A DNA stretch of 62,553 bases from assembly GCA_028867335.1 (NCBI GenBank), contig JAGWGN010000003.1, positions 1 through 62,553 on the forward strand, written 5' to 3'. Below the pieces are notes generated by a model that was not told the origin of the DNA, made no database searches, and was given only the letters and a program-made list of their open reading frames with translations. Source of the stretch: Candidatus Micrarchaeota archaeon. GTDB lineage: Archaea; Micrarchaeota; Micrarchaeia; Micrarchaeales; CABMGC01. Shown piece after piece: positions 1 through 62,553 of the stretch. Each line of letters opens with the position of its first letter. The first letter of the stretch is position 1. The position numbers were made by a program, and so were the translations under genes.

Positions 1-2
1 AG

Positions 3-179
3 AAGGTAAAGGACCTCTACATCCTCACCTCCCTAGGCGAAAATGTATGCAAGAGCCAGGTTATCAACCTCGCTGCCACCCTAAGGGACTCGAAGAAGCA
101 CCAGATGGTGGACGTGCTTAGGAAGGACCCCCGATTTAGCGTGGAGGAGATCGAAAAGGCGATCGACATTAAGAATTGA
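3..179 (+). CDS. 3' end of a hypothetical protein (truncated by window edge)
   Basis: Open frame KVKDLYILTSLGENVCK...IEKAIDIKN ending TGA at 177-179, with codon style like the neighbouring genes. Confidence 0.55.
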   Translation, partial: KVKDLYILTSLGENVCKSQVINLAATLRDSKKHQMVDVLRKDPRFSVEEIEKAIDIKN

Positions 180-219
180 GAGGCGCGCCCAGTCAAATTC
201 ATATATTTATTCTAAGATA

Positions 220-714
220 ATGGATGCGAAAGCCATGGAGATACATGTCTATACCGACGGAGCGGCGCGGGGGAACCCAGGTCCTAGCGCATCGGGCTAT
301 GCAATCTACGACCAAAAGGAGAAGCTACTTGTCAAGATGTTCTTCTACAACGGAAGGCAGACAAACAACGTGGCTGAATACCTTGCGATAATCGCGGCGC
401 TCAAGAAGGTGATCGAGGAGTTTGGCGGCAAGGCGGAGCTAACTCTTTTCTCGGACAGCAAGCTTGTGGTAAACCAGCTCGGCGGAAAGTACAAGGTAAA
501 TGACGCAAACTTAAGGAAGCTGCACAGGGAGGCATCAAAACTCGCAGGCGCGCTTTTGAAATGCAGGTTTGTGGATGTGCCAAGGGAGAATCCACACATC
601 TCTATGGTCGACAGGGAGCTAAACAGGCTCCTAGATAACATTAAAAAGGATGAAAGTGATATTGTAGCTATCAAAAAGGCAAGGGAAGGGGAGCAAAAAG
701 GATTATTCGGTTGA
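220..714 (+). CDS. rnhA: Ribonuclease HI
   Basis: YTDGAARGNPG, TNNVAEY, SDSKLVVNQ and VPRE motifs. Confidence 0.9.
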   Translation: MDAKAMEIHVYTDGAARGNPGPSASGYAIYDQKEKLLVKMFFYNGRQTNNVAEYLAIIAALKKVIEEFGGKAELTLFSDSKLVVNQLGGKYKVNDANLRKLHREASKLAGALLKCRFVDVPRENPHISMVDRELNRLLDNIKKDESDIVAIKKAREGEQKGLFG

Positions 715-3284
715 CGATTATGGCTGATGACAAGGAACCAAAGAAGGGCACAACCAGCGTTGTGGCAAAGGAGCTCTACACGAAGGCGGGCAACCTCTTC
801 GAGGACAACAAGTTCGAGGAGGCGATTGACCTCTACGGCCAGGCGATCCGCGAGGACCCAAAGTACGCAAGCGCCTACTTCAACAGGGCTCTTGCCTATG
901 CGATACTAAACAAGTACGAGCTTGCCACGGCTGATGCCAAGCAGGTGCTCAAGCTCGAGCCCGACAGCTACGACGCCCCTTATGTCATGGGAATCGTCGC
1001 GGAGTACCAAAAGGAGTACGAGCAGGCAAGGGAGTGGTACCAGAAGGCGATCGAGAAGAACCCCAAGTACGAGCAGGCGAAGGCCAGGCTCGAGGCGCTA
1101 AACAAGAAGGTGGAGGAGCAGCCGGCGGAGGGGGAGAAGAAGCTGCTCTCCGGAGGGGAGGAGAAGACCGTATCCGAGGAGGGACAGCTAAAGAGCGTCA
1201 AGTGGTACAAGTCGAAGCTAAAGTTCGCGGACATCGTAGGGATGAAGAAGCAGAAGAAGCTCATCCACGAGAACATCATACTTGCAATCAAGAAGCCTGA
1301 GCTTCTGCGCGCTTACGGCAAGAAGCTCGGTCTTGGCGTACTGTTCTATGGTCCTCCGGGATGCGGAAAATGCGTGACCGCAGATACTCAGGTGCTGCTG
1401 CCAGATGGCAGATATGTCACCATAAAGGAAGTTGTTGAGAACAAGGAGCCATACATAGTAACGCTGACCAAGATGCACAAGTTGGCGATCAGGAAGGTGA
1501 GCGGCTGGTGGAAGCTGGACGGCAAGCCGCTGCTTAGGATAACGACCAAGCGGGGCAGGATTGTGGAATGCACGCCTGAGCATCCGTTCCTTACAAAGGA
1601 GGGATGGAGCGAGGCATCCACACTGAAGGAGAATGACAAAATCGGAGTTCCAAGACATGTCCCAATATTTGGTAATGGAGTAATTAGAGAGTGCGAGGCC
1701 AAGTTACTCGCCTACTTTATCGCCGAAGGCGGATTGACGCAGGGAAAGCCTGTATTTACCAATTCTGATCCCGAGCTTTTGGAGGACTTCCAGTCTGCAG
1801 TTCTACAGTTCAATCGCAAGCTCCACATAAACACAGTGGTAGAACAGGGAAGCGTTATGACAATGCAGGTTGCTGGTAGGTACATACAAGAGCTAGGAGC
1901 ACAGGGAAGAAGCTCAATGCAGAGATTCCTAGATGCGCATGGTCTTTCGTTCACAAGCTCCTACAACAAGAAGATACCGCCAGTTGTCTTCACATTGCAA
2001 AAGCACCTTCTTGCCCTATTCCTAAACCGCCTGTTCTCTGGCGATGGATGGTCTGAGGACAGGGAGGAAAGTGGGGTAAGATACGGGACTCGTAGGCACA
2101 GAATAATCGGCTATTCGAGCAACTCCAAGGTGCTTGTCAGGCAGATACAGCACCTTCTGCTCCGTTTCGGGATCCTCTCTAGCATCCACAGCAAGGCAGA
2201 AAACTTCACGCTATCAATTTACAGGAGCAGGGACGTGGACACATTCATAGACGAAATAGGGATGTTCGGCAACAGAGCCGCTTTGCTTTCAAAAAAGAAG
2301 GATTCTTGGGGAAAGATAAAGAAAAAGGGGGGCAGCAGGGTTGTGTATGAGGAAATCAGCAAGATAGAGAATCTGGATGCTCCCGAACATGTGTATGACC
2401 TCACAGTAGAGGACACCCATAACTTTGTTGCAAATGATTTTTTTGTGCACAATACATATTTCGTAAATGCAATCGGGGGAGAGACGGGGTCAAATCTGCT
2501 CGTGGCCGCGATCAACGAGATAGTAGACATGTACGCAGGTAACACCGAGAAGAACATGCACCAGATCTTCGAGCAGGCGAGGAAGAACACCCCTTGTGTT
2601 GTCTTCTTCGACGAGGTGGACGCTCTCGGAATGAAGAGGGACGGCGGAGGCGACGGGGGCGGATCCCAGAGCTACATGCGAATGGCGGTAAACCAGTTCC
2701 TCCAGGAGATGGACGGAATCGAGAAGAACCCCGAGGGCATCTTCATCATCGGTGCGACAAACCAGCCATGGGACATGGACCCTGCGCTCAAGCGAAGCGG
2801 AAGGTTCGGGGAGGCGATCTATATCCCACCACCGGACTACCAGACAAGAAAACAGTCGTTTATCTACAACACAAGAAAGATGCCTCTTGGCAACATAAAC
2901 TTCGGAAGGCTTGCAAGGGCGGCCATGGGATTCTCGCAGGCGGACATAGCAGACATCTGTGACAAGACCGCGCTCATCCCTGCAGCTGAGGAGGACAGGA
3001 CCGGAAAGAAGAGGAAGATCATGATGAAGGACTTCCTTGGGATGATAAAGCACCACGGCGGAACGCTCGATGAGTGGTACGCGATGGTCAGAAAGGACAT
3101 CGTCAACAAGACCGAGACCCAGATAGTGGACGGGAAGAAGCAGGAGATAGTGAAAGAGGGGAAGCTCTCGCCCGAGGAGAAGTCGCGATACAAGCCGCTT
3201 GTCAAGGACGTTAAGAGGAACTCGAGCAAGATGATGCTCTTTTTGAAGAAGTTCATGAGGACATTTGCGCTCTACGTTGCGTAA
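711..3284 (+). CDS. TPR-repeat AAA+ ATPase (Cdc48/Vps4-like AAA module) containing an intein
   Basis: N-terminal TPRs (AYFNRALAY); Walker A GPPGCGK|T split by intein; Walker B FFDEVD; SRH ATNQPWDMDPALKRSGRF. Confidence 0.85.
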   Translation: MTIMADDKEPKKGTTSVVAKELYTKAGNLFEDNKFEEAIDLYGQAIREDPKYASAYFNRALAYAILNKYELATADAKQVLKLEPDSYDAPYVMGIVAEYQKEYEQAREWYQKAIEKNPKYEQAKARLEALNKKVEEQPAEGEKKLLSGGEEKTVSEEGQLKSVKWYKSKLKFADIVGMKKQKKLIHENIILAIKKPELLRAYGKKLGLGVLFYGPPGCGKCVTADTQVLLPDGRYVTIKEVVENKEPYIVTLTKMHKLAIRKVSGWWKLDGKPLLRITTKRGRIVECTPEHPFLTKEGWSEASTLKENDKIGVPRHVPIFGNGVIRECEAKLLAYFIAEGGLTQGKPVFTNSDPELLEDFQSAVLQFNRKLHINTVVEQGSVMTMQVAGRYIQELGAQGRSSMQRFLDAHGLSFTSSYNKKIPPVVFTLQKHLLALFLNRLFSGDGWSEDREESGVRYGTRRHRIIGYSSNSKVLVRQIQHLLLRFGILSSIHSKAENFTLSIYRSRDVDTFIDEIGMFGNRAALLSKKKDSWGKIKKKGGSRVVYEEISKIENLDAPEHVYDLTVEDTHNFVANDFFVHNTYFVNAIGGETGSNLLVAAINEIVDMYAGNTEKNMHQIFEQARKNTPCVVFFDEVDALGMKRDGGGDGGGSQSYMRMAVNQFLQEMDGIEKNPEGIFIIGATNQPWDMDPALKRSGRFGEAIYIPPPDYQTRKQSFIYNTRKMPLGNINFGRLARAAMGFSQADIADICDKTALIPAAEEDRTGKKRKIMMKDFLGMIKHHGGTLDEWYAMVRKDIVNKTETQIVDGKKQEIVKEGKLSPEEKSRYKPLVKDVKRNSSKMMLFLKKFMRTFALYVA
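1371..2453 (+). mobile_element. Intein (361 aa) with LAGLIDADG homing endonuclease
   Basis: Starts CVTADT; block B TPEHPF; LAGLIDADG-like LLAYFIAEGG and FLNRLFSGDGW; ends VYDLTVEDTHNFVANDFFVHN followed by +1 Thr. Confidence 0.93.
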
Positions 3285-3305
3285 AAATAATTATAAAGTG
3301 AATCA

Positions 3306-4259
3306 ATGGCGACCAAAAAACATGCAGTCAGTGGACCAAGGGTAATGAACATAAACAATTGGGAAAGTGAGTGGGTGGAGGCGCTCTCGGCTTACCTCAA
3401 GATCAAGGCGGTCCCCATGAAGGGGACGATATTTGCGACAGGAATGGGGGGCAGCGGGATAGTCGGCGAGGTGCTAAAGCACATCACGAACAAGAACATC
3501 AAGTTCTCAAAGCTGCCGATCAAGGAGAAGGTCGACTGGGTGCTTGCGATAAGCTATTCGGGGAACACCACTGAGACAATTTACAGCGTGAAGCAGATGA
3601 GGAAGCGGGGCGCGAAGGTAGTTGCGATAACCTCTGGGGGAAAGCTTCCGGAATACGCAGATTATGTTGTCAAGCTGCCTGTGGGGATGCTTCCAAGAGA
3701 CGGATTCCCGTACATGCTTTCAGCGGCGCTTGCGGTGGTGGGCTGCAAGAAGGAGCTCAGGGAGGCGATAAAGGCAGTCAAGCTGACCAACCTTGGGCAG
3801 GCGAAGAAGATTGTGGAGCTCATCAAGGGGCGGACACCTGTGATCTACTCATCTGGATGGATGATCGCCGCCGCGAAGCGATTCAAGCAGCAGCTCAACG
3901 AGAACGCGAAGATGTTCGCCTTCTTTTCCAAGATGCCAGACTCGTTCCACAACGACATCGAGCCGTTCTTCTGGGACAACAAGCCGTTCTCCGCAAAGCG
4001 GAAGGAGGGATTTGTGCCGGTCATAATAGGGAACGGATACCTAGCATACAAGACCGCGCAGTTCCTGCCAAACGCCTTCCACATAAAGGCGAAGAAGACA
4101 AACAAGGTGCTGGAGGTGGTCAGCTCGATCTATCTGCTGGACTATGTCTCATTCAAGCTTGCCGAAGAGCGCAAGGCGGATAGGATAAGCATACCCGGCA
4201 TAACGATGGGCAGGCAGGTAATCAGCGGCCTCAAGAGCTTCCACACGAAAGTCGGGTAG
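3306..4259 (+). CDS. Bifunctional phosphoglucose/phosphomannose isomerase (SIS fold)
   Basis: GMGGSG, SYSGNTTET, PR, QLNENAK and HN motifs. Confidence 0.85.
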   Translation: MATKKHAVSGPRVMNINNWESEWVEALSAYLKIKAVPMKGTIFATGMGGSGIVGEVLKHITNKNIKFSKLPIKEKVDWVLAISYSGNTTETIYSVKQMRKRGAKVVAITSGGKLPEYADYVVKLPVGMLPRDGFPYMLSAALAVVGCKKELREAIKAVKLTNLGQAKKIVELIKGRTPVIYSSGWMIAAAKRFKQQLNENAKMFAFFSKMPDSFHNDIEPFFWDNKPFSAKRKEGFVPVIIGNGYLAYKTAQFLPNAFHIKAKKTNKVLEVVSSIYLLDYVSFKLAEERKADRISIPGITMGRQVISGLKSFHTKVG

Positions 4260-4272
4260 AATTCTTAGAAAC

Positions 4273-4521
4273 TTAGCCGATGCAGAAGAACCCGTATTTA
4301 TCTAGGGGAAGACGGTTAAGGTAGGAAAGATAGGTCCCATAGCTTAGATTAAAACCATAGGGGTTTGTGGTACAGTAGAAACCTTCTAAACGAAGAATCA
4401 GACCGGATACTGCCAAATCCCTGTTTATCTGCAAGATGGTAGAGAGGCAAAAGGAGACATTTGGGGTTAAATAGACTATCAGAAAAATTGTTGAGACCAA
4501 TACTAATCCATAATAAGACAT
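4273..4521 (-). CDS. Small hypothetical protein, possibly last gene of pilus locus
   Basis: ATG directly abuts stop of upstream pilin-like gene; hydrophobic N-terminus; no recognisable motif. Confidence 0.3.
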   Translation of the reverse strand: MSYYGLVLVSTIFLIVYLTPNVSFCLSTILQINRDLAVSGLILRLEGFYCTTNPYGFNLSYGTYLSYLNRLPLDKYGFFCIG

Positions 4522-4902
4522 TCAATCGCCCACGTAGATACAGATGGTCTGATTAATCATGTCCTGAATGAGGGGAAAACAGCCGGATTGCGAATTGCCT
4601 GAGAGATTGCCAATTATTGTCCCATTAACTTCCAAAGAAGCCTTTAAGTTTAGGATTTTAGAGTACTGGTAGAGGTAGCCTCTTACGCAAGAGAGGTTTT
4701 TTTCCAAAATACATGAGCGTAGATTGCTGTTAAAGCTTATCTGTTGCGAAATGTCGTAGATGCCCGCAGAATCCCCCAAATTTGTCAAAGCCGCATATGC
4801 GGCAGCCGTATTTTCATTCATTTGAAAGGCATAGAATGTAGAAAAAGATAGTGCTAGCAATAAGGAGATCATGGCCTCTATTGTAGCGAATTGGATTTTC
4901 AT
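4522..4902 (-). CDS. Pilin-like protein (class III signal peptide)
   Basis: MKIQFATIEAMISLLLAL followed by hydrophobic helix. Confidence 0.6.
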   Translation of the reverse strand: MKIQFATIEAMISLLLALSFSTFYAFQMNENTAAAYAALTNLGDSAGIYDISQQISFNSNLRSCILEKNLSCVRGYLYQYSKILNLKASLEVNGTIIGNLSGNSQSGCFPLIQDMINQTICIYVGD

Positions 4903-4906
4903 TAGC

Positions 4907-6184
4907 TCACTTGGATATTATGCTTATCTCTGACCCGAGATACGGGATGGTTTCGTTTCCAAAGTTTATTCCGCTTAAAATCGCGTTTATCTGGTATGAA
5001 AATGGGGAACTCGCCTTGCAGAGATAGTTAGAATCTGAGGGGAAGCATGCAGAATTCTGCAGACTTGAGCTGTTGATTAGGTTGTTTGAGGCTTTGTCAT
5101 ATGCTGAAACGGCAGCTTCGATGGAGGACTGGATGTCTGTGGAGACATACGACTGATTGTAGAAGCTCAGGGTGCTGTAGAGATTGTTTTTTGCTTGGAT
5201 ATATTGTTCGTAGGCCGCCTGATTTACTACTTTGGTCTTTCCGCCAATCGAAAGGAAACTGGAGGTGAGAAGAGGGTCGGGTGATACGGCTGATTCGACT
5301 TCTGCGCTGCCGACAATCTCGTTTGCTAAGAGCACCTCGGATGTTGAGTTATCTGAAAGGTTTGAATATAAGCTGACCGAATTATAATTGATGCCCAATC
5401 TCAAAGAGTACTTGAGCCTATAATCTGAAGGGCTTATGGAGGACAGACCATAAGTGGTGTTTGTAGGGACGATACAGGTTGTTGCGGTGTAGTAATTGCT
5501 CGTGGAGTAGCAGTAACTCGAGAATACGGAATATGACCATGCATCCTCAGTGCCGCACTGCTGGGCAATTCCAGTTGGGCCAAACATGCTTGCATACGTG
5601 CAATGGCTGAATTCGTTTAGGCTTGCGATCTTCCCGTTGTCCACTAGCGCGTAAACAACGGATTCGTTACGGTTTTCAAGAGATACGGTTGGGAGCTGGT
5701 TTTGGGCAGGTAGGTTAGATCCACTTACGTAGGTTGTGAGGACTGAGGAGCGATTCTGTAAACTCCCACTGCAGGCGTAGGTATAATTGATGCCTACAAC
5801 CCCAAAACCTTCGGAGAGAGGGGTGAAATATAGGGAGATGGTGCTTATGCCATTAACCCCGAAAATGATTGCGTTTTGGGGAAAATACAGGGATTGCGCT
5901 CTGGCAGATAAGCTTACGGTTCCATTATAGCATCCGAACGCGGCTACCTCCATCCTATTTGGCTTGTTTAGTGTTGAATTCTCGGGCAGATAGATGAGAA
6001 GCTGGGGGTTTAGGGCGCTTGGGCCAAGCAGATTCCCGCTTTCGAAACTGTTTCCTGGAATGATGCCCCCAATGAGCTGGTCACTTTTCCCCACGCTTCC
6101 CTTGTATAGGGTCACTGTAGTCAGGCTGAGTAGGCTTATCGCCCCCAATATGACCAAAAATTCTAAGCTAGCTTGTATCCTCAT
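4907..6184 (-). CDS. Large minor pilin / adhesin-like protein
   Basis: MRIQASLEFLVILG (QxSxE class III signal); Ser/Asn/Tyr-rich extracellular region with several Cys. Confidence 0.7.
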   Translation of the reverse strand: MRIQASLEFLVILGAISLLSLTTVTLYKGSVGKSDQLIGGIIPGNSFESGNLLGPSALNPQLLIYLPENSTLNKPNRMEVAAFGCYNGTVSLSARAQSLYFPQNAIIFGVNGISTISLYFTPLSEGFGVVGINYTYACSGSLQNRSSVLTTYVSGSNLPAQNQLPTVSLENRNESVVYALVDNGKIASLNEFSHCTYASMFGPTGIAQQCGTEDAWSYSVFSSYCYSTSNYYTATTCIVPTNTTYGLSSISPSDYRLKYSLRLGINYNSVSLYSNLSDNSTSEVLLANEIVGSAEVESAVSPDPLLTSSFLSIGGKTKVVNQAAYEQYIQAKNNLYSTLSFYNQSYVSTDIQSSIEAAVSAYDKASNNLINSSSLQNSACFPSDSNYLCKASSPFSYQINAILSGINFGNETIPYLGSEISIISK

Positions 6185-6548
6185 TTTTTAGCACCACCAG
6201 GTATGATTCATTCCTAATTTCTACTATCCTGCATGCGTGTATTCCCTGGCACCGATTTGAGGTGGCGCTTGGAAAAGGAATTATAGTTAGGTTTATGCGG
6301 TTGAACTTCGCAAAGTTAGCGGAGAATGAGCTTGCGCCGCTGTAGTTAAGATTAAGGAGCCTGAAGGCCTGGACGAGAAGCTGTGATTTTGAATAAAGTT
6401 TTAGATCAAGTGTCTGGGCCTGGGCTAAAGAGCCTAGCTGCACTACATTTCCATGGTAGCTCTCGAATATCAGAAAAAATGTTGCCATCACTATCGGCAG
6501 TGAGATCATAGCGTCTAGGGAGATGAGTACGGCTTTATGGTTCAGCAT
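6168..6548 (-). CDS. Pilin-like protein
   Basis: Likely start MLNHKAVLISLDAMISL followed by hydrophobic helix; lies within pilus operon. Confidence 0.55.
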   Translation of the reverse strand: MLNHKAVLISLDAMISLPIVMATFFLIFESYHGNVVQLGSLAQAQTLDLKLYSKSQLLVQAFRLLNLNYSGASSFSANFAKFNRINLTIIPFPSATSNRCQGIHACRIVEIRNESYLVVLKNEDTS

Positions 6549-6757
6549 CTTGAAACCCCTGGAGTTATGCAGTTTAGGCACGAACTAAGCAATTCTGACG
6601 CATAGGCCGCAGAGGCACACGAGTAGTCCTTCAATATATCGATTGACGGTTGCATTGAGGCGTTGCTCCCTTTGAGCCAGATAAGTGAGGAGAGAGATAT
6701 GGAGAGTGCCAGGGTCATGAGTATCATCAATTCAAAGCTTATCTGGGCATTCGTCAA
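6542..6757 (-). CDS. Small pilin (class III signal)
   Basis: NAQISFELMILMTLAL. Confidence 0.6.
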   Translation of the reverse strand: MTNAQISFELMILMTLALSISLSSLIWLKGSNASMQPSIDILKDYSCASAAYASELLSSCLNCITPGVSRC

Positions 6758-7140
6758 ACCACCCTTATGAGCTCAATGTTGCCCGAATCATATTGTATGT
6801 TGAAATCTGCCGTCTGCCCATCTGGACAAAATAACTTTGGGGGCAGGGATATCCCGCCGATGAAGCCGAATTTCCCGTAATCGGTTGATAATGTTTCTCC
6901 GCTAATTGAAGAATTGCAGATGCCTTTTGGGAGAAATCCGGAGATGGTGATTCCGCTGGCGCTTGAGAGGATGGCATCATTTATCTGCCCGATAAGCGTT
7001 GATGTCACATAATAATCCATTGAATTTCTCAGGCTCGGTCCTGCGGTGCTAAGTACGCCGGTTGCAAAAAGCAAAGAAAGCCCGGCTAGGGAGAGGTAAA
7101 TGAGGAATTCCACTGAGAGCTGACCCTTAAACATGCTCAC
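6754..7140 (-). CDS. Pilin (class III signal)
   Basis: KGQLSVEFLIYLSLAG. Confidence 0.7.
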   Translation of the reverse strand: MSMFKGQLSVEFLIYLSLAGLSLLFATGVLSTAGPSLRNSMDYYVTSTLIGQINDAILSSASGITISGFLPKGICNSSISGETLSTDYGKFGFIGGISLPPKLFCPDGQTADFNIQYDSGNIELIRVV

Positions 7141-7388
7141 ACGCTGTTGCTTGCCAAAGTGGCCAATTCATGCGAGATTGCGCCGCTGATGCTGCTGTTG
7201 CTCCCATTAACAAGCACGGTAGTCACGGCTGCCCCCTTTAGCTTCACAACCATCGCAAGCGCGACTGCAACCACCAGGCTCGCAGCGGCGAGCATCATGA
7301 TGTATTCTAGGGAGCCCTGCCCCTTCATGGACTTTGCCACAGCCAAAAGGGCCTGTACCTCCACCGCAAAATTTATTCTCGTGTTCAT
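7137..7388 (-). CDS. Pilin (class III signal), candidate major pilin
   Basis: KGQGSLEYIMMLAAASLVV; start at 7388 preceded by AGGTG. Confidence 0.72.
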   Translation of the reverse strand: MNTRINFAVEVQALLAVAKSMKGQGSLEYIMMLAAASLVVAVALAMVVKLKGAAVTTVLVNGSNSSISGAISHELATLASNSV

Positions 7389-7396
7389 TTTTTCAC

Positions 7397-8065
7397 CTAT
7401 ATAGCATAAGATGCGAATGAGTAAGCGATTGCCTGGAGAGTGCATCCGAAGATGACCATTGGGAGAGAGTCTCTCACAAGCGAGAGGATGGTTCGAGCTG
7501 GCTTGAGCAGTGAATTTGTTATAAGTGTCGCAAGAACGATGTATCCCGCCCCGATAAGCCTCAGCCCGTTTACGATTGCGATTGCGGAGGGGCCAGTAAG
7601 CGAGCTGAGGACTATGCTCGCAGTTATCCCGCTAAAAAGGGGGAAGAAAAAGACAATTCCAACCAGAGATAGGATCTGCATCCCGTTTACTTTTGACCTT
7701 ATCCTGTTATCCTTCTCGATCTTTGCGTCTATCCACTCCACAAAATCCTCCAGATTCTTGGAGATGTTGGCCCCTGTGGTTATCCCGATGTGTAGAATTT
7801 TTAGCAGTATATTGAGATTGGTCTCCCGAAATGGGCTTTTTTCTGCCCCATGCGCATCGGAAAGGCGATAGCGCCTTGCAAACGTTGCAACCTTATGGTA
7901 TTTGATGTCTCCACAGGAGCTGAGCTCCAGCGACTTTAGGGCTGGATTTCCCTTCTTGTAGTTTGCAAGCAGATTAAGCGCCAATGCGGATATCTCGGCA
8001 TCGCTAAGCAAATCATTTTCTCCAAACTTTATCCTTAAATCGTACAGGCTAAATTGTTTCGACAA
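7397..8065 (-). CDS. TadC/T2SS-F-like pilus platform membrane protein
   Basis: Cytoplasmic domain (TTGANISKNL) followed by three TM segments; operon position. Confidence 0.6.
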   Translation of the reverse strand: MSKQFSLYDLRIKFGENDLLSDAEISALALNLLANYKKGNPALKSLELSSCGDIKYHKVATFARRYRLSDAHGAEKSPFRETNLNILLKILHIGITTGANISKNLEDFVEWIDAKIEKDNRIRSKVNGMQILSLVGIVFFFPLFSGITASIVLSSLTGPSAIAIVNGLRLIGAGYIVLATLITNSLLKPARTILSLVRDSLPMVIFGCTLQAIAYSFASYAI

Positions 8066-8747
8066 TTAATCTCCTCGAGAAAACTGTGCTGCTAAGAGCA
8101 TAAAGGGACGGCACAACGATGAGAACCATAACGGATATGAAAAGAAGTCCGGTTTGGGAAGGGGATATTACCGATGTGCCAACGAAAATGAAGAGCAGAA
8201 ATGATGGCAATAGAGTTGAAAGGAACATGTTCACTGTGGAGCCCCTCTGGAGAGAGTCTAGGGCTATCGAGCTGCTTCTCTCCTTTGCTTTTGAATGCAG
8301 AGCCAAAAACTTTCGGAGGCCACTGTGGAGCACATCGTCTTGGGAGAAGTTGAGGTTGGAGTTTAGAGTGTGCCTATCGAATAAGCTCTCCAGCGACTCC
8401 CCAAGCGACCTTCCGAGGCGGATTTGCCTGGCCATGGACTGAAAGCCTGCTTTCATCTCTGGAATTGTTGAGCTCTCTATTATGTAGGAGAGGCTCCTTT
8501 GGTAGTTATTCCCTTTCGAGCGATAATGGAGAAGTTGGAACAGCGAGTCGACCAGGCTGCTTTCCTTGAGCCGTTTTGAGTATGTGCTGCGGAGATAATC
8601 GTCGCATAGAAAATAGATGGAGCAGGAGAGGGTTGCAATCGAAATCAGCATAATGCCCAGCAGGAGGTTTGAGGATTGGTTGAGGTAAAGCAACAAGGAC
8701 GATAGGACAAATGATGCGGTGATTGCAAAGAATGGTTTTGTGTTCAT
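8049..8747 (-). CDS. TadB/T2SS-F-like pilus platform membrane protein
   Basis: Two N-terminal TMs, IRLGRSLGESL segment, C-terminal TMs; follows assembly ATPase. Confidence 0.62.
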   Translation of the reverse strand: MNTKPFFAITASFVLSSLLLYLNQSSNLLLGIMLISIATLSCSIYFLCDDYLRSTYSKRLKESSLVDSLFQLLHYRSKGNNYQRSLSYIIESSTIPEMKAGFQSMARQIRLGRSLGESLESLFDRHTLNSNLNFSQDDVLHSGLRKFLALHSKAKERSSSIALDSLQRGSTVNMFLSTLLPSFLLFIFVGTSVISPSQTGLLFISVMVLIVVPSLYALSSTVFSRRLIVETI

Positions 8748-10261
8748 TTACCCACGTTGTAACGGTATAGACCCTCTATGAGTTCCAATGTGGACTTAGA
8801 GGCAAGACAGATGTCCTTTAGGAATTCTGCGCGCTTTTTGAGTTCCTTTATGGCGAGGGGCTTTGTAATCCCATTGTTTGCAGAGTAAGCTGCTACAACC
8901 TTAGATTCTTTGAGAAGATTTGGATTGATTGCGGAATTTAGCGCAATTGAATCCATTTTAACCATATCGTCCCCGACCAGCATCCCTCCTTCGAGTATCT
9001 CTGCTCTGCTCAGCCATTTGTATTCGGTGATTTCGCCAATAGCTCTGCGGTCGACCCCTTTGTTGCGCATCTGTATTGAGATGTCAAGGGAGCTGATTGC
9101 CTGCGGATCGACACCCATAGGACGAACAAGCAATCTCTTTATCAGGGACATTTCGGAGTCGTTGCTGTGCATTGTTGTGAAAAAGGGAATCCCTAGATTG
9201 GCTCCGGCGAAAAGCTCCTTTGCCTCATCGCCACGCATCTCGCCAACGATGAGAAGATCCGGCCTCATCCTCAACGCATTGATTACCTGCTCCTTTGTGG
9301 AGATGTAGTTCTTCTGCCTTGACCCATAAAGGGAAACGATACTGGAAACATTTGAATAGAATTTGAGTTCATTTACGTCTTCCTCTATCGTTATCGCCCT
9401 TAGATATCTGGGCACAAAGGATAACAGTGAGATGAGCAGCGTCGTTTTCCCACTTGCAGGAGCTCCTGAGATGATTATGTTTGCTCTGCTTTCAATTGCC
9501 ATCCAGAGATATGCAAGCTCATCAAAATTTGCCGTCTCGTTGCCAAGAAGATGGCTTATGTTCGCCTCCTTTCTGCCATTTAGCCTTATCGTGGCACATG
9601 CACCACTTATCGCATAGGGCTTAATCTGAGCGTGGAGTCGGGAGTCTCCGATCTGGGCATCGATTATTGGTGTTGATTCATTTAGTTCCTTGTCGGAATC
9701 ATAGATGAAGCGGTTTATAGTACGCCTAAAGTGCTCCTCACTATTGAATCGCAGGTTGGTAGTGCATCGCCCATATCTTGTATGGTATATTGATATGAGA
9801 CCGGTTGGAGAGTCTATCTCAATCTCCTCTATATTGCTTCTGTCCTCAACCAGAAGGCTTATCGGACCGTATCCGACAGTATCGTAAGCCACAAGCAGGG
9901 CAAGCTTAGCAGCGCGATCCAAAGGAATGTACCTAGACAATTCGTTAATTGCGGTGTTTTTTGCCGCCCCGAAATCCTCAATGCCTTTCAATTCCCTCTT
10001 GCTTAACTCCTGTATCACAGAAAATTTTGCCATTTCGAGCAGCTCTAGCTCCGTTTTCCTGATTTCGCCAAAATCGGCGCAGAAAAGATACCTTGTTAAG
10101 CCACCGATTTTCACCAAATCCCTTCTGATTTGCAGATTTGCCTCTTCCAGCTTTGAAGAATATGGAGTAAATTCGACTGTAAAACTCAATTTTTCTCTTT
10201 GCATTTGGATCTGCGGCTTTTGCCGCGGCTTCCAGAATTGAATATTTACCATAAATATCAA
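8744..10261 (-). CDS. Type IV pilus/secretion assembly ATPase (CpaF/VirB11/ArlI family)
   Basis: GYGPI, Walker A GAPASGKTT, TIEE, ALRMRPDLLIVGEMRG, TTMH. Confidence 0.92.
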   Translation of the reverse strand: MIFMVNIQFWKPRQKPQIQMQREKLSFTVEFTPYSSKLEEANLQIRRDLVKIGGLTRYLFCADFGEIRKTELELLEMAKFSVIQELSKRELKGIEDFGAAKNTAINELSRYIPLDRAAKLALLVAYDTVGYGPISLLVEDRSNIEEIEIDSPTGLISIYHTRYGRCTTNLRFNSEEHFRRTINRFIYDSDKELNESTPIIDAQIGDSRLHAQIKPYAISGACATIRLNGRKEANISHLLGNETANFDELAYLWMAIESRANIIISGAPASGKTTLLISLLSFVPRYLRAITIEEDVNELKFYSNVSSIVSLYGSRQKNYISTKEQVINALRMRPDLLIVGEMRGDEAKELFAGANLGIPFFTTMHSNDSEMSLIKRLLVRPMGVDPQAISSLDISIQMRNKGVDRRAIGEITEYKWLSRAEILEGGMLVGDDMVKMDSIALNSAINPNLLKESKVVAAYSANNGITKPLAIKELKKRAEFLKDICLASKSTLELIEGLYRYNVGK

Positions 10262-10271
10262 TTGATTTACT

Positions 10272-10312
10272 TTAGTATAAGATATATACTAAGATATACA
10301 GAATAAGATATA
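10272..10312. promoter_or_regulatory. Palindrome plus direct repeats upstream of pilus operon
   Basis: TTAGTATA-N5-TATACTAA (10272-10292); TAAGATATA at 10278, 10290 and 10304. Confidence 0.45.
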
Positions 10313-10405
10313 TATACCTTCCTAAAAGACGCTCAAAAAAAGATTTTTTGTTGCCCTTCATAAACAAAATATACGTTTATAAAACTTGATGGGTTATGTA
10401 TACAT

Positions 10406-10732
10406 ATGCCAGGAAAGGAGAGAGAAAAGGACGAAATCTGGAAGATAAGAAAGCTTCTCAGCAGGCCAAATTACGCCGTCCTAAAGCTGCTCATGGAGAA
10501 ATCCCCGCGAACGACAAGGGAGCTCTACCAAAAACTTGGCGGCAGCTTCACGCGGAAGACGCTCATCATCACGCTAAGGGACCTGTCAATGCAGCTAAAC
10601 GTGCTGCAGCCAACCCACATCAGAACGGACAGGGGCTACGGGCTTGGATACATACTCAACCCGAAGCTGAAGGAGATAATAAAGTCCGTGGAGAAGTTCG
10701 AGAAGATAGTCGAGAATCTGGGCGAGAACTAA
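10406..10732 (+). CDS. Winged-helix transcriptional regulator (HxlR/ArsR-like)
   Basis: 108 aa, basic; pattern VLKLLMEKSPRTTRELYQKL...RKTLIITLRDL...GY.L. Confidence 0.65.
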   Translation: MPGKEREKDEIWKIRKLLSRPNYAVLKLLMEKSPRTTRELYQKLGGSFTRKTLIITLRDLSMQLNVLQPTHIRTDRGYGLGYILNPKLKEIIKSVEKFEKIVENLGEN

Positions 10733-10757
10733 TCGCCGCTAGAGCAAGGTTTATTTC

Positions 10758-11474
10758 ATGATAACAAAGAAGCCGTACGTCATATCCGAGATAATAAAGG
10801 AGACGCCCGAGGTTAGCATCTTCAGGTTCGCAGCGCAGGACGGATCCACTCTAGGCTTTGACGCTGGAATGTTTGTTATGCTCTACTACAAGAACCCTGA
10901 GACAGGGGAGGAGATAGGCAGGGCGTTCTCGCTTGCCTCAAAGCCGGACGATAAGTACCTCGAGTTTGCAATCAGCATGATCCACGGAAGGTTCACCTCA
11001 AAGCTAGACACCGCAAAGGTTGGCGACATTTACTATGTTACAGGGCCTCACGGGCAGTTCAAATACGACCCTAACCAGAACAAGAAGGTCCTCTTTGTTG
11101 CGGGAGGCACTGGCGTAGCGCCGTTCCTCTCCATGCTCAGGCTCATTGCGGAAAAGAAGCTCGACACAGACATAAAGCTGCTCTACAGCATGCGATTTAC
11201 AACTGAGACAATCAGAAAGGACGAGCTTGAGGGCTACAAGAAGAGCCTCAAGTTCGAGATGACAAGGAGCGTAACAAGGGAGCAGAACGTGCCTGGATGG
11301 GACGGGGAGTACGGGCACATCGACGCAGCGATGATCTCAAGGCACGTCAGCGACCCTAAGGAGAGAACATGCTATGTCTGCGGACCGCTTAAGTTCACAA
11401 AAGCAATCGAGGCCGCGCTCGTCGAGCTCGGAGTCGACAAGGCAAACATAAAAGCAGATGTCTGGGGAGAGTAA
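10758..11474 (+). CDS. FAD/NAD(P)-binding oxidoreductase (ferredoxin-NADP reductase family)
   Basis: RAFSLAS, GRFTS, GPHG, AGGTGVAPF, YVCGP. Confidence 0.88.
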   Translation: MITKKPYVISEIIKETPEVSIFRFAAQDGSTLGFDAGMFVMLYYKNPETGEEIGRAFSLASKPDDKYLEFAISMIHGRFTSKLDTAKVGDIYYVTGPHGQFKYDPNQNKKVLFVAGGTGVAPFLSMLRLIAEKKLDTDIKLLYSMRFTTETIRKDELEGYKKSLKFEMTRSVTREQNVPGWDGEYGHIDAAMISRHVSDPKERTCYVCGPLKFTKAIEAALVELGVDKANIKADVWGE

Positions 11475-12380
11475 TCAGGACTCCTGTCCTGCAATATAGA
11501 GAACTATCGCCTTCTCGATGAGCAGCTTGTTCTTTGCCTGCTCAAATGCTATGCTCTGTTTTCCATCCAGCACATCTCCCGTTATCTCCTCGCCCCTATG
11601 GGCAGGGAGCGGATGCATTACAACAGCCTTTGAATCTGCCATCTCCAGCACCTTCTTGTTGATTTGGTATGGCATGAAGAGCTTTCTTCTCAGGTCCGCC
11701 TCTGCCTCCTCGCCCATGCTAACGAATGTGTCTGTGTAGAGGACATCCGAACCCTCGACTCCCTCTTCTAGGTCGTCAAAGAGCTTGACTATCCCGTACT
11801 CCTTTGCCTTTGAGACGAACTTCACGTTAGGAACGTTCGCCTTTGGCCCGATGAGCGCAATCTCCATGCCCATCATCGCCCCTGCAATCATAAGGGAGTT
11901 GAAGGTGTTGTTTGCCGTGTCCCCGAAAAGTGCCATCTTTAGTCCCTTGAGCCTTCCCTTCGACTCGCGTATTGTGTATAGATCTCCCAGCGCCTGCGCG
12001 GGATGCTCCTGGTCTGTGAGCGCATTTATCACAGGGACGGTCGAGCTCTTTGCAATCTCAAGGAGCGTCTCGTGCCTATAGAGCCTGCAGATGATAAAGT
12101 CGACGTAGCTGCTGAGCACCTTTGCGGTGTCGCTCCAGGTCTCTCCCCTTGAGAGCTGTGTTGTGACAGGGTCGATGTAGATGTAGTTTCCGCCCAGCTG
12201 GGCCATCGCTACCTCAAATGAGATCCTGGTCCTTGTCGAGGGCTTTTCGAAAAGAAGAACTGCTATTGCTCCGGGCTTTAGTGCAAGCTCGCACTTTCCC
12301 TCCTTGAGCTCGTCTGCAATCTTGAAGATCTCCTCAATCTGCGACTTGGAGAAGTCCTCAACGCTAAGAAAATTCATCAT
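11475..12380 (-). CDS. argF: Ornithine carbamoyltransferase
   Basis: FEKPSTRT, HPAQ, YTDTFVSMG, HPLP. Confidence 0.88.
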   Translation of the reverse strand: MMNFLSVEDFSKSQIEEIFKIADELKEGKCELALKPGAIAVLLFEKPSTRTRISFEVAMAQLGGNYIYIDPVTTQLSRGETWSDTAKVLSSYVDFIICRLYRHETLLEIAKSSTVPVINALTDQEHPAQALGDLYTIRESKGRLKGLKMALFGDTANNTFNSLMIAGAMMGMEIALIGPKANVPNVKFVSKAKEYGIVKLFDDLEEGVEGSDVLYTDTFVSMGEEAEADLRRKLFMPYQINKKVLEMADSKAVVMHPLPAHRGEEITGDVLDGKQSIAFEQAKNKLLIEKAIVLYIAGQES

Positions 12381-12383
12381 GAT

Positions 12384-12758
12384 TTAACCAAACAGGTAGC
12401 CGAATCCACCCTCTGCCTTCTTCTGCTCCTCTGCGATGCTTGCGATGACCTTCTGCTCCGTCTCTGGGTCGGCGCGCACTATCCCCTCTATCTGCGCCTT
12501 TAGCTTCTTGTCCGCCTTCTCCTGGAAGTCATCGTTTGCGTTTATGTATAAGTAGACCTTCTGTGCGTCGAGCCCCAGCGCTGCCCCCTCCTTTATCATG
12601 CAGTCCTGCCTTGCGAAGATCACATTCGCCATCTCGTCGGCGCGCAGCTTCTCGAGGTCCTCCTCCTTGATTGCGTTGTCTAGATAAGGATCGTAGTTGA
12701 TTAGCTTCTTTAGATCAAGCTGCCTTGAGGCGTCTGCGATGTACACTCTTGCGGGCAT
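12384..12758 (-). CDS. Hypothetical protein
   Basis: Coherent ORF co-oriented between rps8e and argF, ending GGFGYLFG. Confidence 0.7.
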   Translation of the reverse strand: MPARVYIADASRQLDLKKLINYDPYLDNAIKEEDLEKLRADEMANVIFARQDCMIKEGAALGLDAQKVYLYINANDDFQEKADKKLKAQIEGIVRADPETEQKVIASIAEEQKKAEGGFGYLFG

Positions 12759-12762
12759 GCTC

Positions 12763-13158
12763 TCACTTGAGTAGCTTTGCGTTCACGCTGCCTTCCCTTC
12801 CTGCGCGGTTGGTGACGACTGCCTTGCCCATCTCGGTCTCGATTATCGATCCCTTTGTAAGAATTGTGAGCCTTGCGAAGTTTCTGTTGTCAGGGGACTC
12901 GATTACCGAGTTGATCTTGACCTTTTTGTAGCCGTCCTTTGTGAGAAGGTTTGCGAATCCGACATACTGGAGCTTTGACTTGACCGTCCCTCCCATCGTC
13001 CTGACCTTCTTGACTGCATTCTTCTCGCCAAGCTTTGTGGCTATGAAGTATCCTCCGACCTCGTATCTCTTCTTGTCACGGCCTCTGACCTTGCCCTTTC
13101 CGCTCCCTGAGAGCTTGCGGTGGGGCTTTGTGTGCAACTGTACTCCAAACTGACTCAT
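12763..13158 (-). CDS. rps8e: 30S ribosomal protein S8e
   Basis: RTMGG, ILTKGSIIETEMGKAVVTNRAGREGSVNAKL. Confidence 0.93.
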   Translation of the reverse strand: MSQFGVQLHTKPHRKLSGSGKGKVRGRDKKRYEVGGYFIATKLGEKNAVKKVRTMGGTVKSKLQYVGFANLLTKDGYKKVKINSVIESPDNRNFARLTILTKGSIIETEMGKAVVTNRAGREGSVNAKLLK

Positions 13159-13244
13159 CTAATCACTCAAAAATAGGCTTAAAAGAATAAGCCACATATT
13201 CTTATGTAAGGCAAGGAATTTAACCATTTGCCTAAGGGCTCTTT

Positions 13245-13685
13245 ATGATGGAAAAACTATCGAAAGTAACCGCAGTGTGCTACCGGTGCAGCTCCGCCCT
13301 TGCCACCGGAGAACTGGTAAAGGAGGCCTTGAATCTTGCAAAGGGGGTTGATTTCGTGCAGATCTTTGACAATCAAAAGGAGATCGAACAGAGGCTGCTC
13401 CCGGCTTACTTCAATGCGCTGATAAGATACGAGGAAGAGGGGATGAGGAGCAGAGAGGTCTCAAAGGAGATGCTTATTTTGGTTGCGGGAAAGATGAACA
13501 TCTCAAAGGCTATTGAAAAATGCGGTGTGAAGGACGCCAGAGATTTTATTTTATTTGCAACTTCTGGTAATTTGGAGAAAATTGCAAAGAAAAACTTGAG
13601 GATTGGAGCGATGAAGAGAATTCCTTTGAAGTTTGACCAGGAAAGTGCAGCAAATGTTGCGATCACGCCAATAATTGAGAGCTGA
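13245..13685 (+). CDS. KEOPS complex Cgi121-like subunit
   Basis: EMLILVAGKMNISKAIEKCGV resembles Cgi121 core; size fits. Confidence 0.65.
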   Translation: MMEKLSKVTAVCYRCSSALATGELVKEALNLAKGVDFVQIFDNQKEIEQRLLPAYFNALIRYEEEGMRSREVSKEMLILVAGKMNISKAIEKCGVKDARDFILFATSGNLEKIAKKNLRIGAMKRIPLKFDQESAANVAITPIIES

Positions 13686-14330
13686 CTACTCCTTTGCGCT
13701 CTCGTAGTTTGTGTTTAGTATCTCGTATATCCTCTGCGCCTTCTTCTTTCCTATCTTGTCGATCTTGGTGAGATCCTCAACGTCCGCGATTACGATGTTT
13801 CGTATGCTTTTGAAGTGCTTTAGCATGTTCTTTGCGAGCTTCGTGCCGACTCCAGGTATCGAGCTGAGAATCAGCAGCTGCCACTCGTCCTCCGAGTGGG
13901 CCTTCTTTAGCCCGACAAGCCTTGGCTCATGCGCCTTGTGCTCCTGCTCCCTCATTGAGATTGCCGACAATATGTCTGCGGTCTCAAGCGCATCCCCGGA
14001 CCAGAGGATCGGTATCCCGTAATCGACGTAGATCTTCAGCGCCGTGCCGAGTATGACGTTGCTCCCGAGCCGAAATCCGTTGCCCTCTATTATCATCATC
14101 GGCTTCTCGAAGCTCGCCTTGAGCCTCTCAAGCTGCTCGAAGAGCCTGCCATTGATTATCGAGCCCTCGAGGTCGGAGGAGGTCTTGCGCTCCACGCAGA
14201 TCCTGTCGGAGAGTATGTAGTCGCCGACCGGAAGCTGGGCGAATGTCAAGTCCGCGCCGCTTCGCTCAAGGCCGTTTATTATCTCCAGGTTGCGCTCCCT
14301 GTTGTCGACTATTATCTGGGGAGGTTGCAT
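13686..14330 (-). CDS. xpf: Short XPF/ERCC4 structure-specific endonuclease
   Basis: VDNRE, GDY, ERKxxxD, GRLFEQ plus tandem HhH (IPGVG, IGKKKA). Confidence 0.9.
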   Translation of the reverse strand: MQPPQIIVDNRERNLEIINGLERSGADLTFAQLPVGDYILSDRICVERKTSSDLEGSIINGRLFEQLERLKASFEKPMMIIEGNGFRLGSNVILGTALKIYVDYGIPILWSGDALETADILSAISMREQEHKAHEPRLVGLKKAHSEDEWQLLILSSIPGVGTKLAKNMLKHFKSIRNIVIADVEDLTKIDKIGKKKAQRIYEILNTNYESAKE

Positions 14331-14374
14331 ACTGCTATTTATTATGTTAAAGATAAATGCTTATCACTGGTTTC

Positions 14375-15154
14375 ATGGCAACGCGAGTCGGAAAGAAGAA
14401 GAGGCCGAGCCGAGAGAAGCATATGCTCAAGGAGCAGCTGGTCATCGAGGAGGGGGTCTTTGACCGAAGGAGCATAATGAGGATAGAGAAGCTCTTCACC
14501 CACAAGATAATCAGCAGGCTGCTCTTTCTGATCGCAAAGGGCAAGGAGGCGGACGTCTACCTTGCGGATGCGGGGGAGGAGGTCCACGGCGACCACGTTG
14601 CGGTCAAAATATTCCGGATCGAGACCTCGAGCTTCTACTCGAGGGTCGACTACATGATAGGGGACCCGAGGTTCCCGAAGATCAAGAGGAGCACCTTTTG
14701 GATAGTCAATGAGTGGTGCAAGAAGGAGTACGGAAACCTAAAGATTGCATCTCACGCCAAAGTGCATGCTCCTGAGCCTTACTACTTCAATGGAAACGTG
14801 CTTGCTCTCGAGTTCATTGGCAACGGGGAGAACGTCGCGCCGCAGCTAAAGAACATCGTGCTTGATGAGCCTGAAAAGGTTCTCAAAACAATATTGTCCG
14901 ATGTCAAGAAACTCTACCAGCACGAGCTGGTGCACGCGGACTTGAGCGAATATAACATACTGATGCACGATGGCACGCCTTACATTATAGACTTCGGACA
15001 GGCAGTTATCGACAAGCACCCAAACGCAATGATGTTTTTGAAAAGGGACATCTACAACATCACAAACTACTTCAGGAGAAAGTACCAAATCAGGACCGAT
15101 GTAGAGGAAGTATACCAGTATGTGATAGGAAAAAATTCTACATATAGTTTATAA
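14375..15154 (+). CDS. rio1: RIO1 atypical serine kinase
   Basis: GKEADVY, AVKIFR, LVHADLSEYNIL, IIDFGQAV. Confidence 0.93.
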   Translation: MATRVGKKKRPSREKHMLKEQLVIEEGVFDRRSIMRIEKLFTHKIISRLLFLIAKGKEADVYLADAGEEVHGDHVAVKIFRIETSSFYSRVDYMIGDPRFPKIKRSTFWIVNEWCKKEYGNLKIASHAKVHAPEPYYFNGNVLALEFIGNGENVAPQLKNIVLDEPEKVLKTILSDVKKLYQHELVHADLSEYNILMHDGTPYIIDFGQAVIDKHPNAMMFLKRDIYNITNYFRRKYQIRTDVEEVYQYVIGKNSTYSL

Positions 15155-15176
15155 TAGTTTCAATGCGATATATCCT

Positions 15177-15977
15177 ATGCACATAGAGAAGCTGCAGGTC
15201 GCCCAAAAGGATGATCGGCTGCTTAGGCTCTACAACTGCCCACCTACGCTGGAGAGGTTCTCGTCGCTGCTCACTAATTCTAGAAGGATAGAGCAGATAG
15301 CAAACGCGGTCCCCGATGCAAACAAGGCGAGCATCTGGAGGGACGAGATACTGCTCAAGAATTCCTACAGGCAGCCAAAGAGCATGGCAGAGGCATACTT
15401 CGTGCAGGCGCTTGTGAGGCTGCACTTTGACGTCTGGCTTGAGGCGGTATATTTCACAATGCCTGAGATAAACAGGATGTACCTCGCAGACATCTGGACA
15501 AACGGGGTGATAGACGGATCCAGGAGGGTCGTGTTTGACGTCCACGGGTTCAGGAAGATCAGGCAAAAGAACGCGGAGTATCAGTCCAACAACAATACAG
15601 AATACTCGGCTTACTACAAGCAATATTTCGAGAGGAAGGAGAAGGCGTATGTGGAGAAGATGGGCATAATGCACAGGTCTAACCCCCAGATCTACCTGAT
15701 AGTCGTGGCGGACGATTACAAGGAGGACTTCAAGAAGGTGTATGGGGTCCAGAACCTAAAGGACGTCTGCGATGAGTTTTGGCCCATGCCTGAGATGTTC
15801 GAGAGGAACCGAAGCGAGCTATCGGAATCTTTGGACCTAATTAGGATAAAGAATAGGATAAGGAAGCTCAAGAATAAGCACAACTTCAGGCTGGAGAAAA
15901 ACAGGGAGGTTGTGGAGAATGATATGAAGGAAACGATAAAGCGGGAGCTGAGAAAGAGCGTGGAATGGTTCCGCTAA
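15177..15977 (+). CDS. Hypothetical protein, possible Vsr/DUF559-like nuclease domain
   Basis: SMAEAYFVQAL...YLADIW...VVFDVHG pattern. Confidence 0.45.
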   Translation: MHIEKLQVAQKDDRLLRLYNCPPTLERFSSLLTNSRRIEQIANAVPDANKASIWRDEILLKNSYRQPKSMAEAYFVQALVRLHFDVWLEAVYFTMPEINRMYLADIWTNGVIDGSRRVVFDVHGFRKIRQKNAEYQSNNNTEYSAYYKQYFERKEKAYVEKMGIMHRSNPQIYLIVVADDYKEDFKKVYGVQNLKDVCDEFWPMPEMFERNRSELSESLDLIRIKNRIRKLKNKHNFRLEKNREVVENDMKETIKRELRKSVEWFR

Positions 15978-16270
15978 GGAATCTGTATTCCCCTTGCCTT
16001 GAGCTTCTCCTTGTCCATTATGCTGTATCTCCATGTTATGTCGCCCCTCTCATTTGACTGGACGACCCACGGCTTTACCAAAACTACATCCCCCTCCTTG
16101 ACCCAGAACCTCCTCTTTAGCCTTCCCGGAATTGAGCAGACCCTTATGTTTCCATCGGATCCTGCTACCTCGAACTTCGATGCGCCAAGCGCCCTTCGCA
16201 CTGTGCCTACAACCTCGTCCGGCCTTGGCATAGGCGTGCTCTGCGGTGCGTTCTGCTTTTGGTATTTCAT
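15974..16270 (-). CDS. eif1a: Translation initiation factor aIF-1A
   Basis: CSIPGRLKRRFWVKEGDVVLVKPW...RGDITWRY. Confidence 0.93.
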   Translation of the reverse strand: MKYQKQNAPQSTPMPRPDEVVGTVRRALGASKFEVAGSDGNIRVCSIPGRLKRRFWVKEGDVVLVKPWVVQSNERGDITWRYSIMDKEKLKARGIQIP

Positions 16271-16281
16271 TTATCTCAATC

Positions 16282-16695
16282 CTAGTAATGCTTGATTGTA
16301 TATCTTGCTCCGCAAGCCTCGCAGACGATCGTGAGGAATCCCCTTGCGGATGACTCGACGTGCGTGTCTGGCTTGTGGCACTCCTTGCAGATGACGTAGC
16401 TCTCGAAGTACTTCTTGACCTTCGCGTTGATCACATCGCCGTTGACCTTTGCGCTGATGATCAGCCTCTGCTCCTCGATGCTCACCGGAGCTGCGAGCTC
16501 CTTTGTGATGTACTTTGCGATCTCTGTCTTGTCCCTTCTTGCGACGTCAGAGATCTGCCCGAAGTTCTTGAGTATAGTCTTTGCCCCCTGGATCATGGAG
16601 TCCGCTACAGGGATCTTGAAGTCGACGTTCTCGGCCGACAGGGTAGGCAGCTTGGCGAATGCCCTATCCAGTAGCTTATCGTAATTTGCGTCCAG
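16282..16695 (-). CDS. eif2b: Translation initiation factor aIF-2 beta (probable CTG start)
   Basis: C-terminal CKECHKPDT...CEACGA zinc ribbon; conserved N-terminal YDKLLDRAFAKLP lies upstream of the first ATG (16596). Confidence 0.9.
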   Translation of the reverse strand: MDANYDKLLDRAFAKLPTLSAENVDFKIPVADSMIQGAKTILKNFGQISDVARRDKTEIAKYITKELAAPVSIEEQRLIISAKVNGDVINAKVKKYFESYVICKECHKPDTHVESSARGFLTIVCEACGARYTIKHY

Positions 16696-16811
16696 AGGAA
16701 AAACCTACTCTATAATATCGCTTTTAAGGTTAATAAAGTGTTCTGTAGCCTTCCGCTCGCGAAAACAAATACTAAAAAATACTTATAAACCCTGCAAAGA
16801 GAGTACTTTGC

Positions 16812-18968
16812 ATGGGGGATGCAAGAGGACTAAAAGACGCAGCGCAGCCTAGCCGAAGGGAACATAACACTCCCGAAGTTGCGGCTAAGATGGCGACTCT
16901 GAAGGCTCTGCTTAAGAAGCTAGACCCAAAGATCAAGAAGAAGGACCTGAACAGCAAAAGGGCCATTCAGATTCTGGCAGAAAATAATCTTGAGGAAATT
17001 CTCGAGAAGTATAATTCGGAGGAGCTCAGGAAAAAGATTGCGGTCAAGCTCCTTGACGAAATAAACAATGGAACAAAGCAGTGGTCTGAGAAGAGGGCGC
17101 TCAAGATGATTGAGACCCTGAAGCTTGAATCGGTACAGAAGTTGCTAAACAAACACCCTCCAAAAGACTCATCCGTGCTTGCCGAGGTGCTCATGGAGAA
17201 GTCCCACTCCTCTGGGATAGGCTACGCCTCGCATAGGGGATCGAACTTCTACCCGATGAGGAAGGACTCGATTGAGAAGGTGGCGCAGGTGCTTTTCCTA
17301 GACGAGGTAATGGCCCCGTTTTCCGGCTACGATTCGCGCATCTCTTGGGTAATGCTGATGCAGTACACAAACCAGCTCTTCACCTTCAAGCCCGAAAGGC
17401 TAAGAGAGCAGGCAGTGCAGTTCGCGCAGGCGCTCACGATTCCGCAGGTTATGGAGAACTTCAATAGGCTTGCGAGCATTGATGACAAGGCGACAATGAC
17501 CGCCGTGAGCAACCTTTTCATAGGGATGGGGAGGATGATGGACGTGGAGCTCTTTGGAGAGATTTCGTGCCTGCTTGGGAAGTGCAACCCGTACCTTGCC
17601 AGCGCAATAACTTTCGATTTAGCCCAGCACTTTGAAGGGCCAAAGAAGGACAGGGCAAGGATACTTGAGGTCGTAAAGCTGCTTGAGGACAAGGAGATAC
17701 TAGAAAAGCTGAACTCCAAGGTGGTTATGGGGATGTTTTACGCCACCTCGTTTACGGTAAATGCAGGGATGGAGTTCGGGGACAGGGCGATGATGATAAG
17801 GGCGATCAATTTCTACACCACGCATGAGAAGATGATTAGGCAGATGGAGGGGCTTGCCTGGACTGAAGGGGGAAGGGCGATCTGCAAGATAATAAAGCTG
17901 AACCTTGACGAGGTCTGCACAGACAAGCACGGCGTCAAGTGCGTTATGATGTACGCGGCCTCGGGAGGCGCGTTTCTCAGGCCGACAGAGCAGAATCTAA
18001 AGGGCTACGAAAAGGAGCTGCTTGCGCACCTGAAGAAGAAGTACGGGCTTGAGAAGGAGCTCACAATGGAGGAGATGGGCATGCTCTCGGGGCTTGGAAG
18101 AAACAAGATAAGAAAGGGAATCCAGATTATAAACGAGTCAAAGGACGAGTCTGTGAGGAGGTACTCTCTTGACAACCAGCAGCTGCTCATGCTCGACTAC
18201 ACAAGGGAGCAGCTCTCTGAATACGCGGCAATCGCACTCCTGGGATCTAGGGACGCAAAGAAAGAGGCGAAGGCGATTCAGATATTCTCTGAGATTTCGG
18301 GAAGGGACAAACTCAATCAGGCAAGAAATCAGCTGAATACAAAATACAGGGAGCTGAAGGCGAGCATCTTTGCGATGGCAAAGGCAAGCACCTCTGACGC
18401 CCTTCTCTACCAGCGGATCTGCGCGATGCTGGCAGGCGCCAAAAACGAATTGATAGGGGACGTTCTTGAGGGAATCAACTGCAACGACCTGTCGGTAAAG
18501 AACACAGGCTTTGTAAGGGCTGCGGAGAGCAAAAACATACTCGACTATGACAGCAGGGTTCAGATGGCTTGCGTATTTTTGCCACGAAGCAACGACATCT
18601 ACGGCTATGCTGCTGACAAGGAGATTGTGATGGTGAAGTACGAGATAGGCGAGAAGCGCCTGGGCGGAGCAATCTGCTCTGTCACGGGGGGCAATTTCCT
18701 GGTCGACTCGGTTGAGGGGCACAGGTTCTTTAGGAAGAGTGCGGTGTTTGAGATAGTGTTTAATGACCTGATTGAGAGGGCGAAAGAGAAGAAGGTAGAT
18801 AGGATAGTCTTCGGGATGGACGGTAACGGCGAGACCGCGAAGAAGTTCGTAGAGTATATCGAGAATAAGGGGCTTAGGGAGATGACGATAGAGTTTGCGA
18901 TAAAGGAAAACGTCTACCTTGAGACCGAGAAGGGGAGCAGGGCGCTTGCAATGGAGCTTAGGGACTGA
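16812..18968 (+). CDS. Large hypothetical protein (718 aa)
   Basis: Long ORF with genome-typical codon usage; no family recognised. Confidence 0.75.
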   Translation: MGDARGLKDAAQPSRREHNTPEVAAKMATLKALLKKLDPKIKKKDLNSKRAIQILAENNLEEILEKYNSEELRKKIAVKLLDEINNGTKQWSEKRALKMIETLKLESVQKLLNKHPPKDSSVLAEVLMEKSHSSGIGYASHRGSNFYPMRKDSIEKVAQVLFLDEVMAPFSGYDSRISWVMLMQYTNQLFTFKPERLREQAVQFAQALTIPQVMENFNRLASIDDKATMTAVSNLFIGMGRMMDVELFGEISCLLGKCNPYLASAITFDLAQHFEGPKKDRARILEVVKLLEDKEILEKLNSKVVMGMFYATSFTVNAGMEFGDRAMMIRAINFYTTHEKMIRQMEGLAWTEGGRAICKIIKLNLDEVCTDKHGVKCVMMYAASGGAFLRPTEQNLKGYEKELLAHLKKKYGLEKELTMEEMGMLSGLGRNKIRKGIQIINESKDESVRRYSLDNQQLLMLDYTREQLSEYAAIALLGSRDAKKEAKAIQIFSEISGRDKLNQARNQLNTKYRELKASIFAMAKASTSDALLYQRICAMLAGAKNELIGDVLEGINCNDLSVKNTGFVRAAESKNILDYDSRVQMACVFLPRSNDIYGYAADKEIVMVKYEIGEKRLGGAICSVTGGNFLVDSVEGHRFFRKSAVFEIVFNDLIERAKEKKVDRIVFGMDGNGETAKKFVEYIENKGLREMTIEFAIKENVYLETEKGSRALAMELRD

Positions 18969-19018
18969 TTGTTCCGCTAAAAACAACGTTTCTTAAATGC
19001 TTGATTGCAAGTATTATC

Positions 19019-19276
19019 GGCAGCAAGGCTGGGAGCCAGGGGTTCCCAATCCGCAAATCCCCTTTAGGCGGGCCGCATGCTTGTCGAGTGTTACAGAGTA
19101 GTGCAAGGCCTAGGCCGAAGCGTTGAGGTTTCGCCTCTAGTGGTAGTTGCATATTCGAACCGGGCCAGGCCGGAAGGAGCAACCCTAAGTCTATGTTTAC
19201 TATGCTCTAGAGATACGGGGCTGAGTGTAGGCCTAGATAACCTTGCAGTGCGCTGCAATGCAAGGCGGCTGCTGCC
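19019..19276 (+). ncRNA. ffs: Signal recognition particle (7S) RNA
   Basis: Helix 8 GGGCCAGGCCGGAAGGAGCAACCC; terminal helix GGCAGCA/TGCTGCC; Alu-like 5' hairpins; helix 5 pairings TGCAAGG/CCTTGCA and CTAGGCC/GGCCTAG; TATA-like TTAAAT about 25 nt upstream. Confidence 0.88.
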
Positions 19277-19331
19277 ATTTGAGACTTGAAGAAGTAAGCT
19301 TTAAGTATTAAATTCGACATATTAATTGCGT

Positions 19332-19415
19332 GCCCAGGTCGCCTAGTGGTAGGGCGGCAGCCCGCTAAGCTGTTTGGTTGAAAGACCTTCGTGAGTTCGA
19401 CTCTCACTCTGGGCG
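19332..19415 (+). tRNA. tRNA-Ser(GCT)
   Basis: Acceptor GCCCAGG/TCTGGGC, G73, anticodon arm GCAGC-CCGCTAA-GCTGT, long variable arm, T arm GTGAG-TTCGACT-CTCAC. Confidence 0.88.
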
Positions 19416-19436
19416 CATTTTGTTTAACGTGATTGT

Positions 19437-19832
19437 ATGGTACAACTATCTGACAAGGTAAGAGAGCTGATTGACGGCAAGAACTTTGCGCACATCGCGA
19501 CAATCATGAAGGACGGATCGCCGCAGGTGACGACAGTGTGGATAGACCGCGACGGGGACACGATTCTGATAAACACCGCGGAGGGAAGGGTCAAGGAAAG
19601 GAATCTAAAGCGCGACCCGCGGATCGCAATCAGCATAACCAAGGGAGACAATCAGTACTCAGGGGCATGGATACGGGGAAAGGTCGTGGGAATGACGGCT
19701 GAAGGCGCCGTGGAGCACATAAACAAGCTCGCAAAGAAGTACACCGGAGCGGACAAGTATCAGGGCTATACTCCAAACGAAAAGAGAATCGTGCTTCGAA
19801 TAGAGGCTCAGCACATAACTGAGAGGCTCTAA
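19437..19832 (+). CDS. Pyridoxamine 5'-phosphate oxidase family (PPOX-class, putatively F420-binding) protein
   Basis: IATIMKDGSPQVTTVW...KERNLKRDPRIAI. Confidence 0.85.
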   Translation: MVQLSDKVRELIDGKNFAHIATIMKDGSPQVTTVWIDRDGDTILINTAEGRVKERNLKRDPRIAISITKGDNQYSGAWIRGKVVGMTAEGAVEHINKLAKKYTGADKYQGYTPNEKRIVLRIEAQHITERL

Positions 19833-19879
19833 TCTAATTGTTTGGAAATTTATCGGCTCAGCTGAGCCTCTTTGAAATT

Positions 19880-19911
19880 AAAAATAGAAAGAAAAATAAA
19901 AAAAGAAAAAA
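19880..19911 (-). terminator. T-rich terminator downstream of TRAM gene
   Basis: Long oligo-T tracts on the minus strand right after the stop. Confidence 0.5.
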
Positions 19912-19920
19912 GGGGAGTAA

Positions 19921-20283
19921 TTACTCCTCTGATTCTGTCTCCTCTGAGGAATCTTCTGATCCCTCATCGGATGGTGCTGCGCTTGGTGCTGATGCCGATC
20001 CAGACATTTCGCCGATTGCGAATCTTGCCTTTACATCGGTGATCTTGACCTGTACGGTCTCACCCTGCTTTGCGCCGGCTACGAAGATAACGAAACCGTC
20101 CTTCTTTGCTATGCCGTCTCCCTTGCTTGCGACTGCCTCGATTGTTACATCGACCACATCGCCAACCTTTACAGGCTTTGGTAGGAAGTAATTAGGCTTT
20201 ATGCCCATTCCTCCTCTCCTGTCTCCGCCTTCTCTTCCGCCACTGTTTGGCCTTCTTTCATATCTGTCTCCTTCCATGTTCAT
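19921..20283 (-). CDS. Single TRAM-domain RNA-binding protein
   Basis: PVKVGDVVDVTIEAVASKGDGIAKKDGFVIFV. Confidence 0.9.
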   Translation of the reverse strand: MNMEGDRYERRPNSGGREGGDRRGGMGIKPNYFLPKPVKVGDVVDVTIEAVASKGDGIAKKDGFVIFVAGAKQGETVQVKITDVKARFAIGEMSGSASAPSAAPSDEGSEDSSEETESEE

Positions 20284-20386
20284 CTTTTCTCTGTAGAATT
20301 AGCGATTTAACTCGCTTTACTACTTAACTATAATTAAGGGATTTGTTGTTTATAAGCTTATCGGTATCCGCGTTTATCGAGGGAAA

Positions 20387-21016
20387 TCAGCCGATTTTCC
20401 TCGCGAGCGCCTCAGTGCTTTCGAAGATGTAATCCGGCTTGCAGGCGCTTAGCTTTGAGTATGGATCCAGCCCCTTTCCGACCGCGCACACGCGCACCCC
20501 TGCAAAGCGCGCCATGAAGATGTCGATTGCCATATCCCCAATGTAGAGGCTCTTTTTCTTGGTCCCCCTCATCCTCTTTATGACCAGCTCCACCCCTGTG
20601 GGATTTGGCTTGTAGGCGCGGATCGTCTCTGCGCTGACTATCATGTCAAAGTACTTCTCCACCCCAAGGCGCCGCAGCTCCCTGTTGAGCCTGCCCTGCG
20701 CCCCGTCGCTAAAGAGCGCTATGGATTTCTTGTTTGTCCTAAGCTCCTCAAGCAGCTCTATAGTACCCTCCCTGAGCCTTGGCCTTGCAAAGAAGCTGTA
20801 GATGTCGTAGACAAAGTCAAGTGTCTTCGCCTCCCCCGCATCTAGGGCCCCGTTGATCTCCTTGGGCTGCCTGAACTCCTCCGGGTGCGCCCTTATGTAG
20901 TTTGGGTTGTATCTCCTCTTGAAAAAGTGGCTGAGCCTCACCACAAGGGTAGATGTGCTGAGCGTTCCGTCCCAGTCGAAAATGAAGAGATCGAAATCCC
21001 TAAGGAGAGGTTGCAT
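20387..21016 (-). CDS. HAD-family hydrolase (phosphoglycolate phosphatase-like)
   Basis: FDWDGT, KPNP, YIGD...D; start trimmed to MQPLL. Confidence 0.85.
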   Translation of the reverse strand: MQPLLRDFDLFIFDWDGTLSTSTLVVRLSHFFKRRYNPNYIRAHPEEFRQPKEINGALDAGEAKTLDFVYDIYSFFARPRLREGTIELLEELRTNKKSIALFSDGAQGRLNRELRRLGVEKYFDMIVSAETIRAYKPNPTGVELVIKRMRGTKKKSLYIGDMAIDIFMARFAGVRVCAVGKGLDPYSKLSACKPDYIFESTEALARKIG

Positions 21017-21049
21017 AAGGGCTATTAATCTTATTAACAAATAAAAATG

Positions 21050-21110
21050 TGAGTGATGATTGAGGTAATCTCTGAGCTTTTGCTGTGAAGATTGATAGGC
21101 GGTCTGACAA
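21050..21110 (+). ncRNA. C/D box sRNA (2'-O-methylation guide)
   Basis: Box C GTGATGA 21053-59; 12-nt guide; D' CTGA 21072-75; C' GTGAAGA 21085-91; 12-nt guide; D CTGA 21104-07; followed by T6. Confidence 0.82.
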
Positions 21111-21119
21111 GGTTTTTTC

Positions 21120-22019
21120 ATGGAGGGAAGTAAGGGTGTGCTCGAGAGGCTAAAGAAGAACAGCATCCTAGCCACCGACATCGCCAGCCAGTTCTGGTGC
21201 GAGCTCCAGATGGAGCTAAACTACATACATGGGCGCGAGTTCAACAAGGCGATGGCCGGAGGCTCCAAGGTGCACAAGGAGCTGCAGATGGAGGTCGCGA
21301 CTGTAATAGACGTCGAGCCGCAGAACTATGCGGACTTCCTATTCAAGGAGGCATACGAAAATTATCTATCACTAAAGAGCCTAAACGAAAAAGGAATCGG
21401 AAGGGAGATAAAGGTCTACGGATCCTTGAACGGATACAAGTTCGCAGGAAAGATTGACGAGCTGAACGTCCGTGATGGAAAAGTGGTGATTGTCGAGACC
21501 AAGACAAAGGCGCTAAACGGAAAGCTCTTTGAGAAGAATGAGGGCGTCAAGGAGATAAGCGACGCGACAATGCGGACCCACAAGATACAGATCATGCTCT
21601 ATCGCAAGATGCTGGGCGATTTGCAGAGCAAAGAGTACACCTACAAGAACTTCTACAACTCGTATGCAATATCGAAGATGGTCCTCTCAGACAAGTTCAT
21701 CGCGCAGCTTGAGCTGATAGGAATAGACAGGAACCTGCGCAACTTCGACACGATCTATAGCATGGGATATGAGCAGATATACAAGATGGCGCCGATAAGC
21801 GACACGCTTGTTATCTCCTATGTTGACCGCAACACTGGCAATGAGTTTGCAAGCGTCAGCGTAGATTATAATAAAGAGTCCTTCGATAAGATTCTCGTGG
21901 ATGCCATGGCATACTGGACCGGGCAGAGGGAGGCTAGGCCAGTTGTCAAGGAGGAGGCGTGGAAGTGCAACTTCTGCAAGTTCTACGGCAAAGAGTGCAA
22001 GGTTTGGTGGGCTAAATGA
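21120..22019 (+). CDS. Exonuclease V (Exo5)/Cas4-like PD-(D/E)xK nuclease with Fe-S cysteines
   Basis: TDIASQFWCELQ, GKIDEL...VETKT, WKCNFCKFYGKEC. Confidence 0.8.
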   Translation: MEGSKGVLERLKKNSILATDIASQFWCELQMELNYIHGREFNKAMAGGSKVHKELQMEVATVIDVEPQNYADFLFKEAYENYLSLKSLNEKGIGREIKVYGSLNGYKFAGKIDELNVRDGKVVIVETKTKALNGKLFEKNEGVKEISDATMRTHKIQIMLYRKMLGDLQSKEYTYKNFYNSYAISKMVLSDKFIAQLELIGIDRNLRNFDTIYSMGYEQIYKMAPISDTLVISYVDRNTGNEFASVSVDYNKESFDKILVDAMAYWTGQREARPVVKEEAWKCNFCKFYGKECKVWWAK

Positions 22020-24688
22020 TACCTAAGGTGGAAAATCTAAGCAAGGACTCATTGAGGGCAGAGTTTAGCAAGAACTACAAAGAATATTATCATGTCAAGC
22101 TTTTTGATGAGAAAGGCTACAAGAGATACACATGCACAAAGTGCGGCAGGAACTTCTGGAGCATAAAGGAGAGGAAGCTGTGCGGAGACCACGAGAACTA
22201 CTCATTTTTCAAATCAAAGCCGATCAAGGCGGGATACGTCGAGTTTTGGAAGAAGTTTGCTGAGTTCTTCAGAAAGAACGGACACCAGGAGATTGCAAGC
22301 TACCCTGTGGTGAGCAGGTGGAGGCAGGATCTGTATTTTACAATCGCCAGCATCCAGGACTTCCAGAGGATTGAGAATGGCAACATGGGGTTTGAGTACT
22401 CGGCAAATCCGCTTGTGGTGCCGCAGATGTGCCTTAGGTTCAGCGACATAGAGAACGTCGGGGTCACAGGAAGGCACTTCACCGGGTTCATGATGGTGGG
22501 CCAGCACTCCTTTGAGTATCCGAAGAAGGGATACTGGAAGGACAAGACAATCGAGCTCAACTACAACTTTTTGGTCGATGTACTGGGAGTGAAGAAGGAG
22601 GATCTCCTCTACCACGAGGATGTCTGGGCGATGGGGGACTTCTCGGAGTTCGGCCCGTCTCTTGAGAGCTTTGCAAACGGGCTTGAGCTGGTCAACAGCG
22701 TCTTCACGCAGTTCGAATCAACAGGGGGAAAGATAAAAGAGCTTGAGGGCAAGGTTATCGACGTCGGATGGGGGTTCGAGAGGCTGCTTTGGTTCTACAC
22801 GGGCTACGACAACGCATACAGGGCGGTGTTCAGCAATGAGATAGAGAAGATCGGAAAGAGGCTCAAGCTGGATTTTGATGATAAGCTCTTCAAGAAATTT
22901 GCGGAGGCCTCTGGAGAACTTGACGTGACCGAGGCGAAGGAGGCAAAGACAAGGCTTGCCTCGATACTCAAGGAGGAGGGGATAACGCTTGACGACTACG
23001 AGCACAAGCTCAAGCCGCTCCACGCTTTCTATGCGATATTAGACCACACAAGGAGCCTGCTCTTTGCGGTCTCTGACGGGGCGCTCCCATCAAACATCGG
23101 AGGGGGATACAACCTGAGGATAATCCTTAGGAGGGCGCTGGGATTCATAGAGAGATACAAATTTGACGTTTCGATAATGGAGATTGCAAGGCTCGAGGCA
23201 GAGAGCCTCAAGGCGCTATATCCGGATCTTGCAAAGAACCTCGACGTGCTTGAGAAGGTCGTTGAGATCGAGAAGGACAGATACGAAAAGAGCAAACAGA
23301 ACTCCTCGAAGATAATCGAGAGTATGCTTGCAAAGAACAAGAAGTTCGGGCCAAAGGAGCTTAGGCTCATGTACGAGAGCTATGGGGTGACCCCTGAGCT
23401 GCTCTCGGACGTCGCCGCGCACAAGAATGTCCACCTTGACATGCCGGAGAACTGGTACGAGTCAATCTTGGAGGGAGACTTTGCAAAGAAGGTTAAGGCG
23501 GTTAAGGTTGATGTCACCCTTCCTGCGCTTCCAAAGACAGAGCAGCTATACTACGATTATGCGACTGTTGCGGACGCTAAGATCCTCTTCGCGCAGAAGA
23601 ACTACGTGGTGCTTGACAAGAGCCCGTTCTACCCTGAGGGAGGAGGGCAGCTTGCTGACTGGGGAGCGATCAACGGAGTGAAGGTTATCGATGCGCAGAA
23701 GGTCGGAGAGGTAATCGTTCACGTGATGGAAAAGGATATCACCAAGGAAAAGGGTTTCGCTGCAGGCTCAAAAGTCCACGCAGTGGTCGATGAGGACCGC
23801 AGAAACAGGCTTATGATACACCACAGCGCAACGCACCTAATGAACGCATCATCAAGGGAGGCGCTGGGCAAGCACATCTGGCAGCAGGGGACTCTCAAGG
23901 ACTACGCAAAGGCGAGGATTGACCTCACCCACTATGACAAGCTCAGTGACGCTGATGTTAACAAGATAGAAAGAATCGCAAACGGCCATCTCTCTGACGG
24001 AATAAAGATCGAGGTAAAGTGGATGGACAGGGGGGAGGCGGAGTCAAAGTACGGATTTGTCATTTACCAAGGTCACGGGGTTCCGGCGAAGAAAATCAGG
24101 ATAGTGACAATCGCAGACAAGAGCGGAAAGGTGTTCGACGCTCAGGCTTGCGGGGGAATCCACCTGGTGGACAGGGAGAACAAGATGGGAATTGTGAAGA
24201 TAATCGACACCTCAAGGATACACGATGGGGTGGACAGAATCGAGTTCGTTGCAGGGCCTGCTGCGCTTGACTACTTCCAGAAGGAGGATAGCGAGCTAAG
24301 CAAGGTTGCCCAGGAGATGAATGTCGAGAAGATGAAGAGCGCTGAGGCGGTGAGGACTTCAAGGGAAGCCTACAGCGAGATGTTCAAGAAGCTAAGCCAG
24401 GCAAACGAAGTTGTAAGCGAGACGATGTCCGAGCAGTTTGCGGGAAAGAACCTAATAGAGAAGGACATGGGCAAGGCGCCAAGGGAGCTGCTCAGAAAGC
24501 TCGCCTCATCGATAGTCGATAAAAACAGAAAGGCTGCTGTTTTGCTGACAAACTCCGCAGGGGACGTGGTCTGCGCATGCGGGGAGGACTCCGGAAAGAG
24601 TGCGATCGAGTATGCGACAAGCAAGCTCGGCAAGTCCTTCAAGGGAGGAGGGTCAAAGAAGGTCGCGGAAGGAAAGATTGTGAAATAG
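22016..24688 (+). CDS. alaS: Alanyl-tRNA synthetase (archaeal type)
   Basis: FTIASIQDFQ, VGVTGRH, FYPEGGGQ, editing HSATH and QACGG, GGGS. Confidence 0.96.
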   Translation: MIPKVENLSKDSLRAEFSKNYKEYYHVKLFDEKGYKRYTCTKCGRNFWSIKERKLCGDHENYSFFKSKPIKAGYVEFWKKFAEFFRKNGHQEIASYPVVSRWRQDLYFTIASIQDFQRIENGNMGFEYSANPLVVPQMCLRFSDIENVGVTGRHFTGFMMVGQHSFEYPKKGYWKDKTIELNYNFLVDVLGVKKEDLLYHEDVWAMGDFSEFGPSLESFANGLELVNSVFTQFESTGGKIKELEGKVIDVGWGFERLLWFYTGYDNAYRAVFSNEIEKIGKRLKLDFDDKLFKKFAEASGELDVTEAKEAKTRLASILKEEGITLDDYEHKLKPLHAFYAILDHTRSLLFAVSDGALPSNIGGGYNLRIILRRALGFIERYKFDVSIMEIARLEAESLKALYPDLAKNLDVLEKVVEIEKDRYEKSKQNSSKIIESMLAKNKKFGPKELRLMYESYGVTPELLSDVAAHKNVHLDMPENWYESILEGDFAKKVKAVKVDVTLPALPKTEQLYYDYATVADAKILFAQKNYVVLDKSPFYPEGGGQLADWGAINGVKVIDAQKVGEVIVHVMEKDITKEKGFAAGSKVHAVVDEDRRNRLMIHHSATHLMNASSREALGKHIWQQGTLKDYAKARIDLTHYDKLSDADVNKIERIANGHLSDGIKIEVKWMDRGEAESKYGFVIYQGHGVPAKKIRIVTIADKSGKVFDAQACGGIHLVDRENKMGIVKIIDTSRIHDGVDRIEFVAGPAALDYFQKEDSELSKVAQEMNVEKMKSAEAVRTSREAYSEMFKKLSQANEVVSETMSEQFAGKNLIEKDMGKAPRELLRKLASSIVDKNRKAAVLLTNSAGDVVCACGEDSGKSAIEYATSKLGKSFKGGGSKKVAEGKIVK

Positions 24689-24695
24689 TGTTTGC

Positions 24696-25193
24696 ATGTT
24701 CGATCTTTATTCGGTAATTTTGTATCCGCTAATATTCATACTGCCTGCTTATGTCTCAAATGGAGCTCCAGTGCTCTTTGGAGGAGGGAGGCCTATCGAC
24801 GGAGGCAGAAAGCTCCTTGGGAAGAGGATATTCGGGGACAACAAGACGATAAGGGGACTGATAGCAGGGCTGTTGGTTGGCGCGCTTATAGGATTCGGGG
24901 AGTCGACAGTTCTTCCATACATGCTTGCGGTGGGAGTTGCGGAATCTTTCGGAGCGCACTTTGGCGATCTGCTCGGCAGCTTCATAAAAAGAAGACTTGG
25001 AATGAGTTCTGGCCACAATATGGGGATAATGGACCAGTATTTCTTTGTGATATTCGCGATTGTCTTTGCGATTCCCTTCGGAAACCTCCCGAACATCTAC
25101 GGGATCATATTCATACTAATAATAACAGGCGCACTTCATCTTTTCACCAACTCTGTTGCTCACAGATGGAAGCTCAAGGCAGTCCCTTGGTAA
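24696..25193 (+). CDS. carS: CDP-archaeol synthase
   Basis: PAYVSNGAPV, GDNKT, GDLLGSFIKRRLG, DQ, C-terminal KAVPW. Confidence 0.9.
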   Translation: MFDLYSVILYPLIFILPAYVSNGAPVLFGGGRPIDGGRKLLGKRIFGDNKTIRGLIAGLLVGALIGFGESTVLPYMLAVGVAESFGAHFGDLLGSFIKRRLGMSSGHNMGIMDQYFFVIFAIVFAIPFGNLPNIYGIIFILIITGALHLFTNSVAHRWKLKAVPW

Positions 25194-26636
25194 TCAGTGG
25201 GCGTAGAACCACGGGAGTATCAGGATCAGTATCGAGACCACCGCTATTGCCGCGATGTATCTGAGCACCTTCTTGTTTTTTACCTTGAGCTGGTAGATCT
25301 GCCATCCGTCAAAGCTTGGAATCGGGAGCAGGTTAAGCGCGCCGACCAGGAAATTGAGCAGGAAGGAGAGTGAGAAAAGGGTGTAGAAAAAGTAGATAAT
25401 GTTGCTTGCCAAATTTGGTTTAGGTCCTGTGAGTTGCGCGATATCAACCCCTATCTTGCCTGCGGCATTTGAGGTCAGGGAATAGCTTCCCTTGTCGGTG
25501 ACCAAGGTTGTCAGTTCAAATGGCTGTGAGGAAGTGGCATTTGTGAAACTGCTGAAGTTTTGGATTGGATGCCCGTTCCACTGCAGTATTTGTGACCCGG
25601 CTGGAATAATCCCGAATGCAGGGGAATTTGGAACGACTGCCGAGATTATTATCTTGGTCGTAAGTGCATTAGGAAGCAGATAGGTTACCAAAAGTATCAG
25701 AAGCACAAAAAAGATTATTGAGAATAGCAGGTTTGCTGCTATCCCCCCAACAAGTATTCTGATTTGCTTCTCGGGCTTGAGCTTTTTTACATGTCGCATT
25801 TCAGGCTCAACGAATGCGCCAATTGGGATAAATCCCAGGACCAAAAGTCCTATCTGCTTGATTTTCACCTTCGCGACCCGCGCCAGTATGCCATGAGAAA
25901 ACTCATGAACTATGAGAAGTATTGCAAGTGTCGCAAGCCCGGCAAGGAGAGGGATTGTGATCCCTGGGATCAGCGGAGCGACTCCGGGAGTCTGCGAGGA
26001 GATTGCCGTGTAGTTTGGTGCGCCCGAGATTAGGCTGTAGAGGAAAATTGCGAGGCCATATAGGATTCCCAACGCGGCATAGAGGATGGTCAGGAGCACA
26101 TAGAGCCCAAAACCACCGATGAATACAACTCCCAGCCAAATATAGGATGCTATCATCCCAAGAGGGGTGGATGGAGCCGCCTGAGCGGAGCTTGCAGACT
26201 GGGTTATCTGAGGGATGCTTATGAACTGGAAGGCGATTGCGGAGTAGGGCAAAATTATTCCAATCATGACAAAGAGAGAGATTATTCCGACAACCAGGGT
26301 CTTTATCCCGAACTGCTTTCTGAAGATGAAATATGAGAGGATCCCGAAGCTCATCACCGTCCCCCAATCAGCCAGCGCTATCCAGAATCTGGGATTGAGT
26401 TTCGTGATGTCATCGATCAGCTTGGAGCCGGATTTTGTGCCGAGCAGAAAGGCGCCGAAGAGGTGCTTGAACTTATTCACCTGGACAAGTATGGCGCTGA
26501 GTACAAAGAGCATTATCACAGCAATCACTGCGCGGGTGACCACCGAGACCGTGCTCAATGTGATGAGATAGTAGAAGATTGACAGTCCCACAATTAGGGA
26601 AATTGCGCTTATGATGGCTCTGTTTTCCTTCTCCAT
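25194..26636 (-). CDS. Site-2 protease (M50) with PDZ domain
   Basis: HEFSH, GAFVEP, NLLPIPSFDG; start trimmed to MEKEN. Confidence 0.9.
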   Translation of the reverse strand: MEKENRAIISAISLIVGLSIFYYLITLSTVSVVTRAVIAVIMLFVLSAILVQVNKFKHLFGAFLLGTKSGSKLIDDITKLNPRFWIALADWGTVMSFGILSYFIFRKQFGIKTLVVGIISLFVMIGIILPYSAIAFQFISIPQITQSASSAQAAPSTPLGMIASYIWLGVVFIGGFGLYVLLTILYAALGILYGLAIFLYSLISGAPNYTAISSQTPGVAPLIPGITIPLLAGLATLAILLIVHEFSHGILARVAKVKIKQIGLLVLGFIPIGAFVEPEMRHVKKLKPEKQIRILVGGIAANLLFSIIFFVLLILLVTYLLPNALTTKIIISAVVPNSPAFGIIPAGSQILQWNGHPIQNFSSFTNATSSQPFELTTLVTDKGSYSLTSNAAGKIGVDIAQLTGPKPNLASNIIYFFYTLFSLSFLLNFLVGALNLLPIPSFDGWQIYQLKVKNKKVLRYIAAIAVVSILILILPWFYAH

Positions 26637-26703
26637 AGTAACCAGTGACGAATTGTATAAACTGATTATATTACTTTCTAGCCTAAGTATAAAAGGGGTT
26701 AAG

Positions 26704-27171
26704 ATGGAAACTTGCGAGATTTGCGGGAAGGCGACGGACAAGATATTTTTTGCTAGGATTGAGGAGGCTAACATGTGGGTCTGCACCTCCTGCTCGCGCG
26801 GGAAGAAGATACTTAAGAGCGTGGACCTCTCGGAAAAGAAGAAGGCGATGAGCTTCTCCAAGGAGAAGGAGGAAGAGGAGATAGTCGAGCACTTCGGCGA
26901 GAGGATACGCAAGGCAAGGGAGACCCTCGGGCTGCCGCTGAGCGTTCTTGCGGAGCGGATCAGCGAGAAGGAGAGCACGCTTGACAGGATCGAGAAGGAG
27001 AAGGGGCTGCCGACAGAGACTCTCAGAAAGAAACTCGAGAAGGAGCTTGGAATCAAGCTCTCGATCAAGAGCATGGGGAGCGACTACTCAGGCGGGTACG
27101 GGAAGAAGGAGCCGCTGACCCTTGGGGACGCAGCGTTCACGAAGCTTGCAAAGAAGGACGAAGGTGAGTAG
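26704..27171 (+). CDS. mbf1: Archaeal multiprotein bridging factor 1
   Basis: CEICG...VCTSC zinc ribbon, HTH (IRKARE...LAERI), TLGD motif. Confidence 0.9.
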   Translation: METCEICGKATDKIFFARIEEANMWVCTSCSRGKKILKSVDLSEKKKAMSFSKEKEEEEIVEHFGERIRKARETLGLPLSVLAERISEKESTLDRIEKEKGLPTETLRKKLEKELGIKLSIKSMGSDYSGGYGKKEPLTLGDAAFTKLAKKDEGE

Positions 27172-28230
27172 TTGGCAGTAGAACTGGGGAAGCTTGTCGC
27201 TGAGGTAAAGGAGAATATATCGCTCAGCGAGCTCGCAGGCAAGAGGATTGGAATTGACGCCTATAACACGATCTACCAGTTCATCTCGATAATAAGGGGA
27301 CCTGACGGATCCCCGCTCACAGACTCTAAAGGGAGAGTGACGAGCCATCTCTCCGGGCTGTTCTATAGGACCACGAACCTGCTTGAGCAGGGAGTGATAC
27401 CGATCTTCGTGTTTGACGGGAAGCCGCCGGTTCTCAAGCAGCGCACCCTTGAGGCAAGGGCAAATAGGAGAGAGGAGGCGCTTGCCGAGTGGGAGAAGGC
27501 GAAGGCAAAGGGCCAGGTGGAGGAGGCAAGGGGATACGCGGTTGCAAGCAGCAGGATTAACAAGTGGATAGTGGACAGCTCAAAGGAGCTGCTCACGCAC
27601 ATGGGGGTGCCGTACATCCAGGCGCCAAGCGAGGGGGAGGCGCAGGCGGCGAGGATGGTGAGGGATGGAGTATCATATGCTGCCGCAAGCCAGGACTATG
27701 ACCTCTTCCTTTTCGGCGCAGAGGTGATAATAAGAAACGTCACCATAACCGGAAAGCGCAAGCTCCCTGGAAAGAGCATCTACATAGATGTCGAGCCCGA
27801 GAGGATCTTCCTAAAAAAGTTCCTTGAGAAGATGGGGCTGAGCAGAAAGGAGCTGGTCTTGATGGGAATGCTGATAGGCACGGACTTCAACGAGGGGGTG
27901 AAGGGGGTCGGACCGAAGAACGCGCTCAAGATAGTGAAGGAGCACAAGAACCTCAAAGCAATCGAGGAGTATGTCAAACAGAGATATGATTACGAGTTCG
28001 AGGTAGATCCGCAGGAGGTAGAAAAGATATTCCTTGAGCCCGACACGATAGAGATAACCGCGGCCGCGCTTGACGAGAAGATCAGAAGCGCAGTGCCTGA
28101 CAAGGGAGCGATAATGAAATTCATGTGCGATGAGCACGAGTTTTCAGTCGACAGGATAACCAGGTCGGCGGACAGGCTCATGGCGCTCAAGCACAGCTCG
28201 GGACAAAAAGGCATAAATAGCTGGCTATGA
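27172..28230 (+). CDS. fen: Flap endonuclease 1
   Basis: IDAYN.IYQF, TSHLSG, EGEAQAA, SQDYD, GTDFN, C-terminal PIP-like QKGINSWL. Confidence 0.95.
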   Translation: MAVELGKLVAEVKENISLSELAGKRIGIDAYNTIYQFISIIRGPDGSPLTDSKGRVTSHLSGLFYRTTNLLEQGVIPIFVFDGKPPVLKQRTLEARANRREEALAEWEKAKAKGQVEEARGYAVASSRINKWIVDSSKELLTHMGVPYIQAPSEGEAQAARMVRDGVSYAAASQDYDLFLFGAEVIIRNVTITGKRKLPGKSIYIDVEPERIFLKKFLEKMGLSRKELVLMGMLIGTDFNEGVKGVGPKNALKIVKEHKNLKAIEEYVKQRYDYEFEVDPQEVEKIFLEPDTIEITAAALDEKIRSAVPDKGAIMKFMCDEHEFSVDRITRSADRLMALKHSSGQKGINSWL

Positions 28231-28240
28231 GAATCTGCTC

Positions 28241-28759
28241 ATGGCGAAAAAGAAGATCGACGATCCTATTGCTTACCTAAACAACTTCTTCACAAGCGAC
28301 GAGAACATGAAGAACCTCTTCAACGCGCTAGTCAGGGAACTCATAGAAAGCATGGAGGAGCAGAGCAACAAGGCGCCGGTCACGTACGGGATAAACTTCA
28401 CGGTCAAGAACGGAGAGGCTTCAGTCAACCAGATCGGAGCGCCAAGGCCATCGGGGGGCACGGAGCTGCAGGAGGAGAGGGAACCGCTTGTGGACGTGAT
28501 TGGCGATGAGAAGAGGATAACAGTCATCGCAGAAGTCCCTGGGGTCGACAAGTCTGAGATAAAGCTCAGGTACGAGCCTTCCATACTTGAGATATACGCG
28601 AAGGGGAGGGACATCAACAGGAACTACTTCAAGCGCGTGAATCTACCATACCACATGGCAACAGGGACAATCAGGGCAAATTACACCAACGGTGTGCTGG
28701 AAGTCACGATGAAGAAAGGGAATAAGAAGGTTAACGCAGATAGTATTACAATCGAATAG
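28241..28759 (+). CDS. Small heat shock protein (Hsp20)
   Basis: EPLVDV...AEVPGV...ANYTNGVLEV. Confidence 0.88.
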   Translation: MAKKKIDDPIAYLNNFFTSDENMKNLFNALVRELIESMEEQSNKAPVTYGINFTVKNGEASVNQIGAPRPSGGTELQEEREPLVDVIGDEKRITVIAEVPGVDKSEIKLRYEPSILEIYAKGRDINRNYFKRVNLPYHMATGTIRANYTNGVLEVTMKKGNKKVNADSITIE

Positions 28760-28767
28760 GTTTTGCA

Positions 28768-28887
28768 ATGCAGATCAACGTAAAAAAGAAGCAGAGAAAG
28801 ATTGGTAAGAACTACAGGAGCAGAAAGGCTCACAGGCTCAAGGCGAAGGCAAGGAAGAGGCTCAAGGCCACAAGGAAGAGAAAGTAA
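28768..28887 (+). CDS. Putative 39-aa highly basic microprotein
   Basis: MQINVKKKQRKIGKNYRSRKAHRLKAKARKRLKATRKRK; AGGT upstream; fills the intergenic gap. Confidence 0.6.
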   Translation: MQINVKKKQRKIGKNYRSRKAHRLKAKARKRLKATRKRK

Positions 28888-29472
28888 TCAGACAAGGTCA
28901 TTGTACATCTTGTCGTTGAACTCGTAGGCCGTGACGTCCTCCCCTGAAAGGGATAGGCCCTCGAGCAGCTTCTCGATGCTGTCGAATCCTCCAAACCCCT
29001 TGTCCATGTCAAATGCGACTATCTTTCCCAAGAACTCCGAGTAGACTATGAACCTCCTCTCATTCGGCTTTATCACGGTTATAACCTTGGCGGTGACATT
29101 GCCAAGCGCGATCAGCATGCTGCACAGAAGAGTCGCCTGGTCGAATATGTCTCCAGCACCCGATTTTATCGTATCGGTTGGGGTAAGCCAGAACTCGATC
29201 GGAAGGCTAACAGTTGAGACCTCATTCTTTACATACTCATATGCAAGCTTCGCGGCCTCAATGTAGTCATTTGGGAAGGAATAGTCGCTGAAGGCATTCT
29301 TTATGCGGTTGGAGACCGCTATGACGCTCTGGTCTGTTGGGAGGATCAGCTTGGGGAGCTCTGCGACGTTTAGGTTCTCCTTCTCCTCAATGTAGTCCTT
29401 GTAGCGCAGTATTATCGCTAGATACAGCTGGTTATACTTCTTGAGCAATTCTGCTTCTTGTGGTGTCTCCAT
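28888..29472 (-). CDS. Transglutaminase-like fold protein (catalytic Cys absent)
   Basis: AYEYVKNEV, FWLTPTDTI, GDIFDQATLLCSML. Confidence 0.6.
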   Translation of the reverse strand: METPQEAELLKKYNQLYLAIILRYKDYIEEKENLNVAELPKLILPTDQSVIAVSNRIKNAFSDYSFPNDYIEAAKLAYEYVKNEVSTVSLPIEFWLTPTDTIKSGAGDIFDQATLLCSMLIALGNVTAKVITVIKPNERRFIVYSEFLGKIVAFDMDKGFGGFDSIEKLLEGLSLSGEDVTAYEFNDKMYNDLV

Positions 29473-29550
29473 CAAAACGCTCGATGAGTTAAGTTTAAAT
29501 ATTAAACCGATTTTATATAGCTTAGAAAGAGATAATAGCATATTGTTCTG

Positions 29551-30528
29551 TTGATTCTAGGAATGCTGCTTTCAGAAATTTGTGACGATGAGAGTATGGC
29601 AGAATGCTTTGAGAAAATACCTGGAGAAGTTTGGGTCGGATGCGGGGATAGGAGAATAAATGAGGAATTGGATAGGTTGGCAGACGAAGAACATAAGTCT
29701 CACATGGTAGACATATTCACGCCAAGGAATGCTGCGGGAAACATTAAAAGTCTACCAAAAACAATTGAAAGACATATAAGGGAAAATCTGAAAGAAGACG
29801 GAACTTGTAATATCCAGAAGCTAAAGATAATAGGACACACGAAATGCGGTGCTTTAGACATCGTGTTCGACGTCTTGACGGGAAAAATGCAGGTAGACAT
29901 ACAGCTTAGAGAGGTCCTGATTAACCAGTATAAGGACTTCAAGGTTAATCTGGAGTTAAGCAGAGAAGAAAACTTGAGGGTACTAGAGAAGTTTCACCTT
30001 GAAAAACAGGAAGAAAATGCTCGGCAATTGCTTGATTATATCCAAACCAAGACGGGGATAAATACGAGTGGAATAATAATTGAGAGTATGCTTATCGATA
30101 CTGATGCCGTCGATAAGACCGAATCCCAGCCGGATTATAAAAACATGAGGTATGTGGTGGTGGTTGATACACCGCTGAAAAATAAAAAGTTTACTGGAGT
30201 TGTGGACCAGATTAGAAATACGGACAGATGTTGCAACAAATACACAACATATTTTTTCAATGTGGATCCGGAGGATTGCGCCACGGGATTGCAGATATTT
30301 GCCAGGCTAGGTGCTGAAAAGTTCTACGTTTCCTATGAAGAAAAGATAGATAATGCCAGAAAAGATGGCCTTAGTGTGGAGATGCTCCAAAGGGTCATGC
30401 AAGTTAGGAGTTCTGTATCACAAGTAAACAAGGACTCACAGGTAATACCGATTAAGACTGAGGGTTTGCACGAAAGCAATTTGCAATCATACAGAATCAG
30501 CTCTGCAATTAAGACCAAAGTGCACTAA
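29551..30528 (+). CDS. Beta-carbonic anhydrase-like protein with C-terminal extension
   Basis: WVGCGDRR (CxDxR), RNAAG, IIGHTKCGA (HxxC); start uncertain. Confidence 0.65.
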   Translation: MILGMLLSEICDDESMAECFEKIPGEVWVGCGDRRINEELDRLADEEHKSHMVDIFTPRNAAGNIKSLPKTIERHIRENLKEDGTCNIQKLKIIGHTKCGALDIVFDVLTGKMQVDIQLREVLINQYKDFKVNLELSREENLRVLEKFHLEKQEENARQLLDYIQTKTGINTSGIIIESMLIDTDAVDKTESQPDYKNMRYVVVVDTPLKNKKFTGVVDQIRNTDRCCNKYTTYFFNVDPEDCATGLQIFARLGAEKFYVSYEEKIDNARKDGLSVEMLQRVMQVRSSVSQVNKDSQVIPIKTEGLHESNLQSYRISSAIKTKVH

Positions 30529-30538
30529 GAGCATCAAA

Positions 30539-31060
30539 TCATTTGGACAGGGCCAACCCGGCCTTAAGAATTCCGAGCACAAGAGCGTATGGGGTGGGAG
30601 GGTTTCCAGGGACTCTTATAGCTACTGGCACCACTTCTTCTACTCTGCCGCTTTTGTACACTGCGCTGCTTTTTGAAAATAGTCCTCCGCTTACAGCCCC
30701 GTCACCTGCAGCAACAACAGCCTTAGGAGAGGGCATGGCAGCATACGTCTTTTCCAAAGCTCGTTTCATGTTTACAGAAACTGGACCGCTTACGAGCAGA
30801 ACGTCTGCGTGCCGTGGTGAGGCTGTGAAGTGTACTCCGAACCTCTCGCAATCAACCTGAGGCGAATTTGCAAGTCCCTCCTCAATCTCCACATCGTTGG
30901 AAGAACCGCAGTCTATCATCCTTACGGTGATTGAACGAGCAAATGGTGAAAGCGAGCGCTTCTTGAGCAGCTCGGCGATTTCTCTTATGACTTTGGAGTC
31001 CGAATCCTTGGAGATTTTGTCCGTTTTTGGATTTTTCAACAATGCGTGGAATTCATTCAT
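30539..31060 (-). CDS. Ehr small subunit (NuoB/HyfI-like), Fe-S cysteines substituted
   Basis: ERFG, ASPRHADVLLVSGPV, PKAVVAAG, PGxPPTP. Confidence 0.85.
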   Translation of the reverse strand: MNEFHALLKNPKTDKISKDSDSKVIREIAELLKKRSLSPFARSITVRMIDCGSSNDVEIEEGLANSPQVDCERFGVHFTASPRHADVLLVSGPVSVNMKRALEKTYAAMPSPKAVVAAGDGAVSGGLFSKSSAVYKSGRVEEVVPVAIRVPGNPPTPYALVLGILKAGLALSK

Positions 31061-31069
31061 TCTATCACC

Positions 31070-32623
31070 CTACAAATCTGCCCCCGAATATGAGAGATTG
31101 AAGCTTTTATTTATCAGAGGGAAATCGGCAATTATATTGGATTTTACGGCTTTCTCGATCGCCCTCCAGTTGCGGAAGGAGGCGGTTCTGATAGAAAGTC
31201 TGGCAAGCCTTCCTTTTTTCCCAAATTGAACCACAAACGTGCATCCTCCTCGCGGGGCTTCACATACACCTATCCCGAAGCTGCCAGATGGAATTCCGGC
31301 CAACGCCTTATCTGTTTTTGTAGCGACTGGACCCGATGGAATTTCATTTATCTCGGATGAGATCAGTCTAATCGACTCTTTCATTTCGCCGAGTTTGACT
31401 GTAAAGCGGGCAAGGACATCTCCATCTGAGGCAATGACCTCCTTGAATTGGCGCCTCGCATATGCGCCGTATGGAAGATGCCTGCGGATATCGCAACTTA
31501 TTCCGCATGCGCGGGCGGCGGGCCCTACAAGTGCAAGCTCCTTGGCAGTCTGAGGAAATACTCTTCCGGTGGTAAAGACCCTGTCCAAAAATGTTGATGA
31601 GGTCATTGTAAGGCCCTCGACCTGAAGCAAGTATCTGGAAAATTTGGCCAAGGCAGCTTTTAATCCGCCGAGTTTCTCTGGTGCGATGTTCCTAGAAACT
31701 CCCCCTATGACAACCAGATCTCTGAGGAAGCGGTTCCCGAATGTCGTTTCGTTGAGGCGCATCATTTCCTCCCTCAGCAAAAGAAACTGAGAAGAGGAGG
31801 CATAGTAGCCTATGTCCATGGACATCCCTCCTAGATCTGCAAGATGATTGTAGATTCTTTCCATCTCCAGAAGGATAAGACGTAGCGATTCGGAACGGGA
31901 TGGCACCTTTATTCCACATGCGCTTTCTATGGACTGGGCGTACGCTACGGAATTCGAGACAGATTCGTCACCGGATATCTGCTCGATTAAGGGGAGGAGC
32001 GTGGCGGCTTCCTTGTTCTCTGCGAGCTTCTCTGTGCCCTTATGTAGATAGGATAGACGCACTTCCAGTTTGTTAATTTTTTCACCTATCACATGAAACC
32101 TGAAATGTCCCGGCTCTATTATCCCTGCGTGCACAGGGCCGACTGGGATCTGGAACTCACCCTCCGCGCCGGTGCCTGCAAAGTTGTATCCTGATGCTTT
32201 GGGGGTTTTTTGCCTCTTCACAAATTTGGCACTCTCCGGATGAATTAGTATAGGACGCTGGTCCTGAAGGCCGATAAACTTTTTGCCTGATCTCTCAAGC
32301 ATTTTCCTCTCGTCCCAAACAGACCCGGGGATTAATTCGGAGATGGAGTGAAAAACGCTAGAGTGCGCCCAGAAAATTAGCATCTTGCCAAACTTTGGCA
32401 TGCGGAAAAGATACGCAGCTGCCCATTCCCCCGAACTGGAATAGGGGTATGCGAAACCGGAATCGAAAACGCCGCCACGGGTGAGGCATTGTGAGCAGGC
32501 CTCAGGGATTGCTTTCGGATCAGTCTGGACCCAAACGGCGGACTTGGAATCGGCAACCCTGAGCTTTTTGAGTACCGGCTCTTTTGCGAGTTCCTCGATG
32601 AATTTTTTGAGTTTCGTATCCAT
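31070..32623 (-). CDS. Ehr large subunit (NuoC+NuoD/HycE-like), no NiFe ligands
   Basis: GPVHAGIIEPGHFRF, YLHKG, LEMERIYNH, EAPRG, IADFPLINKSFNLSYSG. Confidence 0.9.
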   Translation of the reverse strand: MDTKLKKFIEELAKEPVLKKLRVADSKSAVWVQTDPKAIPEACSQCLTRGGVFDSGFAYPYSSSGEWAAAYLFRMPKFGKMLIFWAHSSVFHSISELIPGSVWDERKMLERSGKKFIGLQDQRPILIHPESAKFVKRQKTPKASGYNFAGTGAEGEFQIPVGPVHAGIIEPGHFRFHVIGEKINKLEVRLSYLHKGTEKLAENKEAATLLPLIEQISGDESVSNSVAYAQSIESACGIKVPSRSESLRLILLEMERIYNHLADLGGMSMDIGYYASSSQFLLLREEMMRLNETTFGNRFLRDLVVIGGVSRNIAPEKLGGLKAALAKFSRYLLQVEGLTMTSSTFLDRVFTTGRVFPQTAKELALVGPAARACGISCDIRRHLPYGAYARRQFKEVIASDGDVLARFTVKLGEMKESIRLISSEINEIPSGPVATKTDKALAGIPSGSFGIGVCEAPRGGCTFVVQFGKKGRLARLSIRTASFRNWRAIEKAVKSNIIADFPLINKSFNLSYSGADL

Positions 32624-32625
32624 AG

Positions 32626-34092
32626 TTACACCTTTATTAGCACTGCGATTGCCGCGTTGACCAGATTAGCGATAAGTGTGGGGGCAAGCAGACCTAGAAC
32701 GATTGCTAGCGCAAAGAGGCCCCATACGCACGCTAGCGTAAGGGAGTCCGGGCGATACTTCTTGGGCTTTTGTAAAATCGGGCCGAAGGCCATCCTAGAG
32801 GACCTGAAAAGGAATGTCCCGAATGCGATGGTGGTGAAGACCACCAAAAGCAAGACCACCAGATAGTTGCCGGTCGCAAGTGCCGCTGCCACAAGAACAA
32901 TCTCGGAGATGAACGTACCGAATGGTATACTGCCTGCAAGTCCGATGTTGGCAAGCACAAACACCTTGCCTATCGCAGGCATCACTGAGGACACACCGGT
33001 TATCTTAGATATCTCCTTGGTGCCGTAGACCTGATTTAGTATCCCGCCCAAAAAGAAGGCAAGAGGCTTTGCTATTGAGTGCGAGACAACGTGAAATAGT
33101 GCCGCAAACAGACCCAATGGGCCGCCCACCCCCACCGCAAGGGCGATTATCCCCATGTTCTCTACGCTTGAATATGCAAGCAATCGCTTGTAGTTGGTCT
33201 GGGAGAACAGCCTAAGTGACGCAAGTATCAGCGAGATTGCGCCGAAAGTGAGAAACAGCAAAGAGCCAAAGGATGATGTGCCTACGCTGCCAAAGAGGAT
33301 CGGGTATGCCCTGAGTATCGCGTAGAATGCTGTAACGAGAAGCACTCCCGAGAGCAGTGCGCTAACCGGAGTTGGCGCCTGTCCATGCGCGTCTGGAAGC
33401 CACTCGTGGAGCGGGACCAGGCCCATCTTCGTGCCGTATCCGACAAAGATGAACGCGAAAGCAAGCTTGAGGTATATTGGCAGGATTTGGTGCGAGCTGG
33501 CAAGCACATTGCTGAAGCTGAAGTTCACTGGCAATCCAGCCTGCTGCAAGCCGTATCCCAAAATCATAAGGCCGACTAGTGCCAGAGTAATGCCAAGTGA
33601 GCATATCACAAAGTACTTCCATGCCGCCTCGACGGAATCCTTGGTGCCGTAAAAGCTGATTAGAAACACGGACGTGAGCGTCGTGGCTTCAAGTCCCGCC
33701 CAGATCATCAAAAAGTCCGAGGCTAGGGTCACGAGGATCATGCAGGAGAGGAATGCGAGCAGCAGCGCGTAGTAGCTCCAAACTCTCTCCTCCTTGAATA
33801 TTCCCTCCCTTATCTCTTCTCTGAGGTATCCTCGCGAGTATACTATGACAAACAGAGTGATGGCAGTAGTGACTAGGGTGAATAGGAAACCCAGGGAATC
33901 CAGGTAGAGGAAACCGAACAGACCACTAACTGGCTGGGTGGAAAGGCTGCCAGTCATTCCAGAGACCAAAAGGGAGATTAAGGATAGAAGTCCGCCCGCC
34001 ATGGCAAGCCCTTCGACGACCTGCAGGTTCTTGCGGAAGAGCAATATTGCTGCAACGAACATCAACGGAATCAAAAGTATTAGTTCAATCAT
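32626..34092 (-). CDS. HyfF-like proton-translocating membrane subunit
   Basis: LEATT, AAWKY, GTKMGLVPLHEWLPDAH, LLAYSSVENMG. Confidence 0.88.
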   Translation of the reverse strand: MIELILLIPLMFVAAILLFRKNLQVVEGLAMAGGLLSLISLLVSGMTGSLSTQPVSGLFGFLYLDSLGFLFTLVTTAITLFVIVYSRGYLREEIREGIFKEERVWSYYALLLAFLSCMILVTLASDFLMIWAGLEATTLTSVFLISFYGTKDSVEAAWKYFVICSLGITLALVGLMILGYGLQQAGLPVNFSFSNVLASSHQILPIYLKLAFAFIFVGYGTKMGLVPLHEWLPDAHGQAPTPVSALLSGVLLVTAFYAILRAYPILFGSVGTSSFGSLLFLTFGAISLILASLRLFSQTNYKRLLAYSSVENMGIIALAVGVGGPLGLFAALFHVVSHSIAKPLAFFLGGILNQVYGTKEISKITGVSSVMPAIGKVFVLANIGLAGSIPFGTFISEIVLVAAALATGNYLVVLLLVVFTTIAFGTFLFRSSRMAFGPILQKPKKYRPDSLTLACVWGLFALAIVLGLLAPTLIANLVNAAIAVLIKV

Positions 34093-34101
34093 AATATCAT
34101 C

Positions 34102-35724
34102 TCATTGTTCCTCGAGCAGGTGGTCAAGATTCCTGCTATCCAGCCCCCCTATTGCATCGTTTACCTTGAAGGCGAGCACTAGCGCGACCACCACCAACGT
34201 GAGTATGTCGAAGAGGGTTGCAATCTCCCCGAAGAACGGTATTTGGAGCGAAAGTGCGGTTGGCAAAAGCACAAGGCCGTTCTCCAAGATTAGGAAGCCC
34301 ATTGCCTGCAAAAGCACGTGCGTTTTCGTTGCGATTATCAGCCCTCCAATCAGAATGATCGAAAATGCTACAGGCAAGAGTGGGTTGTGCACGCCGAGCA
34401 CCGCGGTTATCGAGTAGGAGAGTACTATTAAAAATCCGGAGAGTATCAGGCTCTTGGATACGCTTAGTGGTGAACCAAGGAATATTGGATCGACGTTCAG
34501 TATGTTCTTTGAGTCCTTCTGCAATGTGCTGAAAGCACGGACTAGCAGCAGTGGCAGTATGATGACCTTGAATAGTATCGTGGATCCCAGTCGCCAATAG
34601 GTGCTTGTGTCGCCAACTGTCAATGCAATCGATCCGAAGAGCAGGGCAAGTGCCACGCTCTGGACGATGTATATTTCAAGCCTCCTTTTGAAGGTTGCGC
34701 TGAAGAGGAAGTAGAGGGAGGTAGCAAGCATTATGAAAGGCAGGACCGCCTCAAAGCCGCCTGTCGGCAAATTGTTGAATATCTTGCTTAGGAATGCGAT
34801 GAGGGAGAGGAGCAGTGAGAATGTGAGGAGCTTCGGTATCTCGAAGAGCCTCCACTTCGGGGTTAGGCTCTCAAGCGATGCTGTGAGAACACCAAGCAGA
34901 AGAACAGTCAGTAAAAAGACGGCGGCTGAAAGTAGAGGACTGGAGGATAGTATAGGGAGGCCGAAGGGCAGGAAGAGTATTGCGAACAGGCCGAAGAATA
35001 CGACGGTCTTGGCTGCGTTAGCCCACTCAATCAGCGCAAGCAGCGGACCAGAATAGTCAAGGATCATCGCCTCGTGAACCATGGTGAGTTCCAAGTGGGT
35101 CGCAGGGTTGTCGAAAGGAAGCCTTCCAGTTTCTGCAAGTATTGCGATGAATAGGGCAATTCCTGCAAGCCAAAACGCAGGGGAGACCAGGATTCCGGGC
35201 CAGTTTGCAGCAGTCGTTGAAACCACAGAGGACATGCTCACGTTGCCATTTAGGGTGAATGCTGCGAAGAAAACAATCGCGGCGAAAAGCAGGGGCTCAA
35301 GAAGTATAGAGTATAGCATTTCTCGGCTAGCTCCGATTCCGCCAAATGCGCTTCCTGTGTCAAGGGCCGCAAGCGCGCTCATGAACCTGCCGATTGCAAA
35401 CAGGTATATGAACATGACCAAATCCGCGGCAATCAGGTTGTTTGGAAAGAGTATTGGTAGGACCATGGCGGCTAGGGCGACTGATCCGAAAAATGCTATT
35501 GGTGCCGCTATGAAAACCCAGGAGGAGGTCGAACTAATTACCATGTCCTTCATAAAGAGCTTGAGGATGTCTAGATAGGGCTGGTATATGGGTGCGCCAA
35601 TCCTGCTCTGGAAGCGCGCCTTCACCTTTCTCATCACGCCTACAAGTAGGGGCGCAATCAAAAATATGAATGCGACCTGAAGCACCGAGTTTAACACAGT
35701 ATTGTAATCCATATTAAATATCAA
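34102..35724 (-). CDS. Fused HyfC (NuoH-like) and HyfE-like membrane subunit
   Basis: KARFQSRIG, GASRE, ETGRLPFD..THLELTMVHE, then a HyfE-like C-terminal part (FKVIILP, GFLILENG). Confidence 0.82.
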   Translation of the reverse strand: MIFNMDYNTVLNSVLQVAFIFLIAPLLVGVMRKVKARFQSRIGAPIYQPYLDILKLFMKDMVISSTSSWVFIAAPIAFFGSVALAAMVLPILFPNNLIAADLVMFIYLFAIGRFMSALAALDTGSAFGGIGASREMLYSILLEPLLFAAIVFFAAFTLNGNVSMSSVVSTTAANWPGILVSPAFWLAGIALFIAILAETGRLPFDNPATHLELTMVHEAMILDYSGPLLALIEWANAAKTVVFFGLFAILFLPFGLPILSSSPLLSAAVFLLTVLLLGVLTASLESLTPKWRLFEIPKLLTFSLLLSLIAFLSKIFNNLPTGGFEAVLPFIMLATSLYFLFSATFKRRLEIYIVQSVALALLFGSIALTVGDTSTYWRLGSTILFKVIILPLLLVRAFSTLQKDSKNILNVDPIFLGSPLSVSKSLILSGFLIVLSYSITAVLGVHNPLLPVAFSIILIGGLIIATKTHVLLQAMGFLILENGLVLLPTALSLQIPFFGEIATLFDILTLVVVALVLAFKVNDAIGGLDSRNLDHLLEEQ

Positions 35725-35727
35725 CCA

Positions 35728-37728
35728 TCAGGCAATCAGGGCAAAACTTATCACTGCAATCAAAGTGACCAGCAAGTACAAAAGATAGTGCATCAGCTTT
35801 CCGGTGTGCAGCTTCCTAGACCATGGTGAAATCGTTAGGAAGACCCTTTCCAGTGGGTGGTAGAGCACCGCCTCAAAGAACTGATGGCCATAGGCGTTTC
35901 CCTTTCCGAGAGGGCCTACCGCGAATCCGAACGTCCTGATCACCGGCATCGAGAAGCCTTTGGCGGAGTACTGCATCGAACCATCAGTGTATGGAATTCC
36001 GCAATCCCAGGTTGGAATGGTATCGGGACTTATTGTTTTTGTCTTCTTCTTTAGAATGCGCAGGAAGGCTAGAAGAACTATCGTGATTATCAGTAGTGCG
36101 GCAAAGATCCAGAGCGTTGGAAGCGTGCCCGCCGTGTAGAAAATTGTCGCGGCTCCGGACATCTTGAGCTGCACGAGAATCGGGATGGAGAGTTGAGCAA
36201 TCGTTGTTGGGAAGAGCCCAGTGAATATGCAGGCGACTGCAAGTATTCCCATTGCGGCAAGCATCACATTGGAAGGATCCTTTGCGGACTCCACATTTTT
36301 GCTTCTTGGTGCGCCCAGGAAGGGGATTCCGAATGCCTTCACGAAGGCCGCAACAGCAAGCCCGCTGGTAAGCGCGAGGAAGATAATCGCAAGCGCCGAG
36401 CTAAACGAGATTGCGGCAGATCCGCCCATTCCGCCTAGAAGCGCAGTGAATGTCAGCCACTCGCTAACAAATCCGTTGAGCGGGGGAAGCGCGGCAATTG
36501 AGGCTGCGCCGATGAAGAAGAGAGGCGCGGTGATTGGCATCCTCTTTATCAGCCCGCCGAGCTGATCTATGTTTCCGGTATGGGCCGAACTGATTATAGA
36601 GCCTGCACCGGTGAAAAGAAGGCTCTTGAAGATGGAATGGTTCAGCGTATGGTAAAGCGCGGCGAAAAGCGCAAGGGCGGCGATTATCTCGAGCCCTGCA
36701 GACAAGAAAAGTATGGATGCACCTAAGCCTATTGCTATTATCCCGATATTTTCTATGCTGTGGTAAGCAAGCAGCGTTTTGAGATCGTGCTCCATCAGCG
36801 AATAAAGGACCCCAAGCACCGCAGAGATTACCCCAAGGCCCAGGAGCAGCACTCCCCACCACATCGGAGGTGCCGCAATGCCTACTGCAAGGAATCCGAA
36901 TACGACCCTCACAATCCCGTAGATTGCCGTCTTGAGCATGATACCGGACATGAGAGCGGAGATGTTGCTAGGGGCTTTTGGATGCGCGATTGGAAGCCAG
37001 ATGTGGAAGGGCATTATTCCTGCCTTCACCCCAAAGCCGATCAGGGCAAGCACGAACACAGCATCCTTTGCCACCGAAAGGTAAGTTGCATTTGCAAAGG
37101 CGCTGAAATCAAACGAGCCACCGGCGCCTCCTGCGAGTATCAGGTACATTATTATCAGGCATGCTGTGCCGAAGTGGGTCATCAGCAAATAGATGAATCC
37201 GGCGTTCTTGGAAGGCTCCTCCTTGTGCTCGAATGAGACAAGGTAGTAGGAGGATAGTGCCATCAGTTCCCAGAACACCAGAAAGACGAACGCGTTTTGG
37301 GCCGTGACCACGGCGGCCATTGAGAGAAGGAAGAAATTGAATAGGAATGCAAATTTTGCGGTGCTATAGCCTTTCTTTTTGTACTCGTCAATGTACCCTA
37401 ATGAATAGAGCGAGATGGATATACCGCCAAAGCCGATGAGCGCGGCGAAAAATCCCGATAGCGCATCAATCCCGAATCCAAGGTTCCCTAGAGGTGGGAT
37501 TGTGGCTAGCACTACAGGAGCAATCTGCATTCCAAAAAGCGCAAGAACCCCTGCGATTAGAAGGGTAAAGCTCGCGAGTAGCGAGAATCCCAGGCTTACC
37601 TTTTTGCACAGGCTGCTTTGCCTCCAAAACAAAATCGCGGATGCCAGGCCAAACGTAAACAGCAGTATTGATACTAGTAAGAGATTAGAAATAAGTCCTC
37701 CGACCGTGGTTATTGCATATATTGGCAT
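35728..37728 (-). CDS. HyfB-like proton-translocating membrane subunit
   Basis: FWELMALSS, KAGIMPFHIWLP.AHP, LLAYHSIENIG, PPLNGFVSEW, WDCG. Confidence 0.9.
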   Translation of the reverse strand: MPIYAITTVGGLISNLLLVSILLFTFGLASAILFWRQSSLCKKVSLGFSLLASFTLLIAGVLALFGMQIAPVVLATIPPLGNLGFGIDALSGFFAALIGFGGISISLYSLGYIDEYKKKGYSTAKFAFLFNFFLLSMAAVVTAQNAFVFLVFWELMALSSYYLVSFEHKEEPSKNAGFIYLLMTHFGTACLIIMYLILAGGAGGSFDFSAFANATYLSVAKDAVFVLALIGFGVKAGIMPFHIWLPIAHPKAPSNISALMSGIMLKTAIYGIVRVVFGFLAVGIAAPPMWWGVLLLGLGVISAVLGVLYSLMEHDLKTLLAYHSIENIGIIAIGLGASILFLSAGLEIIAALALFAALYHTLNHSIFKSLLFTGAGSIISSAHTGNIDQLGGLIKRMPITAPLFFIGAASIAALPPLNGFVSEWLTFTALLGGMGGSAAISFSSALAIIFLALTSGLAVAAFVKAFGIPFLGAPRSKNVESAKDPSNVMLAAMGILAVACIFTGLFPTTIAQLSIPILVQLKMSGAATIFYTAGTLPTLWIFAALLIITIVLLAFLRILKKKTKTISPDTIPTWDCGIPYTDGSMQYSAKGFSMPVIRTFGFAVGPLGKGNAYGHQFFEAVLYHPLERVFLTISPWSRKLHTGKLMHYLLYLLVTLIAVISFALIA

Positions 37729-37881
37729 GCTGCTTCCTCAGGTGCGCATAATTAAACTGCTGGACAATTACGAAATAGGTCTATGGGTATTGGCCACAAA
37801 CAATTCGATATTCTTCATTCTTCGTATATGTTTAAATATGCTTATGCGCCGGTCTGCTACAATGGGAAATAAGAAATGGCG

Positions 37882-38781
37882 CTAGTACATAGCTTCCAGC
37901 TTCTTTATCCTCTCCTCGATTGGAGGATGTGTTGAGAACAGGTTAGCGAAGCTCTCTGGTTTGAAGGGGTTTGCGAAGTAGAGGTTTGCGGTTATCTCGT
38001 TAACATTCTGCATCTGGGGGGTGTTCGGGTTCCTCTCGTAGTCGCGGATCTTCTTGAGCGCATTTGCAAGAGAGTGTGGGTCCCTTGTAAGTCTTGCGCC
38101 GTTCGCATCGGCCATATACTCCCTTTTCCTTGAGATTGCAAGCCTGATCAGCAGCGCAAAGAAAGGCGCAAGGAGACCTATAACAAATGCGATAAGTAGC
38201 AAAATCCCTCCGTTGCGGTTGTTGTCACCGCCCATCCCCCCGAAGAAGAAGATGTTCCTCATGAATGCTGACACTATTCCTATTGCGCCTGCGAAGACTA
38301 TCGCAATCGTCATGAACTGTACGTCGTTGTCTGCGACATGGGACATCTCGTGTGCAAGCACTCCTGTGAGCTCGTTTCTGCTCATGATCGAAAGAATCCC
38401 TGTTGTGACCGCGATCGATGAGAGCTTCTTGCTCCTTCCCGTTGCAAACGCATTGGGAGTCGGATCCTCGATTATGTAAACCTTGGGCATCGGTATCTGG
38501 GTTGCGGATGCAAGCCCCTCGATTATCCCGTATAGGCCCCTGTATTTTGTCGGATCCGCAAGCTTTGCGCGCGAGACCGCAAGCACGAGCTTGTCTCCGG
38601 TGTAGTAGGTCACAAGTGCGTAGATTATGACAAGTAATATCGCAAGGCCAAACGAGATTGGGCCCCCGCCCAAAAACACAACGAACAGGTAGATGACGGC
38701 AGTGAAGAATGCTGAGAACACGGCCATCAGGAGGAGTGAGTTTATCCTGTTCCTAGCTATTTCGTCGAAGAAACTCGTCAT
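37882..38781 (-). CDS. htpX: Zn-dependent membrane protease HtpX
   Basis: PNAFATG, AHEMSH, SRKREYMAD, STHPP. Confidence 0.92.
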   Translation of the reverse strand: MTSFFDEIARNRINSLLLMAVFSAFFTAVIYLFVVFLGGGPISFGLAILLVIIYALVTYYTGDKLVLAVSRAKLADPTKYRGLYGIIEGLASATQIPMPKVYIIEDPTPNAFATGRSKKLSSIAVTTGILSIMSRNELTGVLAHEMSHVADNDVQFMTIAIVFAGAIGIVSAFMRNIFFFGGMGGDNNRNGGILLLIAFVIGLLAPFFALLIRLAISRKREYMADANGARLTRDPHSLANALKKIRDYERNPNTPQMQNVNEITANLYFANPFKPESFANLFSTHPPIEERIKKLEAMY

Positions 38782-38793
38782 CTGCCCACGTTA

Positions 38794-39408
38794 TTATTTC
38801 CTTGGCCTTTTCGGCCTGGCCTGCTTTGATGGCTTTGCTGGCTGGCTCTCGTCCTCGTCTTCGAAGTCGACCTTTACCGGGGCCTTCTCCCCCTCAGGCG
38901 TCTGGAAGAACTCCTGCCTTCCAAATCCGAAGATTCCTGCGAAGAAGTTTCCAGGGAACTGCTGAATCGCATTGTTGTAGTCAAGAACGTAGTCGTTGTA
39001 TGAGGTCCTCACAAACGAGATTTTATCCTCGGTGGTCTCAAGCTGGTCCTGCAGCTCCTTGAAGTTTGCAGAGGCTTTGAGGTCAGGGTAGCTCTCCGCT
39101 ACGGCGAAGATGCTCTTGAGCGCCTTTGTGAGCTGGTCGTTTGCCTTGAGCCTATCATCGGTTGATCCGGTGATTATCGAGCTCCTTAGCCTTGTGACCT
39201 GTGTGAGCACGCTCTTCTCGTACTTCTTGTAGCCCTTGACTGTCGCAACAAGGTTTGGAATGAGATCGTATCTCCTCTTTAGCTGGACGTCTATCTGTGC
39301 CCATGCATCCTGAACCCTGTTGCGCTTTGAGATAAAGCCGTTGTAAGTCAGGACTATGATTGCTACAATCACTACCACTATTCCCCCGATTATCCATAGG
39401 ATGTCCAT
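38794..39408 (-). CDS. lemA: LemA family protein
   Basis: IDVQLKRRYDLIPNLV, AESYPDLKAS. Confidence 0.92.
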   Translation of the reverse strand: MDILWIIGGIVVVIVAIIVLTYNGFISKRNRVQDAWAQIDVQLKRRYDLIPNLVATVKGYKKYEKSVLTQVTRLRSSIITGSTDDRLKANDQLTKALKSIFAVAESYPDLKASANFKELQDQLETTEDKISFVRTSYNDYVLDYNNAIQQFPGNFFAGIFGFGRQEFFQTPEGEKAPVKVDFEDEDESQPAKPSKQARPKRPRK

Positions 39409-39471
39409 TATATCACACTAATTACGCGTTATAGGAATTTAGCACTTGCGCTATCTTGCGGATTTAGTAGA

Positions 39472-40113
39472 TTATTCACTGCCCAGGCTCTGCCAAGCCC
39501 GCATTACATCCTTATGGACGTCATTAGGGGACTGATTCCCATCTATCCTGCACCAGATGGTCTCATATTTCTTGGAAAGTTGTCTGTATGCGCCCTCCTG
39601 GGCCTCAAGGCTCTCGACTTTGTCGTACTGCCTCTTCTCATCGCCTCGGCTGTTTATCCTTTCAAAAGCGACCTTTGGAGACACATCGATGAAGAAAACA
39701 ATTTGTGGAAGCGGCAGCTTGCTGTGGACCTCTGAAATCCATCCCAAGTCCGAATAAGGCTTAGGCGCAAAAGCCGCAACATGCACCGCGGTGGAGAACC
39801 AATTTCTGTCGCTTATTATTGTGTGCCCCGCCTCCATTTTTGGTATCGTGAATCGAATAAAACGTTCGTATCTTTCGGCAACGAAGAGGAGCTGCATGCC
39901 CATTATGCCAAGGGGGTCACTCTTTTCTAGAAGCTCGCTTTTTATCATCTTCCCGAGCTTGCTTTCGTAGTCCGGTTCTTTGGCAAGTATGCATTTAGGG
40001 TTCTCCTTCCTGAGCACCTCGTAAAATAGCTTTACCTGAGTGCTCTTTCCTGAGCCTTCTAGACCCTCAAATACGATATAGTTTATAGGTCTTGTTTTTG
40101 TGGAAGCCTCCAA
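39472..40113 (-). CDS. tmk: Thymidylate kinase
   Basis: FEGLEGSGKST, KEP, SDR. Confidence 0.88.
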   Translation of the reverse strand: MEASTKTRPINYIVFEGLEGSGKSTQVKLFYEVLRKENPKCILAKEPDYESKLGKMIKSELLEKSDPLGIMGMQLLFVAERYERFIRFTIPKMEAGHTIISDRNWFSTAVHVAAFAPKPYSDLGWISEVHSKLPLPQIVFFIDVSPKVAFERINSRGDEKRQYDKVESLEAQEGAYRQLSKKYETIWCRIDGNQSPNDVHKDVMRAWQSLGSE

Positions 40114-40218
40114 GATAGCACCGGTAAATGATATTTGATTTAGCTGAATATAAACCTTCTCTAAGATTCGTAGAAAACCATTTATGCCTTGATAGCGATA
40201 CTGATATGTTGTGGTTAA

Positions 40219-41568
40219 ATGGGGGAGTTCAAGGTTTTGGAGGGAATAGACCCTAAGCTGGCGGAAGCGATGAAGAGCGAGGTCAGGCGGCAGAGGAACA
40301 CCCTAGAACTCATTCCTTCGGAGAACTTCGCGAGCATAAACGTGATACGCGCGCTTGGCTCTGTCTTGACAAACAAGTACTCCGAAGGGTACCCTGGAAA
40401 GAGGTACTACGGAGGGAATGAGTTCGTCGACGTTGTTGAGAACCTCGCGATCGACAGGGCGAAGGCGCTCTTCAAGGTTCCGCATGTAAATGTTCAGCCA
40501 TACTCCGGATCGCCTGCGAACTTCGCTGTGTACGCGGCGCTCTGCAAGCCAGGAGACACGATAATGGGGCTCAACCTTCAGGACGGCGGGCACCTCACAC
40601 ATGGATTCAGCGCAAGCGTCACGGGAAAATTCTTCAACAGCGTGGCATACCACGTAAAGCCCGACGGATACATCGACATCGATGAGGTCAGGCGGCTCGC
40701 GGTCGAGAACAAGCCAAAGCTTATCTGGATCGGTGCCACAGCGTATGCAAGAGCGCTCCCATTCGCAGAATTCGCAAAGATTGCTGATGAGGTTGGGGCG
40801 TACCTTGTTTCAGACATCGCGCACATTGCTGGCCTTGTTGCCGGTGGTGCGCATGAGAGCCCTGTAGACTATGTTCACATTGTAACCACAACCACCCACA
40901 AGACGCTGCGCGGACCAAGAGGCGCGATGATAATGGTGACTGAGAAAGGACTAAAGAAAAATCCTGATCTCGGAAACCTGATAGACAAGACCGTTTTCCC
41001 AGGCCTTCAGGGAGGACCGCATGACAACACTACTGCAGCACTCGCACTCGCGCTGCTTGAGGCATCGCAACCGCAGTTCAAAGAGTATGCAAAGCAGATA
41101 GTGAAAAATGCAAAAGCGCTCGGGGAGGAACTCTCGAAGAGGGGATTGACCCTTGTTACTGGGGGAACGGACAACCATCTGATACTAATTGATCTCTCAA
41201 AGAGATACGGGCCTGGAACAGGCGCGTTTGCACAGGACGCACTTGACCTTGCGGGGATAGTGTGCAACAAGAACACAGTTCCTGCGGAGCCTGCAAGCCC
41301 GTTCTATCCGAGCGGGATAAGGATTGGGACCCCTGCGATAACCTCGAGGGGGATGAAGGAGGAGGAGATGGGGCTGATTGCCGAATATATTTTCGAGGCG
41401 GTGGAGCTGATTGAGGGACATGAGATGCCGACCGACAAGGAGAAGAGGGCGCAGGCAATACAAACGTTCAAGGAAGAGATGAAAAACAGCCCAAAGATCA
41501 AGGAGATAGCCGCAAAGGTCCTTGAGCTGTGCGGCAGATTCCCTCTTTACCCGGAAATAGAATTATAA
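40219..41568 (+). CDS. glyA: Serine hydroxymethyltransferase
   Basis: LIPSEN, YSEGYPGKRYYGG, GGHLTHG, TTTHKTLRGPRG. Confidence 0.95.
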   Translation: MGEFKVLEGIDPKLAEAMKSEVRRQRNTLELIPSENFASINVIRALGSVLTNKYSEGYPGKRYYGGNEFVDVVENLAIDRAKALFKVPHVNVQPYSGSPANFAVYAALCKPGDTIMGLNLQDGGHLTHGFSASVTGKFFNSVAYHVKPDGYIDIDEVRRLAVENKPKLIWIGATAYARALPFAEFAKIADEVGAYLVSDIAHIAGLVAGGAHESPVDYVHIVTTTTHKTLRGPRGAMIMVTEKGLKKNPDLGNLIDKTVFPGLQGGPHDNTTAALALALLEASQPQFKEYAKQIVKNAKALGEELSKRGLTLVTGGTDNHLILIDLSKRYGPGTGAFAQDALDLAGIVCNKNTVPAEPASPFYPSGIRIGTPAITSRGMKEEEMGLIAEYIFEAVELIEGHEMPTDKEKRAQAIQTFKEEMKNSPKIKEIAAKVLELCGRFPLYPEIEL

Positions 41569-43275
41569 TTTTGGCATCTGACTCTTTTTTACCGCCATCC
41601 TTATTTCTGAATCAAGTCTCCCAAGAGTCTTCTCGCTCATGTCAAGGTAGGTCATCGGATCGGTTACAGTTGGGTGGACCGCCTTTACCTTCATTGCCAT
41701 GTCCTGCACGAGCCTCCTGTAGTCAGGGTGGCCCTGATGCGTTGATCGCAGCTCGCAGAGATGGTAGAGCTGCCGAGCGTTTAGCTTGTAGTACCATCTT
41801 ATGTTGAACCCGAAGGTGACGACGTACTGTGCCTGGTACGGGTGGGTTGGGAGCAGCTTGTTGTATATGTCCACGACGCCTGCCATCTTGCTTTCGTAAT
41901 CATCGGCTATTCCTATCGCCCTGTAAGCCTCCCTGGTGTCGTATCCGAGCTCGACGCCGAAGTTCTGCCTCTCCTGTGTTCCGATCCTGTGCCTTTGGAT
42001 GTCGCGGTATATGCCGATCCTTCCCTTGAGGTCAAATGTGTAGTCAAGATTTTCAAATGCCCTTCCCGGCTTGTGCCTCCTGTTTGTTCTCTTGCCGACA
42101 TATGTGTTGATCAGGCTCTTTCGATCCTGTGCACTCATAGTTTTTGCCTGCTCTCTCGCCTGCTTGATGCTCATGCCCCTCGAAAACTTGTAGATTATGG
42201 CTGAAGCGAGAATTATCTGCGCGCTTTCGTCAGGATTTGAGGAATCCTCCCCCGCGTACTCGCTCAGGGAGACTGTCTCCTCCTTTGAAACGATTCCCTT
42301 CGCCATCTGCGAGACCGCCTCGAAGGTGTTCGCTGAACGGGTCCTGTAGAAGTTCTGCATCGATGTTCCGTGATCGTCATGCACCCTCTTCACCAGCGAC
42401 GGGACGAGCTTCTTGAGCTCCCCTGAAAGCCTCTGCGCTATCCACCTCGACTCTGCAAGCGGAGATGAGAGCATCTTGTTTAGCATGTTTTCGTACGACC
42501 TTGCATCCATGCTCGCACCGACGTGCGTGAGCGTTGACATTGGGAGGTAATCGCGCAGGAAATCAAGCGCGTTTGCCTTGATTGCGTTTTCGTAGGACTT
42601 GCGAAGGTCCATCTCGGTTATCCCTGACTCCTCCTCGAGCTGCCCTGTGAACTCGGTGACCTTCACCACCTTGCTTCCAATTCTAAACCCTATGTCATCA
42701 ATCTTGTTTGTGTCGCTGATGTATTTCATCATCGGCTCCATATGCCTTGAGTAGGAATCGAAGAGCCCGTTCATGAGTAAGATGTATTCGTCAGCATACC
42801 TTGACCCCATTATGTCAGGCTCCTTGTAGAACATGTACTCCCCGTTTGGGAGCTTCTTGTCAAATGCGACGTATCTCGTTGATTTTTCGATGTAGGAGCC
42901 AAGCCTGCAGTCCTCTATGTCCTTCACCGCGACGTTCGAGACGTATTCGCAGGATGTCGGAAGGCCCCCGACCATCTCCTGAATGGAGTCATCCCCATAG
43001 TCAACCAGCCACGCGTCAAAGAACTCCCTTCCCCTAGCCTTGTTGGGATAGAACTCCTTGAGGTAGAGCCTTCTGCTTGTGAGTGCCGTCCTTGAGTACC
43101 TTGAAAGGAGCGCCCCTGCCTGCTCGGGGGTGAAATCTTCAGATATTCGCCATGCGAAGATGTTGCTGTCTAGGTTGGTAACATTGCTGCCGAGGAGCTC
43201 CGCCTCCTCTTCGCTGAACTGTTCTACAGCGACGCCCTTGTCGCCCTCATTGAATGAGAGCATATAATCAGACAT
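41563..43275 (-). CDS. thyX: Flavin-dependent thymidylate synthase, tandem-domain form
   Basis: YGDDSI, EKSTRY, DIQRHR, ELRS..GHPDYR; 570 aa. Confidence 0.85.
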   Translation of the reverse strand: MSDYMLSFNEGDKGVAVEQFSEEEAELLGSNVTNLDSNIFAWRISEDFTPEQAGALLSRYSRTALTSRRLYLKEFYPNKARGREFFDAWLVDYGDDSIQEMVGGLPTSCEYVSNVAVKDIEDCRLGSYIEKSTRYVAFDKKLPNGEYMFYKEPDIMGSRYADEYILLMNGLFDSYSRHMEPMMKYISDTNKIDDIGFRIGSKVVKVTEFTGQLEEESGITEMDLRKSYENAIKANALDFLRDYLPMSTLTHVGASMDARSYENMLNKMLSSPLAESRWIAQRLSGELKKLVPSLVKRVHDDHGTSMQNFYRTRSANTFEAVSQMAKGIVSKEETVSLSEYAGEDSSNPDESAQIILASAIIYKFSRGMSIKQAREQAKTMSAQDRKSLINTYVGKRTNRRHKPGRAFENLDYTFDLKGRIGIYRDIQRHRIGTQERQNFGVELGYDTREAYRAIGIADDYESKMAGVVDIYNKLLPTHPYQAQYVVTFGFNIRWYYKLNARQLYHLCELRSTHQGHPDYRRLVQDMAMKVKAVHPTVTDPMTYLDMSEKTLGRLDSEIRMAVKKSQMPKL

Positions 43276-43391
43276 CTAACCCCCAAAGGAGCTATGGGGG
43301 GTTAAAGGATTTAAGGGTATTGCCGCGCGCCTGAAACAAAATCACAGGATGTTATATAAATACTGAAACTGACAGTTGGATTGGGAAAGAA

Positions 43392-43997
43392 ATGAGATCG
43401 GAGCAGGAAGAAAGAGTGGCCCTTTTTGACATGGACGGGACCCTTGTCGATTACATCGGCCAACTCAGCAAAGACCTGGGAAAGTTAGGTGCCCCTGGTG
43501 AGCCAGAGATAACCGATGACCTAGACGATCTGCCATATCATATGCAAAACAGGGCGGATGTTATACGCTCCTCGGCAGATTGGTGGAGGACTTTGCCTAG
43601 GCTTGAACTGGGCTGGGACATTTTGAATGCTGCCAGGGAGCTGGATTATAGAATAATGATACTGACGCAGGGGCCTCGCAGGAATGCAGCGGCATGGACA
43701 GGCAAGAAACTATGGATAGACGAGAATCTTGGGCCCGATGTGGATGTGACAATTACAAGGGACAAGGGGCTTGTTTACGGCAAGGTGCTGGTAGATGATT
43801 TCCCAAAGTACGTGGAGCGGTGGCTTAAGTGGAGGAAGAACGGGCTTGTGATAATGCCGGCAAGGGAGATCAACAGAAATTTCACGCACCCGCAAGTTGT
43901 CAAATACGACGGCACAAACATGGATGAGGTTAGGGATGCGCTCAGGGAGAGGCTTAAATCCGCATTCAGAAAAGATTCGAGGGTCAAAGTAAAGTAG
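43392..43997 (+). CDS. 5'(3')-deoxyribonucleotidase-like HAD protein
   Basis: FDMDGTL, K..WI, DKGLVYGKVLVDD. Confidence 0.75.
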   Translation: MRSEQEERVALFDMDGTLVDYIGQLSKDLGKLGAPGEPEITDDLDDLPYHMQNRADVIRSSADWWRTLPRLELGWDILNAARELDYRIMILTQGPRRNAAAWTGKKLWIDENLGPDVDVTITRDKGLVYGKVLVDDFPKYVERWLKWRKNGLVIMPAREINRNFTHPQVVKYDGTNMDEVRDALRERLKSAFRKDSRVKVK

Positions 43998-44007
43998 TGA
44001 GAGGGGA

Positions 44008-45234
44008 TTATTCTTTCTCGCGCTGCTTTGCATAGCGGTAGAGGCCTATTGAGAGCATACCGTTCGTTATCAGGATAACCAGGAAGACAATGTCTATCAG
44101 ATTAGGTATTACTATTCCCACGGTGGCCGGAAGGGTTGCTATTATTGCAGGGGCAAGCCCCTGTGCCACATAGAACCTTATAACTGTCGTGTCGCTCTTC
44201 TTGTGCTTCTTGTCAGAGATTATCCCGCTTAGAATCCCAGAGGTAAGGTACCTTATCCCCAGCATTATTATTGACATACCCACAGCTAGCGCTATTAGGA
44301 TGCCTTGCGGGCCTTGGGGGTTGAAGAGCATCCCTATGTAGACAAAGAAAAAAGTGCTTACAAAAAACGTTATCTCCTTCTGGTAGACCTTTATGTGGGA
44401 GATGTCCTGGAGCACGGGAGTAATCACGCTTCTTACGAGGAATTTCATGTCTGGAAGGTTAGCAAGAAGCATTCCGAAAATGAAAGTCGCCAGGGCACCG
44501 TTGAAGTTGAGGTACTCTGCGCTTCCGTAAACCGCAAGGACTATTGTCAGGGTGAGCATCCAGCTGTATTCGCTGCTGTACTTCTTGAACTTCTTGAGCA
44601 CAAAGACCCAGAATGCGGCAAAGAGAATCCCTATTAGTATCGAGCCCACTATAAACCCGAAGAGCTCGGCAGCGACGAAGTTGACGGTGTAGGTGCCTGT
44701 CGCCAGTATGTTGAAGAATATCAGGGGAATGACCAGGCTGAACACGTCGTTGAATACACTCTGGTATGCGAGCGTGGTCTTCATGCCATCGCTTATCTTT
44801 ATCACCTTGAAGAGGGCCGGAAGGGTTATGGAGCTGGTGCCGGAGAGGGCAAAGCCAGCCATCAGTGCCTGGACAATGCTCCAATTTTGTAAATAGTAGA
44901 GAATCAAGGTCACAGCCACACCAGTTATCACGCTGGTTGCAAGTGTGAATTTCGAGGCCTTGAGTAGGATGTCCCTGAGAGATGAGAGGCGTATGTTCAT
45001 TCCGACATCGAATAGGACAAACGCTATCGCTATTGCCGTTACAAACGGGGAGACCTGCGCCACCACGCTGCTAGAGGAGGTGTCCACAAGGTGCAGAATC
45101 GGCCCTATCGCAAGGCCTATTAGTAAAAGGGGCATTATGCTGGATATCTTGAGGCGGTAAAACATCGAGTTTAGTATGTACCCCAGGAAGACTATCCCTG
45201 CGAAAAGCAAGAAGAGCAATGCGACTTCGATCAT
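44008..45234 (-). CDS. Cation/H+ antiporter (CPA1, NhaP-like)
   Basis: About 12 TM segments, LFDVG, SVFNDV, FFFVYIG, GLAPA. Confidence 0.8.
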   Translation of the reverse strand: MIEVALLFLLFAGIVFLGYILNSMFYRLKISSIMPLLLIGLAIGPILHLVDTSSSSVVAQVSPFVTAIAIAFVLFDVGMNIRLSSLRDILLKASKFTLATSVITGVAVTLILYYLQNWSIVQALMAGFALSGTSSITLPALFKVIKISDGMKTTLAYQSVFNDVFSLVIPLIFFNILATGTYTVNFVAAELFGFIVGSILIGILFAAFWVFVLKKFKKYSSEYSWMLTLTIVLAVYGSAEYLNFNGALATFIFGMLLANLPDMKFLVRSVITPVLQDISHIKVYQKEITFFVSTFFFVYIGMLFNPQGPQGILIALAVGMSIIMLGIRYLTSGILSGIISDKKHKKSDTTVIRFYVAQGLAPAIIATLPATVGIVIPNLIDIVFLVILITNGMLSIGLYRYAKQREKE

Positions 45235-45249
45235 ATTTTCACCATTATG

Positions 45250-45374
45250 CGCCAGGGTAGGGATTTGAACCCTAAAGCCCGTGAGGGCACCGGTTTGCTT
45301 GTCGCATCATCTCCGAAGATCAGCTCTTGAGAGAATCTCAAGACCGGCGCGTTACCGGATTCTGCCACCCTGGC
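45250..45374 (-). tRNA. tRNA-Ser(TGA) with 41-nt intron at 37/38 (intron 45296-45336)
   Basis: Acceptor GCCAGGG/CCCTGGC, G73, anticodon stem CCGGT/ACCGG, long variable arm, bulge-helix-bulge with CTTG/CAAG central helix. Confidence 0.9.
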
Positions 45375-45482
45375 ACTACACTCTTTTGCGCGTGCAGTTT
45401 TATAACCATTTCTGGCTAGGCGTTCTGGGGCATTAAACGTATACTGGGAAATACTTATTAACAGCCAAATCAAAGCAGAAGC

Positions 45483-46172
45483 ATGGTAGGGACACGAAAG
45501 ATCTGCGCGGCAATAATGCCGCAGAGCACACACGAACTTCGGGGAATGCTTAAGGAAGCTGCAAGGCAACGGCCAGATTACCTTGAGCTTAGGCTCGACA
45601 GACTACAGGTGCAGGAGATTTCTAGTTCCTTGGCAGAGTTGGGAAGTATCAGGGCAGCAAATACGGTTCTTACTTTGAGAAGCAAAGAGGAGGGAGGGCA
45701 CTACGAAGGAGGCGACATGGAAAGGGCGAAGATTCTTGATATACTCACCAAACAAAACGCTATGTTCGTTGACGTTGAGGAGCCTTTTGCTAGAAGAAAC
45801 AGGGTTATTGTGAAAAGGATGAGGGAGGACGGAGCACGGGTTCTTTTATCATACCACAACTTTTACACGACGCCCATACCTAGAGTGCTAGGCAACCTGT
45901 GTGGCGAAATGCTTGAGAGAGGGGACGTTGCGAAAATAGTAACGACCGCCAACACGGCATTAGACAACCTGAAAATATTCAGGCTCTACGAGATGGCGAA
46001 TGCGGACGGGAAGCTACTTTCTTTTGCAATGGGGGAGTTGGGGCAGATATCCAGGATAATGAGCATAACGCACTACGGAGCTCCATTCACCTACTGCTCG
46101 CTTGGAGAGCCCATCGCCACAGGAATGCTGAGCATAAAGAAAATGAGGGGAATAATCAGGCACTTGCCGTGA
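45483..46172 (+). CDS. aroD: Type I 3-dehydroquinate dehydratase
   Basis: ELRLD, RSKEEGG, SYH, AKIV, MGELGQISR. Confidence 0.85.
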   Translation: MVGTRKICAAIMPQSTHELRGMLKEAARQRPDYLELRLDRLQVQEISSSLAELGSIRAANTVLTLRSKEEGGHYEGGDMERAKILDILTKQNAMFVDVEEPFARRNRVIVKRMREDGARVLLSYHNFYTTPIPRVLGNLCGEMLERGDVAKIVTTANTALDNLKIFRLYEMANADGKLLSFAMGELGQISRIMSITHYGAPFTYCSLGEPIATGMLSIKKMRGIIRHLP

Positions 46173-46569
46173 GCTTTGAGGTGCAGTTCGGGCACCTTGT
46201 CGCCTTTATGTTGATCGTGGAGAAACAGTACCTGCACTGCTTGGTCGAGATGCTCTCTGATTTGAGCTTCGACTCTATTCTCGAGAGCGGCTTTATTATG
46301 AAGAAGAAGAGCACGAATGCTATCACCACAAAGTTGATTATCGCATTGATGAACTCCCCGTAGGTTATCGTGCTGCCATTCACCACAACTGCGAGGTTTG
46401 CTACGTTTATGTGGCCAGGGATTCCTATGATCGGCGTGATTATGTTAGTGATGAAGGAGGTGACCACCGCGTTGAAGGCAACTCCGAACACCACCGCTGT
46501 TGCAAGGCCGACTACGTTCCCTTTGGAGATGAAGTCTTTGAACTCTGTCATCACAGTCTTGAAACTCAT
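46156..46569 (-). CDS. mscL: Large-conductance mechanosensitive channel
   Basis: EFKDFISKGNVVGLA, YGEFINAIINF, C-terminal CxxC...CPNC. Confidence 0.92.
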   Translation of the reverse strand: MSFKTVMTEFKDFISKGNVVGLATAVVFGVAFNAVVTSFITNIITPIIGIPGHINVANLAVVVNGSTITYGEFINAIINFVVIAFVLFFFIIKPLSRIESKLKSESISTKQCRYCFSTINIKATRCPNCTSKLTASA

Positions 46570-46605
46570 TTGTTCACCATGCTTGCATCATGTTTTTGAG
46601 CAGTC

Positions 46606-46680
46606 TGCTCCCGCCGGGATTTGAACCCGGGTCTCTAGCGTGAGAGGCTAACGTCCTTGACCGGACTAGACGACAGGAGC
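46606..46680 (-). tRNA. tRNA-Glu(CTC)
   Basis: GCTCCTG...TTAGC-CTCTCAC-GCTAG...GGTTCAAATCC...CGGGAGCA. Confidence 0.93.
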
Positions 46681-46781
46681 ACTGACTTTTCCTAGGTAAT
46701 ATGCCTAAACTGCTTAATAAACTTGATGGTTTTGTAGGCGTTCCGAACGATTTATAAGAATGTTCGGCAGATTAGAGTAGT

Positions 46782-47315
46782 ATGGCAGCATCCCATCTTG
46801 ACAGCAGGGAATTCCGCGACGGACTTCTAGGGACGGGGATTGCGGCAATCGGCCTTTTGCTCCTCTACTCCTTGATCGTAACGACTAACTACAGCCAGCT
46901 CTCAAATTCGATAGACAACCTATTTGTGGTCCAGCCGCCGATAAGATTCTACGTGAACGTGACGCCAATAAACTATCTGGGGCTTACCCACGTCGCGCTC
47001 AGCCAGAATTTCTGCCCGGAAAGCAACACGACAATTAAGCAGGCAGCGGCGAACTTCAGGCTAAACTACTACGTAAACGCAACTCCGGGGCAGGGATTCG
47101 CCTACTCGCTGGTATACGACCCGACGCAGATGAACATCACAAGGGTTGTTGTCCTTCCCCCTTTCAAGCTTGACTACTACTGGAACCACAAAATGAACGT
47201 CTCCGACTGTGTCGGATACCCTAATGCGCTTGAGAACTTCACCATGGTGATCCAGGCGCCGAACTCGACCTATGTCGGTAGCTTCTACGCGGTCGTCTTC
47301 GCCGATAAGAAGTAG
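46782..47315 (+). CDS. Membrane-anchored hypothetical protein
   Basis: One N-terminal TM; several N-x-S/T sequons. Confidence 0.7.
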   Translation: MAASHLDSREFRDGLLGTGIAAIGLLLLYSLIVTTNYSQLSNSIDNLFVVQPPIRFYVNVTPINYLGLTHVALSQNFCPESNTTIKQAAANFRLNYYVNATPGQGFAYSLVYDPTQMNITRVVVLPPFKLDYYWNHKMNVSDCVGYPNALENFTMVIQAPNSTYVGSFYAVVFADKK

Positions 47316-47384
47316 GCAGTTCCGCTAATGTGATAGCAATTTATCCCTTCGCAGCCCATACTGTTTGTTTCTATTTGTGATCTC

Positions 47385-48605
47385 ATGCCTCTTGCAGAAA
47401 AGTACGCACCAACGACGCTAAACCAGATGGTCGGCAACGAGGACTCGGTGGAGAGGCTCATGAAGTTTGCGATGGAATCGCACGGGCCGGGGACCCGCAG
47501 GCCGCTTCTTCTCTACGGGCCTTCAGGGACCGGGAAGACGACCGCTGCGCACGCGCTGGCGTACTCCAACGGCTTTGAGATACTCGAGATGAACGCAAGC
47601 GACTACCGCGACGCAGCGACGCTCAGCAACACCCTGATTCCGGCGAGCAAGTCCTCGGGCCTTTTCTCGAGGAAGCTGATAATAATACTAGACGAGATTG
47701 ACGAGCGCTCCGACAAGTTCGATGCGGGCTCTGAGAAGGTGATAATGCAGCTTGTCAAGGAGTCGAGGCACCCGATAATATTCATAGCAAGCGACTTCTG
47801 GGACAGGAAGATAAGCTTCCTGAGGGAATCCGTCGACAAGATTGAGTTCAAGAGGGTCAACAAGGAGGAGATAAGGAAGCTGATGAAGACGATCGTGAAG
47901 AAGGAAGGTGCAGAAATCAGCGACCAGACAATAGATCAGCTTGTGGCAAGGTCGAACGGGGACATACGCGGAGGCCTAAACGACCTAGAGGTGATGATGG
48001 GCGGCGTTCCGGAGCTCATCGAGAACCTTGGGATGCGGGACAGAAAGCTCGAGGTTTACGGTGTGCTCGACAAGATATTCCTCACGCGGAACTTTGATAC
48101 CGCCAGGGAAGCGGGGATGAACACGGACCTAGACAGCGACATGCTGATAAACTGGGTCGACGAGAACGTGCCCAACAGGTACACCTGGAAGCTGGACCTG
48201 ATTTCCGCATACGGCAACCTGGCGAGGGCCAGCTTCTTTTTGGGGCAGGCGAGCCGCAAGAGCTACTACGGATACCTGCGCTACTCGAGCATACTGATGA
48301 CAAGCGGGGTTTCGCTTGCGCCGAGCGGGGAGGTGAGCTACATGAAGAACTACGCCTTCCCGAACAACATAAAGCAGCTCAGCAAAAGCAAGGCAAGCCG
48401 CAACGCGGTCTCGGGCGCGATAGTGAAGCTTGTCTACGCCCTGCACGCAAGCAAGAAGGACATCTTCAACGGATACCTCCAGCTGCTCAAGGCGATGATA
48501 AAGGAGGGTACAAAGGAATATGGCGAGGAAAAGACGTTCGAATTCTTCCAGAGGACCTACTCCCTTGAGAAGGATGACATCAAGGCGATCCTTGCATCTA
48601 ATTAG
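47385..48605 (+). CDS. rfcL: Replication factor C large subunit
   Basis: EKYAP, GPSGTGKT, EMNASDYR, LDEID, GDIR, WVDEN. Confidence 0.9.
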   Translation: MPLAEKYAPTTLNQMVGNEDSVERLMKFAMESHGPGTRRPLLLYGPSGTGKTTAAHALAYSNGFEILEMNASDYRDAATLSNTLIPASKSSGLFSRKLIIILDEIDERSDKFDAGSEKVIMQLVKESRHPIIFIASDFWDRKISFLRESVDKIEFKRVNKEEIRKLMKTIVKKEGAEISDQTIDQLVARSNGDIRGGLNDLEVMMGGVPELIENLGMRDRKLEVYGVLDKIFLTRNFDTAREAGMNTDLDSDMLINWVDENVPNRYTWKLDLISAYGNLARASFFLGQASRKSYYGYLRYSSILMTSGVSLAPSGEVSYMKNYAFPNNIKQLSKSKASRNAVSGAIVKLVYALHASKKDIFNGYLQLLKAMIKEGTKEYGEEKTFEFFQRTYSLEKDDIKAILASN

Positions 48606-49125
48606 GCATCTTCGGATCCCGCTTGAGCGGGTCGCGCATCAAAAAGAGCATATCGCCGGCATGCGCCTGGTTGAAGCGGACGAGTTTCTCATTCACGATT
48701 ATCAGGTCCTTGAGCCTGATACCCATCTGGGCGATCTTGGTCTCGGGGCTTTTCTTTATCTCGCTTGGCTCGATCTCAAAACGCTCTTCCAAAACGACGC
48801 GGCCCTTGATCAGATTTATGTTTAGGAACTCGATTGAGAGGACTGAGAGGTACCCCAGGCTCTTCATGAGTATTTTGCCCTCGAGCTCCGTCTGTATTCC
48901 AACCGCATACACGCAGCCCGCAATCCTCGAATCCGCGGTGAACGCATGGCCCAGGCTCAGATTGAAATACGAGTTGTTTGAGAAAACCGGAGTCTCGTTA
49001 AGAAAATCTGTTTTGGTGGAGTAGATGCTCTTGCTTCCCGAGACATCGAATACCTGCACAGAGCTTTCCTGCTGCTTTGTCCGGATTGTCGCGATCTGCT
49101 TTGATGCAAATGACAGTTGGTCCAC
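48598..49125 (-). CDS. Hypothetical protein downstream of pheT
   Basis: ORF abutting pheT stop; no family recognised. Confidence 0.5.
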   Translation of the reverse strand: MDQLSFASKQIATIRTKQQESSVQVFDVSGSKSIYSTKTDFLNETPVFSNNSYFNLSLGHAFTADSRIAGCVYAVGIQTELEGKILMKSLGYLSVLSIEFLNINLIKGRVVLEERFEIEPSEIKKSPETKIAQMGIRLKDLIIVNEKLVRFNQAHAGDMLFLMRDPLKRDPKMPN

Positions 49126-50751
49126 CTACAGGCTAATCTCAAAGGCTATCGTCGGCTCCTCGATCCCGAAGTTGCTTAGAACCTCTGGATGGACTTCCCC
49201 GAAGACTCCTATGTTTTTGCCCTTAAGGATAACTGATGCGCACCTACCCTCTATAAAACTTCTGTGCGAATTCTCCTTGATCTGGTACTCTATCCGCATG
49301 CTCTGCAGGACCGCCTCTACTACGGCCTTGATCTGGTTGAAGTTTGACTTGGGGTCCGTGATCACTCCGGCAAGCATCTGATTCTCATTTACCTGGCCCG
49401 AGATGCCAAAGACAAAATCAAGCTCGAATATCCTCTGCGGCATCTTCTCGTGCACCGACATCCCGATGTTGCCGAGCAGCGACGGAAGAAGGGAGGTCCT
49501 CAGCATCGTGAGCTTCTGCATCTTTGCATCCTTGACGCGTACATACTTTGAATCGTGATCCTTGAGCCTCATGCTGTCAAAGTCCTGCCTCTCGCTTGTC
49601 AGATACGAGTTTAGCATCTCGCTAAAGCCGAGGCCCACCATGACTTCCGAAAGCTCCCTGCTGCGCCTGGTGGCATCCTCTATCTCGCCCATCTGCTCCG
49701 AGTAAATGGAGACTGCCTGGATGAAGTCGTACCCGTATGCGATTGCAATGTCCTCTATCACATCCTGCTCGTTGAGTATGTCAAGGCGATACTCGGGGAT
49801 CCTAAAGCGTATGTTCCTGCCGACCAGCGCTGCCTCGTACCCCATCTTGTTTGCAAGAGAGATCACGTTGTTGAATCCGATTATGACGCCTATCTGGCCC
49901 TCGATCTTTATCAGCGGTATCTCAATGTTCGCGGAGGACATCTTCGGAAGTATGACGCTTGATCCCTTATATGAGACCTTCACCTTCTCGACGCTTGCGC
50001 CCAGGTCGAGGAACATTGCTGCGAAGAGGTCCGCCGACTTCTCGACGATGTATCTTGATGTGCCAGTTATCTCAATCAGGAGATTCTTCGTGGAGCCTGT
50101 GACCTTCGTCCTCTCGGAGTTTAGTATTGGGACAAACGAGATTGTGCCGTTTGCGTCCTTGAGCACTGGGTAGAGCTTTGAGTCCCCGATCGTGCCTGCG
50201 TACGCCATCCCCTTCTCGTTCCTCTTTAGTATCTCGCTGAGCTTCATCTTCCTTGAAATGCCTAGCGCCAGGAACTCCTCATCCTTCACCGCATCATACG
50301 TGAGATTTCCCGCTATCTGGTCCAGGTCGTGGAGCCCTATCGCAAGCCTCTTTCGGTTCCTCCCGTAGTTTGATGCGAACTTCTCAGTGAATGCGAGAAG
50401 GTGCTTGAGGCTCTGCTCGTCAAACTTCATTCCCTTGACAACCATTCCAGAAATGAACGGCCTTAAGCCCTCGATTTCGCCTCCGACCGAGATTTCGAGC
50501 GCCGGGGCATTTCCCTTTATCACATACTTTAGCTTCTTGCTCTTGTGCATGAAGTTCTTCAGCGCCCTTGCAAAGCCCACAATGTCGACAACGTCGGGCC
50601 TGTTTGCGGGCAGCGCGATCCCGACCTCCTCCTTTGTGCTCGTCTCGACCTCAAATCCCATCTTCTCGATGTGCATGGCGAGCTTTTTTTCGTCAAGCCT
50701 TAGGCCAAGCAGCCTGAAGAGGTAATTTTTGTTGAATGTTACGTTTACCAT
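49126..50751 (-). CDS. pheT: Phenylalanyl-tRNA synthetase beta subunit
   Basis: ANRPD, AIGLHD, YRLDIL...DVIEDIAIAYGY, GEVHPEVL. Confidence 0.93.
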   Translation of the reverse strand: MVNVTFNKNYLFRLLGLRLDEKKLAMHIEKMGFEVETSTKEEVGIALPANRPDVVDIVGFARALKNFMHKSKKLKYVIKGNAPALEISVGGEIEGLRPFISGMVVKGMKFDEQSLKHLLAFTEKFASNYGRNRKRLAIGLHDLDQIAGNLTYDAVKDEEFLALGISRKMKLSEILKRNEKGMAYAGTIGDSKLYPVLKDANGTISFVPILNSERTKVTGSTKNLLIEITGTSRYIVEKSADLFAAMFLDLGASVEKVKVSYKGSSVILPKMSSANIEIPLIKIEGQIGVIIGFNNVISLANKMGYEAALVGRNIRFRIPEYRLDILNEQDVIEDIAIAYGYDFIQAVSIYSEQMGEIEDATRRSRELSEVMVGLGFSEMLNSYLTSERQDFDSMRLKDHDSKYVRVKDAKMQKLTMLRTSLLPSLLGNIGMSVHEKMPQRIFELDFVFGISGQVNENQMLAGVITDPKSNFNQIKAVVEAVLQSMRIEYQIKENSHRSFIEGRCASVILKGKNIGVFGEVHPEVLSNFGIEEPTIAFEISL

Positions 50752-50755
50752 GATA

Positions 50756-52234
50756 TCACAGCGTCTTCCTGGACCTTATCCATCCCACTCCGTTGTTGTA
50801 TAGGTCAGGCAGCCTCTCTATATCCTTGTCTGTTATCAGCAGCAATCTCTCGACGCTTGCTCCCCATGCGAGCACCGTGATGTTCTTCTTTGCTATTCCT
50901 GTTATCTCCCTTCTGAGCATTCCGCATCCGGCGACCTCAAGCCACTCCTTGCGCTCCTCGTGGTATGCGTACATCTCTGCGCCCGGCTCGACGAACGGGA
51001 AGTATGCTGGCTTGAACTTCACCTTCAGCCCAAGACTCTTGTAGATCTTTGTGAGCGTGTCGAATAGGTTTGCGAGCGTCAGGTTTTCCCCCACGATTAT
51101 CCCGTCTGTTTGGTAGAAGTCTGGCAGGTGCTTGTAGTCAATGTTCTCGTTCCTAAACACCCGGCCTACCGAGAAAAGCTTGAGCGGAAGCTTGTACTCT
51201 TTGTACTTGGAGAGGTTGTAGAGCTCCTGGATTGAGACCGTGGTTGTCTGGGTCCTGAGTACCGCCTGCATCGCGACCTGCTCTAGCCAGTCGCTCTTCC
51301 AGGCCTGCTCGTGCTCCTCCTTCACCTTGCCCATCACCTTCCTGTCGAGAATCTCGATCTGCGATGGATTAGATAGGTAGAACGTGTCCTGCACCTCCCT
51401 TGCGGGGTGGTCCTGCGGGGTGAAGAGCGTGTCGAAGTTCCAGAATGCCGGGATCACGACAGGGCCGGAGATCTCCTTGAAGCCCATGTTGGTGTATGTG
51501 TCCTTGACGCTGTTGATAGCCCTTCTCAGCGGATGAAGCTTTGCCGGAATCTCGCTCTCGACCGGTACGTTTATGTCGTATGCCTTGAACTTCTTCCCCT
51601 TCCAGCTGCGGGTTGCTATCGCCTTCTTGTCCAGAGCATCGATCTCGCCCTCGTGCTTTGTCTCGGCTGTAAGGAGCTCCTTTCCCTTCGGGTTTATCGT
51701 GATGCTCGTGATCTCGTTTCTCCTCTCGGTGACAATCAGCTTCCTTTTCAGGAGGTTTTCCACCTCCTGCTTTTTCTCCTTTAGCATCATAGTGAATAGG
51801 CTTGGGTTCTCGCCGAGTTTCTTTAGAACATACTCCTCCCCGATTCCCTTGGAGATCGCCTCCTTTCCCTTTGCGGTGAGGATTATGATTCCTTTCTCGA
51901 TTGCGATGAGCTCCTTTGTCTTTGCCCACTGAAGGCCTATCCTTGACTGAGGGTCGCCTAGGGTCCTTATCTCAATCGACTTCTTTGAGAGCTTTTGTAT
52001 GAGCGCCGTTTCCGGAAGCTGCGATGAGGCGTAGAGCTTCCCTTCCTCGGTCAGTGAGACCGACTCGCTTTCCTTTCTTGCCATCGTTATTGCGCCAGAC
52101 TTTGAGAGGCCCTCGATTGCCCAGAGGACTCCGTCCCTTCCTGTCCCGCTCTTCTCGACCAGCTGCTCGAGCGAGAGGGGCTTGCCAGGCTCTAGGCACT
52201 TTAGCACGGCTATTTCGTATCTATGCAAATTCAC
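50756..52234 (-). CDS. pheS: Phenylalanyl-tRNA synthetase alpha subunit
   Basis: WNFDTLFTPQDHPAREVQDTF, GRVFRNE, YFPFVEP. Confidence 0.95.
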   Translation of the reverse strand: MNLHRYEIAVLKCLEPGKPLSLEQLVEKSGTGRDGVLWAIEGLSKSGAITMARKESESVSLTEEGKLYASSQLPETALIQKLSKKSIEIRTLGDPQSRIGLQWAKTKELIAIEKGIIILTAKGKEAISKGIGEEYVLKKLGENPSLFTMMLKEKKQEVENLLKRKLIVTERRNEITSITINPKGKELLTAETKHEGEIDALDKKAIATRSWKGKKFKAYDINVPVESEIPAKLHPLRRAINSVKDTYTNMGFKEISGPVVIPAFWNFDTLFTPQDHPAREVQDTFYLSNPSQIEILDRKVMGKVKEEHEQAWKSDWLEQVAMQAVLRTQTTTVSIQELYNLSKYKEYKLPLKLFSVGRVFRNENIDYKHLPDFYQTDGIIVGENLTLANLFDTLTKIYKSLGLKVKFKPAYFPFVEPGAEMYAYHEERKEWLEVAGCGMLRREITGIAKKNITVLAWGASVERLLLITDKDIERLPDLYNNGVGWIRSRKTL

Positions 52235-53004
52235 ACCTTAGTGTTTGAGACCCTTATGTAGAGGTATACCAAGAGTGCGATCGCCACTACCGCGAGGATC
52301 ACCAAAAGCAGCGAGATGTAGTTGGTGTAGATCCCGCTGAAGAACGCCGAGACCTCCTGCCCAGGCGACTGGGTGATTATGTAGGAGAACGTGAAAGAGG
52401 ATAGGGGCTCCTGGCTATACCATGAGAAGAGCGTGGAACCGGTGTAGTTGCTGATGAAGCTGAGGACCGGGAAGTCCGGGACCGGGTAGATCGAGACGAT
52501 CTGGGCGCCCTTTGGGACGACGATGTTGAGCTTCGAGGCCTGGGAGAGGCTCTGGCCGCTCGCCGTGTGCACGAAGTTGAAGACGCTGTTGTTGAAGTCG
52601 TACTGGAACTTCCTTGGGGCTATGGCGGTTATTGTCGTTACATTGCTCACGTAGTAGTTTAACGTTAGCTGCGCGAACCCGTTTCCCTGCGCATAGTTTA
52701 TCGGGCCAGGGAGGAACGCGAAGCCGTAGATGCTCGACTTGGGGTTTAGTATGTGCTCGACAAGCAGGTTGGTGTTTAGCGCGGCCTGCCAGTTTGAGAT
52801 CGTGAAGTTTATCGCCTGCCTGTCCTGAAGGTACTGGGCGATCGAGGAGTTGGAGATGAAAAGGTTTAGCGACTCGACCACGTGCGCGCTCCCGTTGTTG
52901 TTTAGCACGACCGTGGTGTTTAGGTAGGTGACGTTGAAGTACGCGTTTACGTTCAGCATAGCAAAGCAGAGAAGCAGTAGTACTGGAATTGCTATTTTTA
53001 TCAT
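52231..53004 (-). CDS. Secreted, C-terminally anchored hypothetical protein
   Basis: Signal peptide, Asn/Ser-rich body, C-terminal TM. Confidence 0.7.
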   Translation of the reverse strand: MIKIAIPVLLLLCFAMLNVNAYFNVTYLNTTVVLNNNGSAHVVESLNLFISNSSIAQYLQDRQAINFTISNWQAALNTNLLVEHILNPKSSIYGFAFLPGPINYAQGNGFAQLTLNYYVSNVTTITAIAPRKFQYDFNNSVFNFVHTASGQSLSQASKLNIVVPKGAQIVSIYPVPDFPVLSFISNYTGSTLFSWYSQEPLSSFTFSYIITQSPGQEVSAFFSGIYTNYISLLLVILAVVAIALLVYLYIRVSNTKV

Positions 53005-53068
53005 CTGGACCCCAATAGTAGTATTCCCCAACTACTATTTTTAAGGGTATTGTTTGCCTTTTCTCCGC

Positions 53069-54067
53069 CTAGAACGAATTTGTGCTTGCGTTGAAGAAAG
53101 AGGTCACCAGCCCGTTGTCTATCGGCTCCCCCTTCCTTATCATATAGATCCCGTTGTCTAGATGGAGTATGTAGCTGTAGAGCTTGCTCTCGTGCTTCCC
53201 CCCGTCCCTTAAGACCTCGATTAGGCTGCTCATGTGCTCTATGAAATCAATTGCGTTGTCTGCGATTACGTATCCCCCGACCTTGAGCTTTGGAAGAACT
53301 CTCCTGAGATATTCCGCGTAATTCTGCTTGTCTGCATCAAGGAAGACCATGTCAATTGGTCTATGCCAGCTATCAAGGACCTCTGAGATTGTTCCGCGGA
53401 GCTGCACAATGTTGTCGATTCCCGCAGCCTCGATGTTTTTGCTTGCCATTCCGATCTTTAGCATCGACATATCTGCAGTATGGACTATGCCGTCGTTTTC
53501 CTTTACCCCCATCGCCTGCCAGATTCCTGAGTATCCTGCAGATGTCCCGAGCTCGAGTATCTCACGCGCCTTCGTCTGCTTTGCCATATGATAGAGGAAG
53601 AGTCCGGTCCTTCTCGGGATCTGCCAGAGCCTCATCTCGTTGTTTGGCATCCATACCTTACGCTCCTCTGCCGTGAGCTTCTCCTGTTTTATTGCCCATG
53701 TGGAGTTGAGCTTCTCGAGCCTTCGAAGTACTTTGTCCACCTTTTCTGGAACATTTATGTTGTGGATAAGCTGCAGGTTCTTTGCTGATACATTCGGAGG
53801 TACCACAAGGCCCTCGGGATAAAACTTGAAATGGGCCACGCTGTGGGCGCCATCCTTTGCGATTTTGCGCTTAAGAGAGATCAAGGCCTTTGCGCCTTCT
53901 GTAAAGTCCTCTTTTGTTTCCAAAACAGATGATTGCCCCTTTGGCTTACGCTCATGATTGTTTTTTGTTCCCACAGTCCCCACACTATAGCATATGAATT
54001 TCCTGATATATAAACGTTTTCCGATAGCAAAATGGCCCCTTTTAAAGCTTTTGTGGAAGAGTGCCAT
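53069..54067 (-). CDS. Class I SAM-dependent O-methyltransferase with N-terminal extension (start uncertain)
   Basis: ILELGTSAGYSG, VFLDADK, GGYVIADN. Confidence 0.85.
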   Translation of the reverse strand: MALFHKSFKRGHFAIGKRLYIRKFICYSVGTVGTKNNHERKPKGQSSVLETKEDFTEGAKALISLKRKIAKDGAHSVAHFKFYPEGLVVPPNVSAKNLQLIHNINVPEKVDKVLRRLEKLNSTWAIKQEKLTAEERKVWMPNNEMRLWQIPRRTGLFLYHMAKQTKAREILELGTSAGYSGIWQAMGVKENDGIVHTADMSMLKIGMASKNIEAAGIDNIVQLRGTISEVLDSWHRPIDMVFLDADKQNYAEYLRRVLPKLKVGGYVIADNAIDFIEHMSSLIEVLRDGGKHESKLYSYILHLDNGIYMIRKGEPIDNGLVTSFFNASTNSF

Positions 54068-54105
54068 CGCAAACTAATTTAGAAATGAGATGCGCTAGGA
54101 TATCC

Positions 54106-54969
54106 ATGGGAGATGGCCTTTTTTCAAAGATTAAGCTCATTTTCAACGAAGTTTTCATAGGCATGATACTTTTTGTTGTTGTGCCGACTGCCATATTGGG
54201 GGTCGTTGCTTCAGGCAGCATCAGCCTGCTTAATGTTCTTGGGGCAGTCTTTCTAATCGCGGTGTTGCAGATCACCCCGAATGTTCTAAACAACTACGTC
54301 GACTGGGAGATTGACAGGATAAACAAGAAGCGGACAGAGATGCACAAGAGGATCAAGAAATCCTCACTGCCAATAATGGCGCTTGTGCTTGTTCTTACTA
54401 CGATACCGTTCTTCGTATACGGGAACATCTACCTTAGGATCGTGATGGTGATAGCGTACTTCATGATGGTTAACTACAACCTTCTGATAAAGGCAAAGGA
54501 TGTTCTGTTCCTAAACTATGCCTTCATCGCGCTCTACTACGGGCCGCTGGCATTCGCGGTCGGCTTCTTCTTTTCATTGCCGAACCTTGCCCTGTTTGAA
54601 TCGCTTGCCTGGATGCCACTCTTCATCTTCCTGGTGAACATGGGGTTCTCCGTGATAAAAGATTACGGGGATGTGGAGGGGGATAAGGCACTAAACAAGA
54701 TGACTCTGCCGGTTGTTATAGGTGAGAAGGCGACGCTGGCTTACCAGTTCATTTTGATAACAGCGGTGTTTGCTGGGATGATTTACTTTGGAGTTACAAG
54801 CTTCGGCTGGACTCTGTCTGGGCTTCTCATCATACCTTACGCAATTGCGATGTATGCGATGAGGCTTGTATCAAAGCCAAAAAACAGCTCGGTGTACGCC
54901 AAGGCCAGCAACATAATAAGGATTAACGCGTTTGTTGTGATGGCGATCCTGTTCCTTTACTTCATCTGA
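54106..54969 (+). CDS. UbiA-family prenyltransferase
   Basis: NNYVDWEIDRINK and KDYGDVEGD Asp-rich motifs; polytopic. Confidence 0.85.
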   Translation: MGDGLFSKIKLIFNEVFIGMILFVVVPTAILGVVASGSISLLNVLGAVFLIAVLQITPNVLNNYVDWEIDRINKKRTEMHKRIKKSSLPIMALVLVLTTIPFFVYGNIYLRIVMVIAYFMMVNYNLLIKAKDVLFLNYAFIALYYGPLAFAVGFFFSLPNLALFESLAWMPLFIFLVNMGFSVIKDYGDVEGDKALNKMTLPVVIGEKATLAYQFILITAVFAGMIYFGVTSFGWTLSGLLIIPYAIAMYAMRLVSKPKNSSVYAKASNIIRINAFVVMAILFLYFI

Positions 54970-55498
54970 CTTCGCCGGGATTAAACTGAGATGCTGGCTT
55001 AAAAATAAATCTGCACCTTGCCGCACCTGATCCTACGCACTCCATTTCGGCGCATTCTATGTCCTCCTTGAATGCAATCGAAAGGGCACCGGCGATAAAT
55101 CCCCTGACGATATGGTCGCAGGGGAGCTTAACCTTCCCCTTGAGGCCCTCAGAGACAGGGGAGTTGAGCATTGTTATTGACCCTGACTTCTTCTCTATTT
55201 CAAGGGACTCCAAAGTGAGCAGCCCCCATCCGGAAAACGAGGATATCTCAAAAAGCCACTTTATGTAGTCGTTGACGCTGAACTTGTAGGTTCTAACATC
55301 CTTGGTGACGATCTCCTTGAAGCTCGTCTTTGCAGACTCGTATAGGCTGTGCGTCTCTTCTGGGCTGCCCTCAATCGCCTTTGTGAATTCAAGGAGGAAG
55401 GTGGCGGGCGCCATCACGATCCTGTTTGTAAACAGGGAGATGCTGCCCTCCTTGAAGTCTATCTGCCTTGCGACCATTAGTTTCTCGAAAAAGTTCAT
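54962..55498 (-). CDS. V4R-domain protein
   Basis: GWG, PCDHIVRGFIAG, EMECVGSGAARCRF. Confidence 0.82.
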   Translation of the reverse strand: MNFFEKLMVARQIDFKEGSISLFTNRIVMAPATFLLEFTKAIEGSPEETHSLYESAKTSFKEIVTKDVRTYKFSVNDYIKWLFEISSFSGWGLLTLESLEIEKKSGSITMLNSPVSEGLKGKVKLPCDHIVRGFIAGALSIAFKEDIECAEMECVGSGAARCRFIFKPASQFNPGEVR

Positions 55499-55509
55499 CC
55501 AATCTCTTT

Positions 55510-56292
55510 TTAGAGCTCCTCTGCCGGCCTCACGACTATCCCGTTCTTTATCTCTATGTTATGCACGTACGGGCTGTGGTTTGTGTCTCTCATCTTGAGC
55601 ACCGACATTGTCCTAACATGCTTTGCACCGATCAACTCGTTGTGCATGTGTATTATTCCGTCGCACTCGAACTCGCTGACTCCGTCGACCGTGAGCTTCT
55701 GACCGCTTAAATCGCCGTAGGTTATCACAATGTTTGTGGTTCCAAGATTTCTGAGTTCTGCCAAAATCAAAAATATCATCCTCTCCGCGGAGTTACCGGT
55801 GTAGAATATCTTATCCCCCCTGTCCTTTACCGTGGAATCTTCACCTGAGCCGTTCACAGATACGCTCGAGGCGATGCTTCCTGCGTAGCCCAGAGGTATC
55901 GTGAAGAGGTCCAGGTTTATTGAGAATGTCGCAAGGCTGTCAAAGACTATTCGCTTCGCGTTTATCTCCTTCTTCACCTTCTCGATCATTGCAAAAAGGT
56001 CAAACTTCATCTGGTTGAGCGGGACCTGCAGCAAAAAGAGCTTGCCCTGCTTCTCAAGCGACTCTAGGTCCCATCCGAAGGTCTTTGCCTGCTGCCTGAG
56101 CATAGGAAGCGATGAGTCCACCGAGATGTAGAGGCTGTTCTCGCCCTTGAGCGCGCCCTGATATGCATACTCGAGCGCGAAGATCGACTTTCCGGTACCC
56201 GGCGCACCCGTGATCAGGATGTTGGAGCCCATCGGAAGGCCTCCCTCTACCAAAGCGTCAAACCCCTCTACCCCTGTTGCAACCCTATCCAT
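55510..56292 (-). CDS. Single-domain KaiC-like (RecA superfamily) ATPase
   Basis: TGVEGFD, GAPGTGKS, RIVFDSL, DGII, VLKMR. Confidence 0.88.
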   Translation of the reverse strand: MDRVATGVEGFDALVEGGLPMGSNILITGAPGTGKSIFALEYAYQGALKGENSLYISVDSSLPMLRQQAKTFGWDLESLEKQGKLFLLQVPLNQMKFDLFAMIEKVKKEINAKRIVFDSLATFSINLDLFTIPLGYAGSIASSVSVNGSGEDSTVKDRGDKIFYTGNSAERMIFLILAELRNLGTTNIVITYGDLSGQKLTVDGVSEFECDGIIHMHNELIGAKHVRTMSVLKMRDTNHSPYVHNIEIKNGIVVRPAEEL

Positions 56293-56568
56293 AATACCCA
56301 GCCCAATTTAACATAAAACCTGTCATTCTATAAATTATTCGCCAGGAACAGCAGAGTTGACGTCAGAGAGGGGCACGAGCCAGCATGCCCAGTGCCTGCC
56401 TATCTGATGTTTCCACCCCCACAAATTCCCTACTATCTCTTGTGCCGAGCCTGATATATAAAGCTAATCCGCGGGTTCGGCTCAGGCTTATATACCAAGC
56501 CTAACTTCCACAATTCTGGAAGGATTTTAGAGCTCAATTTAAAGAGGATCAGATAGTATGGTATTTGA

Positions 56569-57087
56569 TTATCTTTGGGCTTTCTTAAGAGAATCTGCTA
56601 GAAGTTGCTCGATGTCGGAATTTGCAGAGTCGATAGAATGATTATAAAGTTTTAATATACCCCTCACAGCATGTGAAATTGTTGCTAGTAATTCGGTGTC
56701 AGAAGCTTTCTTAGCTGCTTTGATAGCATTAGTCGCATCTGCAACTCTCTGTTTTAAGTTTATCTCCGAGTATTCGGTATCTCTTATGCCTTCCATTAAC
56801 AATTTTAGGTGCATGTTTGCGGCAATTTTCCAGTGCTTTATCGAATCCTTGTTTTTACCCAGCATATTGAAAGTAGTAGCTGCATTTTCCACAAGTGTTA
56901 TTATTTCCTGATACTCCTTATAAATTTCAGGATTATTTAAAGAATCGGTGTCAATTCTTTTAAGCCTTAGACCAGCTAATTTAATGGAAATTGCTGCTGC
57001 GGATTCTAATTTTTCTGCGGTTTTAGCTTCTAGCGTAGTAACTTCTTGGTTTTGTTTTTTAGAAAATTTTAATTTTTCTGTTGACAT
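56569..57087 (-). CDS. Hypothetical helical protein (AT-rich islet)
   Basis: 172-aa ORF in AT-rich DNA. Confidence 0.6.
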   Translation of the reverse strand: MSTEKLKFSKKQNQEVTTLEAKTAEKLESAAAISIKLAGLRLKRIDTDSLNNPEIYKEYQEIITLVENAATTFNMLGKNKDSIKHWKIAANMHLKLLMEGIRDTEYSEINLKQRVADATNAIKAAKKASDTELLATISHAVRGILKLYNHSIDSANSDIEQLLADSLKKAQR

Positions 57088-57199
57088 TTGAACACAGTAA
57101 TTAATCTAACTTTCAAAAGTTTAAATAGGTATGTTATCTGTTTGTCCAGAGGACATAATAAATATATATCAGAAACTTGAAAAATTATTTGGTGGGGTC

Positions 57200-57931
57200 T
57201 TGAAGACATATTCTGCGATATTACTATGTGGCGGAAAGGGCACTAGACTTCGGGAATTGACAAAAGATGAAATACTGAAACCGTTGCTTAAGGTTGCTGG
57301 GAAAGAATTAATCAATTATAGTATAGAGTTATTTGAGCCGAACGTGGTAAATAAGTTGGTATTTGCGGTAGATCATAAAGCGGAGCAAATTGAAACGTGG
57401 ATAAAAAATCAGGATTTAGGTTACAAGTTTGAAATTTCAAAGCAAATTGCACCAGGGGTTCTGCAAGCATTAAAAGATGGTTCGACATACGCAGAAAATG
57501 ATATCATATTTTGTAATACAGATGAGATTAGAAAAAATCTCAATCTAAAAGAAGTTATTAGAACTCATGAGAAATTTGATGCTCTCGCAACGGTGGTTTG
57601 CACATACACAAATAATCTATTCAAACACGGGGTTATTCAATTAAAAGACGATTTCACAGTATCTGGAATTTTAATCAAAGATAAAATGTACCAAAATAAA
57701 CCGCTGGAAGTTGGTTTGGTAAATTCTGGCTTTGTTGTCATGAAGAAAGAAGCAATAAAGTATCTTGATGGTAGGGTAGACAAGGATTGGAATGGTATTA
57801 CTACCCCATTAATTAGTATGGGGGAATTAAAAGCATACATTGATGAAAGAATAGTCTTCTTTAACTCTAACACTGCCGAACAATACTATGAGGCGGAGAA
57901 TTATCTAAAAGATAATTCTGGAAAGAATTAA
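57200..57931 (+). CDS. Sugar-phosphate nucleotidyltransferase family protein
   Basis: AILLCGGKGTRL...KPLL; likely TTG start after GGTGG. Confidence 0.8.
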   Translation: MKTYSAILLCGGKGTRLRELTKDEILKPLLKVAGKELINYSIELFEPNVVNKLVFAVDHKAEQIETWIKNQDLGYKFEISKQIAPGVLQALKDGSTYAENDIIFCNTDEIRKNLNLKEVIRTHEKFDALATVVCTYTNNLFKHGVIQLKDDFTVSGILIKDKMYQNKPLEVGLVNSGFVVMKKEAIKYLDGRVDKDWNGITTPLISMGELKAYIDERIVFFNSNTAEQYYEAENYLKDNSGKN

Positions 57932-58444
57932 AGAAGCTAAGGCCGCACTATTCTTCCATTTTTTGTTAGCGATCTGTTTTTTTAGATCACGTCTAGAAAC
58001 GGCGCGCACGGAAGTTATTGTTTCGCTCATTTCTAATTTTTGCTTTTGAATCAATTTGACATTCTTCGCTCGAACTACATAAATTTTATGCATATCTTTT
58101 GAAGGATAATCGTTGAGAACTCCCACATATTTAAAGTGGCCTCCGGAAAAACCTGTCTCTTCTAATAGCTCTCTTTTTGCAGCTTTTATTAGAGGTTCGT
58201 TTGATTCTATTAATCCGGCAGGTAAAGCTATTTGGAATTGGCCAGCACCATGCCTATACTCTTTTATTGTGATTACCTTATTCTTCTTGTCAGTCGGTAC
58301 TATTAGAACTACATCGGATTTTTTAATCAAGGTATAATCATTTAGTACAGTACCATTAGGCAATTTTACGATATCTTCATAAATTTTTACGAATTTAGAG
58401 TCAAATACTCTTTTCCTCTTGAGTACACGCCATTTTTTGTCCAT
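57905..58444 (-). CDS. NUDIX hydrolase (ADP-ribose pyrophosphatase-like)
   Basis: PAGLIESNEPLIKAAKRELLEETG. Confidence 0.88.
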   Translation of the reverse strand: MDKKWRVLKRKRVFDSKFVKIYEDIVKLPNGTVLNDYTLIKKSDVVLIVPTDKKNKVITIKEYRHGAGQFQIALPAGLIESNEPLIKAAKRELLEETGFSGGHFKYVGVLNDYPSKDMHKIYVVRAKNVKLIQKQKLEMSETITSVRAVSRRDLKKQIANKKWKNSAALASLILSRIIF

Positions 58445-58507
58445 TAAACCATATTTTAATGGAATTTTCTCATCTTTAAATGTTTCCAAATTATGTGAAA
58501 AATTTAT

Positions 58508-59219
58508 TTATTTCCTGCAAACAAAACAGGTTGAACCTGCTCTGAACTCTTTGCCCTTAAGTATCTCGACGCTCTTGAACCCTGCATTTCTAGCGGCAGA
58601 TTTGAGATCTGTAATGGAGAAGAACCCAAACCTTATCTGGTTGCTGTAAGTGTGGAACTGTGCACCATCCCTTACTAGATACTCAAACTTGAACAGAAGC
58701 TGATTGCCTTTGCGCTCAACCTCGTCAAATCTTGCAATCTGCAGGTTCTTTTCGCTGTGTCCCAGCACGCTCTTTTTGTTTTGGTCGAAGAAATCCTTGA
58801 GTAGTGGAGTGTTTATATCAAATATTAGGGCGCCGCCCTTCCTTAGGTTAGCGGAGATGTTCTTTAGTGCGGCAAGCAGCTCCCTTTTGGTCCTGTTGAA
58901 GTAGATTCCGTTGAAGATTGCAATCGCAGCGTCAAATGGCAGATCCGACTTGAAGCTTTTCATGTCAGCAACAAGAAACTTTGCTGCCTTCACGCGCTTT
59001 TGCGCGTAATCCACAAACTTCTCGCTCGTGTCAATTCCGGTCACCTTGAAACCCATCTTTGAGAGTGTCAGGGCGTGGTCGCCCCTGTTGGACCCGATGT
59101 CTAGAATCCTGCTTTGGCCCTATTTTCATGGATTTTAGGAGCTCTGCCAAAAGTGCCGCTTCCGCCTTGTAGTCGCGGTTGGAAAAAAGCTTTTGCTGAT
59201 AGAGCATCTTGTCTGGCAT
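58508..59219 (-). pseudogene. Frameshifted class I SAM methyltransferase
   Basis: N-terminus RDYKAEA...KIGP continues in another frame as SRILDIGSNRGDHA...GFKVTGID; shift near 59113. Confidence 0.7.
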
Positions 59220-59349
59220 AACCCGTTATTGGAGGGGCAAACATTAAGAAACGGCTTATTTTGATGGTTTTTTAGCGGAAGTTGAGGGTTTGAAGGAAGG
59301 TATATAAACAGAATAAGCCAATATAATATCAACTTTTTAAAGTGATTAT

Positions 59350-59775
59350 ATGATATCAGGTCTTAGAATAAGCCATGTGGAAGCAAGCAGGACAAACGAG
59401 GAAGCGATAATGAACATGAAGTTCAACATCAACTTCGATGCGGTCAAGGTCGAGAGCGAGAATGTGCACGTAGACTTCACATTCGTAGCAAACTACGAGG
59501 GAGGAGAGGCCTCGAAGGCAACTGAGGTGGGAATGCTTAAGATCGTCGGGACGATCATGTCAAAGGAGAGCAAGAAGGAGGCGGATGAGATATCCGCCGT
59601 CTGGAAGAGCAAGAAGACCCTGCCAATCGCATTCGCGGAGGGCATAATCAATTTGCTAAACTTTGAGTGCGGCGCAAGGGGAACTTTGCTCGCATCATCG
59701 ATTGGCCTGCTCGCGCCACTGCCTCTTTCAAGGGCAAAGCTCTCTGAGCAGCCTGCAGCCGGAAAGAGCGCCTAA
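59350..59775 (+). CDS. Hypothetical protein (possibly SecB-like fold)
   Basis: Beta-rich N-terminus, helical C-terminus ending GLLAPLPL; upstream of polB. Confidence 0.65.
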   Translation: MISGLRISHVEASRTNEEAIMNMKFNINFDAVKVESENVHVDFTFVANYEGGEASKATEVGMLKIVGTIMSKESKKEADEISAVWKSKKTLPIAFAEGIINLLNFECGARGTLLASSIGLLAPLPLSRAKLSEQPAAGKSA

Positions 59776-59825
59776 ACGTTCTTTCTTATTCTTTTTAGCT
59801 AATTTTGGTTAGCGTCAATGATTGC

Positions 59826-62255
59826 ATGGAACAACTTGAGCTCAGGGGGATAGTGCTCGACGCAGACTATGCGACAAGGGACGGAAAGGGGATGATAAGG
59901 CTCACCTTCAAGTCCGATGGCAAGATCCACTTCCTGACAGATCCTAACTTCCTTCCCTACTTCTACCTTGTCCCGAGCAGGCAGGACCTTGACCCGAAAT
60001 CACTTGGTGACATCACGATAATATCGGAAAGTGAGGAGGAGGTCCGCGCAAAGGCAGTTGAGCGCGCAGAGCTTCTGGTAAGGGGGAAGAAGACTGAAGC
60101 ATTCAAGGTGACGCTTTCAAGCCCGAGATTTGTGACAAAGATGAGCCAGGCCTTTGAGGAGTTCGGAACAGTATATGAGAAGGATATCGTCTTCTGGAAG
60201 AGATACCTAATCGACAAGCAAATCTCGCCGCTTGCACAGGTGAGGGTCCTCTGCCATGAGGAGAGCGGACTTCTTGTGATAGACGAGATTGCAAACGAGG
60301 CAGGGAACGCAAAAGAGAGCCTGAGCGGAATCTGCTTTGACATTGAGACCTACAACCCGCTCGGGGTGCCCAGAATCGAGAAGGACCCGGTGATCATGAT
60401 CAGCTACTCCTGCAAGGGGGAGGAGTATGTTCTTACGACAAAGAAGATTGACAGGCCGTTCATAAAGTACTTCGAGACCGAGAAGGAGATGATCCAGGGA
60501 TTCATCGATGCGGTGAAGAGGCTCGACCCGGACATAATAGTCGGATACAACTCATCTAACTTTGACATCCCCTACCTTATGACAAGGGCGGAGAAGAACA
60601 AAATTGTCTTTGACATAGGAAGGTACGAGGGCGAGGAGCCAAAGAAGCAGCACCACGGGCTTATCGACATCGTCCAGATACCGGGAAGGATAAACTTTGA
60701 CGCGTACAATGTCGCAAGGTTCGTCTCGGTTGTCGGGGCATCGGAGAAGGTCATCAAGGTCAACAACTTCAAGCTCTATGAGGTCTACAGGGCCATCACA
60801 GGAAAGGAGAAGAAGATGGTTGAGAGGGGGGCGATCTGGGAGCTTTGGGACAAGGGAGGGCCGGATTTAGACGAACTCGCCGAGTACTCGCTTGGAGACT
60901 CAAAGTCGCTTAAGGAGCTCTACGACTTTTTCCTCCCGCTTGAGGTTGAAGTTGCAAGGGTCGCTGGAACGATTCTCTCAGAGGCGTGCGTCTCCACAAC
61001 AAGCCAGCTAGTCGAGTTCATGCTGATGCGGTATGCGCAGAAGTTTGGGGAGATGATACCGAACAAGCCCGGAGACAGCACGATACAGGAGAGGATGGCA
61101 AACCCATACGAAGGGGCCTATGTCAAGACTCCGGAAGCGGGAATATATGACAGGATAGTGGTGTTCGACTTCAAGGGGCTGTATCCGTCAATCATCATCG
61201 CACACAACATAGATCCTGCGACTGTCTGCGATGATTGCACGGATTACTTCGAGTCACCAGACGGGGTGAAGTTCAGGAAGGATCGCGTCGGAATCATGCC
61301 GATGCTGCTAAAGCTGCTCATTGACGAGAGATCTGAAGTTAAGAAGGCATACAAGAAGGACCCTGACAACAAGTCGCTTGGGGCAAGGTCGACCTCGCTT
61401 AAGATCATCGCAAACGCATTCTACGGATATCTTGGCTACGCAAGATCGAGATGGTACTCGCGTGAGTGCGCATCAAGTGTCACTTCGTATGCAAGACTCT
61501 ACATCACAAAGACGATTGACCAGGCCGAAGCTGCAGGATTCAAGGTCCTCTACAGTGACACTGATTCAATATTCATAATAATCGCAGAAAAGACAAAGGA
61601 TGACGTCAACGCATTCCTAAAGAAGGTCAACGCCTCGCTGCCCAACACCATGGAGCTAGAGCTCGAGGACTTCTACACACGAGGGGTCTTTGTTGGCAAG
61701 AGAGGAGGGGACGGGACTGCTGGCGCAAAGAAGAAGTACGCGCTGATGTCCGAGTCGGGGAGGATAAAGATAAAGGGATTCGAACTAGTCAGAAGGGACT
61801 GGGCAAAGATTTCAAGGGACACGCAGCTTGCGGTCCTTGAGGCAATACTAAAGGAAGGTAGCAAGGAGAAGGCAGTCAACATAGTCAAGGAAGTGGTTGA
61901 GAGGCTAAAGTCAGGAACCGTTGAGATCAAGGAGCTTGTCATGAACACGCAGCTCAGGAAGGGAATAGGAAGCTACGACATAAAATCGCCAGAGCTTGCA
62001 GCAGCAAGGAAGGCGGTTGAGAAGGGGGTGAGAAAGAAGGAGGAGCTGGTCGGATCATCGATAGGGTATGTGATAACAAAGCACGGAAGCAGCATCTCGG
62101 AGAAGGCGGAGGTCTGGGAGCTTGCAAAGGACTATGACGCGGATTATTACATTGACCACCAGATAATACCTGCAACGCTTAAAATCCTAAAGGAACTAGG
62201 ATACAATGCAGACGAGCTGAGGACCAAGGGCTCGCAGAAGAAGCTTGGAGGGTGA
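59826..62255 (+). CDS. polB: Family B DNA polymerase
   Basis: Exonuclease FDIET and YNSSNFDIPY; polymerase DFKGLYPSII, KIIANAFYGY, YSDTDS; KKKYA. Confidence 0.96.
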   Translation: MEQLELRGIVLDADYATRDGKGMIRLTFKSDGKIHFLTDPNFLPYFYLVPSRQDLDPKSLGDITIISESEEEVRAKAVERAELLVRGKKTEAFKVTLSSPRFVTKMSQAFEEFGTVYEKDIVFWKRYLIDKQISPLAQVRVLCHEESGLLVIDEIANEAGNAKESLSGICFDIETYNPLGVPRIEKDPVIMISYSCKGEEYVLTTKKIDRPFIKYFETEKEMIQGFIDAVKRLDPDIIVGYNSSNFDIPYLMTRAEKNKIVFDIGRYEGEEPKKQHHGLIDIVQIPGRINFDAYNVARFVSVVGASEKVIKVNNFKLYEVYRAITGKEKKMVERGAIWELWDKGGPDLDELAEYSLGDSKSLKELYDFFLPLEVEVARVAGTILSEACVSTTSQLVEFMLMRYAQKFGEMIPNKPGDSTIQERMANPYEGAYVKTPEAGIYDRIVVFDFKGLYPSIIIAHNIDPATVCDDCTDYFESPDGVKFRKDRVGIMPMLLKLLIDERSEVKKAYKKDPDNKSLGARSTSLKIIANAFYGYLGYARSRWYSRECASSVTSYARLYITKTIDQAEAAGFKVLYSDTDSIFIIIAEKTKDDVNAFLKKVNASLPNTMELELEDFYTRGVFVGKRGGDGTAGAKKKYALMSESGRIKIKGFELVRRDWAKISRDTQLAVLEAILKEGSKEKAVNIVKEVVERLKSGTVEIKELVMNTQLRKGIGSYDIKSPELAAARKAVEKGVRKKEELVGSSIGYVITKHGSSISEKAEVWELAKDYDADYYIDHQIIPATLKILKELGYNADELRTKGSQKKLGG

Positions 62256-62261
62256 AGGCTC

Positions 62262-62553
62262 ATGAAGATCTTGTTTGTGTGCAGAGGCAATATTGGGAGG
62301 AGCCAGATGGCGGAGGCGTTCTTTGCCAAAATGTCAAAAAAGAATAGCGCAACTAGCGCAGGGACGCACTCTAGAGAGGAAGGAGTTGAAGGAGTAAAAT
62401 TAGGAATCGGAAGATGGGATACTCCGGATGCGATGAAGGAGATAGGTTTCGACGTATCGGATAAGGTTTCAAAGCAGCTTACTCCGGAAATGATAAATAG
62501 TGCAGACAGAGTAATTGTCATAATGACTGATGAAGAGAGTAAAAGGTTGCTTC
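62262..62553 (+). CDS. Low-molecular-weight phosphatase/arsenate reductase family (truncated by window edge)
   Basis: MKILFVCRGNIGRSQMAEAFF, SAGT; not in the ORF track. Confidence 0.85.
   Translation, partial: MKILFVCRGNIGRSQMAEAFFAKMSKKNSATSAGTHSREEGVEGVKLGIGRWDTPDAMKEIGFDVSDKVSKQLTPEMINSADRVIVIMTDEESKRLL

What the first reader, a model, noticed from the sequence alone, without database searches (positions are those of the whole stretch)
45296..45343. 41-nt tRNA-Ser(UGA) intron looks like a minimal self-targeting C/D guide for wobble U34
Seen (minus strand): the intron ATTCTCTCAAGAG-CTGA-TCTTCGGA-GAT-GATGC-GACAAGCA contains a box D CTGA, a UC/GA stem capped by a cUUCGg loop, a 3-nt bulge and a box C-like ATGATGC, forming a textbook kink-turn. 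The 8 nt TCTCAAGA upstream of the box are perfectly complementary to the tRNA's own positions 31-38 (TCTTGAGA), and the fifth nucleotide upstream of CTGA (45328) pairs exactly with U34 (45340). Guide pairing is mutually exclusive with the BHB splice helix (CTTG/CAAG). Known: the euryarchaeal pre-tRNA-Trp intron guides 2'-O-methylation of its own positions 34 and 39 using two C/D motifs. Inference: an independent, much smaller single-K-turn version in a Ser tRNA that may couple Um34 formation to splicing; I know of no description of it. Caveat: 8 bp is short for a guide.
Basis: partly seen in the sequence, partly recalled or inferred. Interest (0 to 1): 0.87.

Follow-up and report, generated by a model that had tools for sequence, protein, structure and literature searches.

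The report
Self-targeting guide inside tRNA-Ser intron
The intron of a serine tRNA gene in a tiny symbiotic archaeon (Micrarchaeota) carries a protein-binding kink next to a short stretch that pairs with the tRNA's own anticodon; all its close relatives keep this layout, which is best read as a built-in guide for methylating the wobble base before the intron is cut out.

Summary
Window 45250-45374 (-) is a tRNA-Ser(UGA) gene with a 41-nt intron at 37/38. The intron holds TCTCAAGA (antisense to nt 31-38), G, CTGA, a UC/GA stem with a UUCG loop, a GAU bulge and GAUGC. This is a D'/C'-type kink-turn, with U34 opposite the fifth base upstream of CTGA.

All 69 full-length copies found (own genome plus 57 of 60 relatives of the same order, Candidatus Micrarchaeota) keep YCRAGAG-CTGA, a 2-11 nt loop and NTGATG. 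The rest of the intron varies. When the anticodon is CGA, the N5 base is G in 8 of 10 copies.

The motif occurs in two families of one order (119 of 128 genomes sampled) and in 0 of 172 genomes of the other families sampled in the phylum.

The same register (N5 opposite nt 34) holds in the Met(CAU) introns (30/30) and Trp introns (19/24) of these genomes. Fibrillarin, a Nop5 and L7Ae are encoded, and canonical C/D sRNAs exist.

The best reading is a cis-acting, single-K-turn C/D-type guide for 2'-O-methylation of nt 34, competing with the splice (BHB) fold. Methylation and protein binding are untested. The closest print precedents are the tRNA-Trp intron guide and a C/D-like tRNA-Met intron in Nanoarchaeum. 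I found no description of a Ser version.

The parts
45250..45374 (-). pre-tRNA-Ser(UGA) gene (125 nt up to discriminator G73)
   Evidence: Rfam tRNA 40 bits; sequence re-read; the only Ser(UGA) gene found in the assembly
45337..45374 (-). 5' exon (nt 1-37); anticodon U34 G35 A36 at 45340-45338
45296..45336 (-). 41-nt intron at the canonical 37/38 position
   Evidence: the boundary can slide by one A without changing the product
45325..45332 (-). antisense ('guide') element TCTCAAGA = N9-N2; pairs with nt 38(i1)-31; N5 (45328) lies opposite U34
   Evidence: Pair counts in 68 distinct orthologs: nt31-36 paired in 66-68 of 68, nt37 in 48 of 68
45324..45324 (-). N1 G: unpaired with the target; pairs with C45304 as the fifth pair of the K-turn's non-canonical stem
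   Evidence: N1 is G in 69/69; the partner is C in at least 90% and otherwise T
45320..45323 (-). box D'-like CTGA (non-bulged strand of the K-turn)
   Evidence: invariant in 69/69
45312..45319 (-). C-stem UC/GA capped by a UUCG loop (replaced by a 2-11 nt loop, i.e. a K-loop, in most relatives)
   Evidence: the genus variants TCC..GGA extend the stem
45309..45311 (-). 3-nt bulge GAU
   Evidence: the T is invariant
45304..45308 (-). box C'-like core GAUGC (tandem sheared G.A/A.G, U.U, G-C and C-G with CUGA plus N1)
   Evidence: TGATG invariant in 68/68 distinct copies
45296..45303 (-). 3' tail GACAAGCA. CAAG (45298-45301) pairs with nt 32-35 to form the central helix of the bulge-helix-bulge splice motif; CA plus A38 form the 3' bulge
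   Evidence: nt 32 pair 68/68, nt 33 64/68, nt 34 62/68, nt 35 52/66
45250..45295 (-). 3' exon (nt 38-73)

Best explanation
The intron is a minimal, cis-acting box C/D-type methylation guide.

Proposed steps (all inferred):
1. In the primary transcript, the anticodon loop (nt 32-37/38, possibly 31) pairs with the intron's antisense element directly upstream of a D'-like CUGA.
2. CUGA and the downstream C'-like GAUGC form a kink-turn in this genus, or a K-loop in most relatives. This binds L7Ae and then Nop5-fibrillarin.
3. By the N+5 rule, fibrillarin methylates the 2'-OH of wobble nt 34. The product is Um34 in Ser(UGA), or Cm34 where the gene is Ser(CGA) and N5 is G.
4. The RNA then refolds, so that nt 32-35 pair with the distal CARG. 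This makes the bulge-helix-bulge motif that the splicing endonuclease cuts.

What is shown is the sequence anatomy, its lineage-wide conservation, compensatory change at nt34/N5, the presence of the protein genes, and the same geometry in the Met and Trp introns. Because there is only one K-turn per intron, the Nop5 dimer may bridge two pre-tRNAs or leave one site empty.
For: (1) Anatomy matches the C'/D' half of this genome's own canonical C/D sRNAs. One of them reads CTGA-CTA-GTGATGA.

(2) 69/69 full-length copies keep [T/C]C[A/G]AGAG-CTGA, a 2-11 nt loop and NTGATG, while the flanking intron varies. These copies come from the own genome plus 57 of 60 relatives, found with the whole gene as query and not with the motif.

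(3) Pair counts in 68 distinct copies:
- nt 31, 32, 33 and 35 paired in 68/68; nt 36 in 66/68.
- nt34-N5: U-A 58, C-G 8, C.A 2.
- 0/500 shuffles reach the observed percentage paired or the covariation score.
- Sliding the partner by 1 column drops pairing from 88.6% to 52-58%.
- In all 142 distinct copies, including the pattern-selected ones: U-A 110, C-G 26, C.A 6, U.G 0.

(4) The guide helix is kept better than the BHB helix. For CGA genes it is compensated in 8/10, against 4/10 for the BHB helix.

(5) The best antisense 7-mer to nt 31-37 is followed, after exactly one base, by an NNGA box in Ser 69/69, Met(CAU) 30/30 and Trp 19/24. Three different guide sequences therefore share one register, and it places nt 34 at N5. 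Cm34 of Trp and Met is a known C/D-guided modification elsewhere (PMC7994747, passages).

(6) Fibrillarin, a Nop-domain protein and two L7Ae-family genes are present.

(7) The nearest-neighbour model makes the guide hairpin the MFE of arm plus intron in 44/68 copies, and the BHB fold in 4/68.

(8) No Elp3 over cut-off in the own genome or in 5 near-complete relatives. Ribose methylation may therefore be the wobble-U modification left to them (inference).
Against: - No RNA-modification, binding or splicing data exist. The RNA runs held only contigs, with no splice joints.
- There is only one K-turn per intron and no terminal box C/D. Titles in the reference list of PMC3608112 say that efficient methylation needs symmetric C/D plus C'/D' assembly in the archaeal systems studied. 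I saw only those titles.
- The duplex is short: 8 bp here and 6-7 bp in most relatives. By my recollection, guides are usually about 10-12 nt.
- 2 of 10 CGA genes in the unbiased set, and 6 of 32 overall, carry A opposite C34. Pairing at the target is therefore not indispensable for the gene.
- The Nop5 of this genome is 269 aa and aligns only to residues 122-357 of Pyrococcus Nop5. It lacks the N-terminal domain that tethers fibrillarin.
- The number of independent U34/C34 switches cannot be established. There is 1 supported independent pair on a poorly resolved tree.
- C' ends in C, not A.
Confidence: 0.6

Rival explanations
1. The K-turn/K-loop is an L7Ae-binding structural or timing element only, with no methylation. 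The proximal antisense element masks the anticodon loop and holds the pre-tRNA in a fold that cannot be spliced until L7Ae or another factor remodels it. Alternatively, L7Ae helps the intron fold for the broad-specificity endonuclease.
For: - There is a single K-turn and no terminal C/D motif.
- The Nop5 lacks the fibrillarin-binding N-terminal domain.
- The guide hairpin is predicted more stable than the BHB fold in 55/68 copies.
- A.C opposite nt 34 is tolerated in some CGA genes.
Against: - A pure masking or folding role does not need a fixed one-base spacing between the duplex and the GA box. That spacing holds in Ser 69/69, Met 30/30 and Trp 19/24, and equals the N+5 rule for nt 34.
- N5 co-changes with nt 34 in most CGA genes.
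- Fibrillarin and canonical C/D sRNAs are retained in a reduced genome.
Confidence: 0.22
2. The excised, possibly circularised intron is the active molecule. It would be a stable trans-acting small RNA that guides methylation of other molecules, such as other pre-tRNA-Ser or mature tRNA-Ser or rRNA, or that has another role.
For: - The Haloferax tRNA-Trp intron RNP was reported to act in trans (PMC4090602 and PMC11408192, passages).
- Archaeal tRNA introns can circularise (PMC7994747, passage).
Against: - The only conserved antisense element is 6-8 nt long and matches the host tRNA's own anticodon loop. That is weak for trans pairing but adequate in cis.
- The rest of the intron is not conserved, so no second guide is evident.
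- I made no test for rRNA complementarity.
Confidence: 0.12
3. Chance resemblance. On this view the boxes are fortuitous and the complementarity is just the ordinary anticodon-intron pairing of archaeal pre-tRNAs.
For: - The bare box pattern is not enriched in the window: 6 matches against 3.4 expected.
- Archaeal introns at 37/38 must pair with the anticodon loop anyway.
Against: - The ordinary BHB partner (distal CARG) is present in addition, and it is less conserved than the proximal element.
- Boxes and register are invariant in 69/69 copies while the other intron positions vary.
- 0 matches of the reversed-pattern control in 301 genomes, against 120 genomes with the motif.
Confidence: 0.02

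Closest known systems
Box C/D guide nested in the pre-tRNA-Trp intron (Haloferax volcanii; Pyrococcus sR50)
   Same: - A guide inside a canonical 37/38 tRNA intron that targets the host tRNA's own wobble nt 34 by the N+5 rule.
- Guide pairing and the splice fold compete for the anticodon loop.
(Reviews PMC4090602, PMC11408192 and PMC7994747, passages.)
   Different: - The Trp intron is about 65 nt or longer, has two K-motifs and targets two sites (34 and 39). The Ser intron is 31-48 nt, has one D'/C' motif and one target.
- The host tRNA and target base differ: U34 of Ser against C34 of Trp.
- The 2014 and 2024 reviews name Trp alone among tRNA introns carrying a guide (the 2014 one calls it a unique example).
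C/D-like RNA in the 66-nt intron of elongator tRNA-Met of Nanoarchaeum equitans
   Same: - A DPANN archaeon.
- A tRNA intron with one box D and one (degenerate) box C, proposed to guide methylation (PMC3491384, abstract and passages).
- It resembles the Met(CAU) introns I found across the Micrarchaeota class.
   Different: - It is in Met, not Ser, and is longer, with a GC hairpin.
- The passages I read give no register or target analysis.
- The Ser intron is a separate host tRNA, restricted to one order.
Trans-acting archaeal C/D sRNAs that target tRNA position 34
   Same: The modification is the same in kind and site. Examples are Pyrococcus guides for Leu(CAA), Leu(UAA), Met and Trp, and Pyrobaculum sR26 (C34 Trp), sR27 (U34 Gln), sR45 (C34 Val) and sR46 (U34 Thr) (PMC7994747 and PMC6009581, passages). 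Um34 is found in Sulfolobus tRNAs (PMC7668247, passage).
   Different: Those are free-standing sRNAs with both C/D and C'/D' motifs and roughly 12-nt guides. None is reported for tRNA-Ser in the passages read.
Half-mer C/D RNPs made for structural work
   Same: One K-turn plus one guide bound by L7Ae, Nop5 and fibrillarin (PMC3608112, passage).
   Different: Those are artificial constructs. Here the half-mer would be natural, in cis and conserved.
K-loop, the C'/D' motif of archaeal C/D sRNAs
   Same: CUGA, a short loop and RUGAUG, as in most relatives' Ser introns and in this genome's own sRNAs. The K-loop is named in the reference list of PMC3608112 (title only).
   Different: In sRNAs it is always paired with a terminal C/D K-turn.

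Membership tests
Archaeal box C/D sRNA | Terminal box C (RUGAUGA) and box D (CUGA) forming a K-turn | tested here: not met
   The intron and pre-tRNA have no second box pair. Rfam gives no C/D family match at E<=10 in 45100-45500.
Archaeal box C/D sRNA | Internal D'/C' motif (K-turn or K-loop) | tested here: met
   CTGA, 2-11 nt, NTGATG in 69/69 copies. Same form as in the genome's canonical sRNAs.
Archaeal box C/D sRNA | Antisense element abutting box D/D' with the target at the fifth base upstream | tested here: met
   N5 lies opposite nt 34 in 69/69. However, the duplex is only 6-8 bp.
Archaeal box C/D sRNA | Binds L7Ae, Nop5 and fibrillarin and directs 2'-O-methylation | not testable with these tools
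   The genes are present. Nop5 lacks the N-terminal domain.
tRNA-intron-nested C/D guide (Trp type) | Located in a canonical 37/38 intron and complementary to the host tRNA's own anticodon region | tested here: met
tRNA-intron-nested C/D guide (Trp type) | Two K-motifs and two guides (nt 34 and nt 39) | tested here: not met
   One motif and one antisense element.
Kink-turn / K-loop | Tandem sheared G.A/A.G next to a 3-nt bulge, flanked by a canonical stem (or loop) and a non-canonical stem | tested here: met
   Met at sequence level only. CUGA/GAUGC with a GAU bulge and a UC/GA stem. N1 G pairs with the C after GAUG. No 3-D or binding test was made.
Canonical archaeal tRNA intron (bulge-helix-bulge) | 4-bp central helix between two 3-nt bulges holding the splice sites | tested here: met
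   CTTG/CAAG with bulges AG|A and CA|A in the window. The helix is kept at 91% of cells in 68 copies. The outer intron helix is only 2 bp here.

The most novel reading that the evidence does not exclude
Micrarchaeota use a portable cassette in tRNA introns: antisense to nt 31-37, one base, NNGA, a hairpin or loop, then NNN-GA. The cassette has been installed in the Trp, Met and (in one order) Ser introns.

A natural single-K-turn 'half-mer' RNP, built with a Nop5 that lacks the usual fibrillarin-binding domain, would methylate the wobble ribose in cis. It would also act as a checkpoint: the guide hairpin is the default fold and blocks formation of the splice motif until the modification step is done. 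In these reduced genomes, which lack Elp3, this RNA-guided step would replace protein-only wobble-U chemistry.
Probability: 0.3. Interest if true: 0.85.

Novelty: new variant of a known kind. Interest (0 to 1): 0.66.

Why it matters
If the reading is right, this is the smallest natural C/D-type guide known: one K-loop and about 7 nt of antisense in an intron of 31-48 nt.

It would be the first such guide for a serine tRNA and the first for a wobble uridine inside an intron.

It would challenge the view, drawn from model archaea, that efficient guided methylation needs two symmetric K-motifs.

It would also give tRNA introns a concrete selective reason to persist in extremely reduced genomes, by linking modification order to splicing through two competing folds.

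It is testable: the record titled Candidatus Micrarchaeota archaeon ARM-1 carries the motif (L053), and that organism grows in stable co-culture (PMC8784108, abstract and passages).

Tried and rejected
- Bare box motif: not enriched in the window, so I did not use it as evidence.
- Rfam at E<=10 gave only the tRNA and three chance rows.
- RNA evidence: 3 RNA runs held only 2-3 sampled words. Laying them gave contigs of relatives that still contain an intron, no joints and no raw reads. This says nothing about expression, splicing or modification.
- Tree-based count of independent U34/C34 switches: the 142-row tree of roughly 125-nt sequences is poorly supported. There is 1 independent pair on supported branches. 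On the best, unsupported tree there are 14 and 13 changes. No significance is possible.
- Whole pre-tRNA folding gives non-cloverleaf structures with the two conformers about equal, -51.1 against -50.8 kcal/mol. I therefore used arm plus intron only. K-turn pairs are not modelled in either.
- A Pfam NOP5NT search of the genome found nothing, but its controls do not pass the cut-off even in known archaea, so it is uninformative. The truncation rests on the PDB alignment.
- The 152-aa ORF upstream of fibrillarin is not recognisably a Nop5 N-terminal domain.
- My first register script let G-U matches in the 3' exon win and gave false exceptions. It was corrected.
- A too-strict regex found 3 rows and was replaced. 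The parsers missed most Met loci and were replaced by a BLAST-based cut.
- Not run: complex prediction, structure prediction, the search for homologous proteins, building a covariance model, a search for rRNA targets of the antisense element, and typing of the splicing endonuclease.
- Literature: five successful full-text searches and term look-ups in 11 papers found no tRNA-Ser intron guide. The primary Trp papers (PMC92551, PMC275556) are not held. Supplements are closed, so tRNA-intron tables of the ARMAN-2 papers (PMC3239211, PMC3488258) could mention this intron without my seeing it.

Unpublished genomes:
- G003 supplies L007 (Ser), L199 (Met) and L229 (Trp).
- G050 supplies L027 and L183 (Ser).
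- These rows are included in the counts 69/69, 68 distinct, 30/30, 19/24 and 142, and in the tallies.
- The within-genus contrast L183 (compensated) against L184 (not compensated) rests on G050.

Full report
WHAT IS THERE

The window is contig C33 of a 0.96-Mb, 62-contig archaeal assembly that is 82.7% complete. Record titles of near-identical motifs elsewhere place it in Candidatus Micrarchaeota, a DPANN lineage.

Rfam's tRNA model matches 45250-45374 on the minus strand at 40 bits, with a 44-nt insertion after the anticodon. ARAGORN misses the gene by default. With introns allowed it mis-parses it as Ala(tgc) with a 41-nt intron. The long variable arm, the G73 discriminator and the loop CT-TGA-GA identify it as tRNA-Ser(UGA). 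It is the only Ser(UGA) gene I found in the assembly.

- The intron is 45296-45336.
- TCTCAAGA (45325-45332) is complementary to nt 31-38.
- A single G follows, then CTGA (45320-45323).
- Next come a UC/GA stem with a UUCG loop, a GAU bulge and GAUGC (45304-45308).
- The distal CAAG (45298-45301) can pair with nt 32-35 to give the bulge-helix-bulge (BHB) splice motif.

CUGA against GAUG gives G.A, A.G, U.U and G-C. The invariant N1 G pairs with the C that follows GAUG, which extends the non-canonical stem by a fifth pair. The fifth base upstream of CUGA (45328) lies opposite U34 (45340).

IS IT MORE THAN CHANCE?

The box pattern alone is not significant: 6 matches in the window against 3.4 expected. 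The composite is.

A DNA search with the whole gene found a full-length, intron-bearing homologue in 57 of 60 relatives of the same order. Identity was 77-97%. G010, G031 and G037, at 82-94% completeness, gave only exon-sized matches.

I took all 69 full-length copies: the own gene plus 68 others, 68 distinct in all.
- 59 parsed automatically and 10 were read by eye.
- All 69 carry [T/C]C[A/G]AGAG-CTGA, a 2-11 nt loop and NTGATG.

In the alignment A1, the only invariant intron columns are C-[A/G]-AGAGCTGA, TGATG and the G of the distal CARG. All other intron positions vary in sequence and length, and introns range from 31 to 48 nt.

Most relatives have a 3-4 nt spacer, such as CTGA-TTA-GTGATGC. 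That is a K-loop like the internal D'/C' motif of this genome's own canonical C/D sRNAs, one of which reads CTGA-CTA-GTGATGA. The UUCG-capped stem is a feature of this genus and a few others.

PAIRING AND COVARIATION

On A1 the proximal ('guide') helix shows these counts in 68 distinct copies:
- nt31-N2, nt32-N3, nt33-N4 and nt35-N6 are paired in 68/68.
- nt36-N7 is paired in 66/68.
- nt34-N5 is U-A in 58, C-G in 8 and C.A in 2.
- nt37-N8 is paired in 48/68.
- 0 of 500 shuffles reach the observed percentage paired or the covariation score.
- Sliding the partner by one column drops pairing from 88.6% to 52-58%.

The BHB central helix is also kept, at 91% of cells, but less strictly: nt35 pairs in 52/66, and CGA genes are compensated in only 4/10.

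Over all 142 distinct copies, the counts are U-A 110, C-G 26, C.A 6 and U.G 0. This set includes copies found with a pattern that left nt 34 and N5 free.

How many independent switches this represents cannot be said. A tree of these short sequences has only one supported independent pair. One within-genus contrast (L183 compensated, L184 not) shows ongoing change. It rests on the unpublished G050.

DISTRIBUTION

In a sample of 301 genomes of the phylum:
- The motif is in 49/54 genomes of family f1 and 70/74 of f3, which belong to one order.
- It is in 0/172 genomes of the 28 other families.
- The reversed-pattern control gave 0 matches.

In five genomes of other orders the picture differs:
- Ser(UGA) in G064 and Ser(CGA) in G071 have no intron.
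- Ser(CGA) in G070 and G068 has 35-nt and 17-nt introns without the boxes.

Nearly all listed titles are Micrarchaeota. A few carry other bin labels but the same tRNA. The bacterial rows I spot-checked failed the tRNA parse. One positive record is the complete genome titled Candidatus Micrarchaeota archaeon ARM-1 (L053).

THE SAME GEOMETRY IN OTHER tRNAs

The genome's Met(CAU) gene has a 47-nt intron and its Trp gene a 65-nt intron.

The Met intron is found full-length in 55 of 60 relatives. I read the 30 best loci. The consensus is CTCATA | TGC-N3-GCA - T - TATGAGT - G - ATGA - GC-loop-GC - (G/T)AT-GA - ... TAAG-AA | A. This is an antisense element to nt 31-37, one base, an NUGA box, a real hairpin, a 3-nt bulge and GA.

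A looser pattern finds this Met form across the class: f1 16/20 and f3 26/32, but also f4 3/6, f5 1/2, f7 3/3, f8 2/2, f9 2/18, f13 2/5 and f14 1/1, with 0 control hits. The hairpin stems covary, for example GCC-GAAA-GGC and GCCC-TTCG-GGGC.

The Trp intron matched in 43 of 60 relatives at E<=1e-10, and I read 24 loci. It has a first K-turn hairpin of the Met type with no obvious guide. It then has TTTGGAGC, one base, ATGA, 3-6 nt and RTGA.

A single script found the best antisense 7-mer to nt 31-37 in each intron and asked whether NNGA follows after exactly one base. The answer was yes for:
- Ser 69/69 (CTGA).
- Met 30/30 (ATGA 28, ACGA 1, GCGA 1).
- Trp 19/24.

So three unrelated antisense sequences share the register that puts nt 34 at N5. 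Cm34 of Trp and Met is C/D-guided in other archaea (PMC7994747, passages).

MACHINERY

Fibrillarin (220 aa, 269 bits), one Nop-domain protein and two L7Ae-family genes are present. Three strict canonical C/D sRNAs exist, one of them in the window at 21053-21107.

The Nop5 is unusual. It is 269 aa, and residues 29-261 align to 122-357 of Pyrococcus Nop5. The N-terminal domain that binds fibrillarin in the solved complexes is therefore missing. Stop-to-stop frames in relatives are 246-331 aa in 20 of 24 matches listed (own genome included).

No Elp3 passes the cut-off in the own genome or in five relatives that are 92-97% complete, whereas all four archaeal controls pass.

MECHANISM (INFERRED)

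The nearest-neighbour model of anticodon arm plus intron gives these results (68 of 69 copies evaluated, K-turn pairs not modelled):
- The guide hairpin is the MFE in 44/68 copies.
- The BHB fold is the MFE in 4/68.
- Guide plus anticodon stem beats BHB in 55/68.

The likely order of events is:
1. The transcript folds into the guide hairpin.
2. L7Ae and then Nop5-fibrillarin bind the K-motif.
3. Nt 34 is methylated.
4. The RNA refolds to the BHB motif.
5. The endonuclease and ligase finish the job.

With one K-motif per intron, the Nop5 dimer may hold two pre-tRNAs.

AGAINST THIS READING

- There is no experimental datum.
- There is one K-motif only, whereas symmetric assembly is reported as required in model systems. 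I saw only the titles in a reference list.
- The duplex is short.
- A.C at the target is tolerated in 6 of 32 CGA copies.
- The Nop5 is truncated.

The main rival is an L7Ae-binding element that only times or assists splicing.

WHAT IS KNOWN

Reviews of 2014 and 2024 present the tRNA-Trp intron as the example of an intron-nested C/D guide, and the 2014 review calls it unique (PMC4090602 and PMC11408192, passages).

Randau (2012) reported a stable C/D-like RNA with one box C and one box D in the 66-nt tRNA-Met intron of Nanoarchaeum equitans. He noted that only Trp was known before (PMC3491384, abstract and passages).

Trans guides for nt 34 are known for Leu, Met and Trp in Pyrococcus, and for Trp, Gln, Val and Thr in Pyrobaculum.

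The ARMAN-2 endonuclease papers do not mention a Ser intron with boxes in their main text.

Five successful full-text searches found no description of a tRNA-Ser intron guide.

VERDICT

It is a new variant of a known kind: an intron-nested C/D guide with a new host tRNA, a new target base and a minimal single-K-motif architecture. It is lineage-restricted and part of a wider Micrarchaeota habit that also covers Met and Trp.

Noticed in passing
G000:C55:38724-38847 (-), locus L193/L196; relatives L197-L225: The tRNA-Met(CAU) gene has a 47-nt intron with the same cassette: TATGAGT antisense to nt 31-37, one base, ATGA, a GC hairpin, GAT-GA. It is found full-length in 55 of 60 relatives, and a looser pattern finds it in 7 further families of the class. 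It resembles the C/D-like tRNA-Met intron reported in Nanoarchaeum equitans.
   Followed up: partly
G000:C4:944-1081 (-), locus L194/L226; relatives L227-L249: The tRNA-Trp gene has a 65-nt intron with two local K-motifs. The first is a hairpin-type K-turn with no evident guide. The second is preceded by TTTGGA(G/A)C, antisense to the anticodon loop, with C34 at N5 in 19 of 24 loci. No guide to nt 39 is seen, and nt 39 is C here.
   Followed up: partly
G000:C4:17034-17687 (-), locus L002:1477-2283: The Nop5 is only 269 aa and aligns to residues 122-357 of Pyrococcus Nop5, so the N-terminal fibrillarin-binding domain is missing. Relatives' open frames are mostly 270-331 aa. nop5 and fibrillarin lie on different contigs. 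How fibrillarin is recruited is open.
   Followed up: partly
window 21053-21107 (+): A canonical C/D box sRNA: GTGATGA, a 12-nt guide, CTGA, a 9-nt loop, GTGAAGA, a 12-nt guide, CTGA. Two more strict ones lie at G000:C4 (-) 4618 and G000:C11 (+) 3547. I did not look for their targets.
   Followed up: no
window 19018-19271 (+): The SRP RNA scores with Rfam's Bacteria_large_SRP model (70 bits) rather than an archaeal model, although the genome is archaeal.
   Followed up: no
G000:C11 about 132080-132240 (-), locus L195: This is a tRNA-Ser(GGA) gene with two short introns: about 13 nt at 37/38 and about 16 nt in the T-loop. ARAGORN does not call it, even with introns allowed.
   Followed up: partly
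G000:C5:176-278 (+) and G000:C11:81152-81257 (-): tRNA-Ser(CGA) has a 15-nt intron at the non-canonical position 30/31 and no boxes. A tRNA-Asp(GTC) has an insertion in the variable/T-arm region that ARAGORN mis-parses as Gln.
   Followed up: no
whole genome G000 and handles G009, G023, G038, G044, G051: No Elp3 (TIGR01211) passes the cut-off in the own genome or in five near-complete relatives, whereas all four archaeal control genomes have it. The usual xm5U34 route may be absent in this order.
   Followed up: partly
G000:C11:176693-176781 (+): This is a tRNA-Ile(UAU) gene with a 14-nt canonical intron, which ARAGORN mis-parses as Ser(tga). Its presence suggests that the Met(CAU) gene above is the elongator Met rather than Ile2.
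   Followed up: no
G000:C59:50159-50235: This is a 100% identical copy of the 3' part of the tRNA-Trp gene on a second contig. It is probably an assembly duplicate at a contig end. G030 likewise holds the Ser gene at two contig ends (L010 and L192).
   Followed up: no
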